Source: a virus (taxonomy: Duplodnaviria; Caudoviricetes). From it: a DNA stretch of 52,276 nucleotides. The stretch spans positions 1-52,276 of IMG/VR virus record IMGVR_UViG_3300017909_000880, one strand, 5' to 3'. A program made the position numbers and the translations under genes. The notes under the pieces are model-generated. The model ran no database searches. It was not told the origin of the DNA and saw only the letters and a program-made list of their open reading frames with translations. This document shows, one piece after another, positions 1-52,276 of this stretch (the stretch's first letter is position 1; each line of letters begins with the position of its first letter).

Positions 1-7
1 GGGCCAG

Positions 8-427
8 ATGCTAGATGGCAACCGCAACGTCGAGATAGACGATCTGTGGTCAGTGCATAGTTATGCAGGAGATTACAACCCGATCCATGACCACGGCACA
101 AAGACCATCATGGGGATTAGCTGCACGACTTGGACGAAAGTGCCACCTCAGATAGAACAAGGGCCACGGCCCGGATCTGAGGATTACGGCCTGTATAATG
201 CTTCTGGTGAGTCTGACGGGTGTTTGTGCTTTAACTACGGACAAAGCTCCCAGTGGGACAAAGAGAGGCTGAAGCCAACGCAGAACATTGTGATACGCCC
301 ACAGGTGGGTAGGTTGTACATGTTTCCATCTTGGATGCAGCACATGGTCTACCCGTTCCGAGGTGAAGGTGAACGCCGCACTGTAGCGGCCAACTTAAAT
401 TGTTTTAGAGAGGAGATAGCCGCATGA
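8..427 (+). CDS. Putative 2OG-Fe(II) oxygenase (probably 5'-truncated by the window edge)
   Basis: HDH motif, then LYMFPSWMQHMVYPF and ERRTVAAN, matching the HxH...H...R pattern of phage 2OG-Fe(II) oxygenases. Confidence 0.75.
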   Translation: MLDGNRNVEIDDLWSVHSYAGDYNPIHDHGTKTIMGISCTTWTKVPPQIEQGPRPGSEDYGLYNASGESDGCLCFNYGQSSQWDKERLKPTQNIVIRPQVGRLYMFPSWMQHMVYPFRGEGERRTVAANLNCFREEIAA

Positions 428-585
428 GTTTAATAGAAATCGTAACCACGCTGACTACACTTTCAGTTATCGCAAGCGCGATCTGCGCCGCCACGCCAAC
501 TCCCAAGGACGATGCGTTTATGGCGAAGTACATCTATCCGGTGATTGAAGCTCTGGCACTGAATGTTGGCAAAGCTAAAGAGTAA
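424..585 (+). CDS. Small membrane protein, holin-like (53 aa; not in ORF track)
   Basis: ATG424 overlaps the upstream stop, RBS GAGGAG; MSLIEIVTTLTTLSVIASAICAATPTPKDD...ALNVGKAKE, hydrophobic helix followed by TPTPKDD. Confidence 0.6.
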   Translation: MSLIEIVTTLTTLSVIASAICAATPTPKDDAFMAKYIYPVIEALALNVGKAKE

Positions 586-587
586 CT

Positions 588-830
588 ATGTGCTATCTCG
601 CGATGGCAGAGGTTTGCAAATTGGATAAAAGTGATCAGGCATTGCAGGAAATCAACACCCATGAGCGTGAGTGTGCGTTGAGATACGAGCGTATAGAAGA
701 ACGCCTGAAAGATGGTTCTAAGCGTTTTGATAGTTTGGATGAAAAGATTGACCGCTTTGGCAATAGGCTTTGGTGGATCATCGGTTTAATTGTAATGAGC
801 ATTTTAGTGCCACAGTTTTTAGGAGGTTGA
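588..830 (+). CDS. XhlA/haemolysin-like small membrane protein (start may be TTG621)
   Basis: Coiled coil HERECALRYERIEERL followed by a C-terminal transmembrane helix. Confidence 0.55.
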   Translation: MCYLAMAEVCKLDKSDQALQEINTHERECALRYERIEERLKDGSKRFDSLDEKIDRFGNRLWWIIGLIVMSILVPQFLGG

Positions 831-831
831 T

Positions 832-1137
832 ATGTCAGAGGAAGGAATCCGAGTCCCAACATGGGCGCTGCCAGCATTTTTAGCTGTACTTTCGGGTGCC
901 GTTGTATGGGGTGCTAGTCAAGCACAAGCACAGGCTACACAGGACGAGGTAGCTCGTATTGAAGCTGTTGTTGAGAAAACCGTGCAAGAGGCCCAAGCCA
1001 CGGGAAAATTAGCGGCAGTCAATGCGACAAAGATCGAGGCTATCGTCGATTCATTGGCGGAGCAGTCCGAGACAGCGAAAGCGTCCGACGCGAAGCTCCA
1101 GCAACTGATCGAGATAATGCTGAAGAATCAGAACTAG
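832..1137 (+). CDS. Membrane-anchored coiled-coil protein
   Basis: RBS AGGAGG; N-terminal hydrophobic helix then Ala/Gln/Glu helical region; lies in the lysis region. Confidence 0.6.
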   Translation: MSEEGIRVPTWALPAFLAVLSGAVVWGASQAQAQATQDEVARIEAVVEKTVQEAQATGKLAAVNATKIEAIVDSLAEQSETAKASDAKLQQLIEIMLKNQN

Positions 1138-1187
1138 AGTACGACCCCGCCAACCCGAATCTATTTTGCGATTTACGGGAGTGGCGG

Positions 1188-1412
1188 ATGTTGGAACTGG
1201 TTGATCCTCCTGCGTATCGTCATTGCATCGCTATGGCTTGGTTGCGATATAACCACCGCCAGTGTGGGTACGGCGCTCAGATCTATATACAGAATACGAT
1301 GCCGCGTGTTTTAGGCACAGCACACCAACTGGATGTAGAACTGCTTACTTGGGATATTGTTAAGCCAAAGTCTGTAAAAGTGCAAGCTGTTCAGAAGAAG
1401 CGGAGGCTGTAA
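1188..1412 (+). CDS. Hypothetical protein (frame open from 975; possible frameshift product)
   Basis: Stop overlaps next start (TAATG); same frame has no stop back to TGA972-974. Confidence 0.5.
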   Translation: MLELVDPPAYRHCIAMAWLRYNHRQCGYGAQIYIQNTMPRVLGTAHQLDVELLTWDIVKPKSVKVQAVQKKRRL

Positions 1413-1639
1413 TGGATGTCCCACCAGTATTTCCGAACAGCGTCAATGCGCCATCAGAAGTAGTGGTAAGAGACAGAATACAAAAGCTCATTCGTTTGGA
1501 TCAGATCAGCAGGATTCGTACCGACAAAGTAGAGGCTATAACAGAATATAGCGAAACCTATTACTACTATAAAAATGGCGAGGTTCTTTCTACTATTGTA
1601 AAAGTCGAAGACCAATTCAAACTGGACATTCGCGCATGA
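1412..1639 (+). CDS. Hypothetical protein
   Basis: Translationally coupled at both ends. Confidence 0.55.
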   Translation: MDVPPVFPNSVNAPSEVVVRDRIQKLIRLDQISRIRTDKVEAITEYSETYYYYKNGEVLSTIVKVEDQFKLDIRA

Positions 1640-1887
1640 CGATGATGATTTTTGTACTGATAATCTTGGAACGTGGGCAGCCCACGGGCGAGGAGTTATA
1701 TTTTAGAGAGCTGACCTCGTGCTTAGAATACTCGAATGCGTTGAACGCTCAGTCTGTAGGCAAGATCAACGAGCTGTTAAGCAACAACCGCTACTTCAAA
1801 ACTTACTGCCGTGTTCGTGAAATACCTACGTCGGAAGCAGGAACTAAGATACTGTTTCGTGATCCAGCCAGAAAGGATGATGAATAA
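1636..1887 (+). CDS. Hypothetical protein with hydrophobic N-terminus and two Cys
   Basis: Coupled ORF (ATGA and TAATG overlaps). Confidence 0.55.
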   Translation: MTMMIFVLIILERGQPTGEELYFRELTSCLEYSNALNAQSVGKINELLSNNRYFKTYCRVREIPTSEAGTKILFRDPARKDDE

Positions 1888-2675
1888 TGCCTGAAGTATC
1901 CTCAATCAGCCGAGTCGGCACAACAGAACCTTTTGAACTACAAGTAAAGCGAGGCCAAGTTGGTTGGCACTACGCTATTTTTAAGTTTGGGTTCAACCCA
2001 GATGTTGATGACAGTCTTGAAACAGTATGGGCGGAAGGTGGTTTGTACAGCTATATTGAAACCGCCACAGTGCTAAAAGTATCTAGTTCTTCTGCAAACG
2101 ATACGTCAGCGGGAACAGGTGCGCGTACTGTCACTTTGTTTGGTTTAGATGCTAACTATGCAGAAGTGAGCGAAACAGTAACTCTGAACGGCCAAACAGT
2201 GGTCAACACCACAAATACTTATATTCGTATTAATCGTATGGTGGTGAATAGTGCTGGTTCTGGTGGGCAGAATGCGGGTGTTATTTACGCAGGTGATGGC
2301 ACTGTTACGTCGGGTGTTCCTGCCGAAAAGTACGCAACTATTGCGGCAGGTGATAATCAAAGCCTAATGGCATTGTGGACGGTTCCAGCAAACCATACGG
2401 CTTACTTATTGCAAAAAGATATTACTGCTGCCACGGCTCAAAATAATAAATACGCAACCATTCATTTGGTTGCACGGCCCTTTGGAGAAGTGTTTCAGAC
2501 CAAAGATAAGCACGTTATTGATAATGGAGTGTTGCATCAGTTTTACAGCATTCCGCTCAAGTTTGAAGAAAAAACGGATTTAGAAGTTCGCTGTATTGGT
2601 GATTCTTCCGCTGCCGACATAGCGATATCTGCTAGCCTTGACATCATCTACATCCGAAATGGCGACAGTTTATGA
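1887..2675 (+). CDS. Hypothetical beta-rich phage protein, possibly structural
   Basis: 262 aa, G/T/S/V rich, KFGFNPDVD and SAGTGARTV motifs; coupled to neighbours. Confidence 0.55.
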   Translation: MPEVSSISRVGTTEPFELQVKRGQVGWHYAIFKFGFNPDVDDSLETVWAEGGLYSYIETATVLKVSSSSANDTSAGTGARTVTLFGLDANYAEVSETVTLNGQTVVNTTNTYIRINRMVVNSAGSGGQNAGVIYAGDGTVTSGVPAEKYATIAAGDNQSLMALWTVPANHTAYLLQKDITAATAQNNKYATIHLVARPFGEVFQTKDKHVIDNGVLHQFYSIPLKFEEKTDLEVRCIGDSSAADIAISASLDIIYIRNGDSL

Positions 2676-2992
2676 GTCCTAAGAAACTAGAGCCGAAATC
2701 ACGATATGCTCAGTATGATCTTGATGGAGATGGGGTCGTGAGCGATGAAGAACTGGCGAGAAACCAAGAGCTTGTTGAAATCGAACTGCGTGAAGAGAAA
2801 GCAGACAGTCAACGACGAATGGCTTGGGTGAGTCTTAGCAGTATGGTGGTTTTCGCTTTACTACCACTTTTGCCCTTCATACCTGAGTCTCGCTTGTCCA
2901 CTCTGGCGTCTTTAAGTGACATGTTATTTCTTAGTCAGGCGAGCATTGTAGGACTCTATTTTGGCGCTACAGCGTACATGGCGAAGCGATGA
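2672..2992 (+). CDS. Two-TM holin-like protein with EF-hand-like N-terminus
   Basis: DLDGDGVVSDEE loop, RRMAW then two hydrophobic helices. Confidence 0.55.
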   Translation: MSPKKLEPKSRYAQYDLDGDGVVSDEELARNQELVEIELREEKADSQRRMAWVSLSSMVVFALLPLLPFIPESRLSTLASLSDMLFLSQASIVGLYFGATAYMAKR

Positions 2993-3120
2993 GTGATGAG
3001 CGCCGAGTTACTTTACGTTGCTATCGATGTAAGAAAAAAGGTGGGGTCATGGACTTTGTGCATTTGAAATTGAAGACTTTGTGCGGTAAATGCTACGCCC
3101 GATTGAGTGGACTAGCGTAA
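2989..3120 (+). CDS. Small CxxC-CxxC zinc-finger protein (43 aa; not in ORF track)
   Basis: MSDERRVTLRCYRCKK...LCGKCYARLSGLA; ATGA overlap upstream and TAATG overlap downstream fill the gap exactly. Confidence 0.55.
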   Translation: MSDERRVTLRCYRCKKKGGVMDFVHLKLKTLCGKCYARLSGLA

Positions 3121-3503
3121 TGAGCATACTAGGATCACTCATAGGCCCAGCTACTCAGCTACTAGATAAAGTAATTGAGGATAAAGACGAGAAGAATCGT
3201 ATTGCCTTTGAGTTAAGCACTCTTGCAGAGCGGCATGCCCAAGAACTTGCTAAGGGACAACTAGAAGTCAATAAAGTAGAAGCGGCTTCTAAATCTTTAT
3301 TCGTTGCAGGTTGGCGACCTTGTATTGGCTGGGTGTGCGCGCTTGGTCTTTTTTACAACACCATCCTTTCTAATATACTGGGCATCTGGGTTGAAGTGCC
3401 TGAGATAGATACGACGCTGCTTGTCCCCGTTATGATGGGCATGCTAGGTCTTGGCGCGATGAGATCCTACGAAAAAGTTCAAGGCGTAAGTCGGGAGAAG
3501 TAA
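3120..3503 (+). CDS. Holin, 3TM (GTA-type) family
   Basis: SLFVAGWRPCIGWVC and MLGLGAMRSYEK motifs; directly upstream of the lysozyme; ATG3120 coupled to upstream stop. Confidence 0.8.
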   Translation: MSILGSLIGPATQLLDKVIEDKDEKNRIAFELSTLAERHAQELAKGQLEVNKVEAASKSLFVAGWRPCIGWVCALGLFYNTILSNILGIWVEVPEIDTTLLVPVMMGMLGLGAMRSYEKVQGVSREK

Positions 3504-3928
3504 TGGGTATTCAGCTAATAGGAATGTTGAAGCGTCACGAGGGTGTGCGTAGCCATGCGTACAAATGTTCAGAAAACATGATCACTGTGGGCGTCGGGCG
3601 CAATATAGATGAAAACGGCGGTCTTGGACTGTCTGAAGAAGAGATTGAATATCTATTGGCTAACGACATCAAGCGTGTACGAGAAGAGCTAGAAGATACT
3701 TACTACTGGTTTGCTGCACTCAACGAAGCCCGAAAAGACGCCATGATTGATATTTGTTTTAATCTTGGCCTAACACGACTTCGTGGTTTTGTTAAAGCAC
3801 TAGAAGCTATGTCTCGTGAACAATTCGATATCGCAGCAGATGAGTTTATGGACAGTCGGTGGGCTACTCAAGTTGGCAACCGAGCCGTTGAAGTGACTGA
3901 GATCATCCGCACGGGAGAGCATCGGTAA
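3503..3928 (+). CDS. Endolysin, T4-type lysozyme (GH24)
   Basis: HEG-x-YKC-x5-TVGVGRN (E-x8-C-x5-T triad), FNLG, DSRWATQVGNRA. Confidence 0.88.
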   Translation: MGIQLIGMLKRHEGVRSHAYKCSENMITVGVGRNIDENGGLGLSEEEIEYLLANDIKRVREELEDTYYWFAALNEARKDAMIDICFNLGLTRLRGFVKALEAMSREQFDIAADEFMDSRWATQVGNRAVEVTEIIRTGEHR

Positions 3929-5811
3929 TGCCGCTCCAAAAATATATATTTAATCCTGGGATTAATAAAGAGGGAACTGATTACTCTGCAGAAGGGGGGT
4001 GGTTCGACGCTAATTTAGTTCGGTTCCGTAAAGGACTGCCAGAAAAAATAGGCGGCTGGGAAAAATATATAACAACTTCGTATGAGGGAACAGGTAGAAA
4101 ATTACATGGCTGGGTAGACCTCGATGGTACAAAACTTCTTGGTCTTGGTACGAGGTTTAAGCTCTATATACAAGAAGGTACAAGTTATAACGATATAACA
4201 CCAATACGCGAAACAACTAGCGCGGGGGATGTTACTTTCGCTGCAACTAACGGTTCCAGCACTCTTACTGTTACAGACTCTGGGCATGGTGCTGTAAACG
4301 GTGATTTCGTTACTTTTTCTGGTGCAGCTAGTTTAGGTGGCAACGTGACTGCGGCGGTTTTAAACCAAGAATACCAAGTTGTATCTGTCCCGACCGCGAA
4401 CACATTTACTATCGTTGCTAAAGATACTAGCGGAACAGAAGTTACAGCGAATAGTAGTGATACAGGTAACGGGGGCAGTAGTGTCGTCGGGACTTATCAG
4501 ATTAATTCTGGGTTAGATGTTTTTGTTGATGGTACAGGTTGGGGTGTCGGTACATGGGGATCTGGTACATGGGGTTCTACAACTTCATTAGGAGATGCAA
4601 ACCAGCTGCGCTTGTGGTCGATGGATAATTTTGGCGAAGATCTAATCTCTAATCCTCGTGCGGGAAGTATTTATTACTGGGATAAAACTAACGGCTTAAA
4701 CACACGAGCGGTCGCTTTATCTTCTTTAGCAGGGGCTAACCTTGCCCCAACTAAAGGATTACAAGTTTTAGTTTCTGATATTGATAGACACGTTATTGTT
4801 TTAGGAGCAGACCCGATAAGTGGTGGTTCACGAAGTGGCACTATCGACCCATTGTTAGTTGCTTTTTCTGATCAAGAAAACGCTACCGAATGGGAGCCAC
4901 TCGCTACAAATACTGCTGGTTCATTACGTTGTTCTGCTGGTTCAGAAATAATCGGCGGAGTTAGAGCGAGACAAGAAACTTTAATCTGGACTGACGTTGC
5001 TCTTTATAGTCTACAGTTTATTGGGCCACCAAATACTTTTGGACTTGTTTTACTAAACGAAGGTGTCAGTCTTATTGGGCCTAATGCCGCAGTAAATACT
5101 CCTAATGGTATTTTTTGGATGGATAAAAAAGGTTTTTACGTTTATAACGGAGCTATCCAACCTGTTCCGTGTTCTGTTCATGCTTTTGTTTTTGATAATC
5201 TTAACGAAGGGCAGGCGTTCCAAGTATTTGGGTTCGTTAATAAACAGTTCGATGAAGTAGGTTGGTTTTACTGCTCAGGTGAAAACACTGTTATAGATAG
5301 GTATGTAACTTACAACTACGTTGAAAATACGTGGGCGATTGGAGAACTTTCCAGAACAGCTTGGTTAGATGAGGGTTTGGTAGCTTTTCCAAGAGCAGCA
5401 GGAAAAGACAGTGGTACTGCTTATCTGTATTCACACGAAACAGGATTCGATAACGATGGTTCTCCTATGGATAACGTTTTTATTGAAAGCGCTGATTTCG
5501 ATATCGGAGACGGAGAACAGTTTCAGTTCGTTAGGCGTTTTATTCCAGATGTTAAATTCACAGGTAATTCCTCTGGAACACAAAAAATTAATTTAGTTTT
5601 AAAAGCCCGTAATTTTCCAGGAGATTCTTTAACCACCGATCAAACAAGTTCGTTTACTGCTACAACAACCAAAGTAGATACAAGAGCTAGAGGCCGACAA
5701 GCAGCAGTACGTTTCGAATCTGACGACGATGCAGAAACTGTAGATAGATTAGGTGTTGGTTTTAGGATTGGCGCAACAAGGCTAGACGTTCAGCCTAACG
5801 GTAGGCGTTGA
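3928..5811 (+). CDS. Tail tubular/nozzle (DNA stabilisation) protein
   Basis: 627 aa beta-rich protein, PGINKE...VRF..G.PEKIGGW N-terminus and RARGRQ near the C-terminus; precedes internal virion genes. Confidence 0.65.
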   Translation: MPLQKYIFNPGINKEGTDYSAEGGWFDANLVRFRKGLPEKIGGWEKYITTSYEGTGRKLHGWVDLDGTKLLGLGTRFKLYIQEGTSYNDITPIRETTSAGDVTFAATNGSSTLTVTDSGHGAVNGDFVTFSGAASLGGNVTAAVLNQEYQVVSVPTANTFTIVAKDTSGTEVTANSSDTGNGGSSVVGTYQINSGLDVFVDGTGWGVGTWGSGTWGSTTSLGDANQLRLWSMDNFGEDLISNPRAGSIYYWDKTNGLNTRAVALSSLAGANLAPTKGLQVLVSDIDRHVIVLGADPISGGSRSGTIDPLLVAFSDQENATEWEPLATNTAGSLRCSAGSEIIGGVRARQETLIWTDVALYSLQFIGPPNTFGLVLLNEGVSLIGPNAAVNTPNGIFWMDKKGFYVYNGAIQPVPCSVHAFVFDNLNEGQAFQVFGFVNKQFDEVGWFYCSGENTVIDRYVTYNYVENTWAIGELSRTAWLDEGLVAFPRAAGKDSGTAYLYSHETGFDNDGSPMDNVFIESADFDIGDGEQFQFVRRFIPDVKFTGNSSGTQKINLVLKARNFPGDSLTTDQTSSFTATTTKVDTRARGRQAAVRFESDDDAETVDRLGVGFRIGATRLDVQPNGRR

Positions 5812-6137
5812 TGGGAAAGATATTAGCAGGAAGATTACCTCAAGCGGTTACTTCTACAGTAGAGGCACCTACGTTCAATAGAGCTATGCGTCTATTAGAA
5901 CTAAACGTTGGTAATTTTGACCCCGACCGTACCCCACAGTACACATCAGCGGAACGTGACACGTTAAGTTTTGAAAAAGGCGATGTTATTTGGAATACTA
6001 CAGAGAACGTTCTTCAAGTATATTTGGGTAATTCTTGGCAGAATATCTCAACGCCAAGCACCTCTGGGGTTAGCGCAACAGGGAGTATCGGGACGGTTAG
6101 TGTTGCTACCAATGGTAACGTAGTGGTGTCGTTATAG
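5811..6137 (+). CDS. Hypothetical virion protein
   Basis: Coupled to nozzle gene; GDVIWNTT..LQVY.G..W motif; ends in SATGSIGTVSV like the repeat of 51094..52059. Confidence 0.55.
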   Translation: MGKILAGRLPQAVTSTVEAPTFNRAMRLLELNVGNFDPDRTPQYTSAERDTLSFEKGDVIWNTTENVLQVYLGNSWQNISTPSTSGVSATGSIGTVSVATNGNVVVSL

Positions 6138-6139
6138 TC

Positions 6140-6367
6140 ATGAAAAAGACTAAGAAACAACCTAAAGTTCCTGCAAAGTATTTAGCTGGTCTTTCTTCGA
6201 AAGAAAAAGCAAAACGTAAGAAAGAAATAGCTAGAAACAAGAAGAAGTCTCTAAGTGACCCTTCTGCTTACAAATTTTCTACAGATAAGAAAAAGGGTAA
6301 GCGTAGGAAAACTGTAGAGTCTAAATATACACGGCGCTTTAGAGAGAGGTTTGGTACAAAATCATGA
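6140..6367 (+). CDS. Small very basic protein
   Basis: 75 aa, about 40% K/R; VPAKYLAGLS and SKYTRRF motifs. Confidence 0.6.
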   Translation: MKKTKKQPKVPAKYLAGLSSKEKAKRKKEIARNKKKSLSDPSAYKFSTDKKKGKRRKTVESKYTRRFRERFGTKS

Positions 6368-6639
6368 GTCTTTCAGCAAAAACTAAAAAGGCTTTGGCTA
6401 ACAAAGCTGAAGCTGCTCGTAAAAAAGGCAAAAAAGTTACTGCTGGGCAACTTGGTCGTGTTTATAAACGAGGGTTAGCTGCATATAAAACAGGGCATCG
6501 TCCTGGAACTTCTCAACATCAGTGGGCAATGGCTCGGGTAAATTCTGTGCTTACAGGCGGTAAAGCAGCTACAGTTGACAAAGATATAATGAAGGGCGGG
6601 AAGGCTAAAAAGAAACCTGCCAAGAAGAAAAGTTCATGA
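6364..6639 (+). CDS. Small basic protein (DUF5824-like)
   Basis: VYKRGLAAYKTGHRPG..QHQWAMARVNS motif; coupled at both ends; family name from memory. Confidence 0.6.
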   Translation: MSLSAKTKKALANKAEAARKKGKKVTAGQLGRVYKRGLAAYKTGHRPGTSQHQWAMARVNSVLTGGKAATVDKDIMKGGKAKKKPAKKKSS

Positions 6640-7577
6640 CCAGAATATTCGATGACGAACAGACCACTTCTTTAGTTCGTGCTATGGCGAACCCTGAATC
6701 TAATGCTCGTAAGATGGCAGAACAAAACCAAGAGATTGGTGTTCCGTCTGATATTACTACGGATATTCTTAATAAATACGCTACATACGGTGCTAATACA
6801 GGCATCGGCAACCTTGGGGGAAGCCGACTGGTAGAAGCGATAAATGATCAATACCGTAAAAAAGTAGACGCGCCTTTACAACAAGAATCAAAAGAGGCGT
6901 TTTTAGGGGGTCTTGCAGAACTGTTAGCTGAACTAGGAAAAAACGCAAAAGACTTTTTTACAGCGGGAGCAGAAACTGCTGCAGAAACTGCTGCAGAAGC
7001 AACAGAAGCTGCTGCAGAAGCAACAGAAGCTGCCGCAGAAACTTCAATACCTTCGGGGATTTCTATACCAGAGTCTACGGTTCCGACTACTCCTCGTAGT
7101 CTTATGGAAGCAGATCCTACACAAATAGACCAAGCTATCAATTCTCCTATTGTTAATACAGATGAAACACGATTAGATAAATTTAAAAAGTATTTAGAAG
7201 AAAATCCTTTAGTTGCCAAACAATTAGGCGAAAGCGCAGGAACTATCGGTGGTATTTTAGCAAAAGAAGCAATAGGCGAAGACGAAACAGAAAGAGTAGT
7301 TTCCGCCCCTAGACCTCGTTTCCAACCTTCTCGAGTCTCAGCTCCTCGTATCGGTATGTCGGGGGGAGGAAAACCGCCTGAAGGCTCTGTATTAGGCCGT
7401 AAACTCTTTTTAGAGGGCGGCGAAGTAGATGGGCCAGGAGGCCCGAAAGAAGATCTCGTACCTATCTGGGCGAGTGATAAAGAATACGTTATGTCTCATG
7501 AGGCAGTAAAACGAGTAGGGGGAGGTGATTTTGATAAAGGAATCGCAACCCTCGATAAAATTAATTTCGGTAAATAG
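6636..7577 (+). CDS. Putative internal virion protein
   Basis: Low-complexity AET repeats; C-terminal GGEVDGPGGPKEDLVP..SDKEYV module like that of tape-measure/ejection proteins. Confidence 0.55.
   Translation: MTRIFDDEQTTSLVRAMANPESNARKMAEQNQEIGVPSDITTDILNKYATYGANTGIGNLGGSRLVEAINDQYRKKVDAPLQQESKEAFLGGLAELLAELGKNAKDFFTAGAETAAETAAEATEAAAEATEAAAETSIPSGISIPESTVPTTPRSLMEADPTQIDQAINSPIVNTDETRLDKFKKYLEENPLVAKQLGESAGTIGGILAKEAIGEDETERVVSAPRPRFQPSRVSAPRIGMSGGGKPPEGSVLGRKLFLEGGEVDGPGGPKEDLVPIWASDKEYVMSHEAVKRVGGGDFDKGIATLDKINFGK
6969..7043 (+). repeat. Imperfect in-frame tandem repeat (GCAGAAACTGCT / GCAGAAGCAACA) encoding AETA/AEAT
   Basis: Repeat units visible directly. Confidence 0.8.
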
Positions 7578-7579
7578 TT

Positions 7580-9619
7580 ATGGCTAACGAAACTGCATTT
7601 AGTTATCAGGCTCCCGATGAACTTGTCTATAATTTATTAACAGGACGAGGGGGCCGATTAGGATTATTACCGAGTGTTGAAGCGTATTATCGTAGCCAAC
7701 TCGAACAGTTAGGTGGCGCGGATACTTCCCCGTTTACTTATACAGGTGAACGGATTGCAGGGTTTTCTCCTAGAGAAGAACTCGCTATGCAACTTGCGGA
7801 TCAAGGAATTGGTTCGTTCGCTCCTTACTTAGCGCGTAGTGCTGGATTGACAGAGGAAGCCTTAGCTACATTAGCTGGGGGAACTTCAGAAGCGAAATCT
7901 CAACTTCTTCGTGCATTACAACAAGGCGAAGATTATACAAAACTAGGTATTGGTCAAGGAACTGAGTTTCTTGGAGCTGGGGTTGATAAAGCTAGTGAAG
8001 CTGAACAAGGACTTATTAATGCTTTAGCTGGGGTTCGTGGTCGTGGTGAAACAGGATATCAATCAGGACTTGCAGATATATTAACAGGTATTGAACAAGG
8101 TCGTACTGGTTTAGATGAAGCTTCACCGTTTTTTACTCAAGCTCGCGCTCAAGGTTTAGATGCAGCGACTGAAGCAGAACGTTTAGCTAGAGAGGGCCAA
8201 ACTAGGACTGATCCGTTTTTAGATGAGGCTTTAGCAGGAGTGCGCACTGGTAGAACTGCTGAATTAGCAGGAGCCACAGCTGCAGAGGCAGCTGCTCGTA
8301 GAGCTACTGATATTCAACAACCTTTTTTACAAGAAGCGTTAGAACGTACTAGAGCTAGTACAGCAGGATTTGATACAGCTGATATAGATCGTTTTCAAAA
8401 CCCGTTTGAAGAAGCAGTTGTTCAACAAACAATTAAAGATTTAGAAAAAGCCGCCGCTCAAAGAGATATAGCTAGTGATGCGGCTGAAGTTTCGTCAGGC
8501 GCTTTTGGAGGATCTCGTTCTCGTTTAGGTGCTCAAGAAAGACAAATAGCTGAAACTCGTGGATTAGCTGAAGCATTAGCAGGGATTCGTGCTGGTGGAT
8601 TTACTTCTGCCCGAGACGCTGCACTAGGTGAATTTGCTAGACAAAAAGCAGCAGAAGCTGGGGCTGCATCTCAAACCGCAGGATTAGGTGCTCAAGCAGG
8701 ATCTGCGCAAGCTGGTTTAGCTCAAACTTTAGCTGGGTTAGGTGCTCAACGAGGGGCTGCTCAACGAGGGGCTGCCAGCGAAATAGCAGCATTAGGTACT
8801 CAAAAAGGTTCTGGGTTAGAAAGATTAGCTTCTACTATTGCTAATTTAGGTGCTCAACGAGCAGGGTTTGAAACAGGTGCGGGAACTGCGTTATCTAATC
8901 TTGCGCAACAACGATTTAATATCGGCACTGGTGCTGGGGCACAACAAGCAGCATTAGCTGGTCAATCTGCAGCTCAACAATTAGCAGCAGCCCAAGCTGG
9001 ACAAGCAGCTAAACAAGCTACTGCGGCCACGCTAGGTCAAGCTGGTCAACAAATTTACGGTATGGGCACTGGTGCTGGTCAACAATTATTTGGTATGGGT
9101 ACTGGTGCTGGTCAACAACTAAGTGGATTAGCAGGTCAATTAGCAGCTGGTCAACAACAAGGTGCTCAAGCGATGTCACAACAAGCTCAGTTGAGACCAC
9201 AGTTACAAGCAGGAGACGTAAGTTCTCTAATGCAAACAGGTGCGATGAACCGTGCCAGAAACCAAGCTCTACTAGATTTAAATTATCAAAACTTTGTAGG
9301 TCAATATAATTTGCCAAACCAACTTATGTCTGGTTTCGCAAACTTCTTAACTGGGGCTGGGCCGTTAGCAGGTGGTACGGGTTATTCTGGTACTGCTCAA
9401 CAGACACCGTTTAGTGGTGCTCCTACTTACTCAACTTATGCTGGTTACGGTATGAAAGAAGGTGGTCGCCCTATTCCTGAAGATAATAAAGGTCTTGTAG
9501 CTTTAGCTAAGAAAGCCCCCGAAGTCGTGCGTAAAATGGGTTTTACTCCTGCTAAGAAAAATATGGGGGGAGGAATCTCGTCTCGTTTTCCAAGGGCTTC
9601 TCGTAAGTTAGGAGCGTAA
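7580..9619 (+). CDS. Internal virion / DNA ejection (pilot) protein
   Basis: 679 aa A/G/Q-rich helical protein, FQNPFEEAVVQQ and GAFGGSR motifs, GQQxxGMGTGA repeats. Confidence 0.65.
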   Translation: MANETAFSYQAPDELVYNLLTGRGGRLGLLPSVEAYYRSQLEQLGGADTSPFTYTGERIAGFSPREELAMQLADQGIGSFAPYLARSAGLTEEALATLAGGTSEAKSQLLRALQQGEDYTKLGIGQGTEFLGAGVDKASEAEQGLINALAGVRGRGETGYQSGLADILTGIEQGRTGLDEASPFFTQARAQGLDAATEAERLAREGQTRTDPFLDEALAGVRTGRTAELAGATAAEAAARRATDIQQPFLQEALERTRASTAGFDTADIDRFQNPFEEAVVQQTIKDLEKAAAQRDIASDAAEVSSGAFGGSRSRLGAQERQIAETRGLAEALAGIRAGGFTSARDAALGEFARQKAAEAGAASQTAGLGAQAGSAQAGLAQTLAGLGAQRGAAQRGAASEIAALGTQKGSGLERLASTIANLGAQRAGFETGAGTALSNLAQQRFNIGTGAGAQQAALAGQSAAQQLAAAQAGQAAKQATAATLGQAGQQIYGMGTGAGQQLFGMGTGAGQQLSGLAGQLAAGQQQGAQAMSQQAQLRPQLQAGDVSSLMQTGAMNRARNQALLDLNYQNFVGQYNLPNQLMSGFANFLTGAGPLAGGTGYSGTAQQTPFSGAPTYSTYAGYGMKEGGRPIPEDNKGLVALAKKAPEVVRKMGFTPAKKNMGGGISSRFPRASRKLGA

Positions 9620-9620
9620 C

Positions 9621-11783
9621 ATGGCTAAAAACTTCGGATTTAATATCGGTGGTGGAGGAATCGCGGATCTAGTTGCTGCGCCTAAAGTTAATCCTATTCG
9701 CTCAGGACAATTTGCGCCTACGCCACAGCTTCGTAGAGATACTAAAGAACCGAAAAAACAAATAACAGGTGCGTTATTAGGAGCTGCTTCTCCGTTTCTT
9801 GCTGAAGCGGGTATCGCTGGTCTAGCAAAAATACCAGGATTAGAAAATCTTTTATTTACGCCTGAAGCTAAAATTAAAGACGAATTAGGTTTATCTCCAG
9901 ACTTTAGGTCAGGCACGGCACTTGGGCCAAGTCCCTATGAAGCAGAAAGACGAAAGCGTAGTGCACAGGTTGATGCCTCATTACCTTCGTTAAAAACTCC
10001 TCAACAAAAAACATTACTGGGAAAAGGTTTAACTGAGTTATTGTCTTTCGCTCCTGCCTTAGCATTAGGGGATGATGACGACGGTTCAGTAGCTGCGTTT
10101 ATTTCTGCAGCACAAGCGGGTAAAAAATTAGAGGGCGCTTTAGATGAGCAACGTCTAAAAGCCTATTTAGCACGGGAAACGAAACGTGGTGAATTAAAAG
10201 CTGACGTAGGCGATTTTGATACTAAAATCTCTTATAGCGCAGTATTACAAGACGATGGTAGTTTCGCTCCTGTAAAACGACAAGTATTAATCTCCCCAGA
10301 TAAAACCACTCGTTATGTAATGAGTCAGGGCGATGCCGCTGTTGATTTCGTTTATGGCGAGGACGGAAACGAAGTTCCTGTTCCTAGAGGTCAATACTTC
10401 GTTCGTGAAGAACTTACTTTAGACGATAATGATCCTGGAAAACCTAAAGACGTAAAACTGTACGATACGAAGAGCGGTCAAATTGCTTATGGAACTATCG
10501 AATATATGCAAACCCCGCAGGGGCGTACTACCCGTATCTCACTTCAAGATCCTCGTAATCGTAGGGGCACTAATGAATTCACTACAACAGCTTCATTAAA
10601 AGAAGAATTCGGAGATAACTGGGTTCCTTATGATCAAGAATTAGCTGATTTAGACGCCCGTGAAAAAGGCGATCCGCAAGTATTTAAAACATTTAATGGC
10701 CGTGCAGATCGTGAGGTAGCTACTTTTGAAGTAGCAGGAATAGCTTCTCAAATTATTCCGATTGCGATGGAAGCAGAAAAAAGACCTGAGCTTCTAACTG
10801 ATGTAGGTCGTGTTCCTGGATTCTTGGATAAATTACGAAAAGAAATTAACTCTGCATACAACCTTATAAATACCTCATCAGGGAAATCAGTTAGTCAAAT
10901 TATCTACGATCAAGGACAAGAAACAGGTTCTTCGGTTAGTATGAGTAAATTATTACTTGCCTCTAATAATTACAGCCAAGTTATGAATACTCCTGGGGCG
11001 ACTGATGCAGAAAAAGAAGCCGCTCAACAAGAATTAATTTCTGCTTTAAAAGTAGTACAGGCCCGAGCAAAAGAACAAGGATTCTCTAATTCTTTAACGG
11101 AGATGGATTTGGAAAGCGATGCTTTTCAAGATCTAATCGTGAAACGTGGGTTACTTTCAGCAGGACAGTTACGTTTAGCGTATGCTGCAGCTGCTGCTGA
11201 TGGACAAACAGGTACTTCCCTTTCAGATAAAGACGTTATCAACTTCTTAGAGCAATTAGGCTTTGGTGATACTAATGCTAAATTAGTTGGTAAAAAGATG
11301 ACTAATTTTGTTGTAGGACGTTTACAAAATTTTGATTCTAGGGAATTTAGAGATTTAGCAAATAACGCTAGGACACATACCCCAGCGGATGTTCAACGAA
11401 CTAATGACTATTTAGTAGGCACTCTAGGGGTTAGTCGAGGAGATTTAGTTACAATCGCTGATCCTAACAAAACTCAAGAAGAAAAAGATAAAGCTGCTTC
11501 TAATGTTATTCAAAGAATTGCTGAGACCTCTAGGGGAACAGCGTTTTCTGATTTTGTATACGATAAAGAAAACGGTCGCATCCGCTATAAACCTGTATTA
11601 GAAAGGTTGCAGGGACGCGAGCGCATTTACAACGAATACATGAATAAGATCTTCCCTCATTACGGTATAACTGAAGATGAGGTAAATCTGGTTGGTGAAA
11701 GAGAAACAGATCCTCTTCAAACAGGTCGCGGCTCACAAACTCCTGCTGGAAAATTACAGATCCGCATCAGGCCACCAAAATGA
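9621..11783 (+). CDS. Putative internal virion protein
   Basis: 720 aa in the ejection-protein block, no Cys, coupled to neighbours. Confidence 0.55.
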   Translation: MAKNFGFNIGGGGIADLVAAPKVNPIRSGQFAPTPQLRRDTKEPKKQITGALLGAASPFLAEAGIAGLAKIPGLENLLFTPEAKIKDELGLSPDFRSGTALGPSPYEAERRKRSAQVDASLPSLKTPQQKTLLGKGLTELLSFAPALALGDDDDGSVAAFISAAQAGKKLEGALDEQRLKAYLARETKRGELKADVGDFDTKISYSAVLQDDGSFAPVKRQVLISPDKTTRYVMSQGDAAVDFVYGEDGNEVPVPRGQYFVREELTLDDNDPGKPKDVKLYDTKSGQIAYGTIEYMQTPQGRTTRISLQDPRNRRGTNEFTTTASLKEEFGDNWVPYDQELADLDAREKGDPQVFKTFNGRADREVATFEVAGIASQIIPIAMEAEKRPELLTDVGRVPGFLDKLRKEINSAYNLINTSSGKSVSQIIYDQGQETGSSVSMSKLLLASNNYSQVMNTPGATDAEKEAAQQELISALKVVQARAKEQGFSNSLTEMDLESDAFQDLIVKRGLLSAGQLRLAYAAAAADGQTGTSLSDKDVINFLEQLGFGDTNAKLVGKKMTNFVVGRLQNFDSREFRDLANNARTHTPADVQRTNDYLVGTLGVSRGDLVTIADPNKTQEEKDKAASNVIQRIAETSRGTAFSDFVYDKENGRIRYKPVLERLQGRERIYNEYMNKIFPHYGITEDEVNLVGERETDPLQTGRGSQTPAGKLQIRIRPPK

Positions 11784-14700
11784 GTACAGCTCCTAACATT
11801 CAAGTTTTAGATAATTTTCTACAAACACCCGAGTTTGAGGCATTTAAACAACTTACATCGCTTCAAACAGTTGGTGATTTTACTCTAGGAGAGATTTTTG
11901 CGAACGACCCTGTTCGTCTTAACGCTTTTTTAGAAGCAGAATATCTACAACAAAAGGCTGAAGAAGGGAACGAAACAGCTGCTGGATTAGTCGACGCTCA
12001 AGATACTGATATTACTAACGCAACATATCGTTATTTACAGAGATATCAAAAACTAGATCCTGTAGAACAAACTGCTCTACAACTAGATACGCAACCACGA
12101 CAAGTAGCGATTGGTAGAGAACAAGGTTTACCAATAGATATTATGTCTACTTTTGGTCAAGAGTCTGATTACAGCACTCTTACCGAAAGTATGACAGACG
12201 AAGAAGAACGACAGCGTTTAGTTTCGTTAGGCATAGACCCTGATGTTATTTACGAAGGGGATAAAAACTTTTATCAAAAATTTATGCAGGGTTCAGATCC
12301 TGTAGATGAAAACTCTCCTTGGCGAGTAAAATCTTTTTTCTTCCCAATAAATATCACTCCGTTTGAGGCTGAAAAATTATTAGAAAAAGAATCGCCTAAC
12401 GCTGAGTTTAGATATATAGATCCACGCGACCCTAGTATGGGACTTGCGATCCGCGATGAAACTACCAACGGTAGATTTGTTCCTTTACGTCCTCAATTTG
12501 GTTACGAAATGGGGATGGAAGAACTTATTACAGGGGTAGGACAAGAAACAGCAGCTATTCTTACTGAAGTTGTTGGTCTAAAAGGCCTTAGTAAGCTGAT
12601 TGGTGAGGCGGGAGAGCAAACTACTCGTAGAGGGAAAGTTGGACGAGGGGCAGCAACCGTAGGGCTGGCAGGGTTAAGTGCAGGGATGGGGCGTTTTGCT
12701 CAATTAGCATATGGGAACGCAAAAGGCATTAACGATGTTTCTGTTGAACGTGCTTTTGATGATGCAAAACTAGCAGCTCTTTTGGGAGGTGCTGGGGCAG
12801 CGGTTATTGGTGGCACTTTAGCTACTTTAGGAGCTGTTTGGCGAGGGATTACAGGAAAAAACATCCCGAATGATGTGTTAGATAGGTTACGCGCTAAGAT
12901 TGATAAAGTTAAAGCTAAAGGAACAGGGGAAGAATTTACCTCTGAAGAATTAACAGAGAGAACCCGAGAAGCAGCTCTTGCCGTAGCAGATAATGTTGCC
13001 GAATATCGCCCCACTGCTGGGGAGCTAACTCAAGATGATTTCTTAAAAACTCTTGAATTAGAATTGTTTGCCCAGCTGTCCCCCACATCTAAAGGTCGCC
13101 GAGCATACGAAGACATTGTTAATAATAATGCGAACGCTGCTTTTAATTTTTGGACAGAACTCACAGAAAACGCTCCAGAGTTAAAGGGCATCTCTTACAC
13201 TGATTTTAGAGAGTTTTTAGCCGCCCAGCAAAAACAATATGCTGAACAAGCAGCTGAAGCTGCAAGAATAAAAATCCGTGATATAGAGGAAGGAGCGACT
13301 ATAGATCAGGTTCTACCTGAACAACCTCCTGAACAAATGCTTACGGTTGATGAACTTGGGTCTACTTTTACAAGAGATCAAGAATCAGGAAGTTTAGTCT
13401 TTAAACGTAATACTCCTGAGTTTTTAGCTCAATCTGATGAGGCATATAACGCTGCTAAAGATTCAGTGGCTAGGGAAATTGATGCGTTATCCGGTCTTAA
13501 ATACGACCGTAAAACTGATTCAGCAACAAAAATTATCCCAGCTTTTCGAGCAGCATTTAACGCTGGAGAAGATAAAGACGCGATCATGCGAACCCTAGGA
13601 GAAGTTGAAGCGTCTGATGTAATTAAAAGTATGATCCCGATGCGAGATGGGGTTAGTGTGCTCAAGCAGCTTTTAGGTGTAACTGTAGACGATCAAGGGA
13701 AGTTTTTAAAACAAGCTGATTTAAGTTTTGGGCAACTAGCAGGAATGCAGAATGCTCTAAACACTTTGTTTATGGAAAGTTCTGACCGTGGTGTTAGACA
13801 AGTTGCCATGGATTTACGGGATGCTGTAGAAGCTCAAATAGATGATCTAATTACGTTTACAGCTCGTAAACAACTAGCTGCAGAAGGAGTAGAAGCTCCT
13901 ACTGCTAAAGTGTTAGGCGAAAAAGTTGAAGAAATAGCTGGGCCACTAATTAAAGCGCAAGAGAATTTAGTTTCTGCTAATAAAGCTATTGAACGTAGGT
14001 TTATTCGAGAGTTGGTAGATAAAGAACCCTCAGAGATAGCTGGGTTCGTTTTATCGTCTAGTCCTAAACAGATTACCCAGTTACTCGATCAAATTTACCA
14101 ACTCCCTGATTCTATTGTTCGTATGCAAAACCTTCGACAACTTGTTGTAGAAAACATGCGAAAGAGTCTAGGAAATTTACCGTTAGCTGAACAGAATAAA
14201 GCCTACGCAAAATTTATAGAGAAAAACGAAGATCAACTTCAAGCTCTGTTTCCTGAAGCTCAATTCTTAAAACTTAAAAATTTTCAAGAAGTCCAAGATC
14301 AAGCAGAAAGAGAAATAGCTGAAACTGCTGAAACTTTAGCTGAGTTAGAAAAGAAATTAGGTAAATCTCCTGCGGATTTTATCAAAGACTTTTTATTGCA
14401 AGGTCGTAGTGCCCGATTAACAGGGGCTGCTGAAATGTCTCGTCGAGAGTTTGGGGAAGTGATTCGACAAAATCCTGAATTACAGCCTTATGTGACAGCA
14501 ATAACTAGAGATTTTTTCCAAAGAAACTTTGAAACAACTCGTACCTCTGGGGATACAATGTTCTCAGGAGGGTTGGACGTAAACCGTTTTATTGATTTTG
14601 TACAAAGCGGAGTAAGAGGTGGACAAGAAGGCACTTCTGAGTTAGGCCAGATATTTGCCCCGTTGCTCGGTAAAGAACAAGGTCAAAAATACGCGAAAGA

Positions 14701-15142
14701 TTTACGCATGATGGCCCAGATTTTAGATAGAGGGGTTAAACGTGGAGCAAGAAGCCCAATGTCACAAGGGGCAGCTGGTAATCAAACGATTGATGACCAT
14801 TTAGAAGAAACTGCTATAGCTCAAAGGATTCTGATACCTCCTCTAACTCAAACAGGTAGAAGAATCACAGCTTTCGTATCTGGTTATAGAGACAAAGCTA
14901 AAAGTGATTTGTTAGCAGTTCTAGCTGATCCGCAAAAACTAGGGGTTTTATTGAGAGATAGACAAAAACAGTTATCTCGCCGTGAGTTTTATAAATTTTT
15001 AGGAGCATTGGCAATCTCCCGAGAAGTAGATATTGGATCAGAAACGGGTGAAGATAGATTCGATAGAGCTATAAAAGATGTTCAAGGAAATGTAGAAGGC
15101 GTTTCCGATCTGTTTTCAAGGATGTTTGACGATGAAGATTAA
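11780..15142 (+). CDS. Large internal virion protein
   Basis: 1120 aa helical protein with G/A-rich hydrophobic segments; position typical of the largest ejection protein. Confidence 0.6.
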   Translation: MSTAPNIQVLDNFLQTPEFEAFKQLTSLQTVGDFTLGEIFANDPVRLNAFLEAEYLQQKAEEGNETAAGLVDAQDTDITNATYRYLQRYQKLDPVEQTALQLDTQPRQVAIGREQGLPIDIMSTFGQESDYSTLTESMTDEEERQRLVSLGIDPDVIYEGDKNFYQKFMQGSDPVDENSPWRVKSFFFPINITPFEAEKLLEKESPNAEFRYIDPRDPSMGLAIRDETTNGRFVPLRPQFGYEMGMEELITGVGQETAAILTEVVGLKGLSKLIGEAGEQTTRRGKVGRGAATVGLAGLSAGMGRFAQLAYGNAKGINDVSVERAFDDAKLAALLGGAGAAVIGGTLATLGAVWRGITGKNIPNDVLDRLRAKIDKVKAKGTGEEFTSEELTERTREAALAVADNVAEYRPTAGELTQDDFLKTLELELFAQLSPTSKGRRAYEDIVNNNANAAFNFWTELTENAPELKGISYTDFREFLAAQQKQYAEQAAEAARIKIRDIEEGATIDQVLPEQPPEQMLTVDELGSTFTRDQESGSLVFKRNTPEFLAQSDEAYNAAKDSVAREIDALSGLKYDRKTDSATKIIPAFRAAFNAGEDKDAIMRTLGEVEASDVIKSMIPMRDGVSVLKQLLGVTVDDQGKFLKQADLSFGQLAGMQNALNTLFMESSDRGVRQVAMDLRDAVEAQIDDLITFTARKQLAAEGVEAPTAKVLGEKVEEIAGPLIKAQENLVSANKAIERRFIRELVDKEPSEIAGFVLSSSPKQITQLLDQIYQLPDSIVRMQNLRQLVVENMRKSLGNLPLAEQNKAYAKFIEKNEDQLQALFPEAQFLKLKNFQEVQDQAEREIAETAETLAELEKKLGKSPADFIKDFLLQGRSARLTGAAEMSRREFGEVIRQNPELQPYVTAITRDFFQRNFETTRTSGDTMFSGGLDVNRFIDFVQSGVRGGQEGTSELGQIFAPLLGKEQGQKYAKDLRMMAQILDRGVKRGARSPMSQGAAGNQTIDDHLEETAIAQRILIPPLTQTGRRITAFVSGYRDKAKSDLLAVLADPQKLGVLLRDRQKQLSRREFYKFLGALAISREVDIGSETGEDRFDRAIKDVQGNVEGVSDLFSRMFDDED

Positions 15143-16760
15143 AGTATTCGAGCCACCGTTACCTGACTTCGACCAGATGTCTTACGGCGGCGAAGTCGAA
15201 CCTCGTAAAATGCAAAGAGGTGGGGAACCTGTTATTAGTTTTGCCCCAGATCTAACTAGATTTACAGCTCCTGATATACAAGCTCAAGTACGACAATCAG
15301 TTCAAGAGGCTTTAGCTAATCAAAACTTACCAGACTTTTCTCAGAATATCGCGGATATCGAACAAAGGTTAGCAAATATCCCCTCTGGGCTTACTGAACA
15401 AGACGTAGCCAGTCAAATATCACAAGCATTGACTAGCGCAGATACAGTTACTTCAAGAGATCTTGCAGAAGCTCTTTCTAACATCCCTACTGGTAACGCT
15501 ACTAGAGAAGAGTTACGAGAGTTAGCTGAAGAAATTTTCCGTGAACAACAAATGGCTGGTGGAGAAGGTGGAAGACGAGACCCCTCTCCTGTTACAGATA
15601 GAGAACTTAGAGCACAAGAAATAGAAAGTATCCTTGATCGTTTACTAGAAAACAGAAGAATCGAAACTGGTGTTGCTCCCCCTGTTACAGGAGTAGATCA
15701 AGAAACAGTTGTACAAACTATCCAAGATATGCTCGCTGAAGGAACTCTGACTGCTGAAGAAATACAGCGAAGGATTGATGCAGGAGATATAACTAGAGAA
15801 GATGTACTCGCGATTATTCAAGGTGGTTTTGAATTAAGTGAGGGACAACTTGCCCAGTTATTTGAGGCAGGAGTTTTAACTAGAGAAGAAATTGCAGCTT
15901 TAGTTGAAGAAGCTATCGCTGACATTGAAACTGGTGAGGGAGGCGTTACTGAAGATGATGTCGAACGAATAGCTCAAGCTTCAGGTCTCTCAGAAGAACG
16001 AGTACAACAATTAATTTCTGAACAACTTGAAGGTTTCGATCCTAACATAGATACGAGTCAATTTGCTACTCAAGAACAACTTCAAGGTTTAGCTACTCAA
16101 GAACAATTAGGTGATTTTGCTACTCGACAAGATTTAGCAGGATTAGAAAGTTTATTTCAAAATTACTTAACTCCTGAACAGCTTCAAAGTTATTTGCCTC
16201 AAGAAGGACAATACGTCACTCCTGAACAATTAGCAGCAGCTACTGATAACGATTACGATGAAGTTATTAAAGGATTGACTGATCAGCTAGGTGAATTAGA
16301 AAGTAAATATCAAGATGTTCAATCCCAATACGAAGCTGATGCTGTTAATGCTCAGATACAACAAACTAAAGAGGATTTAGATACTTTCTTTAGAGGGGCA
16401 GTTCCAAGCGGCCCAAGAACAGGGTCTACTTCACAGTTTAGTTCAGGGGCTTCTTTCCTCCCTGGAGGTAGTCCAATGGCTAATCTTATTGCAAGACAAC
16501 GACAAGGTCTTGGACAAGATCCGTTTAGTACCTATCTAAGAACATTTACCCCTAGTTACAGTGTGTATGATGCCCCTGTTACCCCAGAAGAATATGGTCA
16601 AGCAAGTACCCCGTTAATAGGTACTCAATACAATAACCCGTTTACTGGGGGTTTTAATCAGGGTGGTCAAGTTTCTAACGGTATCATGGATCTAACTAAT
16701 TTTGATACTAATGTCCAACCTTTCCAAAACGCTTTTAGACCAAATGTACCAAGGAATTAA
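15132..16760 (+). CDS. Acidic repeat-containing putative virion protein
   Basis: E/Q/D-rich; LT.EE and ATQEQL repeats; xxxGG motifs near both ends. Confidence 0.55.
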   Translation: MKIKVFEPPLPDFDQMSYGGEVEPRKMQRGGEPVISFAPDLTRFTAPDIQAQVRQSVQEALANQNLPDFSQNIADIEQRLANIPSGLTEQDVASQISQALTSADTVTSRDLAEALSNIPTGNATREELRELAEEIFREQQMAGGEGGRRDPSPVTDRELRAQEIESILDRLLENRRIETGVAPPVTGVDQETVVQTIQDMLAEGTLTAEEIQRRIDAGDITREDVLAIIQGGFELSEGQLAQLFEAGVLTREEIAALVEEAIADIETGEGGVTEDDVERIAQASGLSEERVQQLISEQLEGFDPNIDTSQFATQEQLQGLATQEQLGDFATRQDLAGLESLFQNYLTPEQLQSYLPQEGQYVTPEQLAAATDNDYDEVIKGLTDQLGELESKYQDVQSQYEADAVNAQIQQTKEDLDTFFRGAVPSGPRTGSTSQFSSGASFLPGGSPMANLIARQRQGLGQDPFSTYLRTFTPSYSVYDAPVTPEEYGQASTPLIGTQYNNPFTGGFNQGGQVSNGIMDLTNFDTNVQPFQNAFRPNVPRN

Positions 16761-16762
16761 TT

Positions 16763-17083
16763 ATGGCTGTATCACTTAACGAAATGCCTAGCCGTTTAGA
16801 CCAGATGAGAGACGAAGCTACCGATCCGATGATGGGTGGGCCGATGCCTCCCGCACCGATGCCCCCTGCTGAAGAACCTCCTGCTGCTGATCGTATGGGA
16901 GAACTTTTAGCTGCGTTAGGTGGTGAAGACGAGATGATGCCCCCCGAACCTGCAATGGACGAAAGTCCTATGGTTGTTGGAAGTGCGTTAGCTCAAGCTG
17001 CTGTAGAAAATACAGGTTCTGTCGCAGAAGCTAGGGCGTCTCTTGAAGCTGCTTTAGCTGAACTGGATGCGATGTCAGCCTAA
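16763..17083 (+). CDS. Acidic Pro/Met-rich hypothetical protein
   Basis: RBS AAGGA; last gene of the late block, converges on the SNF2 gene. Confidence 0.55.
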   Translation: MAVSLNEMPSRLDQMRDEATDPMMGGPMPPAPMPPAEEPPAADRMGELLAALGGEDEMMPPEPAMDESPMVVGSALAQAAVENTGSVAEARASLEAALAELDAMSA

Positions 17084-18523
17084 CCAGTTTTTCCACTTTT
17101 CATCGCCTAAAACTTCTTGGGCGAGGTCAAGTTTATTACGCAGAGCGGTTACAATCTTTTCGTCTATCGTATCTTTAGCAACGAGATCAACATAAGTTAC
17201 TTTGTTAGTTTGTCCGATACGGTGGGCGCGATCTTCTGATTGCAACCGTTTTTCTAAATCGAAACTGTTTGAATAGTAGATTACGTTTTGCGCTTCAGTA
17301 AGCGTAATACCGTAACCTCCCGTCTGGGTATTACCTACGAAAAACCGTAACGGTGATTCAGGATCTTGAAACTGTTTAATCGCACGTTCTCGTTCGTCTG
17401 TGTCAGTATCTCCAAAGTAACTCGCTACTGAATCAGCTCCGAACAACCCCTGTAACGTTTCTACAATCTCTAGGATGTTTTGTCTATAGTTCGCCCAAAT
17501 AATAACTTTGCCTTGCATTTCGCCAATAACTTCTAATAGCTCGTCGATTCTATTACTCTCTATAGGGGTTTCTGTTCCGTCATCGCTTTTTACATGACCG
17601 CATACGATCTGATGTAATCTCAATAGCTGAGTGAGTATATTCGTAACACTTATTGTCTCTTTGTTCTCAAGCTCAGTAATCGCTAATTCTTTTAATTCAG
17701 AATACAGTTTTTTCTGTTCCGCTGTAAGCGTAACGTCTCTCCGGATATACAGTTTATCGGGGAGGTCTAAGCAGTCCTTTTTTAATACTCTATAAGAGAA
17801 CGTATCTAGCTTTCTAGTAAGCTCCTCTAGGTTCCGATACCCTACTACCTGTCTGACGGTTCGGCCCCCGAAATAGCGATTTACGACCTCTCCGAAGTGG
17901 TTTTGGAAAGAGTAGAACGATGTGTACCCTAGCATCGCTGACCCTAAAACTTCTGTTTGACTGTATAAATCAAGAGGAGATTTAGTAATTGGCGATCCCG
18001 TCAACAATCTTTTGAACTTAGTATTCTTAGCTAGTTTGACAATAGCTTTTGTTCGTGCTGCTTTCGGGTTTTTTATCGTCGTAGATTCATCAACCGCGAG
18101 CAGTGTCTGGTGTCCTAAGATAAAGTTCTCCGTAAACTTGACACCTTTCTTAGTGCTTAGAGCTTCGACGTTTATAACGAAGATCTTGAGCTTGTCTACG
18201 TTGACATCAAACAGTTTCATCAACGCAGCTTTTTCATCTTTCCGTGGGGCAGGAGACCATACCGCTACATGACGGTCAATATACTCCGGCATATGGTCAG
18301 GTATCTCTTTAGTAGACCAGTTTTTGAAAACACCTTTCGGTGCGATTATAACAGCGGAGTCGATAGCTCCTTTGCCATACAAAATACCGATGGTGTCTAT
18401 CAGCACTTTAGATTTACCTGTACCCATCTCCATGAAAAGCCCGTAAGACTTTTTGTTCCATGAACGGGTAAGCGCCGTTTTCTGATGCGCAAACGGTTGC
18501 GTCTTAAATTCGTACTTCAACAA
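17075..18523 (-). CDS. SNF2-family (SF2) helicase/ATPase
   Basis: MEMGTGKS (motif I), VDES (II), LTGSP (III), GITL and QSEDRAHRIGQ (V/VI); RBS AGAAAGGA before TTG. Confidence 0.92.
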   Translation of the reverse strand: MLKYEFKTQPFAHQKTALTRSWNKKSYGLFMEMGTGKSKVLIDTIGILYGKGAIDSAVIIAPKGVFKNWSTKEIPDHMPEYIDRHVAVWSPAPRKDEKAALMKLFDVNVDKLKIFVINVEALSTKKGVKFTENFILGHQTLLAVDESTTIKNPKAARTKAIVKLAKNTKFKRLLTGSPITKSPLDLYSQTEVLGSAMLGYTSFYSFQNHFGEVVNRYFGGRTVRQVVGYRNLEELTRKLDTFSYRVLKKDCLDLPDKLYIRRDVTLTAEQKKLYSELKELAITELENKETISVTNILTQLLRLHQIVCGHVKSDDGTETPIESNRIDELLEVIGEMQGKVIIWANYRQNILEIVETLQGLFGADSVASYFGDTDTDERERAIKQFQDPESPLRFFVGNTQTGGYGITLTEAQNVIYYSNSFDLEKRLQSEDRAHRIGQTNKVTYVDLVAKDTIDEKIVTALRNKLDLAQEVLGDEKWKNWLG

Positions 18524-18560
18524 TGTTCCTTTCTAAGTTCTATATAGAAGTTTAAGAATA

Positions 18561-18750
18561 TATAAAAAGAAAAGAAATGATTTCTTTGCGCTACGAGGCC
18601 TCTTTAATACTTCTAATAGATTCTATTGTTTTCAACACTTATAGATTCTCCTTACGCATCAGATACTTAGATACTGATTTATTAGATCTATTACTCTATT
18701 AGACGATTCTGTAAATTTTTTTAAAAAATTTTTATTTCTAAATAGACTAA
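18561..18750. repeat. AT-rich element with TAATAG/CTATTA iteron-like repeats; inverted homologue of 35915-36130
   Basis: 18605-18627 matches the reverse complement of 36050-36072 at 22/23; 18735-18747 matches that of 35919-35931 at 13/13. Confidence 0.7.
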
Positions 18751-18765
18751 TACAAGTAATACGGC

Positions 18766-18795
18766 TTTACTTCCGAAAAGCCTAGGAGTTAAGGT
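18766..18795 (+). promoter_or_regulatory. Sigma70-like phage promoter, copy 1
   Basis: TTTACT-N18-TAAGGT ahead of the replication block. Confidence 0.65.
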
Positions 18796-18821
18796 AGCTC
18801 CCTATAAAGGAGAAATTAGAA

Positions 18822-19157
18822 ATGACCGTTTATATCGTCCAAGAAGTTCCTGGAAGGAACCTTGTCCCTGCCGCTAAATACGGCGAGCTGGAGTTATTAC
18901 TCCCAGCTAAAACTAATCTCATGCTTTCTACTGGTCCTGAAGTAGCTAGGATCAAACGGAAGCTATTAGATTTTAACGACGACGATTATCTATTGCTAAT
19001 AGGTGATCCCGCCGCTATCGGATTATGTTGCGCTATAGCAGCATCTATCAACGGTCGGTTTTCTGTCCTCAAATGGGATAGACAGGAAATGACCTACTAC
19101 CCCGTATCCTTCGATATCCGAGGGAACGCAACGGACTTAGGAGAAGTCTATGTCTGA
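18822..19157 (+). CDS. Conserved hypothetical phage protein
   Basis: RBS AAAGGAG; DYLLLIGDP and LKWDRQ motifs. Confidence 0.7.
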   Translation: MTVYIVQEVPGRNLVPAAKYGELELLLPAKTNLMLSTGPEVARIKRKLLDFNDDDYLLLIGDPAAIGLCCAIAASINGRFSVLKWDRQEMTYYPVSFDIRGNATDLGEVYV

Positions 19158-19728
19158 AGAAGAAAACGCTTTGTCATTTGAAGAACTGACAGGTGCAGCC
19201 TCGCAAGAGGAATGGAACGAAACGACACTCGATAATGAGTTCGCTAAGATCAGCGATACTGCATTAAAAATGCAAGAGCTGCAAAAAACAATAGGTGCCC
19301 TTGAAGAAGAGCTGAAGCGTAATAAAGAACTACTGCGTGTAGTCGAAGAAACTGAATTACCTGAAGCGATGCAAGCTGCAAACCTACAAGAAATAAAGTT
19401 AACCAACGGTGCGAAAGTAACCATATCTCCTTTCTATAAAGGATATATCTCGGAAAAGAACCGAGCAGCAGCGCACGAATGGTTACTCAATAACCAACAC
19501 GGTGGGATTATTAAACACGAAGTGCTTCTCAAGTTCGGCAAGGACGAGGGAGAGAAAGCACAAGACGCCGTGCAAAGTCTCAAACAGAAAGGGTTAGACC
19601 CTGCTGTTAAAGAGAGTGTTCATCCACAAACGCTTAATGCATTTGTGAAAGAACAACTGACGAGTGGGAAAGACCTTCCTGCTGATTTATTCGGGGTTTA
19701 CGTCGGATCCCGCGCCAAACTTAAGTAG
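19150..19728 (+). CDS. Hypothetical replication-module protein
   Basis: RBS AGGAG; coiled coil then VHPQTLNAFVKE motif. Confidence 0.7.
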   Translation: MSEEENALSFEELTGAASQEEWNETTLDNEFAKISDTALKMQELQKTIGALEEELKRNKELLRVVEETELPEAMQAANLQEIKLTNGAKVTISPFYKGYISEKNRAAAHEWLLNNQHGGIIKHEVLLKFGKDEGEKAQDAVQSLKQKGLDPAVKESVHPQTLNAFVKEQLTSGKDLPADLFGVYVGSRAKLK

Positions 19729-19736
19729 AGGTATAT

Positions 19737-20525
19737 ATGGCTAGTAAGCAAGTAAAAGAAGCTGAGGCTTCTGATTTAATCCCTTTCGATGACGATCTGT
19801 TATCTCAAGGGACTGGTTTAGAAGAAGCGAGTGCGGATGATTATGCGATCCCGTTTTTACGGGTTCTACAATCAATGTCCCCACAACTTAAGAAAAGTGA
19901 CGGTAAATATATACAAGGAGCCGAAGAAGGTAACTTGTTTAACACCGTTACCGAAAGTGTGTACGATGGGACGGAGGGCGTTATTATCATCCCATGCGCG
20001 TACAAAAAGAAATTTATCGAATGGATTCCACGGGAAAGTGGTGGCGGGTTCGTTGATGATTCCCACCCCGCTACTATCCTGAAATCGTGCACGAAAGATG
20101 ATAAAGGACGGTTCATATTAGAAAACGGTAATCAGATTGCAGAAACTGCAGAGTATTACTGTATCGTTGCGCAAGACGAAAACGCCCCAGAGCAAGTATT
20201 ACTTAGTCTTACTTCCTCACAATTAGGGTTTTCCAGACGTTGGAATACGATGCTCAACAACGCTCGCGTACAGAATGCGAAAGGAGAGACTGTTCCGGCT
20301 CCAATGTTTTCGTATATGTATAACCTCACCACCATAGCGCAGTCAAACGATCAGTATAGCTGGATGGGATTATCGGTAGAAAAAAGCAGACCGACTCCTA
20401 TGCCTCTAGCTATGGCGGCGTTAGAGTTTATGAAAGCAGCCCGATCTGGTGCTGTAGAAGTAAGACAAGAACAGGAAGGGGTATCTCCAGCTGACGATGC
20501 AGGAGACGAAGAAGTACCGTTTTAG
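19737..20525 (+). CDS. Putative single-stranded DNA-binding protein
   Basis: IPFLRVLQSMSPQ motif; acidic tail ending DEEVPF, like SSB C-termini; sits before the primase. Confidence 0.6.
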   Translation: MASKQVKEAEASDLIPFDDDLLSQGTGLEEASADDYAIPFLRVLQSMSPQLKKSDGKYIQGAEEGNLFNTVTESVYDGTEGVIIIPCAYKKKFIEWIPRESGGGFVDDSHPATILKSCTKDDKGRFILENGNQIAETAEYYCIVAQDENAPEQVLLSLTSSQLGFSRRWNTMLNNARVQNAKGETVPAPMFSYMYNLTTIAQSNDQYSWMGLSVEKSRPTPMPLAMAALEFMKAARSGAVEVRQEQEGVSPADDAGDEEVPF

Positions 20526-20542
20526 TGGAACGAAGGTGAGCA

Positions 20543-22066
20543 ATGTCATTAGAAGAAGAGTTTGCCCACCGTTTCGCGGGGTTGAGACACGGCTATAGTG
20601 TCTTTACCCCGACGAAAGAAAAACGGGAAGATGGGAAAGCAAAAGGAAAGTATGTAACGATATCACAAACTCTCAACCAGAAAGAATTACAAGCTATCTG
20701 GGGTGAACATTTAAGAGGAGAAAAAGGATTAGGGATAGTCCCGATCGACGAAAACAATACTTGTGTTTGGGGTGCTATAGATATTGACGAGTTCAGTGTC
20801 GACCTCAAAGGACTGGCTAAGAAGTTAAAACAATTTAAGCTACCACTAGCCGTGACTCGCTCTAAGAGTGGAGGAGCGCACGTGTTCTTATTTGTATTTG
20901 ACCCTGTGCCAGCGTCAAGCATGCAAAGAAAGCTACGTCAGATAGCAGCAGCGATTGGGTTCGGACAGTCAGAGATATTCCCTAAACAGACAAAACTATT
21001 ATTGGAAAGAGGGGACAGGGGAAGCTCCCTCAATATGCCGTACTTTGGTGGCGAGGACTCCACTGGATACGGGTTTAGTGCAACAGGCAAAGTGCTCAGC
21101 CCAAAAGAGTTTATTGAGTATGTCGATGGCCTTGTACTAACAGAAGAAGAATTAGAAAAGCTGGAGGTTACTCCAGTCTTACAAGAGCTAGAGTGGATGG
21201 ATCAAGCACCACCGTGTCTTGAACATCTAATAGCTCAGGGCTTTCCGAAAGGAATGAGAAACTCAGGTCTGTTTAACGTCGGTGTTTTTCTTAGGAAAAA
21301 GTATCCAGACGATTGGGAATCTAGACTCGAAGACGCAAACCATAAACACTTTAACCCACCGTTGAGTGCTACAGAAGTGTTAGGGGTCGCTAAACAAGTA
21401 CAGAAGAAAGATTACTTCTACAAGTGTAATGACCAACCGATAGCTGGACACTGTAATAGTCCACTATGTAGGACAAAGAAATATGGTATCGGTGCATCAG
21501 GAGGTACGCCGTTATTTAGTAATCTGACTAAACAGAATAGTGATCCGCCAATCTGGTTTTTAGATGTTGAAGGCGGTAGATTAGAACTCGAGACTGAAGA
21601 GCTGCTAAACCAGACACGATTCCAACGGAAGTGTATGGATAGCCTAAACATTATCCCACCGAAAGTACGGGACAATGTATGGCGCACGATCATACAACAG
21701 CTTCTCGATACGCTAACAATTATCGAAGTACCAAAAGATGCGTCGACCGAGGGTCATTTTAACGAACTGTTAGAAACGTTTTGTACAGAGCGCCCAGCTA
21801 GGGAGCGTGATGAACTGTTGTTAGGTAAGCCTTGGACAGATAACAGCAGGACTTATTTCCGGTTAGCTGATCTTATGGATTTTTTACACCGTAAAAATTT
21901 CAGAGATTACCCTCGTAATAAACTTACAGCTAAGTTGAAGAATATGGGAGGAGACTCACACTTCTTTAATATCAAGGGTAAGGGTGCGAACGTCTGGCAT
22001 ATACCTGAGTTTCAAACACAAACTGAATCTCATACGTTGCCTGAGTTTAACGACTCGCCGTTATGA
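20543..22066 (+). CDS. Archaeo-eukaryotic primase (AEP) superfamily primase with C-terminal helical domain
   Basis: AIDID (DxD), RSKSGGAH (SxxGxH), PPCL...GMRNSGLFN. Confidence 0.8.
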   Translation: MSLEEEFAHRFAGLRHGYSVFTPTKEKREDGKAKGKYVTISQTLNQKELQAIWGEHLRGEKGLGIVPIDENNTCVWGAIDIDEFSVDLKGLAKKLKQFKLPLAVTRSKSGGAHVFLFVFDPVPASSMQRKLRQIAAAIGFGQSEIFPKQTKLLLERGDRGSSLNMPYFGGEDSTGYGFSATGKVLSPKEFIEYVDGLVLTEEELEKLEVTPVLQELEWMDQAPPCLEHLIAQGFPKGMRNSGLFNVGVFLRKKYPDDWESRLEDANHKHFNPPLSATEVLGVAKQVQKKDYFYKCNDQPIAGHCNSPLCRTKKYGIGASGGTPLFSNLTKQNSDPPIWFLDVEGGRLELETEELLNQTRFQRKCMDSLNIIPPKVRDNVWRTIIQQLLDTLTIIEVPKDASTEGHFNELLETFCTERPARERDELLLGKPWTDNSRTYFRLADLMDFLHRKNFRDYPRNKLTAKLKNMGGDSHFFNIKGKGANVWHIPEFQTQTESHTLPEFNDSPL

Positions 22067-23559
22067 CACTAAAGTCAGACGCACAGATAATTCTTGGCCC
22101 TCCTGGGACTGGGAAAACTAGCACACTGCTAGGGTTGTTAGAGGAAGAACTAGACCGAGGTACTTGCCCAGAAGATATCGGGTTCTTCACGTTTACTAAA
22201 CAAGCTGTACAAGAAGGCAAAACGAGGGCGATGTCGCGGTTTGCGATAGGTAATAATGAACTACCGTATTTTAGAACGTTGCACTCACTTTGTTTCTTCC
22301 AGCTAGGTCTAAGTAAAGATAGTGTCTTTTCAGCATCGGATTATAGAGATCTAAACGACAAACTAAATCTAAGACTGACAGGATCGATCAACTCCGAAGA
22401 AGGTCACGTCTCTGGTATTTCAAAAGATGATCGACTACTGTTCATAGAAAACTTATCTCGTATGAGACAGGTTAGTTTAGAAAGCCAGTGGCACGACTCA
22501 GATGATGCAGTCGGCTGGTTCGAGTTAGAAAGATTCTCTCGAGGATTAGAACTGTTCAAGAAAGACAGAATGCTAATCGACTACACCGATATGCTGAACT
22601 TGTTTCTGACTAGAGGTAGAGCACCGAAGTTAGATGTAATGTTTGTAGATGAAGCTCAAGATCTATCCCCATTACAGTGGGCGGTGGTGAGAAAGCTATG
22701 TGAATCTGCAGACCGGATATATATTGCTGGGGATGACGACCAAGCAATCTATCGTTGGGCTGGTGCAGATGTTGATTACTTAATTCGTAATTCAAAAGAT
22801 GCAATGGTGCTCAAACAGTCCTACAGAATCCCTAAATCTATTCATACCCTTGCCGAGCGTTGTATAGGACAAGTCGGAGCGCGAGTACACAAAACTTGGA
22901 ACCCTAGAAAAGAGGAAGGACACGTTTCTTGGGAACCGTCTTATGAATCTATAAACATGGAAAGCGGTGAGTGGTTAGTGCTTGCTAGGACGAACTACCT
23001 GCTGAACGGTATCGAGGAGCACTGTCGTTCGGAAGGATGGTTTTATAAAAACAAAAATAGAGCCAGTGTTTCCGAAAAGAAGATAATGGCAGTGCGATCT
23101 TGGGAGAACTTTAGGAAGGGTGGTCTTATCCCCGTCATAGAACTTACCAAAGTCTTAAATTATTTAAAGATTCGGGTACCTAGTTCCCTAGAGATGATCG
23201 ACTTTGATACTAATGTTTCTTTCGAACAGGCTAAGAAACACGTTCCTATGCTTGAGAACGAATACTGGTATGACGCTTTCGTGGGTGTTTCGGTATCTGA
23301 GCGAAGTTATATCCGAGCGATGCTCAGGAGAGGAGAAAAAATCACTAAAGAACCAAGAATCAAATTATCCACTATCCATGCTGCTAAGGGAGGCGAAGCA
23401 GAAAACGTGATTCTGCTTACCGATATCTCTAACAGAATTTATAAATCGTTCCAAAGTAACCCTGACGATGAGTCAAGAGTGTTTTACGTTGGACTAACAA
23501 GAGCAAAGGAGAACTTGTTTTTAATTGAGCCGCAAACTCAAAAGTATTTCCCCCTTTAG
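22063..23559 (+). CDS. UvrD/Rep-like SF1 helicase
   Basis: GPPGTGKT, VDEAQD, GDDDQAIY, STIHAAKGGE, YVGLTRAK. Confidence 0.92.
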   Translation: MTLKSDAQIILGPPGTGKTSTLLGLLEEELDRGTCPEDIGFFTFTKQAVQEGKTRAMSRFAIGNNELPYFRTLHSLCFFQLGLSKDSVFSASDYRDLNDKLNLRLTGSINSEEGHVSGISKDDRLLFIENLSRMRQVSLESQWHDSDDAVGWFELERFSRGLELFKKDRMLIDYTDMLNLFLTRGRAPKLDVMFVDEAQDLSPLQWAVVRKLCESADRIYIAGDDDQAIYRWAGADVDYLIRNSKDAMVLKQSYRIPKSIHTLAERCIGQVGARVHKTWNPRKEEGHVSWEPSYESINMESGEWLVLARTNYLLNGIEEHCRSEGWFYKNKNRASVSEKKIMAVRSWENFRKGGLIPVIELTKVLNYLKIRVPSSLEMIDFDTNVSFEQAKKHVPMLENEYWYDAFVGVSVSERSYIRAMLRRGEKITKEPRIKLSTIHAAKGGEAENVILLTDISNRIYKSFQSNPDDESRVFYVGLTRAKENLFLIEPQTQKYFPL

Positions 23560-23592
23560 TCCTTTACTTTCAAAAAGGTCTTAAGGTAAAGT
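23557..23592 (+). promoter_or_regulatory. Sigma70-like phage promoter, copy 2
   Basis: TAGTCC-TTTACT-N18-TAAAGT, then RBS AGAAAGGAG; heads the DNA-modification operon. Confidence 0.65.
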
Positions 23593-23617
23593 AGTAACCC
23601 GTAGAAAGGAGAGCTTT

Positions 23618-24118
23618 ATGAACATTTTCGTAACAGAGTCGTGCCCTGTAAAAAGTGCACAAGGTCTATGTGATAAACACATACCGAAGATGGTACTTGA
23701 GTCTGCTCAAATGCTATCAACAGCGTGGAGAGTACATGGAGAAAAATATGCTGAGGATGAAGGGTTGTATAAACAAGCCTATCTAAATCATCCCTGTACT
23801 ATCTGGGCGAGAGCTGAGTTTGAAAACTATATGTGGTTGTTCAAACACTTCGCTGCCTTATGCGAAGAGTACACCCACCGTTTCGGTAAGATTCATGCCT
23901 CTGCTAGGTTGATACCCGCATTGAGCAATGCCCCTACCCTTCTTTGTTCTGAGTCAGATATACCTGACGCACCTAAAACATTCGCATTAGCAATGCCAGA
24001 TGAATATAAAGAAGAAAATGTGTATTCTTCTTACCGCAACTATCTCATTAACGAGAAAAGTCATTTTGCTAAATGGGAAAGAGACCCTTCACGAAAACCA
24101 ACATGGTGGATTAATTAA
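23618..24118 (+). CDS. Pyrimidine-dimer DNA glycosylase / endonuclease V (DenV)-like protein
   Basis: MNIF...CDKH..KM.LE..QML and NHPCTIW motifs. Confidence 0.7.
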   Translation: MNIFVTESCPVKSAQGLCDKHIPKMVLESAQMLSTAWRVHGEKYAEDEGLYKQAYLNHPCTIWARAEFENYMWLFKHFAALCEEYTHRFGKIHASARLIPALSNAPTLLCSESDIPDAPKTFALAMPDEYKEENVYSSYRNYLINEKSHFAKWERDPSRKPTWWIN

Positions 24119-24972
24119 TGGCTTCGATAAGAAAAAAGCTGGAAGAAAACGTCAACAACAGCAAGAACACCCGCATGGATATTGCCAGTGGAAATATGCT
24201 GGGTAACTGGCGGCCTGATGAAATAACGCATATGACGAGGTACGACAAGATTTCGTCGTTATGTATTGGAGAGGCTAACAACCTTGCCAGACCTTTGGAC
24301 GTACTCGAAGCCGGATGTGGAGAAATTTGGGTTCTGCGAAACTTGTACAAAGCCTACACGGTTAAGAAATCAGACATTATCCGTTCTTACCGAGGAGTAG
24401 ACATTGATCCCGTTTGTCTACAAGAAAAGCAAGGCTACAGCAGCCCGACAGGATTAGTCGAGGATTCAACTTGGTTTGCTAATTTCAACGGCAAGATAGA
24501 TATCCAAGATCTAACTACGAATCCTGTGTTTGACTTACCTGATAACTCAATAGATTTCTTTTGGACCACAGAAGTTATCGAACATATGAACCGAGAGTTC
24601 ATCGCTCCATGGTTAGATGACGCTAACAGAGTGTTACGACCAGGAGGATTGATTTACGTTTCTACTCCTAACCATGATGGATCTAACGACAAGTTACCCG
24701 AAGACCATATTTATGAGTGGGGCTTCGAAGAACTAAAAGAAGAACTCACTAGCCGCTGGGAACTACAATCGGTTGTTGGCACGTTTTGTCAAATGCCTAA
24801 GCTCAAGAAAGCTATGCAAAATGATGATCAAGATAAGGCTTGGCGATGGTGGCCAGATCAGTTCGAGCTTCTTCAAGAACGATACGGTAAACAATTCTTA
24901 CGAGTAGTTGCCGCGACATTCTACCCAGAAGTCTCTAACAACTGTGCGTGGATTCTGAGAAAGGCTAAATGA
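24118..24972 (+). CDS. Class I SAM-dependent methyltransferase, small-molecule type
   Basis: VLEAGCG (motif I), GVDID, EVIEH, VLRPGG...STPN; no DPPY/NPPY or PCQ DNA-MTase motif. Confidence 0.85.
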   Translation: MASIRKKLEENVNNSKNTRMDIASGNMLGNWRPDEITHMTRYDKISSLCIGEANNLARPLDVLEAGCGEIWVLRNLYKAYTVKKSDIIRSYRGVDIDPVCLQEKQGYSSPTGLVEDSTWFANFNGKIDIQDLTTNPVFDLPDNSIDFFWTTEVIEHMNREFIAPWLDDANRVLRPGGLIYVSTPNHDGSNDKLPEDHIYEWGFEELKEELTSRWELQSVVGTFCQMPKLKKAMQNDDQDKAWRWWPDQFELLQERYGKQFLRVVAATFYPEVSNNCAWILRKAK

Positions 24973-25874
24973 CAAACTTCATCCCCGCAGAAGTTGATCG
25001 TTATGTTTATTGGATAGAAGAACGTGAACGTATCCGTCATCTAAAAGAAGAGGTTCGACAAGAACCTCCTTGGACGATGGATCCGATACTTCGAGAGTTT
25101 AAATTCTGTCAAGTATTCCGAGAGGACGATAGAACTACTCGCTGGTTTCGACACCATATTCGAGAGCCGTTGAGAAACGATCCTGAAGTGTTTATGGCGA
25201 CAGTCGCGTTTCGATTTTTCAATCTGATTGAGACAGGTGAGACGTTGCTCGACCACAACTTACACATCGAGTGGGATCGAGAAAAAGCGATCCAAGAAAT
25301 TAGAAAGCAAAACAAGTGGGTTACTGGGGCGTATATCGTTAAGAGTCCGAATCGTATGGACAAAGTTACAGGAGTAGCTGAGTGCGTATCACATATTTGG
25401 GCAGAGCGTGATCGAATACTAAAAGATTTCTCTCACCTCAAATCTTTATGTGATGCGTGGAATTACTTACTGAGGTTTCCGTACATTGGACCATTCGTCT
25501 CTTATGAGATGGTTACTGACTTGCGACATACGCATCTGTTAGAAAACGCAGAGGATATTCTTTCATGGGCTAATGCTGGCCCAGGAGCGATGAGAGGATT
25601 AAACAGATTAACAGGTAGACCTTTGGAGTTTTGTAAACGTAGCTGGGATTGGAACAGCGAGATGCAAGCGTTGTATCAGTGGTGCATAGAACACCTCGAC
25701 CTGAGTAAATTCCACAGACCTTTTGAGATGCGGGAGATAGAGGGCGGTCTATGTGAGTTCGATAAGTATTCTCGAATACTGCACGGACAAGGTCGGACGC
25801 GAAGCGTGTACGACTATTCACAAAAAGATCGACCATTAATTGAAGAGTATGAGAGGAAGAATGGGAAAACTTAA
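24969..25874 (+). CDS. Amino acid:DNA transferase-fold protein (aGPT-Pplase1 / 5-hmdU hypermodification family)
   Basis: PWTMDPILREFKFCQVFREDDRTT, HhH-like IGPFVSYEMVTDL, GPGAMRGL, EIEGGLCEFDKY. Confidence 0.82.
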   Translation: MTNFIPAEVDRYVYWIEERERIRHLKEEVRQEPPWTMDPILREFKFCQVFREDDRTTRWFRHHIREPLRNDPEVFMATVAFRFFNLIETGETLLDHNLHIEWDREKAIQEIRKQNKWVTGAYIVKSPNRMDKVTGVAECVSHIWAERDRILKDFSHLKSLCDAWNYLLRFPYIGPFVSYEMVTDLRHTHLLENAEDILSWANAGPGAMRGLNRLTGRPLEFCKRSWDWNSEMQALYQWCIEHLDLSKFHRPFEMREIEGGLCEFDKYSRILHGQGRTRSVYDYSQKDRPLIEEYERKNGKT

Positions 25875-26100
25875 ACAAGCTATTATAGATCTTGAAAATG
25901 CAGATATAGATTTCGTAATGCACTGTTACGGATCATTCTTAGAATACTGTATAAAAAACAAACGTGCTGCGAATACTTGGTACGATGCGATAGACGCGAT
26001 TCATTGGTCAGCTTACTTAACAGGAAGATTGCATCTAAGCCGTTTACAGATCGAACACATTCTTACATTACGGACGGAGAGTCTTTATGAAAGTTATTGA
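25861..26100 (+). CDS. Hypothetical protein within the modification operon
   Basis: RBS GAGG before ATG25861; overlaps both neighbours. Confidence 0.55.
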   Translation: MGKLKQAIIDLENADIDFVMHCYGSFLEYCIKNKRAANTWYDAIDAIHWSAYLTGRLHLSRLQIEHILTLRTESLYESY

Positions 26101-27157
26101 TGTAAGAAATGTCAACCAAGCCTTTATGTGGGGAATAGATTTATTTAATTCAGAGGCTAATTACCGAGAACAAGAAAGTCGTAACGGGCCAACTAGAGAG
26201 ATCCTGACTCCGGTTACAACGGTGTACTCGCGTCCTTGGCAGAGAGTGCTGTTTCGTGAAGAACGAGACGCTAATCCTTTCTTTCATTTATATGAGTCAA
26301 TCTGGATGTTAGCGGGTTCTCGTAATCTACAGAAGCTGACGCACTTTAACGCAGGGATGGCTAACTTTTCTGATGACAACGAAACCTTGAACGGTTCGTA
26401 TGGGTATCGGTGGAGATATCAGTTTGCGCACGATCAGTTAGTTAGTGTGATCGACATGCTTAAAAGAGATCCTGATTCCCGTCGAGTAGTCTTACAGATG
26501 TGGGACGCTGTTCACGATCTTGACAGCCCAAGTAAAGACATCCCCTGCAACACTAATATCTACTTCAAGATCAGAGATAACAAATTACAGATGACAGTCT
26601 GTAATAGATCGAACGATATGATCTGGGGAGCTTACGGTGCGAACGCAGTACATATGTCTGTGTTACAAGAATATATTGCGGCGGCATTAGAGCTAGAGAT
26701 GGGGCCGTACTATCAGATAAGCGACAGTTTTCATATCTACCTGAATAAAGAGTGGGACAAAGTAAAACATATCGACGGGGCAGATTTCTATGATCGTCAA
26801 TACTGGGATGCAATGGGGTACCCTGACCCCCACTATCCTCTCGTTACTGAAGGACAGGCTGATAACTTTTTACGAGAGTGCGAACAGTTTTTAGCAACGA
26901 TCCCACCTCGACGTGTCGCTGGCAACCCAGAACCTGTAAACGATTGGCCTAATATGTTCGGATCGAGTGGGTACACAAACGAGTTCTTCCCTGAAGTCAT
27001 GATCCCGATGACTCATGCCTATTTAAAACATAAGGAACGGAAGTATGAAGATTGCTATAAATATCTCGGAGACATTAAAGCAGTTGATTGGCAGCAAGCC
27101 TGTTTTACTTGGATCAAACGACGAGAACGTAATTGGAGAAATAAAAATGGGTCTTGA
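26087..27157 (+). CDS. Thymidylate synthase-family enzyme, probable dUMP hydroxymethylase
   Basis: SRNG, YGYRW, SRRVV, DIPCN (catalytic Cys), RSNDMIWGAYGAN, SFHIY; divergent from ThyA PCH/RSCD..GLPFN; next to the hypermodification gene. Confidence 0.8.
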   Translation: MKVIDVRNVNQAFMWGIDLFNSEANYREQESRNGPTREILTPVTTVYSRPWQRVLFREERDANPFFHLYESIWMLAGSRNLQKLTHFNAGMANFSDDNETLNGSYGYRWRYQFAHDQLVSVIDMLKRDPDSRRVVLQMWDAVHDLDSPSKDIPCNTNIYFKIRDNKLQMTVCNRSNDMIWGAYGANAVHMSVLQEYIAAALELEMGPYYQISDSFHIYLNKEWDKVKHIDGADFYDRQYWDAMGYPDPHYPLVTEGQADNFLRECEQFLATIPPRRVAGNPEPVNDWPNMFGSSGYTNEFFPEVMIPMTHAYLKHKERKYEDCYKYLGDIKAVDWQQACFTWIKRRERNWRNKNGS

Positions 27158-27479
27158 TGCTAAGTGGACAGAGATGAAGGATATCGCCCAGCAGGACATT
27201 GTAAGCCTGATCGAATCAGAAAAGTCTTACGGTGATTCTTGGAAACGTAGAGGCGGTACAGGAGCCTTTATGATGCTCGCTCGTAAATTCGACCGTATCG
27301 AACAACAAGCCGAATCTTGTAATTACGATGTGTTCGAAGCAGGAGCTAAGTTCAACGGAGAAGACGGGCTACTCGACGATATCGGAGACCTTAGACGATA
27401 TTTGTTTTTAGTAGAACACCACATTCGATACGGTATACAGGATATTGACCCAGATGCAGATACCACTGATTCAGCCTGA
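27147..27479 (+). CDS. Nucleotide-modification-associated all-alpha NTP pyrophosphatase-like protein (DUF1599/Nmad1-like)
   Basis: KSYGDSW..RG..G....ARKFDRIE and DDIGDLRRY motifs; RBS GGAG before ATG27147. Confidence 0.6.
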   Translation: MGLDAKWTEMKDIAQQDIVSLIESEKSYGDSWKRRGGTGAFMMLARKFDRIEQQAESCNYDVFEAGAKFNGEDGLLDDIGDLRRYLFLVEHHIRYGIQDIDPDADTTDSA

Positions 27480-29316
27480 AAGCGATTGGGTCGCTCCTGA
27501 CATACTGCCACGTTTCGATCCTAACGAAACGTTAGCCGTTGATTTAGAAACTTACGATCCAAATCTGACGAACCGTGGGCCAGGATGGGCCACAGGTGAC
27601 GGGCACGTTGTAGGTGTAGCTATTGCATCGGACAGCTGGTCAGGATACTTGCCAATCCGACATGAAAACGGTGGTAATTTAGAGGAGGAAGTTGTCTTAC
27701 GTTGGCTCAAAAGAACGTTTGAGAATCATAAAGGTACGATGGTTTTTCATAATTCACTTTATGACGTAGGTTGGTTAAAACGCGAAGGAGTCAACTTGAC
27801 ATGCCCTCTCCGCGATACGATGTTCGCAGCTCCGCTGTTCGACGAAAACCGTTGGTCATACTCCCTAAACAATCTCGGTTTGGATTTTTTAGGGGAAACT
27901 AAAGATGAAACGTTACTTGAGATGGCCGCTAAAGCATGGGGCGTAAACGCAAAGAGCGGTATGTGGTCGCTCCCTGCTAAATACGTTGGGTCATACGCTG
28001 AACAAGATGCAGTGATGACTCTTAAACTGTGGAAGATATTTAAGAAGAGGATCGAGATTGAAGGATTACAAAAGATTTTCGACCTCGAATGTGACCTCAT
28101 ACCTTTGCTGATCGAGATGCGATGGCGAGGTGTTCGGATCGACACAGCTAGAGCAGAGCACGCCTCGGAGCAAATGTCTAAGAAAGAACAGCAGTTGCTC
28201 GTAGAAATGAAACGTAAGTTCGGAACGTCGATCGATATCTGGGCGAGCGCGTCGATACAAAAAGCATTCGACGCTAACGGAATCTGGTATCCGCATACAG
28301 CGAAAGGCGCACCTAGTTTCCAAGGGCCGTGGCTCGAAGCTCACGAACACGAACTACCGAAGATGATCGTCGAAGCTCGGAAGATTAATAAAGCTCGGAC
28401 GACATTTATCGAAGGAGCGATCTTAGAGTATTCACATAACGGTCGGATACACGCTGAAGTTCACCCGCTGAAGAACGACGATGGGGGAACAGTGACTGGG
28501 CGGTTTAGTTATTCCAACCCAAATTTACAACAGATCCCTGCTCGAGACCCACAGATCGGCAAGATGATCAGGTCGTTGTTTATTCCAGAAGAAGGGGCAA
28601 CGTGGGGGATTTTCGATTACTCTCAACAAGAACCTAGAATTACGGTTCACTACTCGTCGTTGCTCGGACTTCCAGGAGCAGCTGACGCAGTCAACGCATA
28701 CTCTAACGAAGGTGCTGACTTTCACCAGATCGTAGCAGATATGGCAGGGATACCTCGGAAACAAGCTAAAGACATCAACCTCGGCCTGACTTACGGGATG
28801 GGTAGAGAAAAGTTGATTAGAGAGTTAGGACTAGAGCAAGACGAAGCTGCTAGATTGTTAGAAGTCTACCACGCAAGAGTTCCTTTTGTTCGAGCGATGC
28901 AAGATAGATGTACTCGGACTGCTCAAGAACGAGGATATATAACAACTCTCGGAGGTCGGAAATGTCATTTTGATTTATGGGAGCCAGTCGGATATTTAGC
29001 TGACGAAAAGAAAACACCGTTACCTGAACAAGAAGCTCGAGACCAGTATGGAAATAATCTCAAACGATCGTTTACATATAAAGCTCTGAACAAGCTAATT
29101 CAAGGATCAGCCGCAGATATGACGAAGTTAGCGATGCGAGAGCTGTGGAAAGAAGGCATGGTGCCGCATATACAGATCCATGATGAACTCGACTTCTCGA
29201 TATTTAATAAAGAACAATCGGAGATGGTAATAGATAAAATGGTCAACTGTGTCGATATGAGAGTACCGTTGGTAGTAGATTACGAATCAGGAGATAACTG
29301 GGGAGAAGCAGTATGA
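27454..29316 (+). CDS. polA: Family A DNA polymerase with 3'-5' exonuclease
   Basis: VDLET, HNSLYD, YAEQDA (Exo I-III); TGRFSYSNPNLQQIP, DYSQQE (A), KDINLGLTYG (B), HDEL (C). Confidence 0.96.
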   Translation: MQIPLIQPESDWVAPDILPRFDPNETLAVDLETYDPNLTNRGPGWATGDGHVVGVAIASDSWSGYLPIRHENGGNLEEEVVLRWLKRTFENHKGTMVFHNSLYDVGWLKREGVNLTCPLRDTMFAAPLFDENRWSYSLNNLGLDFLGETKDETLLEMAAKAWGVNAKSGMWSLPAKYVGSYAEQDAVMTLKLWKIFKKRIEIEGLQKIFDLECDLIPLLIEMRWRGVRIDTARAEHASEQMSKKEQQLLVEMKRKFGTSIDIWASASIQKAFDANGIWYPHTAKGAPSFQGPWLEAHEHELPKMIVEARKINKARTTFIEGAILEYSHNGRIHAEVHPLKNDDGGTVTGRFSYSNPNLQQIPARDPQIGKMIRSLFIPEEGATWGIFDYSQQEPRITVHYSSLLGLPGAADAVNAYSNEGADFHQIVADMAGIPRKQAKDINLGLTYGMGREKLIRELGLEQDEAARLLEVYHARVPFVRAMQDRCTRTAQERGYITTLGGRKCHFDLWEPVGYLADEKKTPLPEQEARDQYGNNLKRSFTYKALNKLIQGSAADMTKLAMRELWKEGMVPHIQIHDELDFSIFNKEQSEMVIDKMVNCVDMRVPLVVDYESGDNWGEAV

Positions 29317-29522
29317 GAATACGAAGCCTCAGTCAAGAAAAAATTGCTAGTAACGAAGAGTATTACTCCACCGTTTACAAACTGTGGGCAGAAGGAAAGA
29401 CGCTTCGAGAGATCGGAGAGCGGTTCGGTGTAACCAAACAACGAGTATGGCAGATCGTAGAGAGGATGAAAGAAGGCAACGGAGACTATTACTATAAACA
29501 TCGTAATAAGGTCGCCTCTTGA
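29313..29522 (+). CDS. Sigma70 region 4-like HTH protein
   Basis: TLREIGERFGVTKQRVWQI. Confidence 0.8.
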   Translation: MRIRSLSQEKIASNEEYYSTVYKLWAEGKTLREIGERFGVTKQRVWQIVERMKEGNGDYYYKHRNKVAS

Positions 29523-29797
29523 TTTTTCCAGGTGATTGGAACCACGTTGCTCTTCAGACCGACGATGAAGAAGTCAACCAGATATTTGAAATGATCCACG
29601 AGTGGTTAACCGAAGCGCATAAATCGGACATAGATATGTTCGAAATCTATCAAGCAATGACTTTAGTCGGAGTAGTAAATGTTTTTCATATGTGTGGACC
29701 AGAAACAAAAGAAGCTGATCAGTTTTTGAGCGAGTTGAAACAGATTGTTTTTATGCTCTTAGATCATTTTACTGAAGAAGAACAAATCAAACATTGA
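29519..29797 (+). CDS. Hypothetical acidic protein
   Basis: TTG start overlapping the upstream stop; fills the gap. Confidence 0.5.
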   Translation: MIFPGDWNHVALQTDDEEVNQIFEMIHEWLTEAHKSDIDMFEIYQAMTLVGVVNVFHMCGPETKEADQFLSELKQIVFMLLDHFTEEEQIKH

Positions 29798-29804
29798 GAT
29801 CGAC

Positions 29805-30215
29805 ATGGCGAAAGAAGCATCCCTCTGGGCATTATTAAAAGAGCATCTACCGAAAGAGGCTCACTTTCAACGGATCGAGACAGGAGGAACAGGGAAAGGG
29901 GTGCCTGATGTCAACTATTGTTATGAAGGCAAAGAGGTCTGGATCGAGCTCAAGTCGATCGAAGGATTAAAATCTACTCTGACTCCGTTTCAGATAGCTT
30001 GGATTTACAACAGATATCGAAGCGGAGGCAATACTTTTATCCTGATGAGAAAGATAAACACTAAGAAGAAACAGATTAAATTATTTTCTCCATCTCAAGG
30101 ATTAAGTTTGAAAGAATTAGGAGATTTGAATTGGAAAACAGATTCTTTAGTTACTCTGGAGATTCCGTACAAATGGGAGGAACTCTTCGACGCTATCGAA
30201 CTTTACTCTGATTAG
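29805..30215 (+). CDS. PD-(D/E)xK nuclease, VRR-NUC / Holliday junction resolvase-like
   Basis: E..L, GVPDV, WIELK, Q.AW motifs. Confidence 0.8.
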   Translation: MAKEASLWALLKEHLPKEAHFQRIETGGTGKGVPDVNYCYEGKEVWIELKSIEGLKSTLTPFQIAWIYNRYRSGGNTFILMRKINTKKKQIKLFSPSQGLSLKELGDLNWKTDSLVTLEIPYKWEELFDAIELYSD

Positions 30216-30247
30216 TGCTTTACTTTCGTAAACCTCGCGGTTAAGGT
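30212..30247 (+). promoter_or_regulatory. Sigma70-like phage promoter, copy 3
   Basis: TTAGTGC-TTTACT-N17-TAAGGT. Confidence 0.78.
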
Positions 30248-30316
30248 ATTAAAAGTAGCGCCGTGACAGCGTTACGACAAAACTTAGAAAGTAGAACTTA
30301 CATAAGGAGACTACCT

Positions 30317-31366
30317 ATGGTAGCAGCAGTAGAAAGTATGGCTTGGACAGGCCAAGTCCCTTGGCACGGAGAAGGCGTTGAAGTATCTAACGACCTTACT
30401 CCTCACGAGATGATGGTTGCGGCAGGACTTGACTGGTCTGTCAGTAAGCGACCAACTTGGACTTCCGCGAAGCCTATTGACCAATACGAGAAAGATGCCG
30501 ACGGTAATATCGCGCTCGAACTATTAGAAGACCCTAATCGGTTTACGATAGTACGCGACACCGATAACGCGATCCTTTCCTCATGCGGGTCAGGCTATAA
30601 GCCAATACAAAACGAACGCATCTTCGACTTCTTTGCGAAGTTTGTCAAAGAAGCTAACGTGAGTATGGAGACCGCTGGTAGCCTACGCGGTGGTAAAGAT
30701 GTGTGGGCGTTAGCCAAACTAAACGAAACGTTTGAACTTCCTGGCGGTGACGAGATTAACGATTACTTTTTGTTTCGTCAACCTCACGAAGCCGGACACG
30801 CTATGATCATACGCGAGACCGAAATACGCGTCGTATGTAATAACACTTTGCAGTTCGCGTTAGGCCAAGCATCTCGCGGTGAGTTCCGTATGACACACAA
30901 TACAGAGTTTACCGATGATATCGCTAAGAAAGCAGCCGAAGCGTTAGGGCTTATGAAAGAGTCTCACCAAAACTTCCAAGATGCCGCGCACTTACTTGCG
31001 TCTAAAAAAGCCAAGCACAGCGACGTGCTTGAATTTATCACCCGCCTTAACCAACCTGACTTATATCAAGAACAACTTCATCAAGCTCGGTTGTTACAAG
31101 AAGGTAAGAAAGTTGGCGAGATAACCCCGTTACGCGATCAGTTTACGAAATACTCTGAACTAACGGTACGTGCTTTAGAAGAATCTCCAGGAGCCACTAT
31201 GAAATCTTCTAAGGGCACATGGTGGGGCGCACTTAACGCAGTAACTTTTGTCGAAGACCATCAGCGTAGCGGCGAGAACCGAGCGTACAGCACGATGTTC
31301 GGTGAAAGCTCCAAGCGTAAATCAAGAGCACTTAACCTTGCTATTGAATACGCGGAGGCAGCATAG
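30317..31366 (+). CDS. DUF932-family phage/plasmid protein
   Basis: PWHG.G, AGLDW.V, ETAGSL.GG..VW.LA, IRVVCNNTL, GTWWGALNAVT; RBS AAGGAG before ATG30317. Confidence 0.85.
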   Translation: MVAAVESMAWTGQVPWHGEGVEVSNDLTPHEMMVAAGLDWSVSKRPTWTSAKPIDQYEKDADGNIALELLEDPNRFTIVRDTDNAILSSCGSGYKPIQNERIFDFFAKFVKEANVSMETAGSLRGGKDVWALAKLNETFELPGGDEINDYFLFRQPHEAGHAMIIRETEIRVVCNNTLQFALGQASRGEFRMTHNTEFTDDIAKKAAEALGLMKESHQNFQDAAHLLASKKAKHSDVLEFITRLNQPDLYQEQLHQARLLQEGKKVGEITPLRDQFTKYSELTVRALEESPGATMKSSKGTWWGALNAVTFVEDHQRSGENRAYSTMFGESSKRKSRALNLAIEYAEAA

Positions 31367-31656
31367 TGGGGGACGTCAAAAAACTGTACAACGCTGTGGT
31401 AATAGACCAAGAGTTGATCAGCCAGATTTGGTACACTCTAGATGCACTAGGAGACCCTGACGTTCTGTCGGGGTCTCTTGATAGCTTCACCGAATTACAA
31501 GAAAACTCTAAAACTTTAGCTAGTATTCTTGCAGTTAAGATGGCGCAGCAAGATTGTGGTTTAGGTGACGGTGTTATTTCTTTTGATTCCGAGTCCCTTG
31601 AAAGATGGCTGTCCCATGTTAAAACTTATCGAAGGATTGAGGAAAACTTAGCGTGA
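31366..31656 (+). CDS. Hypothetical protein
   Basis: GTG start coupled to upstream stop, RBS GGAGG. Confidence 0.55.
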   Translation: MGDVKKLYNAVVIDQELISQIWYTLDALGDPDVLSGSLDSFTELQENSKTLASILAVKMAQQDCGLGDGVISFDSESLERWLSHVKTYRRIEENLA

Positions 31657-31892
31657 ATATGAACAATACAACCGATGTTCGTGAAGATTTGATTTCTCTT
31701 GAAGCAGAAGTAACAATCTTACGCAATGATCTGAACAAGATGAGCAACCGATGTGCAACTTTAGTTGACATGCTAAACATCTTGCTTCAAGAGAAAAGCG
31801 TGATTATTGAGAATGCTTTCAAGGAAGATAATCAAGTAGAGATGTTCGATACCGGAGAACCAACATCTGCTTACGTCAACCAGGATCGTTAG
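31653..31892 (+). CDS. Hypothetical coiled-coil protein
   Basis: Coupled ORF; stop abuts promoter copy 4. Confidence 0.55.
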   Translation: MNMNNTTDVREDLISLEAEVTILRNDLNKMSNRCATLVDMLNILLQEKSVIIENAFKEDNQVEMFDTGEPTSAYVNQDR

Positions 31893-31928
31893 TTAGTGCT
31901 TTACTTTCGCTTTAGTCTTTAGTAAGGT
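31893..31928 (+). promoter_or_regulatory. Sigma70-like phage promoter, copy 4
   Basis: TTAGTGC-TTTACT-N17-TAAGGT. Confidence 0.78.
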
Positions 31929-31987
31929 AGTAGTTGCTGGTATAAACCAGCTAGAAAGTATAACGTCATCATAGAAAGGAGAATGAC

Positions 31988-32380
31988 ATGGCAACAGCCA
32001 AAAAAGCAGCAGCACCAGCTGCGAAGAAAAAAGCAGCCCCTGCTAAAAAAGCAGCGGCGACCGTAACAACAATTACGGTGAAAGCACCTGAAACCACGAA
32101 GCGTGGTCGAGTGGCGCAGAAGTTTGCATACACGGGTAAAGAACTTTCGGAGACGAAAATCAAAACCCCGCAGTTTCAAGCTCTTGTTATTTCGATGCAA
32201 GATATCGAAAGCAAAGAGTTTGATCCCAAAAACTTCACCATGCAAGAAGTTGTTGATCTAGGTGTTGAGGAAGGGCATATCAGTATGCCTAACACTAAAA
32301 ACCCAGAAAAACAAAAGAAGCGCATTATCGCGTGTTACAAAAAAGCCCTGATCGAAGAAGGGTTTATTGTTTCACTCTGA
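31988..32380 (+). CDS. Putative DNA-binding protein with histone H1-like AK-rich N-terminus
   Basis: AKKAAAPAAKKKAAPAKKAAA tail; RBS AGAAAGGAG; own promoter and downstream hairpin. Confidence 0.7.
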   Translation: MATAKKAAAPAAKKKAAPAKKAAATVTTITVKAPETTKRGRVAQKFAYTGKELSETKIKTPQFQALVISMQDIESKEFDPKNFTMQEVVDLGVEEGHISMPNTKNPEKQKKRIIACYKKALIEEGFIVSL

Positions 32381-32386
32381 TAGATC

Positions 32387-32407
32387 GGGGGCCACGGCCC
32401 CCATTTT
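32387..32407 (+). terminator. Probable intrinsic terminator
   Basis: GGGGGC-CACG-GCCCCC then ATTTT, just after the stop. Confidence 0.55.
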
Positions 32408-32422
32408 CCATAGGAGAAAGAT

Positions 32423-33073
32423 ATGGAACTTGCACCATTTCCAGCTAGAGTTCGCAGTGTGTCCCACGCTTTATATAGAGCGGTTGATAACTTAGGCGGG
32501 ATCGATTTTGTTGATGCTGCTGACGTACTCCGAGAGTTAAAATCCTTTTGGACTCGACACGAATACATCGGCAATCCCCCTGCTAACCTCAATGAACTTC
32601 ATAAATGCATGAGGAAATCAGGTTCACCTTACATCCAGATAGACACCAGTTTGTCGAAATATAGGTACCGCATTGCACGTTACGAAGCGTATGCGGATAA
32701 AGAAGCTCCTGCGAGTTGGTCACGAGCCGTGTATACCAAAGCTCAAGTCGAGAAAGGAAAAGAAAAAGTTTCGCCCAAAAGAATGGCTAAAATTGAGAGG
32801 ATCATCGAAGATCCTTGGTCAGAGTTACGCCCTCCTCGAAGAAAGTCTCATACGAAACCTCGTTCAAATACTCGAATGAAATATAACTCTGAAGCGATTA
32901 AAACAATCGTCGAAGAGACCGCAAGGAAACATCCTCAGCTTGTTGAGAATGGGACGCCAGATTTCAAATCGAATTCTATGAATAAGATCGAGCGGCTGGC
33001 GATAATTTGCGGAGCAGCGTTTGTCATGGCAATGGTTGCTTTTACAGTTTCCGTGATCAAAGATCTGGTGTGA
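32423..33073 (+). CDS. Hypothetical protein with C-terminal transmembrane anchor
   Basis: RBS AGGAG; terminal LAIICGAAFVMAMVAFTVSVI. Confidence 0.65.
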   Translation: MELAPFPARVRSVSHALYRAVDNLGGIDFVDAADVLRELKSFWTRHEYIGNPPANLNELHKCMRKSGSPYIQIDTSLSKYRYRIARYEAYADKEAPASWSRAVYTKAQVEKGKEKVSPKRMAKIERIIEDPWSELRPPRRKSHTKPRSNTRMKYNSEAIKTIVEETARKHPQLVENGTPDFKSNSMNKIERLAIICGAAFVMAMVAFTVSVIKDLV

Positions 33074-33083
33074 GGTGAAAATT

Positions 33084-33218
33084 ATGACCAACTCTGAAAT
33101 ACAACGACGCATAGACGCGGTTCGCAAATGTGCCTACCGCGCTAAGGATCAGAAGATGAAGGTTTATTGGTACAACGTCGAATGGCATCTCAGAAATCCC
33201 GAGAGGCGTCTAGCGTAG
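33084..33218 (+). CDS. Small basic hypothetical protein (44 aa; not in ORF track)
   Basis: RBS GAGGTG; MTNSEIQRRIDAVRKCAYRAK...; its TAG is the start of promoter copy 5. Confidence 0.55.
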   Translation: MTNSEIQRRIDAVRKCAYRAKDQKMKVYWYNVEWHLRNPERRLA

Positions 33219-33250
33219 TGCTTTACTTTCGGGGTAATCGCCGCTACCTT
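33216..33250 (+). promoter_or_regulatory. Sigma70-like phage promoter, copy 5
   Basis: TAGTGC-TTTACT-N17-TACCTT. Confidence 0.72.
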
Positions 33251-33293
33251 TTAGTAGTAGGGGCTACCCGCGCCCCCATAGAAAGGAGAATAT

Positions 33294-33527
33294 ATGACAC
33301 CAGTAGAAAAACTTGCAGCGCTTGAACTTACCCCTGAGCAAGATAAAGCACTTAAAAAAGTGTTTCAACAACACGTTTTGGATAGCCAGCACCCAGACTT
33401 TGCGTACATGACGTTCAGCGATTGGGTTGTTAAACACGTGCATAAAGCATTTTTTGACGATTGCATTATGACCGCTGTGCCGAATATGTGGCTGGGTATA
33501 GAAACCAACGGGTATACTCACTCATGA
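33294..33527 (+). CDS. Hypothetical early protein
   Basis: RBS AGAAAGGAG; C-terminal MWLGIETNGYTHS. Confidence 0.7.
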   Translation: MTPVEKLAALELTPEQDKALKKVFQQHVLDSQHPDFAYMTFSDWVVKHVHKAFFDDCIMTAVPNMWLGIETNGYTHS

Positions 33528-33769
33528 GCTGGCGAGAGAAATACGATAGGCAGACCGATTTACTCGACGCTGCCTTCGAATTATTACCGCACGAGATTCA
33601 GCTTTGTTATAACGACGATTGTCGTTCATGGATCTCGGATGGCCCCGTGGAAGAATACGCCACGGTAAAATGTTTACAGTGTCAGATGCACAAAGTATTG
33701 TACAAAAAGATGCCTGAGATCTCTGACGAACTTTGGGATAGGCTCTTAGAAGATGCAGCTGATAAATAG
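33524..33769 (+). CDS. Hypothetical Cys-containing protein
   Basis: ATG33524 overlaps the upstream stop; CYNDDC and CLQC pairs. Confidence 0.5.
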   Translation: MSWREKYDRQTDLLDAAFELLPHEIQLCYNDDCRSWISDGPVEEYATVKCLQCQMHKVLYKKMPEISDELWDRLLEDAADK

Positions 33770-33798
33770 AATATCGGTGGGGATATTGAGTCAGGCGA

Positions 33799-33923
33799 CT
33801 GGTAGCGTCAGGCGAGTTCCTACCCCGCAGCAACGGGGATTTAGAGACATAGATACGATGAAGACGGTCCTCACCCTTCCTCTCCACGGAAGTTTTCATT
33901 GCCGCAATCGTATCGACTACCAG
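33799..33923 (+). ncRNA. Candidate structured RNA (unclassified)
   Basis: Nested stems CTGGTAG/CTACCAG, CCCCG/CGGGG, GATACG/CGTATC, ATGAAGAC/GTTTTCAT, CTTCC/GGAAG in an intergenic gap. Confidence 0.4.
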
Positions 33924-33952
33924 ACCATAAACTTAATAGAAAGGAGAACGAA

Positions 33953-34405
33953 ATGAAGGAATACAACTTCTTCTACGACTCTGGCCACGGCTGGTTAGAA
34001 GTGGAATTTAGCGAGCTGATCGAACTAGGGATCCACCAGAAAATTACTGCATTCAGTTACATTTCAGGATCGAAGGTTTACCTCGAAGAAGATTATGACG
34101 CTTGTACATTTTTCGTCGCGATAGAAGAACAGAAAGGTGTCGCCGCTGAGATCGATATCAAGTTCAAAATGCACGATGTTGATGATCCGTGGGTGACTAT
34201 AAACCCCCGTCAAATGAGATCATACGACCCGAACGTAGAGCACCAATGCAGTGTGTGTGACGGGCCGATCGACGTACAAAATAACGGCTGGGCGCACGGA
34301 CATAACGCACAGCCCCTCGCAGACGGACAGTGTTGCAGTAGCTGCAACATGATCGTCATCCAACAACGCTTAGAAGATGTAAGGAGTGCAGTAAATGACC
34401 GTTGA
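33953..34405 (+). CDS. Hypothetical two-domain early protein with C-terminal zinc finger
   Basis: RBS AGAAAGGAG; DSGHGWLEV..YLEED domain plus CSVC...GHNAQP...CCSSCN. Confidence 0.7.
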   Translation: MKEYNFFYDSGHGWLEVEFSELIELGIHQKITAFSYISGSKVYLEEDYDACTFFVAIEEQKGVAAEIDIKFKMHDVDDPWVTINPRQMRSYDPNVEHQCSVCDGPIDVQNNGWAHGHNAQPLADGQCCSSCNMIVIQQRLEDVRSAVNDR

Positions 34406-34622
34406 TGTTGATCGCTTACGCGAATTAAGTGACGCTATGCTTATCGAAAAACATTTCGGTGGGGATGAGCCTGAACCTGAAGAGGAGCCGTTATTAGAAC
34501 GGTTCCAAACATTGCTCTTAGAAGTTAGTGCACGGCTTTCCGATGACCGTGATTACGAAGAAGAGCTTCGCCCTAGATTAAGGGAGCTTATGGATTACCT
34601 CGAAGACACCCTCGACGAGTAG
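34395..34622 (+). CDS. Hypothetical acidic protein
   Basis: RBS AAGGAG; stop just before promoter copy 6. Confidence 0.65.
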   Translation: MTVDVDRLRELSDAMLIEKHFGGDEPEPEEEPLLERFQTLLLEVSARLSDDRDYEEELRPRLRELMDYLEDTLDE

Positions 34623-34627
34623 TCGCG

Positions 34628-34663
34628 TTAGTGCTTTACTTTCGCGGTAATCGTAAGTACCTT
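34628..34663 (+). promoter_or_regulatory. Sigma70-like phage promoter, copy 6
   Basis: TTAGTGC-TTTACT-N17-TACCTT, followed by hairpin CCGCGCC/GGCGCGG. Confidence 0.72.
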
Positions 34664-34719
34664 ATATATACCGCGCCGCCTACGGGCGCGGATAACTTAG
34701 AAAGAAGAAGGAAACAGAT

Positions 34720-35214
34720 ATGTCTGATAAATTTGACGAGCACGACCTCGAGTTTCGTGTATTCCGACCACACCTACAGTCGCTAGGATTCAGTAGTGAC
34801 TTCGCTGGTAAGTTACACAATTTCATGGAGGAGGCCCACGCTGAGTTGCGTACGATAGGTAATTCGATACCTGCCGAGACACTCGCAGCGTATCCCGAGA
34901 TCCTTAACCTAGCCATTACCTACGGTAAATGGCACCCCCGCTCCACCCCGATTGACGAGGATAGTGAGATAGCTTCGAAACATTACTTTCCCGAGGATTA
35001 CAAAGCTCGTACCAGATTGCTTGACCAGTGGTTACTTGAGGAGCGAGCGGAATACTCCTCCACTCGATACGGTTCTGATGCACTGAAAGTACATCGTATT
35101 GATAATTACCGCGACGAGCTTGCAGGTGAGATGGCAGCGTACCCGATGTTTCCGATTACGTTCGCCGACGAGGTCGACGATGACCGTAACATCGCGGACT
35201 ATGCAGATGCCTAG
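34720..35214 (+). CDS. Hypothetical acidic early protein
   Basis: RBS GAAGGA after promoter copy 6. Confidence 0.65.
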   Translation: MSDKFDEHDLEFRVFRPHLQSLGFSSDFAGKLHNFMEEAHAELRTIGNSIPAETLAAYPEILNLAITYGKWHPRSTPIDEDSEIASKHYFPEDYKARTRLLDQWLLEERAEYSSTRYGSDALKVHRIDNYRDELAGEMAAYPMFPITFADEVDDDRNIADYADA

Positions 35215-35446
35215 ACGCTATAAACCACTACCTAGGAGTCGGGCGAAAGCCCGACCCTTTCGACCATTGACTCTGACTATGCGTGTCGACGACCACCGAG
35301 AAAAATACCCTTCTCGATTACCGAAGACCGATTGTACTCAGAAGCCAGATACTCGACCGTCGTCCCGTGCGACGATCGCCCCAGCCTATAACAAAGGCGC
35401 TTACCAAGTGATACCCGACTCGGATATCGAACATATCGGGAGATGA
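35207..35446 (+). CDS. Hypothetical basic phage protein
   Basis: C-terminal TIAPAYNKGAYQVI...IGR motif; start overlaps upstream stop region. Confidence 0.6.
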   Translation: MPRRYKPLPRSRAKARPFRPLTLTMRVDDHREKYPSRLPKTDCTQKPDTRPSSRATIAPAYNKGAYQVIPDSDIEHIGR

Positions 35447-35447
35447 T

Positions 35448-35630
35448 ATGACGTATCGGAAACTGAAAGAAAAGTTGCAAACACTTACTGAAACACAACT
35501 TGACACTCAAGTGACGCTTGTCCAAAACGACGGAGAAGTGTTTATGGCAACGTTAGCCACTAAACCTCCACACGAGATCAGTGACATGTTAGACAGTGAT
35601 CACCCAGTAATTTTAGTGAGAAATAAATGA
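35448..35630 (+). CDS. Hypothetical protein
   Basis: RBS GGGAG; coupled to next ORF. Confidence 0.6.
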   Translation: MTYRKLKEKLQTLTETQLDTQVTLVQNDGEVFMATLATKPPHEISDMLDSDHPVILVRNK

Positions 35631-35839
35631 AGTATTACATAAGCCGATTGAAAACTGCGAACCTGTCGATCTCGACTGTCGTTAAACGACTGAAAGATTT
35701 CCGACCAGCCGAAGGTGAGCAGTATGTTGTTCGTACCAAAGCAGATCTAGATGCTGATTCTTTTTCCACGATCCCAGTCTACAGAGGTGTCGACGGAAAA
35801 CTTAAGAAAGAGAAAGACCATTTCGTGATGCTCTTTTAG
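35627..35839 (+). CDS. Hypothetical protein
   Basis: ATGA overlap; followed by a terminator. Confidence 0.55.
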   Translation: MKYYISRLKTANLSISTVVKRLKDFRPAEGEQYVVRTKADLDADSFSTIPVYRGVDGKLKKEKDHFVMLF

Positions 35840-35868
35840 TGTTTTACCCATACCCACTAACCGCGATT

Positions 35869-35891
35869 AGCCCACTTCGGTGGGCTTTTTT
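35869..35891 (+). terminator. Rho-independent terminator ending the early block
   Basis: AGCCCAC-TTCG-GTGGGCT followed by a T-run; C(UUCG)G tetraloop. Confidence 0.9.
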
Positions 35892-35894
35892 GTG

Positions 35895-36130
35895 CCTATT
35901 AGAAAGAGCGCTGATATTGTCTATTTAGAAAAAAAACTTTTTTTTATTTTTTTAACAAAAACGACTAATAAACTAATAGAAGTAATAGAGTGAGGAGAAA
36001 AGCCTCGTGGGACAAGGGACGGGGACCGTGGTGAGTGTGACTGAAAAGTAATAGAATCTATTAGAACTATTACTTCTGAAACAGAGAATAGAGTAGATAG
36101 GCCGCGAGCGAAATCTTTTCTTTTTTATAA
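35895..36130. repeat. AT-rich element with TAATAG/CTATTA iteron-like repeats; inverted homologue of 18561-18750
   Basis: Multiple CTATTA/TAATAG hexamers, A and T tracts, three colinear inverted matches to the 18.6 kb element. Confidence 0.7.
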
Positions 36131-36184
36131 AAATAATTATTTTTAGATTATAGTAGTGACCCACAGACCCCTCGGATTCACTGC

Positions 36185-36760
36185 ATGAAAGAACTACAGT
36201 ACACTCCCATGATCCCATCTGACGATGGTAACGGCTTCATCGACCCCGATGGTAAGAAGTGGCATCCGCTAAACCCGAAGCAAAAGAAATTCGCTCGAGA
36301 GTATCTGAAAGGCCAAAACGCTACCGAAGCAGCTGTCAAAGCTGGTTATACGAAGAACAGAGCTGCTGCCAAGAGACAAGGTAGTGTGTTACTCAATCAC
36401 AACCCGCTACTCCGAAACTATCTGATCGACCAGGAAATCAAGGAGGCGGAGCGGGATAGAGTTTCCATGGAGGGCCACCTATCCGCGCTTCATGACTTGC
36501 GCGAGGAGGCACGCGACCAAGGCCAAATCAACGCGGCCATCACCGCCGAGATCCACCGAGGGAAGGTCGGAGGCCTTTACATCGATCGACGCGAAGTATT
36601 GACCGCGAAGATCGACTCACTATCCAAGGACCAGCTGATCGACCGACTCGGTCAGTTAATCACGAAACGTGTACCGCAAACGATCGAGGGACAGATTACG
36701 AATCGGATCGGATCGATCGACGGATCGACTGATCGATCGATCGACTACATAGAAAAATAG
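36185..36760 (+). CDS. terS: Terminase small subunit
   Basis: LNPKQKKFAREYL..QNATEAAVKAGY HTH, AAITAE..RGK..GLY. Confidence 0.88.
   Translation: MKELQYTPMIPSDDGNGFIDPDGKKWHPLNPKQKKFAREYLKGQNATEAAVKAGYTKNRAAAKRQGSVLLNHNPLLRNYLIDQEIKEAERDRVSMEGHLSALHDLREEARDQGQINAAITAEIHRGKVGGLYIDRREVLTAKIDSLSKDQLIDRLGQLITKRVPQTIEGQITNRIGSIDGSTDRSIDYIEK
36706..36742. repeat. Dense GATC array
   Basis: Seven GATC in 37 bp (36706, 36711, 36715, 36723, 36731, 36735, 36739). Confidence 0.9.
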
Positions 36761-36768
36761 AGGCGCGG

Positions 36769-36792
36769 CCCACCCACCCTCCCACCCACCCT
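36769..36792 (-). repeat. 12-bp direct repeat CCCACCCACCCT x2; G-quadruplex motif on minus strand
   Basis: Minus strand reads AGGGTGGGTGGGAGGGTGGGTGGG: six G3 tracts with 1-nt loops. Confidence 0.8.
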
Positions 36793-36838
36793 TATTCACT
36801 TAGCGACGGATTGATTGATTCTCTAGATGGTTGGGCAC

Positions 36839-36864
36839 AAAAAAGGGAGCCGAGTGGCTCCCTT
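36839..36864 (-). terminator. Intrinsic terminator for the minus-strand gene (possibly bidirectional)
   Basis: AAGGGAGCC-GAGT-GGCTCCCTT hairpin with an A-run on its left, between convergent genes. Confidence 0.8.
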
Positions 36865-36881
36865 CGTGGGTGGCGATCCTT

Positions 36882-37214
36882 CTATTCGAAGGATCCTAGT
36901 TTGACGATACCGGTCTTTCCTTTCCACTCTTTGCGACCTTCGATCTGCATTTTGTAGTGGGTCATAACAACCGCCGCGTCCTGCTGGTATCCCCAGTCGG
37001 ATAGCTCGTCGACGATATCCTGAATCGCGACCATGCGGTGCGCGTCTCCGGCCAGCGCGTAGTATGCGGTGATGATCTTGATCATCTGCTTAGGGAGTCG
37101 CACGCCAGATGGCACGCTGTCGAACATCACTGATCCGCTAGTCGCTTTGCCAGTGCCGACCATTTCAGGGAGAGTCATAGGTGCAGATATCTGCTTTGTA
37201 GCTTGATTAGCCAT
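36882..37214 (-). CDS. Hypothetical early protein, possible distant paralogue of 31988..32380
   Basis: RBS AGAAAGGA, own promoter (copy 7) and terminator. Confidence 0.75.
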   Translation of the reverse strand: MANQATKQISAPMTLPEMVGTGKATSGSVMFDSVPSGVRLPKQMIKIITAYYALAGDAHRMVAIQDIVDELSDWGYQQDAAVVMTHYKMQIEGRKEWKGKTGIVKLGSFE

Positions 37215-37276
37215 TATATTTTCCTTTCTACTTTCTAAGTGTAAGTGGCCAGCCCTACTGCTTAACCACGGAACCT

Positions 37277-37312
37277 ATCTTCGCTCACAACGCCGCCAAA
37301 GTAAAGCACTAA
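37277..37312 (-). promoter_or_regulatory. Sigma70-like phage promoter, copy 7
   Basis: Minus strand TTAGTGC-TTTACT-N17-GAAGAT. Confidence 0.65.
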
Positions 37313-37332
37313 CAAAAACTTTTTACAGCCGC

Positions 37333-37410
37333 TCGCGCCTAACTCGCCCCGTTAGTTTGCGCCTTAGCCGAGGCGTTAGGTCGCGCCTTAGCGAGACGGT
37401 TAGCGAGACC
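37333..37410. repeat. Cluster of short GC-rich repeats
   Basis: GCGCCTTAGC x2, TTAGCGAGAC x2, repeated TTAG. Confidence 0.65.
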
Positions 37411-37503
37411 CCCCCATACCCCCAAAAGTGCCGCAAGGCACCCACCCACCCACCACTACCTGAATCCAGCCTCTTTTTCCGCTGTACTTTTGCTACGCAT
37501 CCC

Positions 37504-37545
37504 AAAAAATTTTGCGAAAAAAATTTTGCGAAAAAAATTTTCGCG
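37504..37545. repeat. Three tandem about 14-bp A-tract repeats
   Basis: AAAAAATTTTGCG, AAAAAAATTTTGCG, AAAAAAATTTTCGCG. Confidence 0.85.
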
Positions 37546-37553
37546 AGTAGGAT
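37525..37553 (+). promoter_or_regulatory. Candidate promoter for a leaderless late transcript
   Basis: TTTGCG-N17-TAGGAT ending 6 nt before ATG37560; no SD sequence. Confidence 0.45.
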
Positions 37554-37559
37554 TCGGCT

Positions 37560-37856
37560 ATGGCTGAACGTAAGAAAAAAGACCCACGATTAGCGAGAGC
37601 TGGCGTTTCGGGCTATAACAAACCGAAACGTACCCCGAGTCATCCTAAAAAATCCCATATTGTTGTTGCGAAAGAAGGCGATAAGATTAAAACGATTCGT
37701 TTTGGTCAACAGGGTGTAAAAACTGCGGGTAAGCCTAAAAAGGGTGAGTCGGCAAAACAAAAGGCTCGTCGTAAGAGTTTCAAAGCTCGCCATAGTAAAA
37801 ACATTAAAAAAGGCAAAATGAGCGCAGCTTATTGGGCCGATAAGGTGAAATGGTAA
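37560..37856 (+). CDS. Small very basic protein
   Basis: IRFGQQG, RRKSFKARH, SAAYWA.K.KW motifs; about one third K/R. Confidence 0.75.
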   Translation: MAERKKKDPRLARAGVSGYNKPKRTPSHPKKSHIVVAKEGDKIKTIRFGQQGVKTAGKPKKGESAKQKARRKSFKARHSKNIKKGKMSAAYWADKVKW

Positions 37857-38656
37857 TGGAAGATATGCAGGCTGTTTATGACGATGAAATTGGCGGTAGT
37901 TCCGGCGGCTTAATGTCTTTATTACGTGGTACGGGAGATATGGTTCTTGGGGAAGATATTATGGATAATCTTCCGATGTTACTCCGTGCGTTAGAAGGTA
38001 CGAATAAAGATACGTTAACGATGCAAGAAACTCGTGATATGTCGGGGCCGATTGACGAATCAAGTTTATCTGTTCGATTAAGTAATACTCCAGGATTAAG
38101 TTCGATGTTAGGGCCAGAAGCTGGGGTATTAGCGGCTATGGCTGGTGGACCTATGGGTAAAGGTAAATCTGCAAAAGAATTACTAGAAGAAATTATGGAA
38201 ATAGGCCGTAGGATGAAATCCGAGCAAGATTTTATTGATACTCGTCGTGCTACGGAAGACGAAGCGGATCTCCCTGATTTTTTAAAGTCGTTTTCGCAAA
38301 AGCAAAAAGAGCGACGGGGTGAAGAGGGATTCCAGGAGATGTTGCAAGAGTATCGTGATGAATATATGGATTCGCCTGAAGCGTTAGAAAAAGCGATGCG
38401 TGTCCAGCGAGACATTTTAAGAAAGGCCCGACGTGACGGAGATATGTTTGCCGAGGGTGGTCGCCCAGGATTATATGCAAATATCGCCGCGAAACGTAGG
38501 CGGATAGCGGCGGGGTCAGGTGAGAAAATGCGTAAGCCAGGATCTAAGGGTGCCCCGACGAAAGAAAATTTCCGACAAGCTGAAACGACTGCTAAAAAAG
38601 CACGTGGTGGTGGATTAAGTTACGCTAAAGGTTATTACGGGAAATCGTATAAATGA
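37850..38656 (+). CDS. Modular late protein: acidic N-part plus basic C-terminal peptide
   Basis: FAEGG separates the acidic region from PGLYANIAAKRRRIAAGSGEKMRKPGSKGAPT. Confidence 0.7.
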   Translation: MVMEDMQAVYDDEIGGSSGGLMSLLRGTGDMVLGEDIMDNLPMLLRALEGTNKDTLTMQETRDMSGPIDESSLSVRLSNTPGLSSMLGPEAGVLAAMAGGPMGKGKSAKELLEEIMEIGRRMKSEQDFIDTRRATEDEADLPDFLKSFSQKQKERRGEEGFQEMLQEYRDEYMDSPEALEKAMRVQRDILRKARRDGDMFAEGGRPGLYANIAAKRRRIAAGSGEKMRKPGSKGAPTKENFRQAETTAKKARGGGLSYAKGYYGKSYK

Positions 38657-39228
38657 GTTTGATAATTCCTGCAATTATTGCTGCTTTAACAACTGTTGGT
38701 ACAACAGCGTATACTGCTAATAGATCTCGTAAAGCTCAAAAACGAGCACGTGAAGATGCTAATCTTCGTGAATTAATCGAAGGGGCTGCGCCTAACATTT
38801 CTAACGTTGCTGATGTAATCCCTGAAGAAGTACAAGGTACAGATGTTGCGGGGTTAGAACGAGCATTAGCCGCGATGGAATATGGCGAAGAAGTTCCTTT
38901 ACCCCAAGCTCAACCTGAGTCGCTGGCTAATTTATCTGAAGAAGAATTAGCACAGTTATTAGAAGAATCAGGATTAGCGGGTCAATTAATGGCTAGCGGT
39001 GGGCCAGTAGGTACACCTGAAGATGTTTATTATTTTAGTGTTCCGCAAGTTATGGGCATGATGCAAGATCCGAATCCTCAAATACAAGGAGTCGGGATGC
39101 AATTAGCAGATATGATGGCTTCGACTCCTGGGATGGATATGGTTCCCGCGACTCGCGATCAAATAACGATGATGGCCGAAGGTGGCCCGATATCTGAGGA
39201 ACGTCTTAATAATCAAAGACTCCGTTGA
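38653..39228 (+). CDS. Hypothetical late protein with hydrophobic N-terminus
   Basis: Coupled at both ends; MASGGPV and MAEGGPI motifs. Confidence 0.65.
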   Translation: MSLIIPAIIAALTTVGTTAYTANRSRKAQKRAREDANLRELIEGAAPNISNVADVIPEEVQGTDVAGLERALAAMEYGEEVPLPQAQPESLANLSEEELAQLLEESGLAGQLMASGGPVGTPEDVYYFSVPQVMGMMQDPNPQIQGVGMQLADMMASTPGMDMVPATRDQITMMAEGGPISEERLNNQRLR

Positions 39229-40742
39229 GCACCCCACTTGAACAATTAAAAGATGTAGACCTTTCTCACCTCTCTAAAGAAGAGGCGAAAGAGTTTACGT
39301 TACTACTTGAGGAATTAGAAAAGCGTGAAAAACGCGAAAGTTCTATGGCGTCGTTTTACGATTTTGTTAAAACGATTTGGCCGGAGTTTATTGCAGGTGC
39401 GCACCACAAAAAGATGGCCGAGGCTTTCGACAAAATTGCTTCAGGAGAGTCAAAAAGACTAATAATCAATATGCCTCCACGACATACGAAGTCAGAGTTT
39501 GCTTCGTATTTATTTCCTGCATATCTATTAGGTAAACGCCCTAAACTTAAAATTATTGAAGCAACGCATACTGCTGACCTCGCGATTAATTTCGGTCGTA
39601 GAGTCCGTGACTTAATCGAAAGTGACGATTACGCTGAGATATTCCCCGCTACTCAACTAAAAGCTGACTCTCGAAGCGCGGGTAAATGGACAACTTCGCA
39701 AGGCGGGGAGTATTATGCGGCGGGTATCGGTGGTGCACTGGCGGGTCGTGGTGCGGATTTGTTTATTATTGACGACCCACACTCTGAACAAGACGCTTTT
39801 TCAGATAAAGCGTTAGAAGAAGCCTACGAATGGTATCAAACTGGGCCTCGTCAGCGCCTACAGCCAGGAGGTGCGATCGTTATCGTAATGACTCGTTGGT
39901 CTAAAAAAGACGTAACGGGTAAATTAATCAAACGAATGACTCAGGAACAGGGTGGGGATGAGTGGGAGATTATTGAATTTCCTGCGATATTGCCTTCGGG
40001 CAAACCGTTATGGCCTGAATTCTGGAAATTAGAAGAATTAGAAGCGACGAAAGCGTCGATTCCTCCGTCAAAATGGGCAGCGCAGTATATGCAGCGCCCT
40101 ACTGGAGAGGGTATTTCTATCATTCCGAAGGAATGGATTAAGGAATGGCCGAACGATGACCCTCCTTCATGCAGTTATTTGATACAAAGTTACGATACGG
40201 CGTTTTTAAAGTCCGAACGAGCGGATTATACAGCTATTACAACATGGGGAGTGTTCTATCCAGAGGGTAAAATTGGCGATGAACTGTATTCTGGAGACGA
40301 TGCTCATATAATTTTGTTAGATTGCGTAAAAGAACGCTTAGATTTTCCAGAATTAAAGCGTGAAGCGATGCGGTTATACGAACATTGGGAGCCTGATTCG
40401 GTAATTGTCGAAACAAAAGCGTCAGGTATACCACTTACACAAGAATTACGGCGTCAAGGAATCCCGATAAACACCTTTTCACCGAGTAAAGGGCAAGATA
40501 AGATCGCAAGATTGAATACGGTCAGCGCAATTTTCCAAGAAGGCCGAGTTTGGGTACCTGATACGAATTGGGGACAAGAATTAGTTGACGAAATCGTAGA
40601 TTTTCCGAACGGAGAGAATGATGATTGCGTAGATGCGACGACTTTAGCACTTATGCGATTTAGACAAGGAGGATTCTTACGTTTAGAAGGCGATTATTAC
40701 GACGATGACGAGTATTATCCAAAAGTTCGTGTGTATTATTGA
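39225..40742 (+). CDS. terL: Terminase large subunit
   Basis: MPPRHTKS (Walker A variant), IIDDP (Walker B), MTRW, QSYDTA, VETKASG, NDDCVDA nuclease motif. Confidence 0.95.
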   Translation: MSTPLEQLKDVDLSHLSKEEAKEFTLLLEELEKREKRESSMASFYDFVKTIWPEFIAGAHHKKMAEAFDKIASGESKRLIINMPPRHTKSEFASYLFPAYLLGKRPKLKIIEATHTADLAINFGRRVRDLIESDDYAEIFPATQLKADSRSAGKWTTSQGGEYYAAGIGGALAGRGADLFIIDDPHSEQDAFSDKALEEAYEWYQTGPRQRLQPGGAIVIVMTRWSKKDVTGKLIKRMTQEQGGDEWEIIEFPAILPSGKPLWPEFWKLEELEATKASIPPSKWAAQYMQRPTGEGISIIPKEWIKEWPNDDPPSCSYLIQSYDTAFLKSERADYTAITTWGVFYPEGKIGDELYSGDDAHIILLDCVKERLDFPELKREAMRLYEHWEPDSVIVETKASGIPLTQELRRQGIPINTFSPSKGQDKIARLNTVSAIFQEGRVWVPDTNWGQELVDEIVDFPNGENDDCVDATTLALMRFRQGGFLRLEGDYYDDDEYYPKVRVYY

Positions 40743-40771
40743 TTTATTCTAGTAAAAAATAAGAGTATGGT
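40743..40771 (+). promoter_or_regulatory. Candidate promoter for a near-leaderless portal transcript
   Basis: TTTATT-N17-TATGGT ending 8 nt before ATG40780; no SD sequence. Confidence 0.45.
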
Positions 40772-40779
40772 GGCGAACC

Positions 40780-43143
40780 ATGGCTGAAGTACAGATTCCT
40801 GAGGGTGAAGAAAACGTAGAAATCCTTTTTGACGAAGAGGATAACGTTCTTGACCCGTCTCTTTTGACCGAAGAGGTCGAAATCCCTTTCGAGGAAAATT
40901 TAGCCGAGTTTTTAGACCCCGCTACTCTTTCCGAAGTTTCTAGTGAACTAACTACTGCGTTTGAAGAAGATCTAAGTTCTCGTGGTGATTGGTACGAGGC
41001 GTTTAAAGACGGATTAGAACTATTAGGCGTAGACAGTGACCCTAGAAGTGAACCGTTCGAAGGCGCAAGCGGAGTATATCACCCGCTATTAGCTGAAGCG
41101 ACAACTCATTTCCAAGCGCAAGCGTATAAAGAACTTCTTCCTGCAAACGGCCCAGTAGATACTAAGATTATGGGCGCGTCTAGTGATCCGAAAGCGATGC
41201 AAGCTAATCGCGTTAAGGATTTCATGAACTACCAGCTCATGTACAAAATGGAAGAATACGATCCTGAAATGGATCAGATGTTATTCTTTTTGCCTCTAGC
41301 TGGTTCTGCGTTTAAGAAATGTTATTTCGACCCTGCGATGGGTCGAGTCGTTTCTAGGTTTGTAAAAGCCGAAGATTTAATCGTACCGTATTACACTACA
41401 GATCTTCATACGTCTCCTCGTATTACTCACCGTATGGCGATGTCAGAAAATGACTTGCGTAAATTACAGTTGAGTGGATTCTATAGAGATATGCCGATGA
41501 GTTCTCCTAGCTATTCAGCTGATGGAGAAAATGCGATACAAGATAAGATTGATGAGATAGACGGTGTTTCTAGGACAGGAACTCAAGCTGAATATACGTT
41601 ATTAGAGTTTCATGTAGAACTAGATATTGAAGGTTTTGAGCATACTGATAGTAATGGAGAACCAACGGGATTAGCACTCCCGTATATCGTCACGATTTGT
41701 AAAGATAACGATACCGTTCTATCTATTCGTAGGAACTACGAAGAAACAGATCCGATGCGTAAAAAGATTGAATACTTTACGCATTATAAGTTCCTCCCAG
41801 GACTAGGCTTCTATGGATTTGGCCTAATCCACATGATTGGCGGCGTTACCCGTTCCGCAACGTCAATTCTTCGTCAACTCATTGATGCCGGTACTTTAGC
41901 CAATCTTCCTGCTGGCTTCAAAGCTCGTGGCTTAAATATCCAGAGATCAGACGATCCTGTACAGCCAGGAGAATGGCGAGATGTGGATGTTCCTGGGGGG
42001 ACTATTCGAGAGTCGTTCTTACCGCTCCCATATAAAGAACCAAGTGCGACATTAGCGCAGTTATTAGGATTACTTGTCGAATCTGGACAGCGATTCGCTT
42101 CTGTTATGGATAATCAAACAGGAGATGCTAATTCTAATGCTCCTGTAGGTACGACAGTTGCCTTATTAGAAAAAGGACAGAAAGTAATTTCTGCAATCCA
42201 TAAGCGATTGCATTATGCGCAGCGTAACGAATTTAAAATACTAAAGAGGTTATTCGGTGAATACTTGCCTCCGGAATACCCTTATCAAGTACAAGGCGCT
42301 CAACAAACAGTCTTCGCTGAAGATTTTAATAATAGTGTTGATGTTATTCCTGTTTGTGATCCCAATATCTTTAGCACTACCCAACGGATTATTTTAGCGC
42401 AAACACAACTTCAGATGGCTCAGAGTGCACCTCAGATCCATAACATGAAAGAAGCGTATCGTAAGATGTATATCGCTTTGAACATTAAAGATATCGACGA
42501 TATCTTGATGCCTGATTTTGCCCCAGCTCCGAAAGACCCTATTCAAGAAAATATGGATTCGGTTATGGGGATGCCCTTAAAAGCATTTATTCAACAGAAT
42601 CACGATGCGCACGTCCAAGCGCATATTGCATTTATGCAAAACCCTCAAACCCAACAGAATCCTCAAGCGATGGCAGGATTACAAGCTCATATACAAGAGC
42701 ACCAAGCCTTGAAGTATCGCATTCAAGTAGAGGAGATGTTGGCACAACAAGGTATCGAGTTACCTCAACCTGGACCAGATGGTCAGATGCCTCAGTTACC
42801 ACCAGAGTTAGAAAGTCAAATAGCTGTAGCGGCTGCTCAAGTAACTCAACAGATTACAGGTCAAGAGCAAGCGATAGCGCAAGCAATAGCTGCGCAACAG
42901 CAAGACCCAGAAAGGGAAATGTTCCAACAACAACTAGAGCTAGAGTTTGAAAAACTTAAGCAACGGGATAGAGATTCTGAGCGTAAAACACAGCTCGAAA
43001 GAGAGCGTATTGAATCTCAAGAGGAACAAACTGACGTTCGTATTGCCGCTGAATTACAAAAAGCGGAAATGCAAGATGATCGTGAAATAGATTCTAACTT
43101 AACTGAGATCGCTAAGATCGTTCGAGAGTCCAGGGAGCAGTAA
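40780..43143 (+). CDS. Portal protein
   Basis: 787 aa after terL; PFEGASGVYHP, GSAFKK, GFYGFG, long Q-rich C-terminal coiled coil as in P22-type portals. Confidence 0.88.
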   Translation: MAEVQIPEGEENVEILFDEEDNVLDPSLLTEEVEIPFEENLAEFLDPATLSEVSSELTTAFEEDLSSRGDWYEAFKDGLELLGVDSDPRSEPFEGASGVYHPLLAEATTHFQAQAYKELLPANGPVDTKIMGASSDPKAMQANRVKDFMNYQLMYKMEEYDPEMDQMLFFLPLAGSAFKKCYFDPAMGRVVSRFVKAEDLIVPYYTTDLHTSPRITHRMAMSENDLRKLQLSGFYRDMPMSSPSYSADGENAIQDKIDEIDGVSRTGTQAEYTLLEFHVELDIEGFEHTDSNGEPTGLALPYIVTICKDNDTVLSIRRNYEETDPMRKKIEYFTHYKFLPGLGFYGFGLIHMIGGVTRSATSILRQLIDAGTLANLPAGFKARGLNIQRSDDPVQPGEWRDVDVPGGTIRESFLPLPYKEPSATLAQLLGLLVESGQRFASVMDNQTGDANSNAPVGTTVALLEKGQKVISAIHKRLHYAQRNEFKILKRLFGEYLPPEYPYQVQGAQQTVFAEDFNNSVDVIPVCDPNIFSTTQRIILAQTQLQMAQSAPQIHNMKEAYRKMYIALNIKDIDDILMPDFAPAPKDPIQENMDSVMGMPLKAFIQQNHDAHVQAHIAFMQNPQTQQNPQAMAGLQAHIQEHQALKYRIQVEEMLAQQGIELPQPGPDGQMPQLPPELESQIAVAAAQVTQQITGQEQAIAQAIAAQQQDPEREMFQQQLELEFEKLKQRDRDSERKTQLERERIESQEEQTDVRIAAELQKAEMQDDREIDSNLTEIAKIVRESREQ

Positions 43144-43146
43144 CTT

Positions 43147-43824
43147 ATGCCACATCTGATCAGCAATATTCCACACTTTAATTGCTGGGTTAGAAAAGAA
43201 TACACACACAATCATTTAGATTACCACGGAGAGTATTTACACGCGATAGCGATTGCGGTAAACACTATTCCAGACAGATGTCTATCTTTCCAAGTTGTAT
43301 TCACTGGATACGAATTGGGAGAGGAAGAAGATTCTGAGAATCTTCACGGAGGAGCGATGTGGGCACGAATGCCAATCACTGCTCTAGTAGCGGATGCGAT
43401 GCTTGAGGAAATGCCAGAAGCGATGGCTACTCATTTAGCGCAACCTTGGGACTGTAGTTCACGAGACCATGAAGTTATTGTTATGGATCGTGTATCTTCT
43501 AGTCCTTGGTTATGTAAGATTGATAATGATTTTTATACTGGGAAGTATTTGTTTACAGTTGACTATACAGGAAACGATATCGCTGACGATCCTGCACAGC
43601 ATAAACAAAGTCATTTGATACAGCTTACAGATGCTGGGAAATGGACAGGCAACATTGTAGCATTGCCTAATAATCGTGTAAGAGCGACTAACCCAGCATT
43701 ATGGGAGACAGGTTCTGGAGCACCAGACTTTTATCCTAGTCAACACGTACATAGTGCAGAGATTGACGATAGCTACATGGATCCGAACATTACGTTTAAT
43801 AACTTGTATTCTGAAGGAGATTAA
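43147..43824 (+). CDS. Conserved hypothetical head-module protein
   Basis: 225 aa globular protein after portal; GAMWARMPI, QPWDC, HKQSH, LPNNR. Confidence 0.7.
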   Translation: MPHLISNIPHFNCWVRKEYTHNHLDYHGEYLHAIAIAVNTIPDRCLSFQVVFTGYELGEEEDSENLHGGAMWARMPITALVADAMLEEMPEAMATHLAQPWDCSSRDHEVIVMDRVSSSPWLCKIDNDFYTGKYLFTVDYTGNDIADDPAQHKQSHLIQLTDAGKWTGNIVALPNNRVRATNPALWETGSGAPDFYPSQHVHSAEIDDSYMDPNITFNNLYSEGD

Positions 43825-43825
43825 A

Positions 43826-43954
43826 ATGCCTGTACACAAGAAAAATAAAAAGATGCCTAAGAAAATGGGTATCGGTGGTAAAAGCGCTAAGAAAATGCCT
43901 ATGAAAATGAAGCGCGGTGGTTCAACTCGTTCTCGTAGTAAGAGCAAAAAATGA
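43826..43954 (+). CDS. 42-aa Lys/Met-rich micro-protein
   Basis: RBS AAGGAG before ATG43826; MPVHKKNKKMPKKMGIGGKSAKKMPMKMKRGGSTRSRSKSKK. Confidence 0.65.
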   Translation: MPVHKKNKKMPKKMGIGGKSAKKMPMKMKRGGSTRSRSKSKK

Positions 43955-44163
43955 GAAACCTCAGATCAACGGAAATGCCCTATCCATCTCCGAAGACTCA
44001 GAAGGCTGGAGTACAGCCTTCTATTCCAGAACCCTCCAACGAAGGTTTCGCGAAGTCTACTGTATTGGCTGAAAAGACAATTAGTATTCCTGGAAAGAAA
44101 GTAAGGACAAAGGGCACAGGTGCAGCTACTAAAGGATTGGATTTTACTAGCTACGTCAACTAA
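43951..44163 (+). CDS. Small hypothetical late protein
   Basis: KGTGAATKG motif; coupled at both ends. Confidence 0.65.
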   Translation: MRNLRSTEMPYPSPKTQKAGVQPSIPEPSNEGFAKSTVLAEKTISIPGKKVRTKGTGAATKGLDFTSYVN

Positions 44164-44363
44164 TGGACTTTATTAAGTATTCGGAGTTTTTACTCCGCAA
44201 ATTTCGTGAGAGACAAGAAGATCTCACGCAATCACTCGCCGCTGGTGGCGCACAAGACTATGTTCAGTACCAACGAATAGTTGGTGAAATTTCAGGGCTT
44301 AATTTTGCTGAACAAGAGATAACCGCCCTGCATGGAAGGATGGAAGATGTCGAAGACGACTGA
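44163..44363 (+). CDS. Small helical head-module protein
   Basis: DYVQYQRIVGEISGL motif; coupled. Confidence 0.7.
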   Translation: MDFIKYSEFLLRKFRERQEDLTQSLAAGGAQDYVQYQRIVGEISGLNFAEQEITALHGRMEDVEDD

Positions 44364-44796
44364 ACTTGAAAAAGGGGTAACTCCCGATCGTGTACTAAAT
44401 TTTGGATCTGATACGCCGTTAGATCCTCCGAAAGAGTCTATCACTCCTGAAAATTTAGAATCTCACGCAGATAAACTACCAAACCCTACGGGGTATCGTA
44501 TGTTGATCCTACCGTTTTCTCCTCCTGAGAAAAGCAAAGGCGGCATTCTTATGGCTAAACAAACTCTTGATAAAGAGAAAATAGCTACTATCGTGGGGCT
44601 TGTCGTAAAACAAGGCCCAGACGCATATTCCGACCCTGATAAATTTCCTCAAGGCCCATGGTGTAACGAGGGTGATTGGGTAATTTTTGGTCGCTATGCA
44701 GGAGCTAGGTTCAATATCGAAGGAGGAGATATGCGTCTCCTAAACGATGATGAAATTTTAGCTACTGTAAATAACCCAGAAGATATTCTGCAATAA
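44347..44796 (+). CDS. groES: GroES/Cpn10-like co-chaperonin
   Basis: PTGYRMLI, KSKGGIL mobile loop, GDWVIFGRYAG, LLNDDEILA. Confidence 0.85.
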   Translation: MSKTTELEKGVTPDRVLNFGSDTPLDPPKESITPENLESHADKLPNPTGYRMLILPFSPPEKSKGGILMAKQTLDKEKIATIVGLVVKQGPDAYSDPDKFPQGPWCNEGDWVIFGRYAGARFNIEGGDMRLLNDDEILATVNNPEDILQ

Positions 44797-44806
44797 GGTG
44801 ATTGAA

Positions 44807-45679
44807 ATGGCTGAGTCCCAAGAAATTGAATTAGAACTCCCCGATGAGGAAGTAGATCCACGTGAAGCGGATGTACTTCAAGAACCACAACAAGATTTTG
44901 ATACAAGTCAAGCTGAACCTGAAACTTCTCAAACAGATGAGTTAGAAGACTACAGTGACGGTGTCAAAAAGCGTATAGATAAACTGACTTATCGTATGCG
45001 AGAGGCAGAACGCCAACGTGATGAGGCTGTTCAGTTTGCTAAGAAAATGTCTGAACAAACTGCAAGTTTGCAGAATAAATTAAAATCTTCAGACGAGACG
45101 TTAGTGGCTGAATATACTGCCCGTATTTCTGCTGATAAAGAACGCGCTAGACGAGCGTTAAAAGAAGCCCAAGAACTTGGGGACGCAGAGGCCATTGCTT
45201 TGGCTACTGAAGCGGTTGCTAAAACTTCTTTAGAAGCGCAGAATGCCGAAAGATTAGTTGCAAAACAAAAATCTGTTCAGTCTAGTGCAGAACAGTCGCA
45301 GCCTGTTCAACAACAGGCAACTAATCTACAACCAGCTGCTCCTGATCCCCGTGCAGAAAAATGGGCTTCAGAGAACGAATGGTTTGGGGAAGATGAAGGC
45401 ATGACCTACGCTGCTATGGGCATTCATCAAAAGTTATTGAAGGAGGGAGTTCCCCCTAGTTCTGATTACTATTACGAAAGGGTAGATAGTGAGATTAGAG
45501 AACTTTTTCCAAATAAGTTTTCCGAAGGGAAAAAGAACGTGCAGTCTTCTGTAGCAGGTGCCAGCCGAGGTGCTGGTGCTGTTAAAAAAGGAGCACGCAA
45601 TGTGAAACTCACACCGTCACAGGTAGCAATAGCTAAAAGAATCGGTGTGCCTCTTGAAGAGTACGCAAAATTTGTATAG
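44807..45679 (+). CDS. Putative capsid scaffolding protein
   Basis: Acidic N-terminus, coiled coil, N.WFG motif, basic C-terminal helix-turn-helix; upstream of capsid gene. Confidence 0.7.
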   Translation: MAESQEIELELPDEEVDPREADVLQEPQQDFDTSQAEPETSQTDELEDYSDGVKKRIDKLTYRMREAERQRDEAVQFAKKMSEQTASLQNKLKSSDETLVAEYTARISADKERARRALKEAQELGDAEAIALATEAVAKTSLEAQNAERLVAKQKSVQSSAEQSQPVQQQATNLQPAAPDPRAEKWASENEWFGEDEGMTYAAMGIHQKLLKEGVPPSSDYYYERVDSEIRELFPNKFSEGKKNVQSSVAGASRGAGAVKKGARNVKLTPSQVAIAKRIGVPLEEYAKFV

Positions 45680-45688
45680 GAGATGAAA

Positions 45689-46156
45689 ATGTCAGATCGT
45701 ACCTCCAGATCTGCTGAAACCCGAGAAAAGAAATCTCGCCGTAAACCATGGCAACCGCCATCTATGTTAGACGCTCCTGAAGCGCCTCCTGGGTATAAAC
45801 ACAGGTGGGTACGTGCAGAAGTCCGTGGGCATGATGACAGAGCGAATATGTCTAAGCGTATTCGTGAGGGATTCGAGCCTGTAAGAGCAGAAGATCATCC
45901 AGATTTTGACGCTCCTACGATTGAGGACGGTAAACACGCTGGCGTAATAGGTGTTGGTGGCTTAATCCTCGCTAAAATCCCAGAAGAGACCGTTGAAGAA
46001 CGCAATCATTACTTTCAAGGAAAGACTGCTGAACAACTTCAAGGTGTCGACAATGATTTGATGCGAGAAGCTGATCCAAGAATGCCGCTCCGACAGAGCG
46101 ATATGAGGAGAAGCACAAAAGTGGAATTCGGTAGTCGACAACCGACTACGGATTAA
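45689..46156 (+). CDS. Conserved hypothetical head-module protein
   Basis: PPGYKHRWVR, REGFEPV, GGLILAKIP. Confidence 0.7.
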   Translation: MSDRTSRSAETREKKSRRKPWQPPSMLDAPEAPPGYKHRWVRAEVRGHDDRANMSKRIREGFEPVRAEDHPDFDAPTIEDGKHAGVIGVGGLILAKIPEETVEERNHYFQGKTAEQLQGVDNDLMREADPRMPLRQSDMRRSTKVEFGSRQPTTD

Positions 46157-46184
46157 AACATCATTTTCCTTAGAGGATTAAATC

Positions 46185-46724
46185 ATGGCTAATACTGACG
46201 CCCCTAATGGGTTCACACCAGCCTACCACCTATACGGTGGAACGATTCGTCCTCAGAAGTTGCGTATTGCTAGTGGCACCTCTGCCGCTATCTTCAACGG
46301 AGACGTTGTAAACCTATCTTCTGGGTACGTTATCCAAGGCACTGCGACAGGCACACCAGCAGGTGTTTTTGCTGGTTGTTTCTACACCGCAACAGACGGT
46401 ACTCCTACATACTCTAACTTCTTCCCTGCATCCACAGCTACGCTTGGCGCTGCAGATGTTGAAGCGTATGTATATACCGATCCAGGTATCGTATACGAAG
46501 CACAATTTACTGCTGGTACTCCTGCTGTAAGTTTCATAGGTGCTAAGTACACGATTACAACCACCGCTGGCAGCACTAACAATGGTCGATCTAAAGAAGG
46601 TGTAACGGCGACAACCAGTAGCGGAATCGCGTTGTTGAACAGGTTCGTAGATTCTCCGAGTAATAGCATTGGTGCTAACGCTCGTGGATACTTTACGTTC
46701 CCAACTAACGTATTCGCTGTATAG
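46185..46724 (+). CDS. Putative capsid decoration / minor capsid protein
   Basis: MAN.DAP.GF.P start, IFNGD.V, GVFAGC; immediately before the major capsid gene. Confidence 0.65.
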   Translation: MANTDAPNGFTPAYHLYGGTIRPQKLRIASGTSAAIFNGDVVNLSSGYVIQGTATGTPAGVFAGCFYTATDGTPTYSNFFPASTATLGAADVEAYVYTDPGIVYEAQFTAGTPAVSFIGAKYTITTTAGSTNNGRSKEGVTATTSSGIALLNRFVDSPSNSIGANARGYFTFPTNVFAV

Positions 46725-46741
46725 TCGAAGGAGAGTAACTA

Positions 46742-47653
46742 ATGGCTATTAATAGAGCTCAACTCGTAAAAGAGCTGGTTCCTGGCCTTCATGCTCTCTT
46801 CGGACTAGAGTATGATCGCTACGACGCAGAGTACGAAGAAATCTTTGAAACCGAAACTTCAGAACGAGCTTTTGAAGAAGAGGTTATGTTGACTGGTTTC
46901 GGCGAGGCTCCTGTGAAGTTTGAAGGTTCTGGTGTTACTTATGACACCGCGCAAGAATCTTTTACTGCACGGTATTCGCATGAAACTATCGCATTGGCTT
47001 TTTCATTGACTGAAGAAGCGATTGAAGATAATTTGTACGACACTTTGTCATCTCGTTATACGCGAGCACTTGCTCGTTCTATGATGACCACTAAAAACAT
47101 TAAGGGCGCTAACATATTGAACAATGCGTTCGACTCCTCTTTTGTTGGTGGCGACGGCAAAGAACTGTGTGCAACTGATCACCCGACAGTAGGTAACGAG
47201 ACTCAACGCAACGAACTATCGACTGCGTCTGACCTCAACGAAACCTCACTGGAGCAAGCGTTGATCGATATCGCAGCTTTCGAAGATGAGCGTGGTCTTA
47301 AGATCAATGCTCAAGCTCGTAAGCTAATCATTCCTACCGCTTTGCAATTTGTTGCAGATCGTCTACTGGAAACCCCAGGACGAGTTGGTACGTCTGATAA
47401 CGATATTAACGCACTGCGTAACATGGGTATGGTTCCTGAGGGATACACCGTTAATCATTATCTAACAGATACTGATGCGTTTTTCCTGACTACGGACGTA
47501 CCTAACGGACTGAAGCACTTTGTGCGTTCACCTGTTACAACCAGCATGGAAGGCGACTTCGAAACTGGTAACGTTCGTTATAAAGCCAGAGAACGCTATA
47601 GTTTTGGCTTTAGTGACTGGCGTGGTATTTTCGGTTCTCCTGGAGCTGCGTAA
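46742..47653 (+). CDS. Major capsid protein
   Basis: MAINRAQLVKELVPGL..LFG.EY, TEEAIEDNLY, YKARERYSFG.SDWRG; strong RBS, followed by terminator. Confidence 0.9.
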   Translation: MAINRAQLVKELVPGLHALFGLEYDRYDAEYEEIFETETSERAFEEEVMLTGFGEAPVKFEGSGVTYDTAQESFTARYSHETIALAFSLTEEAIEDNLYDTLSSRYTRALARSMMTTKNIKGANILNNAFDSSFVGGDGKELCATDHPTVGNETQRNELSTASDLNETSLEQALIDIAAFEDERGLKINAQARKLIIPTALQFVADRLLETPGRVGTSDNDINALRNMGMVPEGYTVNHYLTDTDAFFLTTDVPNGLKHFVRSPVTTSMEGDFETGNVRYKARERYSFGFSDWRGIFGSPGAA

Positions 47654-47663
47654 TATCACAAAG

Positions 47664-47693
47664 AAAGGGGCACTTGTTGCCCCTTTTCTTTTT
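47664..47693 (+). terminator. Rho-independent terminator after the capsid gene
   Basis: AAAGGGGCA-CTTGT-TGCCCCTTT then T-rich tail. Confidence 0.85.
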
Positions 47694-47710
47694 CTCCTGT
47701 ATAAAGTAGC

Positions 47711-47759
47711 TATCCCTGACAGATACATCCCGTATCTGACAAAGCCAAGACAGGAGATA
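47711..47759 (+). promoter_or_regulatory. Leader stem-loop sequestering the RBS of the next gene
   Basis: CAGATAC/GTATCTG inner stem; TATC-CCTG pairs with CAGG-A-GATA, which contains AGGAG. Confidence 0.45.
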
Positions 47760-47762
47760 ACA

Positions 47763-48269
47763 ATGGCTAATTCAACTTTTAACGGTCCTATCCGTTCAGA
47801 AAGTACGCTGAAAACAATCAGCAAAAATGCAACAACAGGCACAATCACGGAAGTTGTAACTTTAGGTGATGGCCCTGTAAGTCTTTCAGATGGTGACGTA
47901 ACTCTTACTAACGCTACTCATAGCGGTAGAATTCTTTTAGTTCCAGATGGCACTCAAGACAATACTTATACGTTGCCTTCACCTATCGCTGGTTCAGTGT
48001 TTAGATTTGTCTATGCAGGAGGTGCTGCTGACGGCACTGATGCAATCATTGTTACTCCAGGAAACTCAAACTTCTATATCGGTGGGGTTACTTTCCTCGA
48101 TACTGATAACGAAGTGAGTGCAGTTTTTTCTGATGGTAACTCGAACAGCAGTATTCAAATTAATGTTCCTGCGGGCTTTGATGTTACTATCGTTGGTTTG
48201 AACACAACTAATTATCAGATTTTTGGTACTGTTACAGCTGCAACTGCTCCTGCGTTTGCTGACCAATAA
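47763..48269 (+). CDS. Putative virion (head fibre/decoration) protein
   Basis: RBS AGGAG before ATG47763; MANSTFNGPIRSE start; T/G/S-rich. Confidence 0.65.
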   Translation: MANSTFNGPIRSESTLKTISKNATTGTITEVVTLGDGPVSLSDGDVTLTNATHSGRILLVPDGTQDNTYTLPSPIAGSVFRFVYAGGAADGTDAIIVTPGNSNFYIGGVTFLDTDNEVSAVFSDGNSNSSIQINVPAGFDVTIVGLNTTNYQIFGTVTAATAPAFADQ

Positions 48270-48281
48270 CAGGAGAGCGTT

Positions 48282-48689
48282 ATGGCTGATGCAGTTACAT
48301 CAACAACAATTTCTGATGGTACTCATAAAGCTGTTATACAACTGACTAATCTTAGTGATGGCACTGGAGAAAGTGCAGTAACTAAAGTAGACGTTAGTGC
48401 TCTAGCCGCTAGGGAAGATGGAACCGCTTGTAGTAGTGTGCTTATAGAAAAAGTAAGTCATTCTATTATTGGTTTTACTCAGGTGCAGCTTCTATTCGAT
48501 GCGACTACTGACACCATCGCGCTAGGTCTAGCACAAGACAGTAATGGTCATATGGACTTTAGTGAGTTTGGAGGATTACAAAATACGTCAGGCTCAGGTA
48601 AAACTGGAGATATAAAGCTAACGACCATCGGCGCTGCAAATTTAGATAGTTACGTGATCGTTTTAGAACTCATCAAGAAGTATGGCTAA
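48282..48689 (+). CDS. Putative virion protein
   Basis: RBS AGGAG; SDGTGESAV.KVDVS, DFSEFGG, TGDI motifs. Confidence 0.65.
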   Translation: MADAVTSTTISDGTHKAVIQLTNLSDGTGESAVTKVDVSALAAREDGTACSSVLIEKVSHSIIGFTQVQLLFDATTDTIALGLAQDSNGHMDFSEFGGLQNTSGSGKTGDIKLTTIGAANLDSYVIVLELIKKYG

Positions 48690-49357
48690 TGGCTACATCA
48701 GGTACACGCACCTTTACTTTAAGCGCGGCAGATGCGATTGAAGAAGCCTATGAGCTTGCTGGACTAGAGTATCGGACAGGATATGATGGGGTAACTGCTC
48801 GGCGATCTATGAACATTATGTTCGCTGATTGGTCAAACCGTGGTATCCAGCTTTGGGAAGTAGAACAAGTCTCCCTTGATTTAGTTCAAGGGACGACTTC
48901 ATATTCTCTCAATCAATACGATATTGATATTTTAGATGCTGTTATCAGACGAACAGTAAATGGAACACAGACAGATTTCCAAATAGACCGGATTGAGAGA
49001 GGAGAGTATTTAGATATTCCTAATAAAAATACTCAAGCTAGAGTTACTCAATACTATTTAGAAAGAACTATAACTCCTAAATTGTTTGTTTGGCCAGCTC
49101 CCGAAAACTCTACTGATAAGTTCGTTTCTTACAGGTGGAAAAGAATCCAGGATATTTCTGGGTCTGTAGATGATGTTGATTTACCGAGTAGGTTTTTGCC
49201 TTGTTTAGTTACAGGGTTAGCATTTAACTTAGCTTTAAAAAAGAACCCAGATAAAGCCATGTTGCTGCAGCCGTTGTATGAGCAAAACTTAGTTAACGCT
49301 ATACGATACGACACAAGTGATGCGTTTCAGTTGGTGCCGAAACGGACGTATGTCTGA
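48689..49357 (+). CDS. Head-tail adaptor / tail tubular protein A-like
   Basis: IEEAYE..G, ARRSMN.MFADW.NRG, LVTGLA; position after capsid genes. Confidence 0.7.
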   Translation: MATSGTRTFTLSAADAIEEAYELAGLEYRTGYDGVTARRSMNIMFADWSNRGIQLWEVEQVSLDLVQGTTSYSLNQYDIDILDAVIRRTVNGTQTDFQIDRIERGEYLDIPNKNTQARVTQYYLERTITPKLFVWPAPENSTDKFVSYRWKRIQDISGSVDDVDLPSRFLPCLVTGLAFNLALKKNPDKAMLLQPLYEQNLVNAIRYDTSDAFQLVPKRTYV

Positions 49358-49725
49358 TGGCTTTTGCTCTAGGTAAACATTCTTACGGCGTTTGTGATCG
49401 TTGTGGGTTTAGAGCTAGATACTTAGATCTCCGGATGGAGTGGACAGGTTTTAAAGTTTGTCCAGAGTGTTTTGAACCAAAACATCCACAATTAGAACCA
49501 CCTAGACAAGGCACAGATCCTGAAGCATTAAGACAAGCGCGTCCTGAAGTTTCCTTACCTCAGTCTCAGCTAGGAGTAGTTAGAACAACTGGGCCGAGTA
49601 ATACTACTGATAGTGGAGTTAATGTCGGAGGACAACCTTTATCTGTGGTAGATCCTATAGGAACTAAATTCGAAGGAGTATCAGGCACAGGTGAGGTAGG
49701 AACAGTTACGGTGACAACATCATGA
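49357..49725 (+). CDS. Hypothetical protein with CxxC-CxxC motif
   Basis: CDRCGF, CPECFEPKHPQL. Confidence 0.7.
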   Translation: MAFALGKHSYGVCDRCGFRARYLDLRMEWTGFKVCPECFEPKHPQLEPPRQGTDPEALRQARPEVSLPQSQLGVVRTTGPSNTTDSGVNVGGQPLSVVDPIGTKFEGVSGTGEVGTVTVTTS

Positions 49726-50357
49726 GTTTTACGTTAGCTACTTTAAAATCTACTGTTCAAGATTATTGCGAAACTTCTGAGACCACTTTCGTTGCAGACT
49801 TAGATACTTTTATAAAAGAGTCTGAAGAAAGGATTCTTAAGAATGTTGAGCTTCCTGTTTTTAGAAAAAACGTTACTGGTTCTGCAGCCAGTAGTAATAC
49901 CTATCTAAGTACACCAACTGATTTTTTAGCCCCATATAGTTTGGCTGTAATTTCTAGCAGTGTTTACAGCTACCTTTTGTTTAAACACGTTAGTTTTATT
50001 AGAGACTTTACTCCTAATCCAGCGACTACAGGGACACCTAAGTATTACGCTCTTTTTGATGATAATACTTTTATGTTAGCCCCAACTCCTGATCAAAATT
50101 ATTCTTTCGAGTTGCATTATAAATATCGACCAGCTTCATTAACTACTACCTCAGGAACAGATACTACATGGCTATCAAGTAATGCTCCTGATGCTTTGCT
50201 ATACGGCACTTTAGTTGAAGCAGCTACCTTTCTAAAAATCCCTGAAGAAGTTGCTCAATATGAGCAGCGTTTTGTTCAAGCAATAAATAGTTTGAAAAAT
50301 TTAGGACAGGGATACGGTTCAAGAGATGAATATCGTTATGACATTGCTAAGGGATAA
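49722..50357 (+). CDS. Second adaptor-like neck protein
   Basis: E.RI, G.PKYYA, APTPD..Y, LLYGTLVEA. Confidence 0.65.
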   Translation: MSFTLATLKSTVQDYCETSETTFVADLDTFIKESEERILKNVELPVFRKNVTGSAASSNTYLSTPTDFLAPYSLAVISSSVYSYLLFKHVSFIRDFTPNPATTGTPKYYALFDDNTFMLAPTPDQNYSFELHYKYRPASLTTTSGTDTTWLSSNAPDALLYGTLVEAATFLKIPEEVAQYEQRFVQAINSLKNLGQGYGSRDEYRYDIAKG

Positions 50358-50362
50358 CGAAA

Positions 50363-50653
50363 GTGTTAGTTGAAGCTCCGAGCATGGAAGTCGGTAATGT
50401 TTTAGTTACTACAACTAAAAATAAAGGTCACTCAATAGAATTTTGGGCTGACTCCGCTGCAAATAGAATTGTGAGTGTTGGAGGAAATTGTCATCCTTTA
50501 ATCGCTCAACAAGCAGAAGCATTCAAAGAGGATGTAAAAAAGGTTGTTGCTTTTTATTTAGCTGAAGCAGTAAAAAGTGATAGAACTACTCTAATTGCTG
50601 AATTAGAAAATCAAGGCCATCAAGATATGGCTGATATATTAAGGAGACTGTAA
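50363..50653 (+). CDS. Hypothetical protein
   Basis: GTG start; QAEAFK motif; coupled to next gene. Confidence 0.6.
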   Translation: MLVEAPSMEVGNVLVTTTKNKGHSIEFWADSAANRIVSVGGNCHPLIAQQAEAFKEDVKKVVAFYLAEAVKSDRTTLIAELENQGHQDMADILRRL

Positions 50654-51084
50654 TGGCTATTACAACAGCTATGTGCACTAGCTTTAAAAAAGAACTTTTA
50701 GAGGCTGTTCACAATTTTAAAAACACAGGCGGTAGCACGTTTAATCTTGCGTTGTACACTAGCTCTGCGACTCTGGGCGCCGCTACAACCGCGTATACGG
50801 CAACCAACGAAGTGTCCGGTACTGGCTATACGGCTAAAGGCGCATCTCTAACAAGAGTTGACCCTAGTACCTCTGGTACGACGGCACTTACAGATTTTGA
50901 CGATCTTACTTTCAGCAGTAGTTCAATCACAGCACGAGGATGTTTGATATTCAACGACAGTGCTAGTGGCGATCCTGCTGTATGTGCTTTGGATTTTGGT
51001 GGTGATAAAACTTCTAGTTCTGGCGATTTTACTGTTCAGTTTCCTACGGCTGATGCGAGTAACGCAATTATCCGTATAGCTTAG
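50653..51084 (+). CDS. Putative tail/virion structural protein
   Basis: CTSFK.ELL, LALYTS, DFGGDKT...F.VQFP. Confidence 0.65.
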   Translation: MAITTAMCTSFKKELLEAVHNFKNTGGSTFNLALYTSSATLGAATTAYTATNEVSGTGYTAKGASLTRVDPSTSGTTALTDFDDLTFSSSSITARGCLIFNDSASGDPAVCALDFGGDKTSSSGDFTVQFPTADASNAIIRIA

Positions 51085-51093
51085 AGATAATAT

Positions 51094-52059
51094 GTGGCAA
51101 ACGTTACTGGCTGGGGTAGAGGCACTTGGGGCGAAGATGCGTGGGGTGAGCCAGACCTTATTGAGGTCACAGGTGTTTCTGCCACGGGTGCGGTTGGGTC
51201 TGTTACAGTCTCGGCAGACGCTAACGCCACGGTTACAGGTATTGCAGGAACGGGTGCGGTTGGGTCTGTCACAATCTCGACAGATGCTAATGTCTCTGTT
51301 ACAGGTGTTGCAGGAACAGGGTCAGTCGGTTCGGTCACGGTTTCAGCGGATTCGAACGTCAGTGTCACAGGCGTTTCCGGCACGGGTAGTGTTGGTTCTG
51401 TCACAGCCAGTGGAACCGCAAACGTTTCTGTCACAGGCGTTTCAGGAACAGGCACAGTCGGCTCCGTCACTATCGTCGAAGGTACGGGCGTCGATGTCTC
51501 GATTACAGGCGTCAGTGGGACAGGTGCTGTCGGAACGGTTACTGTATCCAGCGATGCGAATGTTAGCGTTACTGGCGTTTCTGGCACTGGATCGGTTGGA
51601 ACGGTTACAGTCGCGCTGGGGATCGTCGCGTCTCCGAGCGGCGTCAGTGGGACAGGCGCGGTTGGTTCGGTCACTATATCCGGTGATGCGGTCGTTACAC
51701 CGTCTGGTGTTAGTAGCACAGGCGCGGTTGGTTCGGTTACTGTATCTGGTGACGCAGCTACCAGTGTTACAGGTGTTTCGGCAACAGGCGCGGTTGGTTC
51801 GGTTACAGTCGCAGTGGGTATCGTTGCGTCTCCAACTGGAGTCAGTGGGACAGGGGCTGTCGGAACGGTTACGGTCGTTGGCTCAGCACTCGTCACCCCG
51901 ACAGGAGTCGAAGGAACAGCAGAAACACAACAAGTCACAGTTTGGGGAATAGTAGATGATTCTCAAACTCCAAACTGGAGTAATATAGATGATAGTCAGA
52001 CACCAGGATGGTCTGTTGTATCAGATAGTCAAACCCCTGATTGGGAAGAGGTAGCTTAA
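51094..52059 (+). CDS. Repeat-rich virion protein (tail fibre/spike-associated)
   Basis: About 12 copies of a 22-aa unit VTGVSGTGAVGSVTV; WG repeats at N-terminus, DSQTPxW x3 at C-terminus. Confidence 0.75.
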   Translation: MANVTGWGRGTWGEDAWGEPDLIEVTGVSATGAVGSVTVSADANATVTGIAGTGAVGSVTISTDANVSVTGVAGTGSVGSVTVSADSNVSVTGVSGTGSVGSVTASGTANVSVTGVSGTGTVGSVTIVEGTGVDVSITGVSGTGAVGTVTVSSDANVSVTGVSGTGSVGTVTVALGIVASPSGVSGTGAVGSVTISGDAVVTPSGVSSTGAVGSVTVSGDAATSVTGVSATGAVGSVTVAVGIVASPTGVSGTGAVGTVTVVGSALVTPTGVEGTAETQQVTVWGIVDDSQTPNWSNIDDSQTPGWSVVSDSQTPDWEEVA

Positions 52060-52060
52060 T

Positions 52061-52276
52061 ATGGCAACTTATGTAAACGATTTACGCTTAAAAGAGATCG
52101 CTACTGGTGATGAATCAGGCACGTGGGGTGCGAGCACAAATACGAACTTAGAGCTTATTGCTGAGGCGTTCAGCTTTGGAACAGAGGCGATTACCACAAA
52201 TGCAGATACGCACACTACGACGATTGCTGACGGCGCTACTGATCCTGGGCGCTCTCTTTTTCTCAAGTACACTGGA
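52061..52276 (+). CDS. Tail fibre-like protein, N-terminal part (runs off the window)
   Basis: RBS GAGG; MATYVNDLRLKEIATGDESGTWGASTNTNLELI...; open to the window end. Confidence 0.65.
   Translation, partial: MATYVNDLRLKEIATGDESGTWGASTNTNLELIAEAFSFGTEAITTNADTHTTTIADGATDPGRSLFLKYTG

Follow-up and report, generated by a model that had tools for sequence, protein, structure and literature searches.

To our knowledge, every thymidine hypermodification that has been reconstituted (M6, PaMx11, ViI, PhiW-14 and SH-Ab 15599) depends on activation by a kinase followed by the action of a clade-2 transferase, and the clade-1 family is conserved in all thymidine-hypermodifying phages known to us. The hypermodification clusters of M6 and PaMx11 are the subject of Lee et al. 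2021 (PMC8989533) and Wen et al. 2024 (PMC11472151). Lee et al. 2021 show that the 5-hmdU DNA kinase adds one phosphate to yield 5-PmdU, not a pyrophosphate; an earlier note on the DNA analyzed here, which spoke of pyrophosphorylated 5-hmdU, is out of date on this point. PUGT (PaMx11 gp46), the 5-PmdU glycinyltransferase (PDB 8Z2M, 8Z2N), binds metal through Glu243 and attacks C6 with Cys247 (PMC11472151), and a catalytic cysteine together with a glutamate four residues upstream is essential in M6 gp51 and ViI gp247 (PMC11472151, PMC8989533). The clade-1 protein of M6, gp55, is dispensable for the formation of glycinyl-T in lysates, and the literature searched contains no biochemical function for any clade-1 protein. 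Bacillus phage SP10 makes glutamyl-thymidine (Lee 2018 Table 3). In HTVC023P-type phages, a pair of thymidylate synthase (TS) and PPlase1 has been reported as a DNA-hypermodification module (mSystems 2022, PMC9599517). In the accessible part of that paper the word "methyltransferase" does not occur and "kinase" occurs only as histidine kinase; the description there mentions neither a methyltransferase nor a missing kinase.

A cassette upstream of the family A DNA polymerase

The DNA analyzed here (the window) is the entire stored record of the phage: 52,276 bp, linear and 86% complete by CheckV. The genes of the cassette and its two flanking genes lie on the plus strand. The cassette runs in the order methyltransferase, clade-1 enzyme, 79-aa ORF, TS homologue and 110-aa ORF, with start and stop codons overlapping along it. 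The three ORFs named in the earlier note, 24118–24972 (284 aa), 24969–25874 (301 aa) and 25861–26100 (79 aa), are all present. A family A DNA polymerase gene (27445–29316; PF00476, E 9.1e-61) closes this replication and modification operon. No phage record matched the cassette by megablast, and the phage encodes no tRNA genes.

M6 and PaMx11 also have a TS homologue and a clade-1 gene just 5' of a family A polymerase. The clade-1 protein of the window is 40.5% identical to PaMx11 gp50 and about 35% identical to its counterparts in M6-type phages (tblastn, with M6 gp55 itself not scored). Unlike M6 and PaMx11, the window has no P-loop kinase, clade-2 transferase or HD-type 5'-deoxynucleotidase; it also lacks tailoring enzymes of the PLP, radical-SAM, FAD and acetyltransferase types. 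Beside its clade-1 gene lies a SAM-dependent methyltransferase instead. In M6 and PaMx11 clade 1 has a kinase gene as its neighbor, and in SP10 the two are fused. SP10 gp186 is likewise a PF18723 protein (E 1.5e-46) and keeps the Cys-Glu pair; its clade-1 domain follows a Walker-A kinase (GCNGAGKS, residue 40) in one polypeptide, whereas the clade-1 protein of the window stands alone and its gene overlaps that of the methyltransferase. SP10 had no match to PF18724, the clade-2 family (ADDT), at E≤1, leaving clade 1 as the sole family member found.

In other cassettes clade 1 and a TS homologue occur without a kinase, as in the window: gp19–gp24 of the Alphaproteobacteria phage phiJL001 (locus L003) and the environmental contigs L025, L029, L030 and L032. 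These five, out of nine distinct distant kinase-less loci examined, carry a TAGT glycosyltransferase near clade 1, adjacent in L030 and L032 and elsewhere at a distance of one to three genes. The partner is a glycosyltransferase in phiJL001-type cassettes and a methyltransferase in the window; either enzyme would be expected to have a hydroxyl as its target, and in either case the gene is next to clade 1 or close to it. The phiJL001-type systems are uncharacterized and therefore serve as parallels, not precedents. Clade 1 is paired with a TS homologue in every lineage examined.

The TS homologue of the window (26087–27157, 356 aa; PF00303, E 6.6e-24) is 39% identical to PaMx11 gp51, within a range of 39–41% for the PaMx11 and phiJL001 homologues, and its closest family, phrog_5131 (E 9.2e-108), is shared with M6/PaMx11-type phages. 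Its best match of solved structure is the CMP hydroxymethylase MilA (2.6e-20), versus 6.5e-16 for canonical TS. The nucleophilic cysteine (PCN) aligns to that of TS, and the TS C-terminus is replaced. As we interpret the alignment, the protein retains a uracil-type asparagine, which we take to be the counterpart of TS Asn177 (E. coli numbering). From sequence, the protein is a putative dUMP hydroxymethylase, and it could also be an ordinary synthase. HD homologues occur in M6, PaMx11, phiJL001 and several distant loci, and a dUTPase in L029. In the window no dCMP deaminase, dUTPase or HD-type 5'-deoxynucleotidase is recognizable, so that full replacement of T by hmU is not assured.

The 79-aa ORF (25861–26100) is translationally coupled on both sides. 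The start at 25861 is favored over an upstream TTG at 25840 by the conservation of MGKLK across relatives. The ORF has no Pfam, PHROG or NCBIfam family; a profile built for it detects it in the window and in 22 of 22 close loci (24 rows, counting L001, a duplicate of the window), and in no other examined locus, so that it is confined to this lineage. The 110-aa ORF (27147–27479), which in its longest frame would extend back to 27045 within the TS gene, is conserved, and a homologue directly follows clade 1 in L028/L029. At E≤10, Pfam lists nothing for the 110-aa ORF or for two of its three relatives; a syntaxin domain in the L029 relative (E 0.095) is at chance level and was rejected. DUF1599 is assigned to 11% of the members of its nearest ESM Atlas cluster, and the protein is possibly DUF1599-like, a lead only. 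Directly 5' of the methyltransferase is a gene for a 166-aa protein resembling Pyr_excise (T4 endonuclease V type; 23618–24118; PF03013, E 1.4e-11; phrog_624, E 3.9e-61). It occupies this position in 10 of 20 close loci; in the others it is elsewhere (three), is missing from this slot (six) or falls at a contig edge (one), indicating an optional neighbor.

The clade-1 protein and the adjacent methyltransferase

ORF 24969–25874 is a clade-1 aGPT-Pplase, a family now named HMUDK_hel in Pfam (PF18723, E 6.8e-45). It scores 154 bits against a cut-off of 25 and covers profile positions 4–278 of 281; the six-frame search of the window gives E 1.1e-46. At E≤10, PF18724 matches neither this ORF nor any of the six frames of the window, and the same profile scores the controls M6 gp51 and PaMx11 gp46 at 159.7 and 97 bits. 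The best PaMx11 match of the ORF is gp50, not the solved transferase gp46. The earlier label of "transferase" therefore has to be corrected, because the protein belongs to PF18723 and not to the characterized transferase family. Given that the characterized transferase is absent along with the kinase, the locus is a different cassette and not the known pathway minus its first step. The company of a kinase is context and not part of the PF18723 profile, so the family membership of the ORF stands without one.

Among the 39 invariant columns of the clade-1 alignment are E258, L261, C262 and E263, and all 19 aligned sequences share E258-G-G-L-C262 unchanged. This E-G-G-L-C-E segment parallels E243-T-I-L-C247 of PUGT as a similarity of motif, not of superposed structures. 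The catalytic-type residues Glu258 and Cys262, loss of which the earlier note had named as evidence against its reading, are kept. The AF2 model of the protein (pLDDT 88.9) aligns by VIA to PUGT (8z2n) over 225 residues with Z 10.8 and rmsd 4.1. For helical folds, VIA Z below about 13 is moderate evidence only, and PUGT ties for the top score with QNG1 (Z 11.4) and Ogg, so that the structural score does not single out PUGT. Matches to Ogg, EndoIII, MagIII, AlkA and MutY have Z 8–11 over 170–200 residues, and a GPG hairpin (residues 204–206) is invariant. These comparisons predict a base-flipping HhH-glycosylase-type fold. PUGT shares the HhH-glycosylase-like fold and the E-x-x-L-C motif, and differs from clade 1 in belonging to a separate Pfam family. 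A phmmer search of PDB sequences with clade 1 returned nothing relevant, PUGT included, and a Foldseek search of the PDB with the model gave no match at E≤0.001. Alignment of clade 1 with three clade-2 sequences by hhalign gave a 47-column local match (E 0.042) in which a GP[FW] region common to clade 1 and DNA-bound PUGT is weakly aligned, and the ADDT profile has a weak cross-hit inside phiJL001 gp19. The clade-1 protein is a distant paralogue of the amino acid:DNA transferases. Given the HhH-type fold, the E-x-x-L-C motif, the weak ADDT cross-hit and the finding of clade 1 as the sole family member in SP10, a transferase-like activity is possible.

Public data contain 838 relatives of the clade-1 protein that are close to it in length, many of them from Tara and further marine sets, and the carrier of this cassette is a common type of uncultured marine phage. 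Three longer forms (528–573 aa) have no added Pfam domain; HMUDK_hel matches two stretches of them, best in the C-terminal half, and their first ~280 residues have no family.

The product of the overlapping upstream gene (24118–24972), the stop codon of which overlaps the clade-1 start by 4 nt, is a class I SAM-dependent methyltransferase of 284 aa. It matches Pfam Methyltransf_23/11/25 above their cut-offs, and the SAM motifs LE-x-GCGE and G-x-DIDP are conserved. The methyltransferase is specific to the lineage of the window and fills the slot held elsewhere by the kinase or the glycosyltransferase. Its AF2 model (pLDDT 80.2) has at least 500 Foldseek matches at E≤0.001, of which the best 50 are class I methyltransferase folds with two or three exceptions. 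Among solved structures, the closest folds belong to methyltransferases that act on small molecules and RNA and not on DNA: no DNA methyltransferase family of Pfam was matched, and no such enzyme appears among the best 50 VIA rows. The leading VIA neighbors lie within about 2 Z units of one another, with CmoM at 17.3, METTL6 at 16.9, RNMT at 16.4 and Hen1 at 15.5–15.7. Hen1 comes 37th and 44th in this tied series, which gives no specific support to calling the protein Hen1-like. E. coli CmoM (PDB 4HTF, 8JOZ) ranks first by fold (Z 17.3 and 16.6, 207 residues aligned, 15% identity), tied with others. It lies within 1–2 Z units of many unrelated class I enzymes, and no family membership can therefore be claimed. 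CmoM is a tRNA cmo5U34 methyl-ester-forming enzyme that methylates a side chain on C5 of uridine.

Relatives of the methyltransferase are numerous. Public data hold 281 of similar length, many likewise from marine sets, and an exhaustive profile search returned 1185 representatives at E≤0.001, of which 31 reach E≤1e-30. Ten distant members carry generic names or none, and one of them (P0265) matches only generic methyltransferases of 20–43% identity. No genomic context was found in viral contigs for P0260 and P0252, or in metagenome contigs for P0259. Complex prediction from the clade-1 and methyltransferase alignments scored 0.00, which makes no call either way.

Absence of a kinase and conservation of the cassette

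The central observation of the earlier note, that no 5-hmdU DNA kinase is recognizable, holds for the window and for G001, a relative of 55,048 bp (91% complete) that bridges both ends of the window. At E≤10, neither Pfam PF18748 (5-hmdU DNA kinase), searched in six frames, nor a profile (A4) of three known or M6-like kinases (PaMx11 gp49, M6 gp54 and an ORF of L027) matched anything in the window. A six-frame search for the Walker-A pattern [AG]x4GK[STG] gave four matches: one in a UvrD-like helicase (22096), two in a low-complexity 268-aa ORF (37850–38656) that is not kinase-like and one in a 65-codon antisense frame. Seventy-four ORFs, consisting of 72 of the 80 from a greedy ORF call and two alternatives, were scanned with Pfam (E≤0.01 for 17, E≤0.001 for 57) and PHROGs; neither lists a kinase of any fold, and about 35 of the 74 have no family in either. 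The stretch absent from the window is about 3.9 kb in G001 and encodes a 254-aa repeat protein, a 1057-aa tail fiber, a full 236-aa 2OG-Fe(II) oxygenase and three small ORFs. The earlier expectation of tail genes outside the window is borne out by the tail-fiber genes there, and this stretch is free of Walker A motifs and gives no hit to the kinase profile.

Four further relatives likewise lack the kinase and the clade-2 transferase. Further afield, the complete genome of phiJL001 and three genomes scored 100% complete (G006–G008, two with terminal repeats) have clade 1 and TS and no match to PF18748 or profile A4. The kinase search did pick up an M6-like positive control, G009. The PF18748 model is insensitive, scoring the true PaMx11 kinase at 18 bits and G009 at 15.5.

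The earlier note had also considered that the pathway may be degenerate. All 20 close loci, across 73–98% protein identity, have methyltransferase, clade 1, 79-aa ORF and TS in this order; the 110-aa ORF and PolA come next in 18, and two loci end before that point. Values of dN/dS are 0.022 for clade 1, 0.034–0.046 for the methyltransferase and 0.057–0.089 for the TS homologue; those of the 79-aa and 110-aa ORFs are 0.17–0.60 and 0.01–0.13. Given this synteny and the strong purifying selection on the enzymes, the cassette is not degenerate.

Candidate chemistry and alternative explanations

The best reading of these results is a kinase-independent derivatization of 5-hmdU in DNA, probably by methylation. 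That the window encodes a complete and functional variant of thymidine hypermodification, one that dispenses with both the 5-hmdU DNA kinase and the clade-2 transferase, is the explanation we favor, at somewhat less than even confidence. The TS homologue would make 5-hydroxymethyl-dUMP, and the phage polymerase would carry 5-hmdU into DNA. The SAM methyltransferase, taking the slot of the kinase or TAGT, may then derivatize the 5-CH2OH, most simply to 5-methoxymethyl-dU. By analogy with these partners, the methyltransferase is presumed to act on DNA. The clade-1 enzyme, which is common to the kinase, glycosyltransferase and methyltransferase cassettes, would flip the base; with Cys262 and Glu258 it may then carry out C6-thiolate chemistry on a 5-substituted uracil that bears no phosphate. 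The earlier note had suggested activation by the methyltransferase or the 79-aa ORF; as a leaving group, we infer, a methyl ether would offer no gain over the hydroxyl. The product is probably a DNA base so far undescribed, and no natural 5-methoxymethyl-dU is reported in the literature searched.

A different division of labor would make the clade-1 enzyme a group transferase acting directly on unphosphorylated 5-hmdU, with attack of the cysteine at C6, acid-catalyzed elimination of water and attachment of a nucleophile from the cell. The group so attached would be the substrate of the methyltransferase, much as CmoM forms the cmo5U methyl ester of tRNA. The glutamyl-thymidine of SP10, which has only a kinase-fused clade-1 domain and no PF18724 protein, is consistent with such a role, as are the catalytic-type motif and fold common to clade 1 and PUGT and the first, though tied, rank of CmoM among the fold neighbors of the methyltransferase. 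However, clade 1 is always accompanied by a kinase in SP10, M6 and PaMx11, which suggests a phosphorylated substrate there, and amino-acid transfer in M6 lysates does not require it. Where the partner is a glycosyltransferase, the hydroxyl of hmU is itself the simplest acceptor, leaving a transferase nothing to do, and the nucleophile cannot be named. We regard direct transfer as unlikely. It is less likely still that 5-hmdU is phosphorylated after all by an unrecognized kinase, be it a non-P-loop ORF, a host kinase or the methyltransferase-fold protein using a nucleotide. The many ORFs of no family and the insensitivity of PF18748 leave room for one, but Walker A motifs outside the helicase occur in the window and G001 only in the low-complexity protein and the antisense frame, Pfam lists no kinase family of any fold, four other genomes with clade 1 and TS are also kinase-less, and the methyltransferase keeps canonical SAM motifs.

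It is similarly improbable that no base is modified after replication, with TS an ordinary pool enzyme and clade 1 and the methyltransferase acting on free nucleotides or RNA; clearing dTMP is an example of such a role. In favor of this, QNG1, which ties for the top match to clade 1, is a glycosylase of free nucleosides and nucleotides, both CmoM and METTL6 act on tRNA, enzymes that deplete dTTP are absent from the window, and clade 1 is constantly paired with a TS homologue. Against this, E-x-x-L-C and the weakly aligned GP[FW] region are shared with DNA-bound PUGT, clade 1 of SP10 is fused to a proven DNA kinase (PMC8989533), and the phage has no tRNA genes. Finally, that an M6-type system has lost its kinase and transferase and is now decaying is very hard to credit: the absence of those two genes is all that suggests it, and dN/dS of 0.02–0.09, a gene order kept in all 20 close loci and the hundreds of relatives of both clade 1 and the methyltransferase speak against it.

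The favored reading of kinase-independent derivatization can be extended, tentatively and with more doubt than belief, to the HTVC023P-type podoviruses, which may replace thymine with an as yet undescribed base by a two-enzyme, ATP-independent route in which the clade-1 cysteine enzyme activates unphosphorylated 5-hmdU directly. The candidate bases are 5-methoxymethyl-uracil or a methylated adduct. If true, this would provide the first function for the clade-1 family. The cassette is conserved and widespread, and it contains a methyltransferase in place of a kinase and a clade-2 transferase. It is a concrete system for asking what clade-1 proteins do, and whether 5-hmdU in DNA can be processed without phosphorylation. 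Marine podoviruses of the HTVC023P type rank among the most abundant phages of the surface ocean, and the base that they carry would bear on restriction by their hosts and on the biases of sequencing-based virome surveys.

Clade assignment and absence of a 5-hmdU DNA kinase

The 301-aa protein encoded at 24969-25874, labeled a transferase in the earlier note, is instead a paralog. It matches PF18723 (HMUDK_hel, "5-hmdU DNA kinase, helical domain"; hereafter clade 1) at E 6.8e-45, and has no other Pfam match even at E<=10. The characterized amino acid:DNA transferases form PF18724 (ADDT, clade 2), which PaMx11 gp46 matches at 1.6e-27. A genome search with PF18724 recovered both M6 gp51 and PaMx11 gp46, and no frame of the window matched. 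By tblastn, the window protein matched PaMx11 gp50 (40.5%), whose gene lies between those of the kinase gp49 and the thymidylate synthase (TS) homolog gp51, and did not match gp46, the glycinyltransferase of solved structure. The window thus lacks the known transferase as well as the kinase. The clade-1 paralog is called "aG/PT-PPlase1" in Table 3 of Lee et al. 2018 (PMC5889632). Table 1 of PMC8989533 gives M6 gp51 and gp55 the reverse of the clade labels used in that table; Pfam assigns gp51 to ADDT and gp55 to HMUDK_hel. A literature search found no paper giving clade 1 a function, the accessible portions of PMC13458397 and PMC11472151 included.

The kinase is missing from the window, as the earlier note had stated. 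PF18748, the Pfam model of the 5-hmdU DNA kinase, had no match in six frames at E<=10, and neither did a profile of PaMx11 gp49, M6 gp54 and an M6-like environmental kinase. A six-frame Walker-A scan gave four matches, one in a UvrD-like helicase, two in a low-complexity 268-aa protein beside the terminase and one in a short antisense frame. Pfam and PHROGs scans of 74 window ORFs named no kinase, whatever its fold. The window is the entire stored record, with an estimated completeness of 86%, and a 55,048-bp relative (G001, estimated 91% complete) spans the junction of its two ends. The stretch of ~3.9 kb absent from the window contains, in G001, tail-fiber genes, in line with the earlier expectation of tail genes there, plus three small ORFs and the remainder of a 2OG-Fe(II) oxygenase; neither a Walker A motif nor a kinase-profile match was found in it. 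The gap of G001 itself falls inside the window, and taken together the two records seem to include every gene of this phage type. The RefSeq label "terminase small subunit" is carried by experimentally proven kinases, including PaMx11 gp49 (L002 4381-4950) and M6 gp54 (L038 11686-12249), and by those of Ab18-like phages; PaMx11 gp49 scores 18 bits with PF18748, under the model's own 27-bit cut-off.

Judged by its terminase sequence, the phage is placed among the HTVC023P-type podoviruses (TerL identity of 60% to phage 023Pt_psg01, 56% to Pelagibacter phage HTVC027P and 51% to HTVC023P). The first ORF of the window (8-427) is the C-terminal part of the 2OG-Fe(II) oxygenase (PF13759), cut by the record end; the complete 236-aa gene is present in G001 (L036 13806-14516, minus strand). 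The stretch 18822-22066 holds three genes whose matching families take their names from gp32, gp33 and gp34 of cyanophage Pam3, followed by an AEP-type primase matching the TOTE conflict-system primase domain. Between the portal and capsid genes lie a gene whose product matches a ferredoxin-annotated PHROG (43147-43824) and one for a GroES-like co-chaperonin (44332-44796).

Organization and conservation of the cassette

The clade-1 gene is part of a same-strand run of ORFs with overlapping starts and stops (23618-29316). The run encodes a Pyr_excise-like protein (23618-24118), a class I SAM methyltransferase (24118-24972), the clade-1 protein, a 79-aa ORF (25861-26100), a TS homolog (26087-27157), a conserved 110-aa ORF (27147-27479) and a family A DNA polymerase (27445-29316); families were assigned with Pfam and PHROGs. 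The order methyltransferase, clade 1, small ORF and TS is kept in 20/20 close loci (73-98% clade-1 identity), and the 110-aa ORF and the polymerase come next in 18 of the 20, the remaining two contigs stopping earlier. Pairwise dN/dS against relatives, with saturated-dS comparisons excluded, was 0.022 for clade 1, 0.034-0.046 for the methyltransferase, 0.057-0.089 for the TS homolog, 0.011-0.13 for the 110-aa ORF and 0.17-0.60 for the 79-aa ORF. The constant gene order and low dN/dS show that this is no degenerate pathway, contrary to the earlier suggestion. The profile built for the 79-aa ORF matched the window and 22/22 close related loci (24 rows counting the window's duplicate locus), and matched none of the other loci examined.

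A gene of the Pyr_excise (T4-endonuclease-V) type lies beside or near clade 1 in three separate lineages (window 23618-24118, L029 3329-3796 and L034 13041-13559). It is optional in the window's lineage, where the slot is occupied in 10/20 close loci and the gene is located elsewhere in three. The 110-aa ORF, which follows the TS homolog here, directly follows clade 1 in the distant locus L029 (4535-4975, 48% identity). It has no Pfam match at E<=10, DUF1599 is found on 11% of the members of its nearest ESM Atlas cluster, and its position is that of the HD nucleotidase in M6-type phages.

Predicted activities of the encoded proteins

Clade 1 nonetheless appears to be an enzyme comparable to those of clade 2. 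Across 19 aligned sequences with identities as low as 35%, 39 columns are invariant; these include a GPG hairpin at residues 204-206 and the block E253-M-R-E-x-E258-x-x-L-C262-E-x-D-K-Y. Clade-2 proteins have Q-E-V/A-E-T-I/V-L-C-K-W at the same relative position; for the PaMx11 glycinyltransferase PUGT, PMC11472151 gives Glu243 and Thr244 as metal ligands and Cys247 as the nucleophile that attacks C6. The window protein retains E258 and C262, so the loss of catalytic residues that the earlier note had considered was not found, and the Cys-Glu pair is also kept in the clade-1 domain of a fused SP10 protein. The confident AlphaFold model (pLDDT 88.9, pTM 0.86) is predicted to adopt an HhH-glycosylase-like fold, with tied top VIA-align scores to QNG1 (Z 11.4), archaeal Ogg (Z 11.0) and PUGT 8z2n (Z 10.8; 225 residues, rmsd 4.1). 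The sequence link between the clades is weak (hhalign E 0.042). The ADDT profile weakly matches phiJL001 gp19, a clade-1 protein, within its C-terminal half (E 7.8e-4, 14 bits; L003 7926-8792), which links the two clades directly at the sequence level.

The methyltransferase has canonical SAM motifs. Its structural neighbors are small-molecule and RNA methyltransferases, all within about 2 Z units (CmoM, Z 17.3 and 16.6; METTL6, 16.9; cap N7, 16.4; Hen1, 15.5-15.7); DNA methyltransferases do not occur among the best 50 structural matches. The N-terminal 55 residues (24118-24282) are strongly conserved and disordered in the model (pLDDT below 50), and may need a partner or DNA in order to fold; invariant residues in this extension include SKNTRM and NWRPDE.

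The TS homolog keeps the nucleophilic Cys and, as we read its sequence, probably the uracil-type Asn. It scores better with the CMP hydroxymethylase MilA (2.6e-20) than with canonical TS (6.5e-16), groups with M6/PaMx11-type enzymes, and has a final 130 residues that do not align to TS. The predicted product is likely 5-hmdUMP. Unlike other hmU phages, which use dCMP deaminase, dUTPase and HD nucleotidase for dTTP removal, the window encodes no recognizable form of any of the three, which counts against full replacement of thymine.

Partners of clade 1 and a proposed kinase-independent derivatization

The neighbor of clade 1 differs between lineages. The M6 order is kinase gp54, clade-1 gp55, Nmad5-like gp56 and then TS homolog gp58; that of PaMx11 is kinase gp49, clade-1 gp50 and TS gp51; and SP10 has a single 637-aa protein in which kinase and clade 1 are fused. 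In nine distinct distant loci, no kinase was found in the flanks. In five of these (phiJL001, L025, L029, L030 and L032), clade 1 is beside or near a TAGT-family glycosyltransferase and a TS homolog; L026 has a glycosyltransferase match below threshold, and no recognizable partner was found in L024, L034 and L035. Whole-record searches with PF18748 and the kinase profile found no match in phiJL001 or in three records scored 100% complete (G006-G008, two with terminal repeats), while an M6-like control record matched. The gene next to or close to clade 1 is therefore a kinase, a glycosyltransferase or, in the window's lineage, a methyltransferase, all of which could act on a hydroxyl group. This comparison of genomic context is our main ground for proposing that the hydroxymethyl group of 5-hmdU is what the methyltransferase acts on.

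It is unlikely that clade 1 is itself the transferase. The gene content of SP10, in which no clade-2 gene was found (E<=1), points to such a role; Lee et al. 2021 (PMC8989533) give activity to clade 2 only, and report M6 gp55 as dispensable for glycinyl-thymidine formation. Methylation as a means of activation is unattractive in our view, since turning the hydroxyl into a methyl ether would not improve it as a leaving group. C5-methyltransferases reportedly need no activation step to exchange or eliminate the 5hmC hydroxymethyl group, and clade 1 may act on hmU directly. We tentatively favor, at slightly less than even chances, a kinase-independent derivatization of 5-hmdU in DNA, in which the enzyme that targets the hydroxyl, here the methyltransferase, would vary between lineages and clade 1 would be the constant, Cys-dependent partner.
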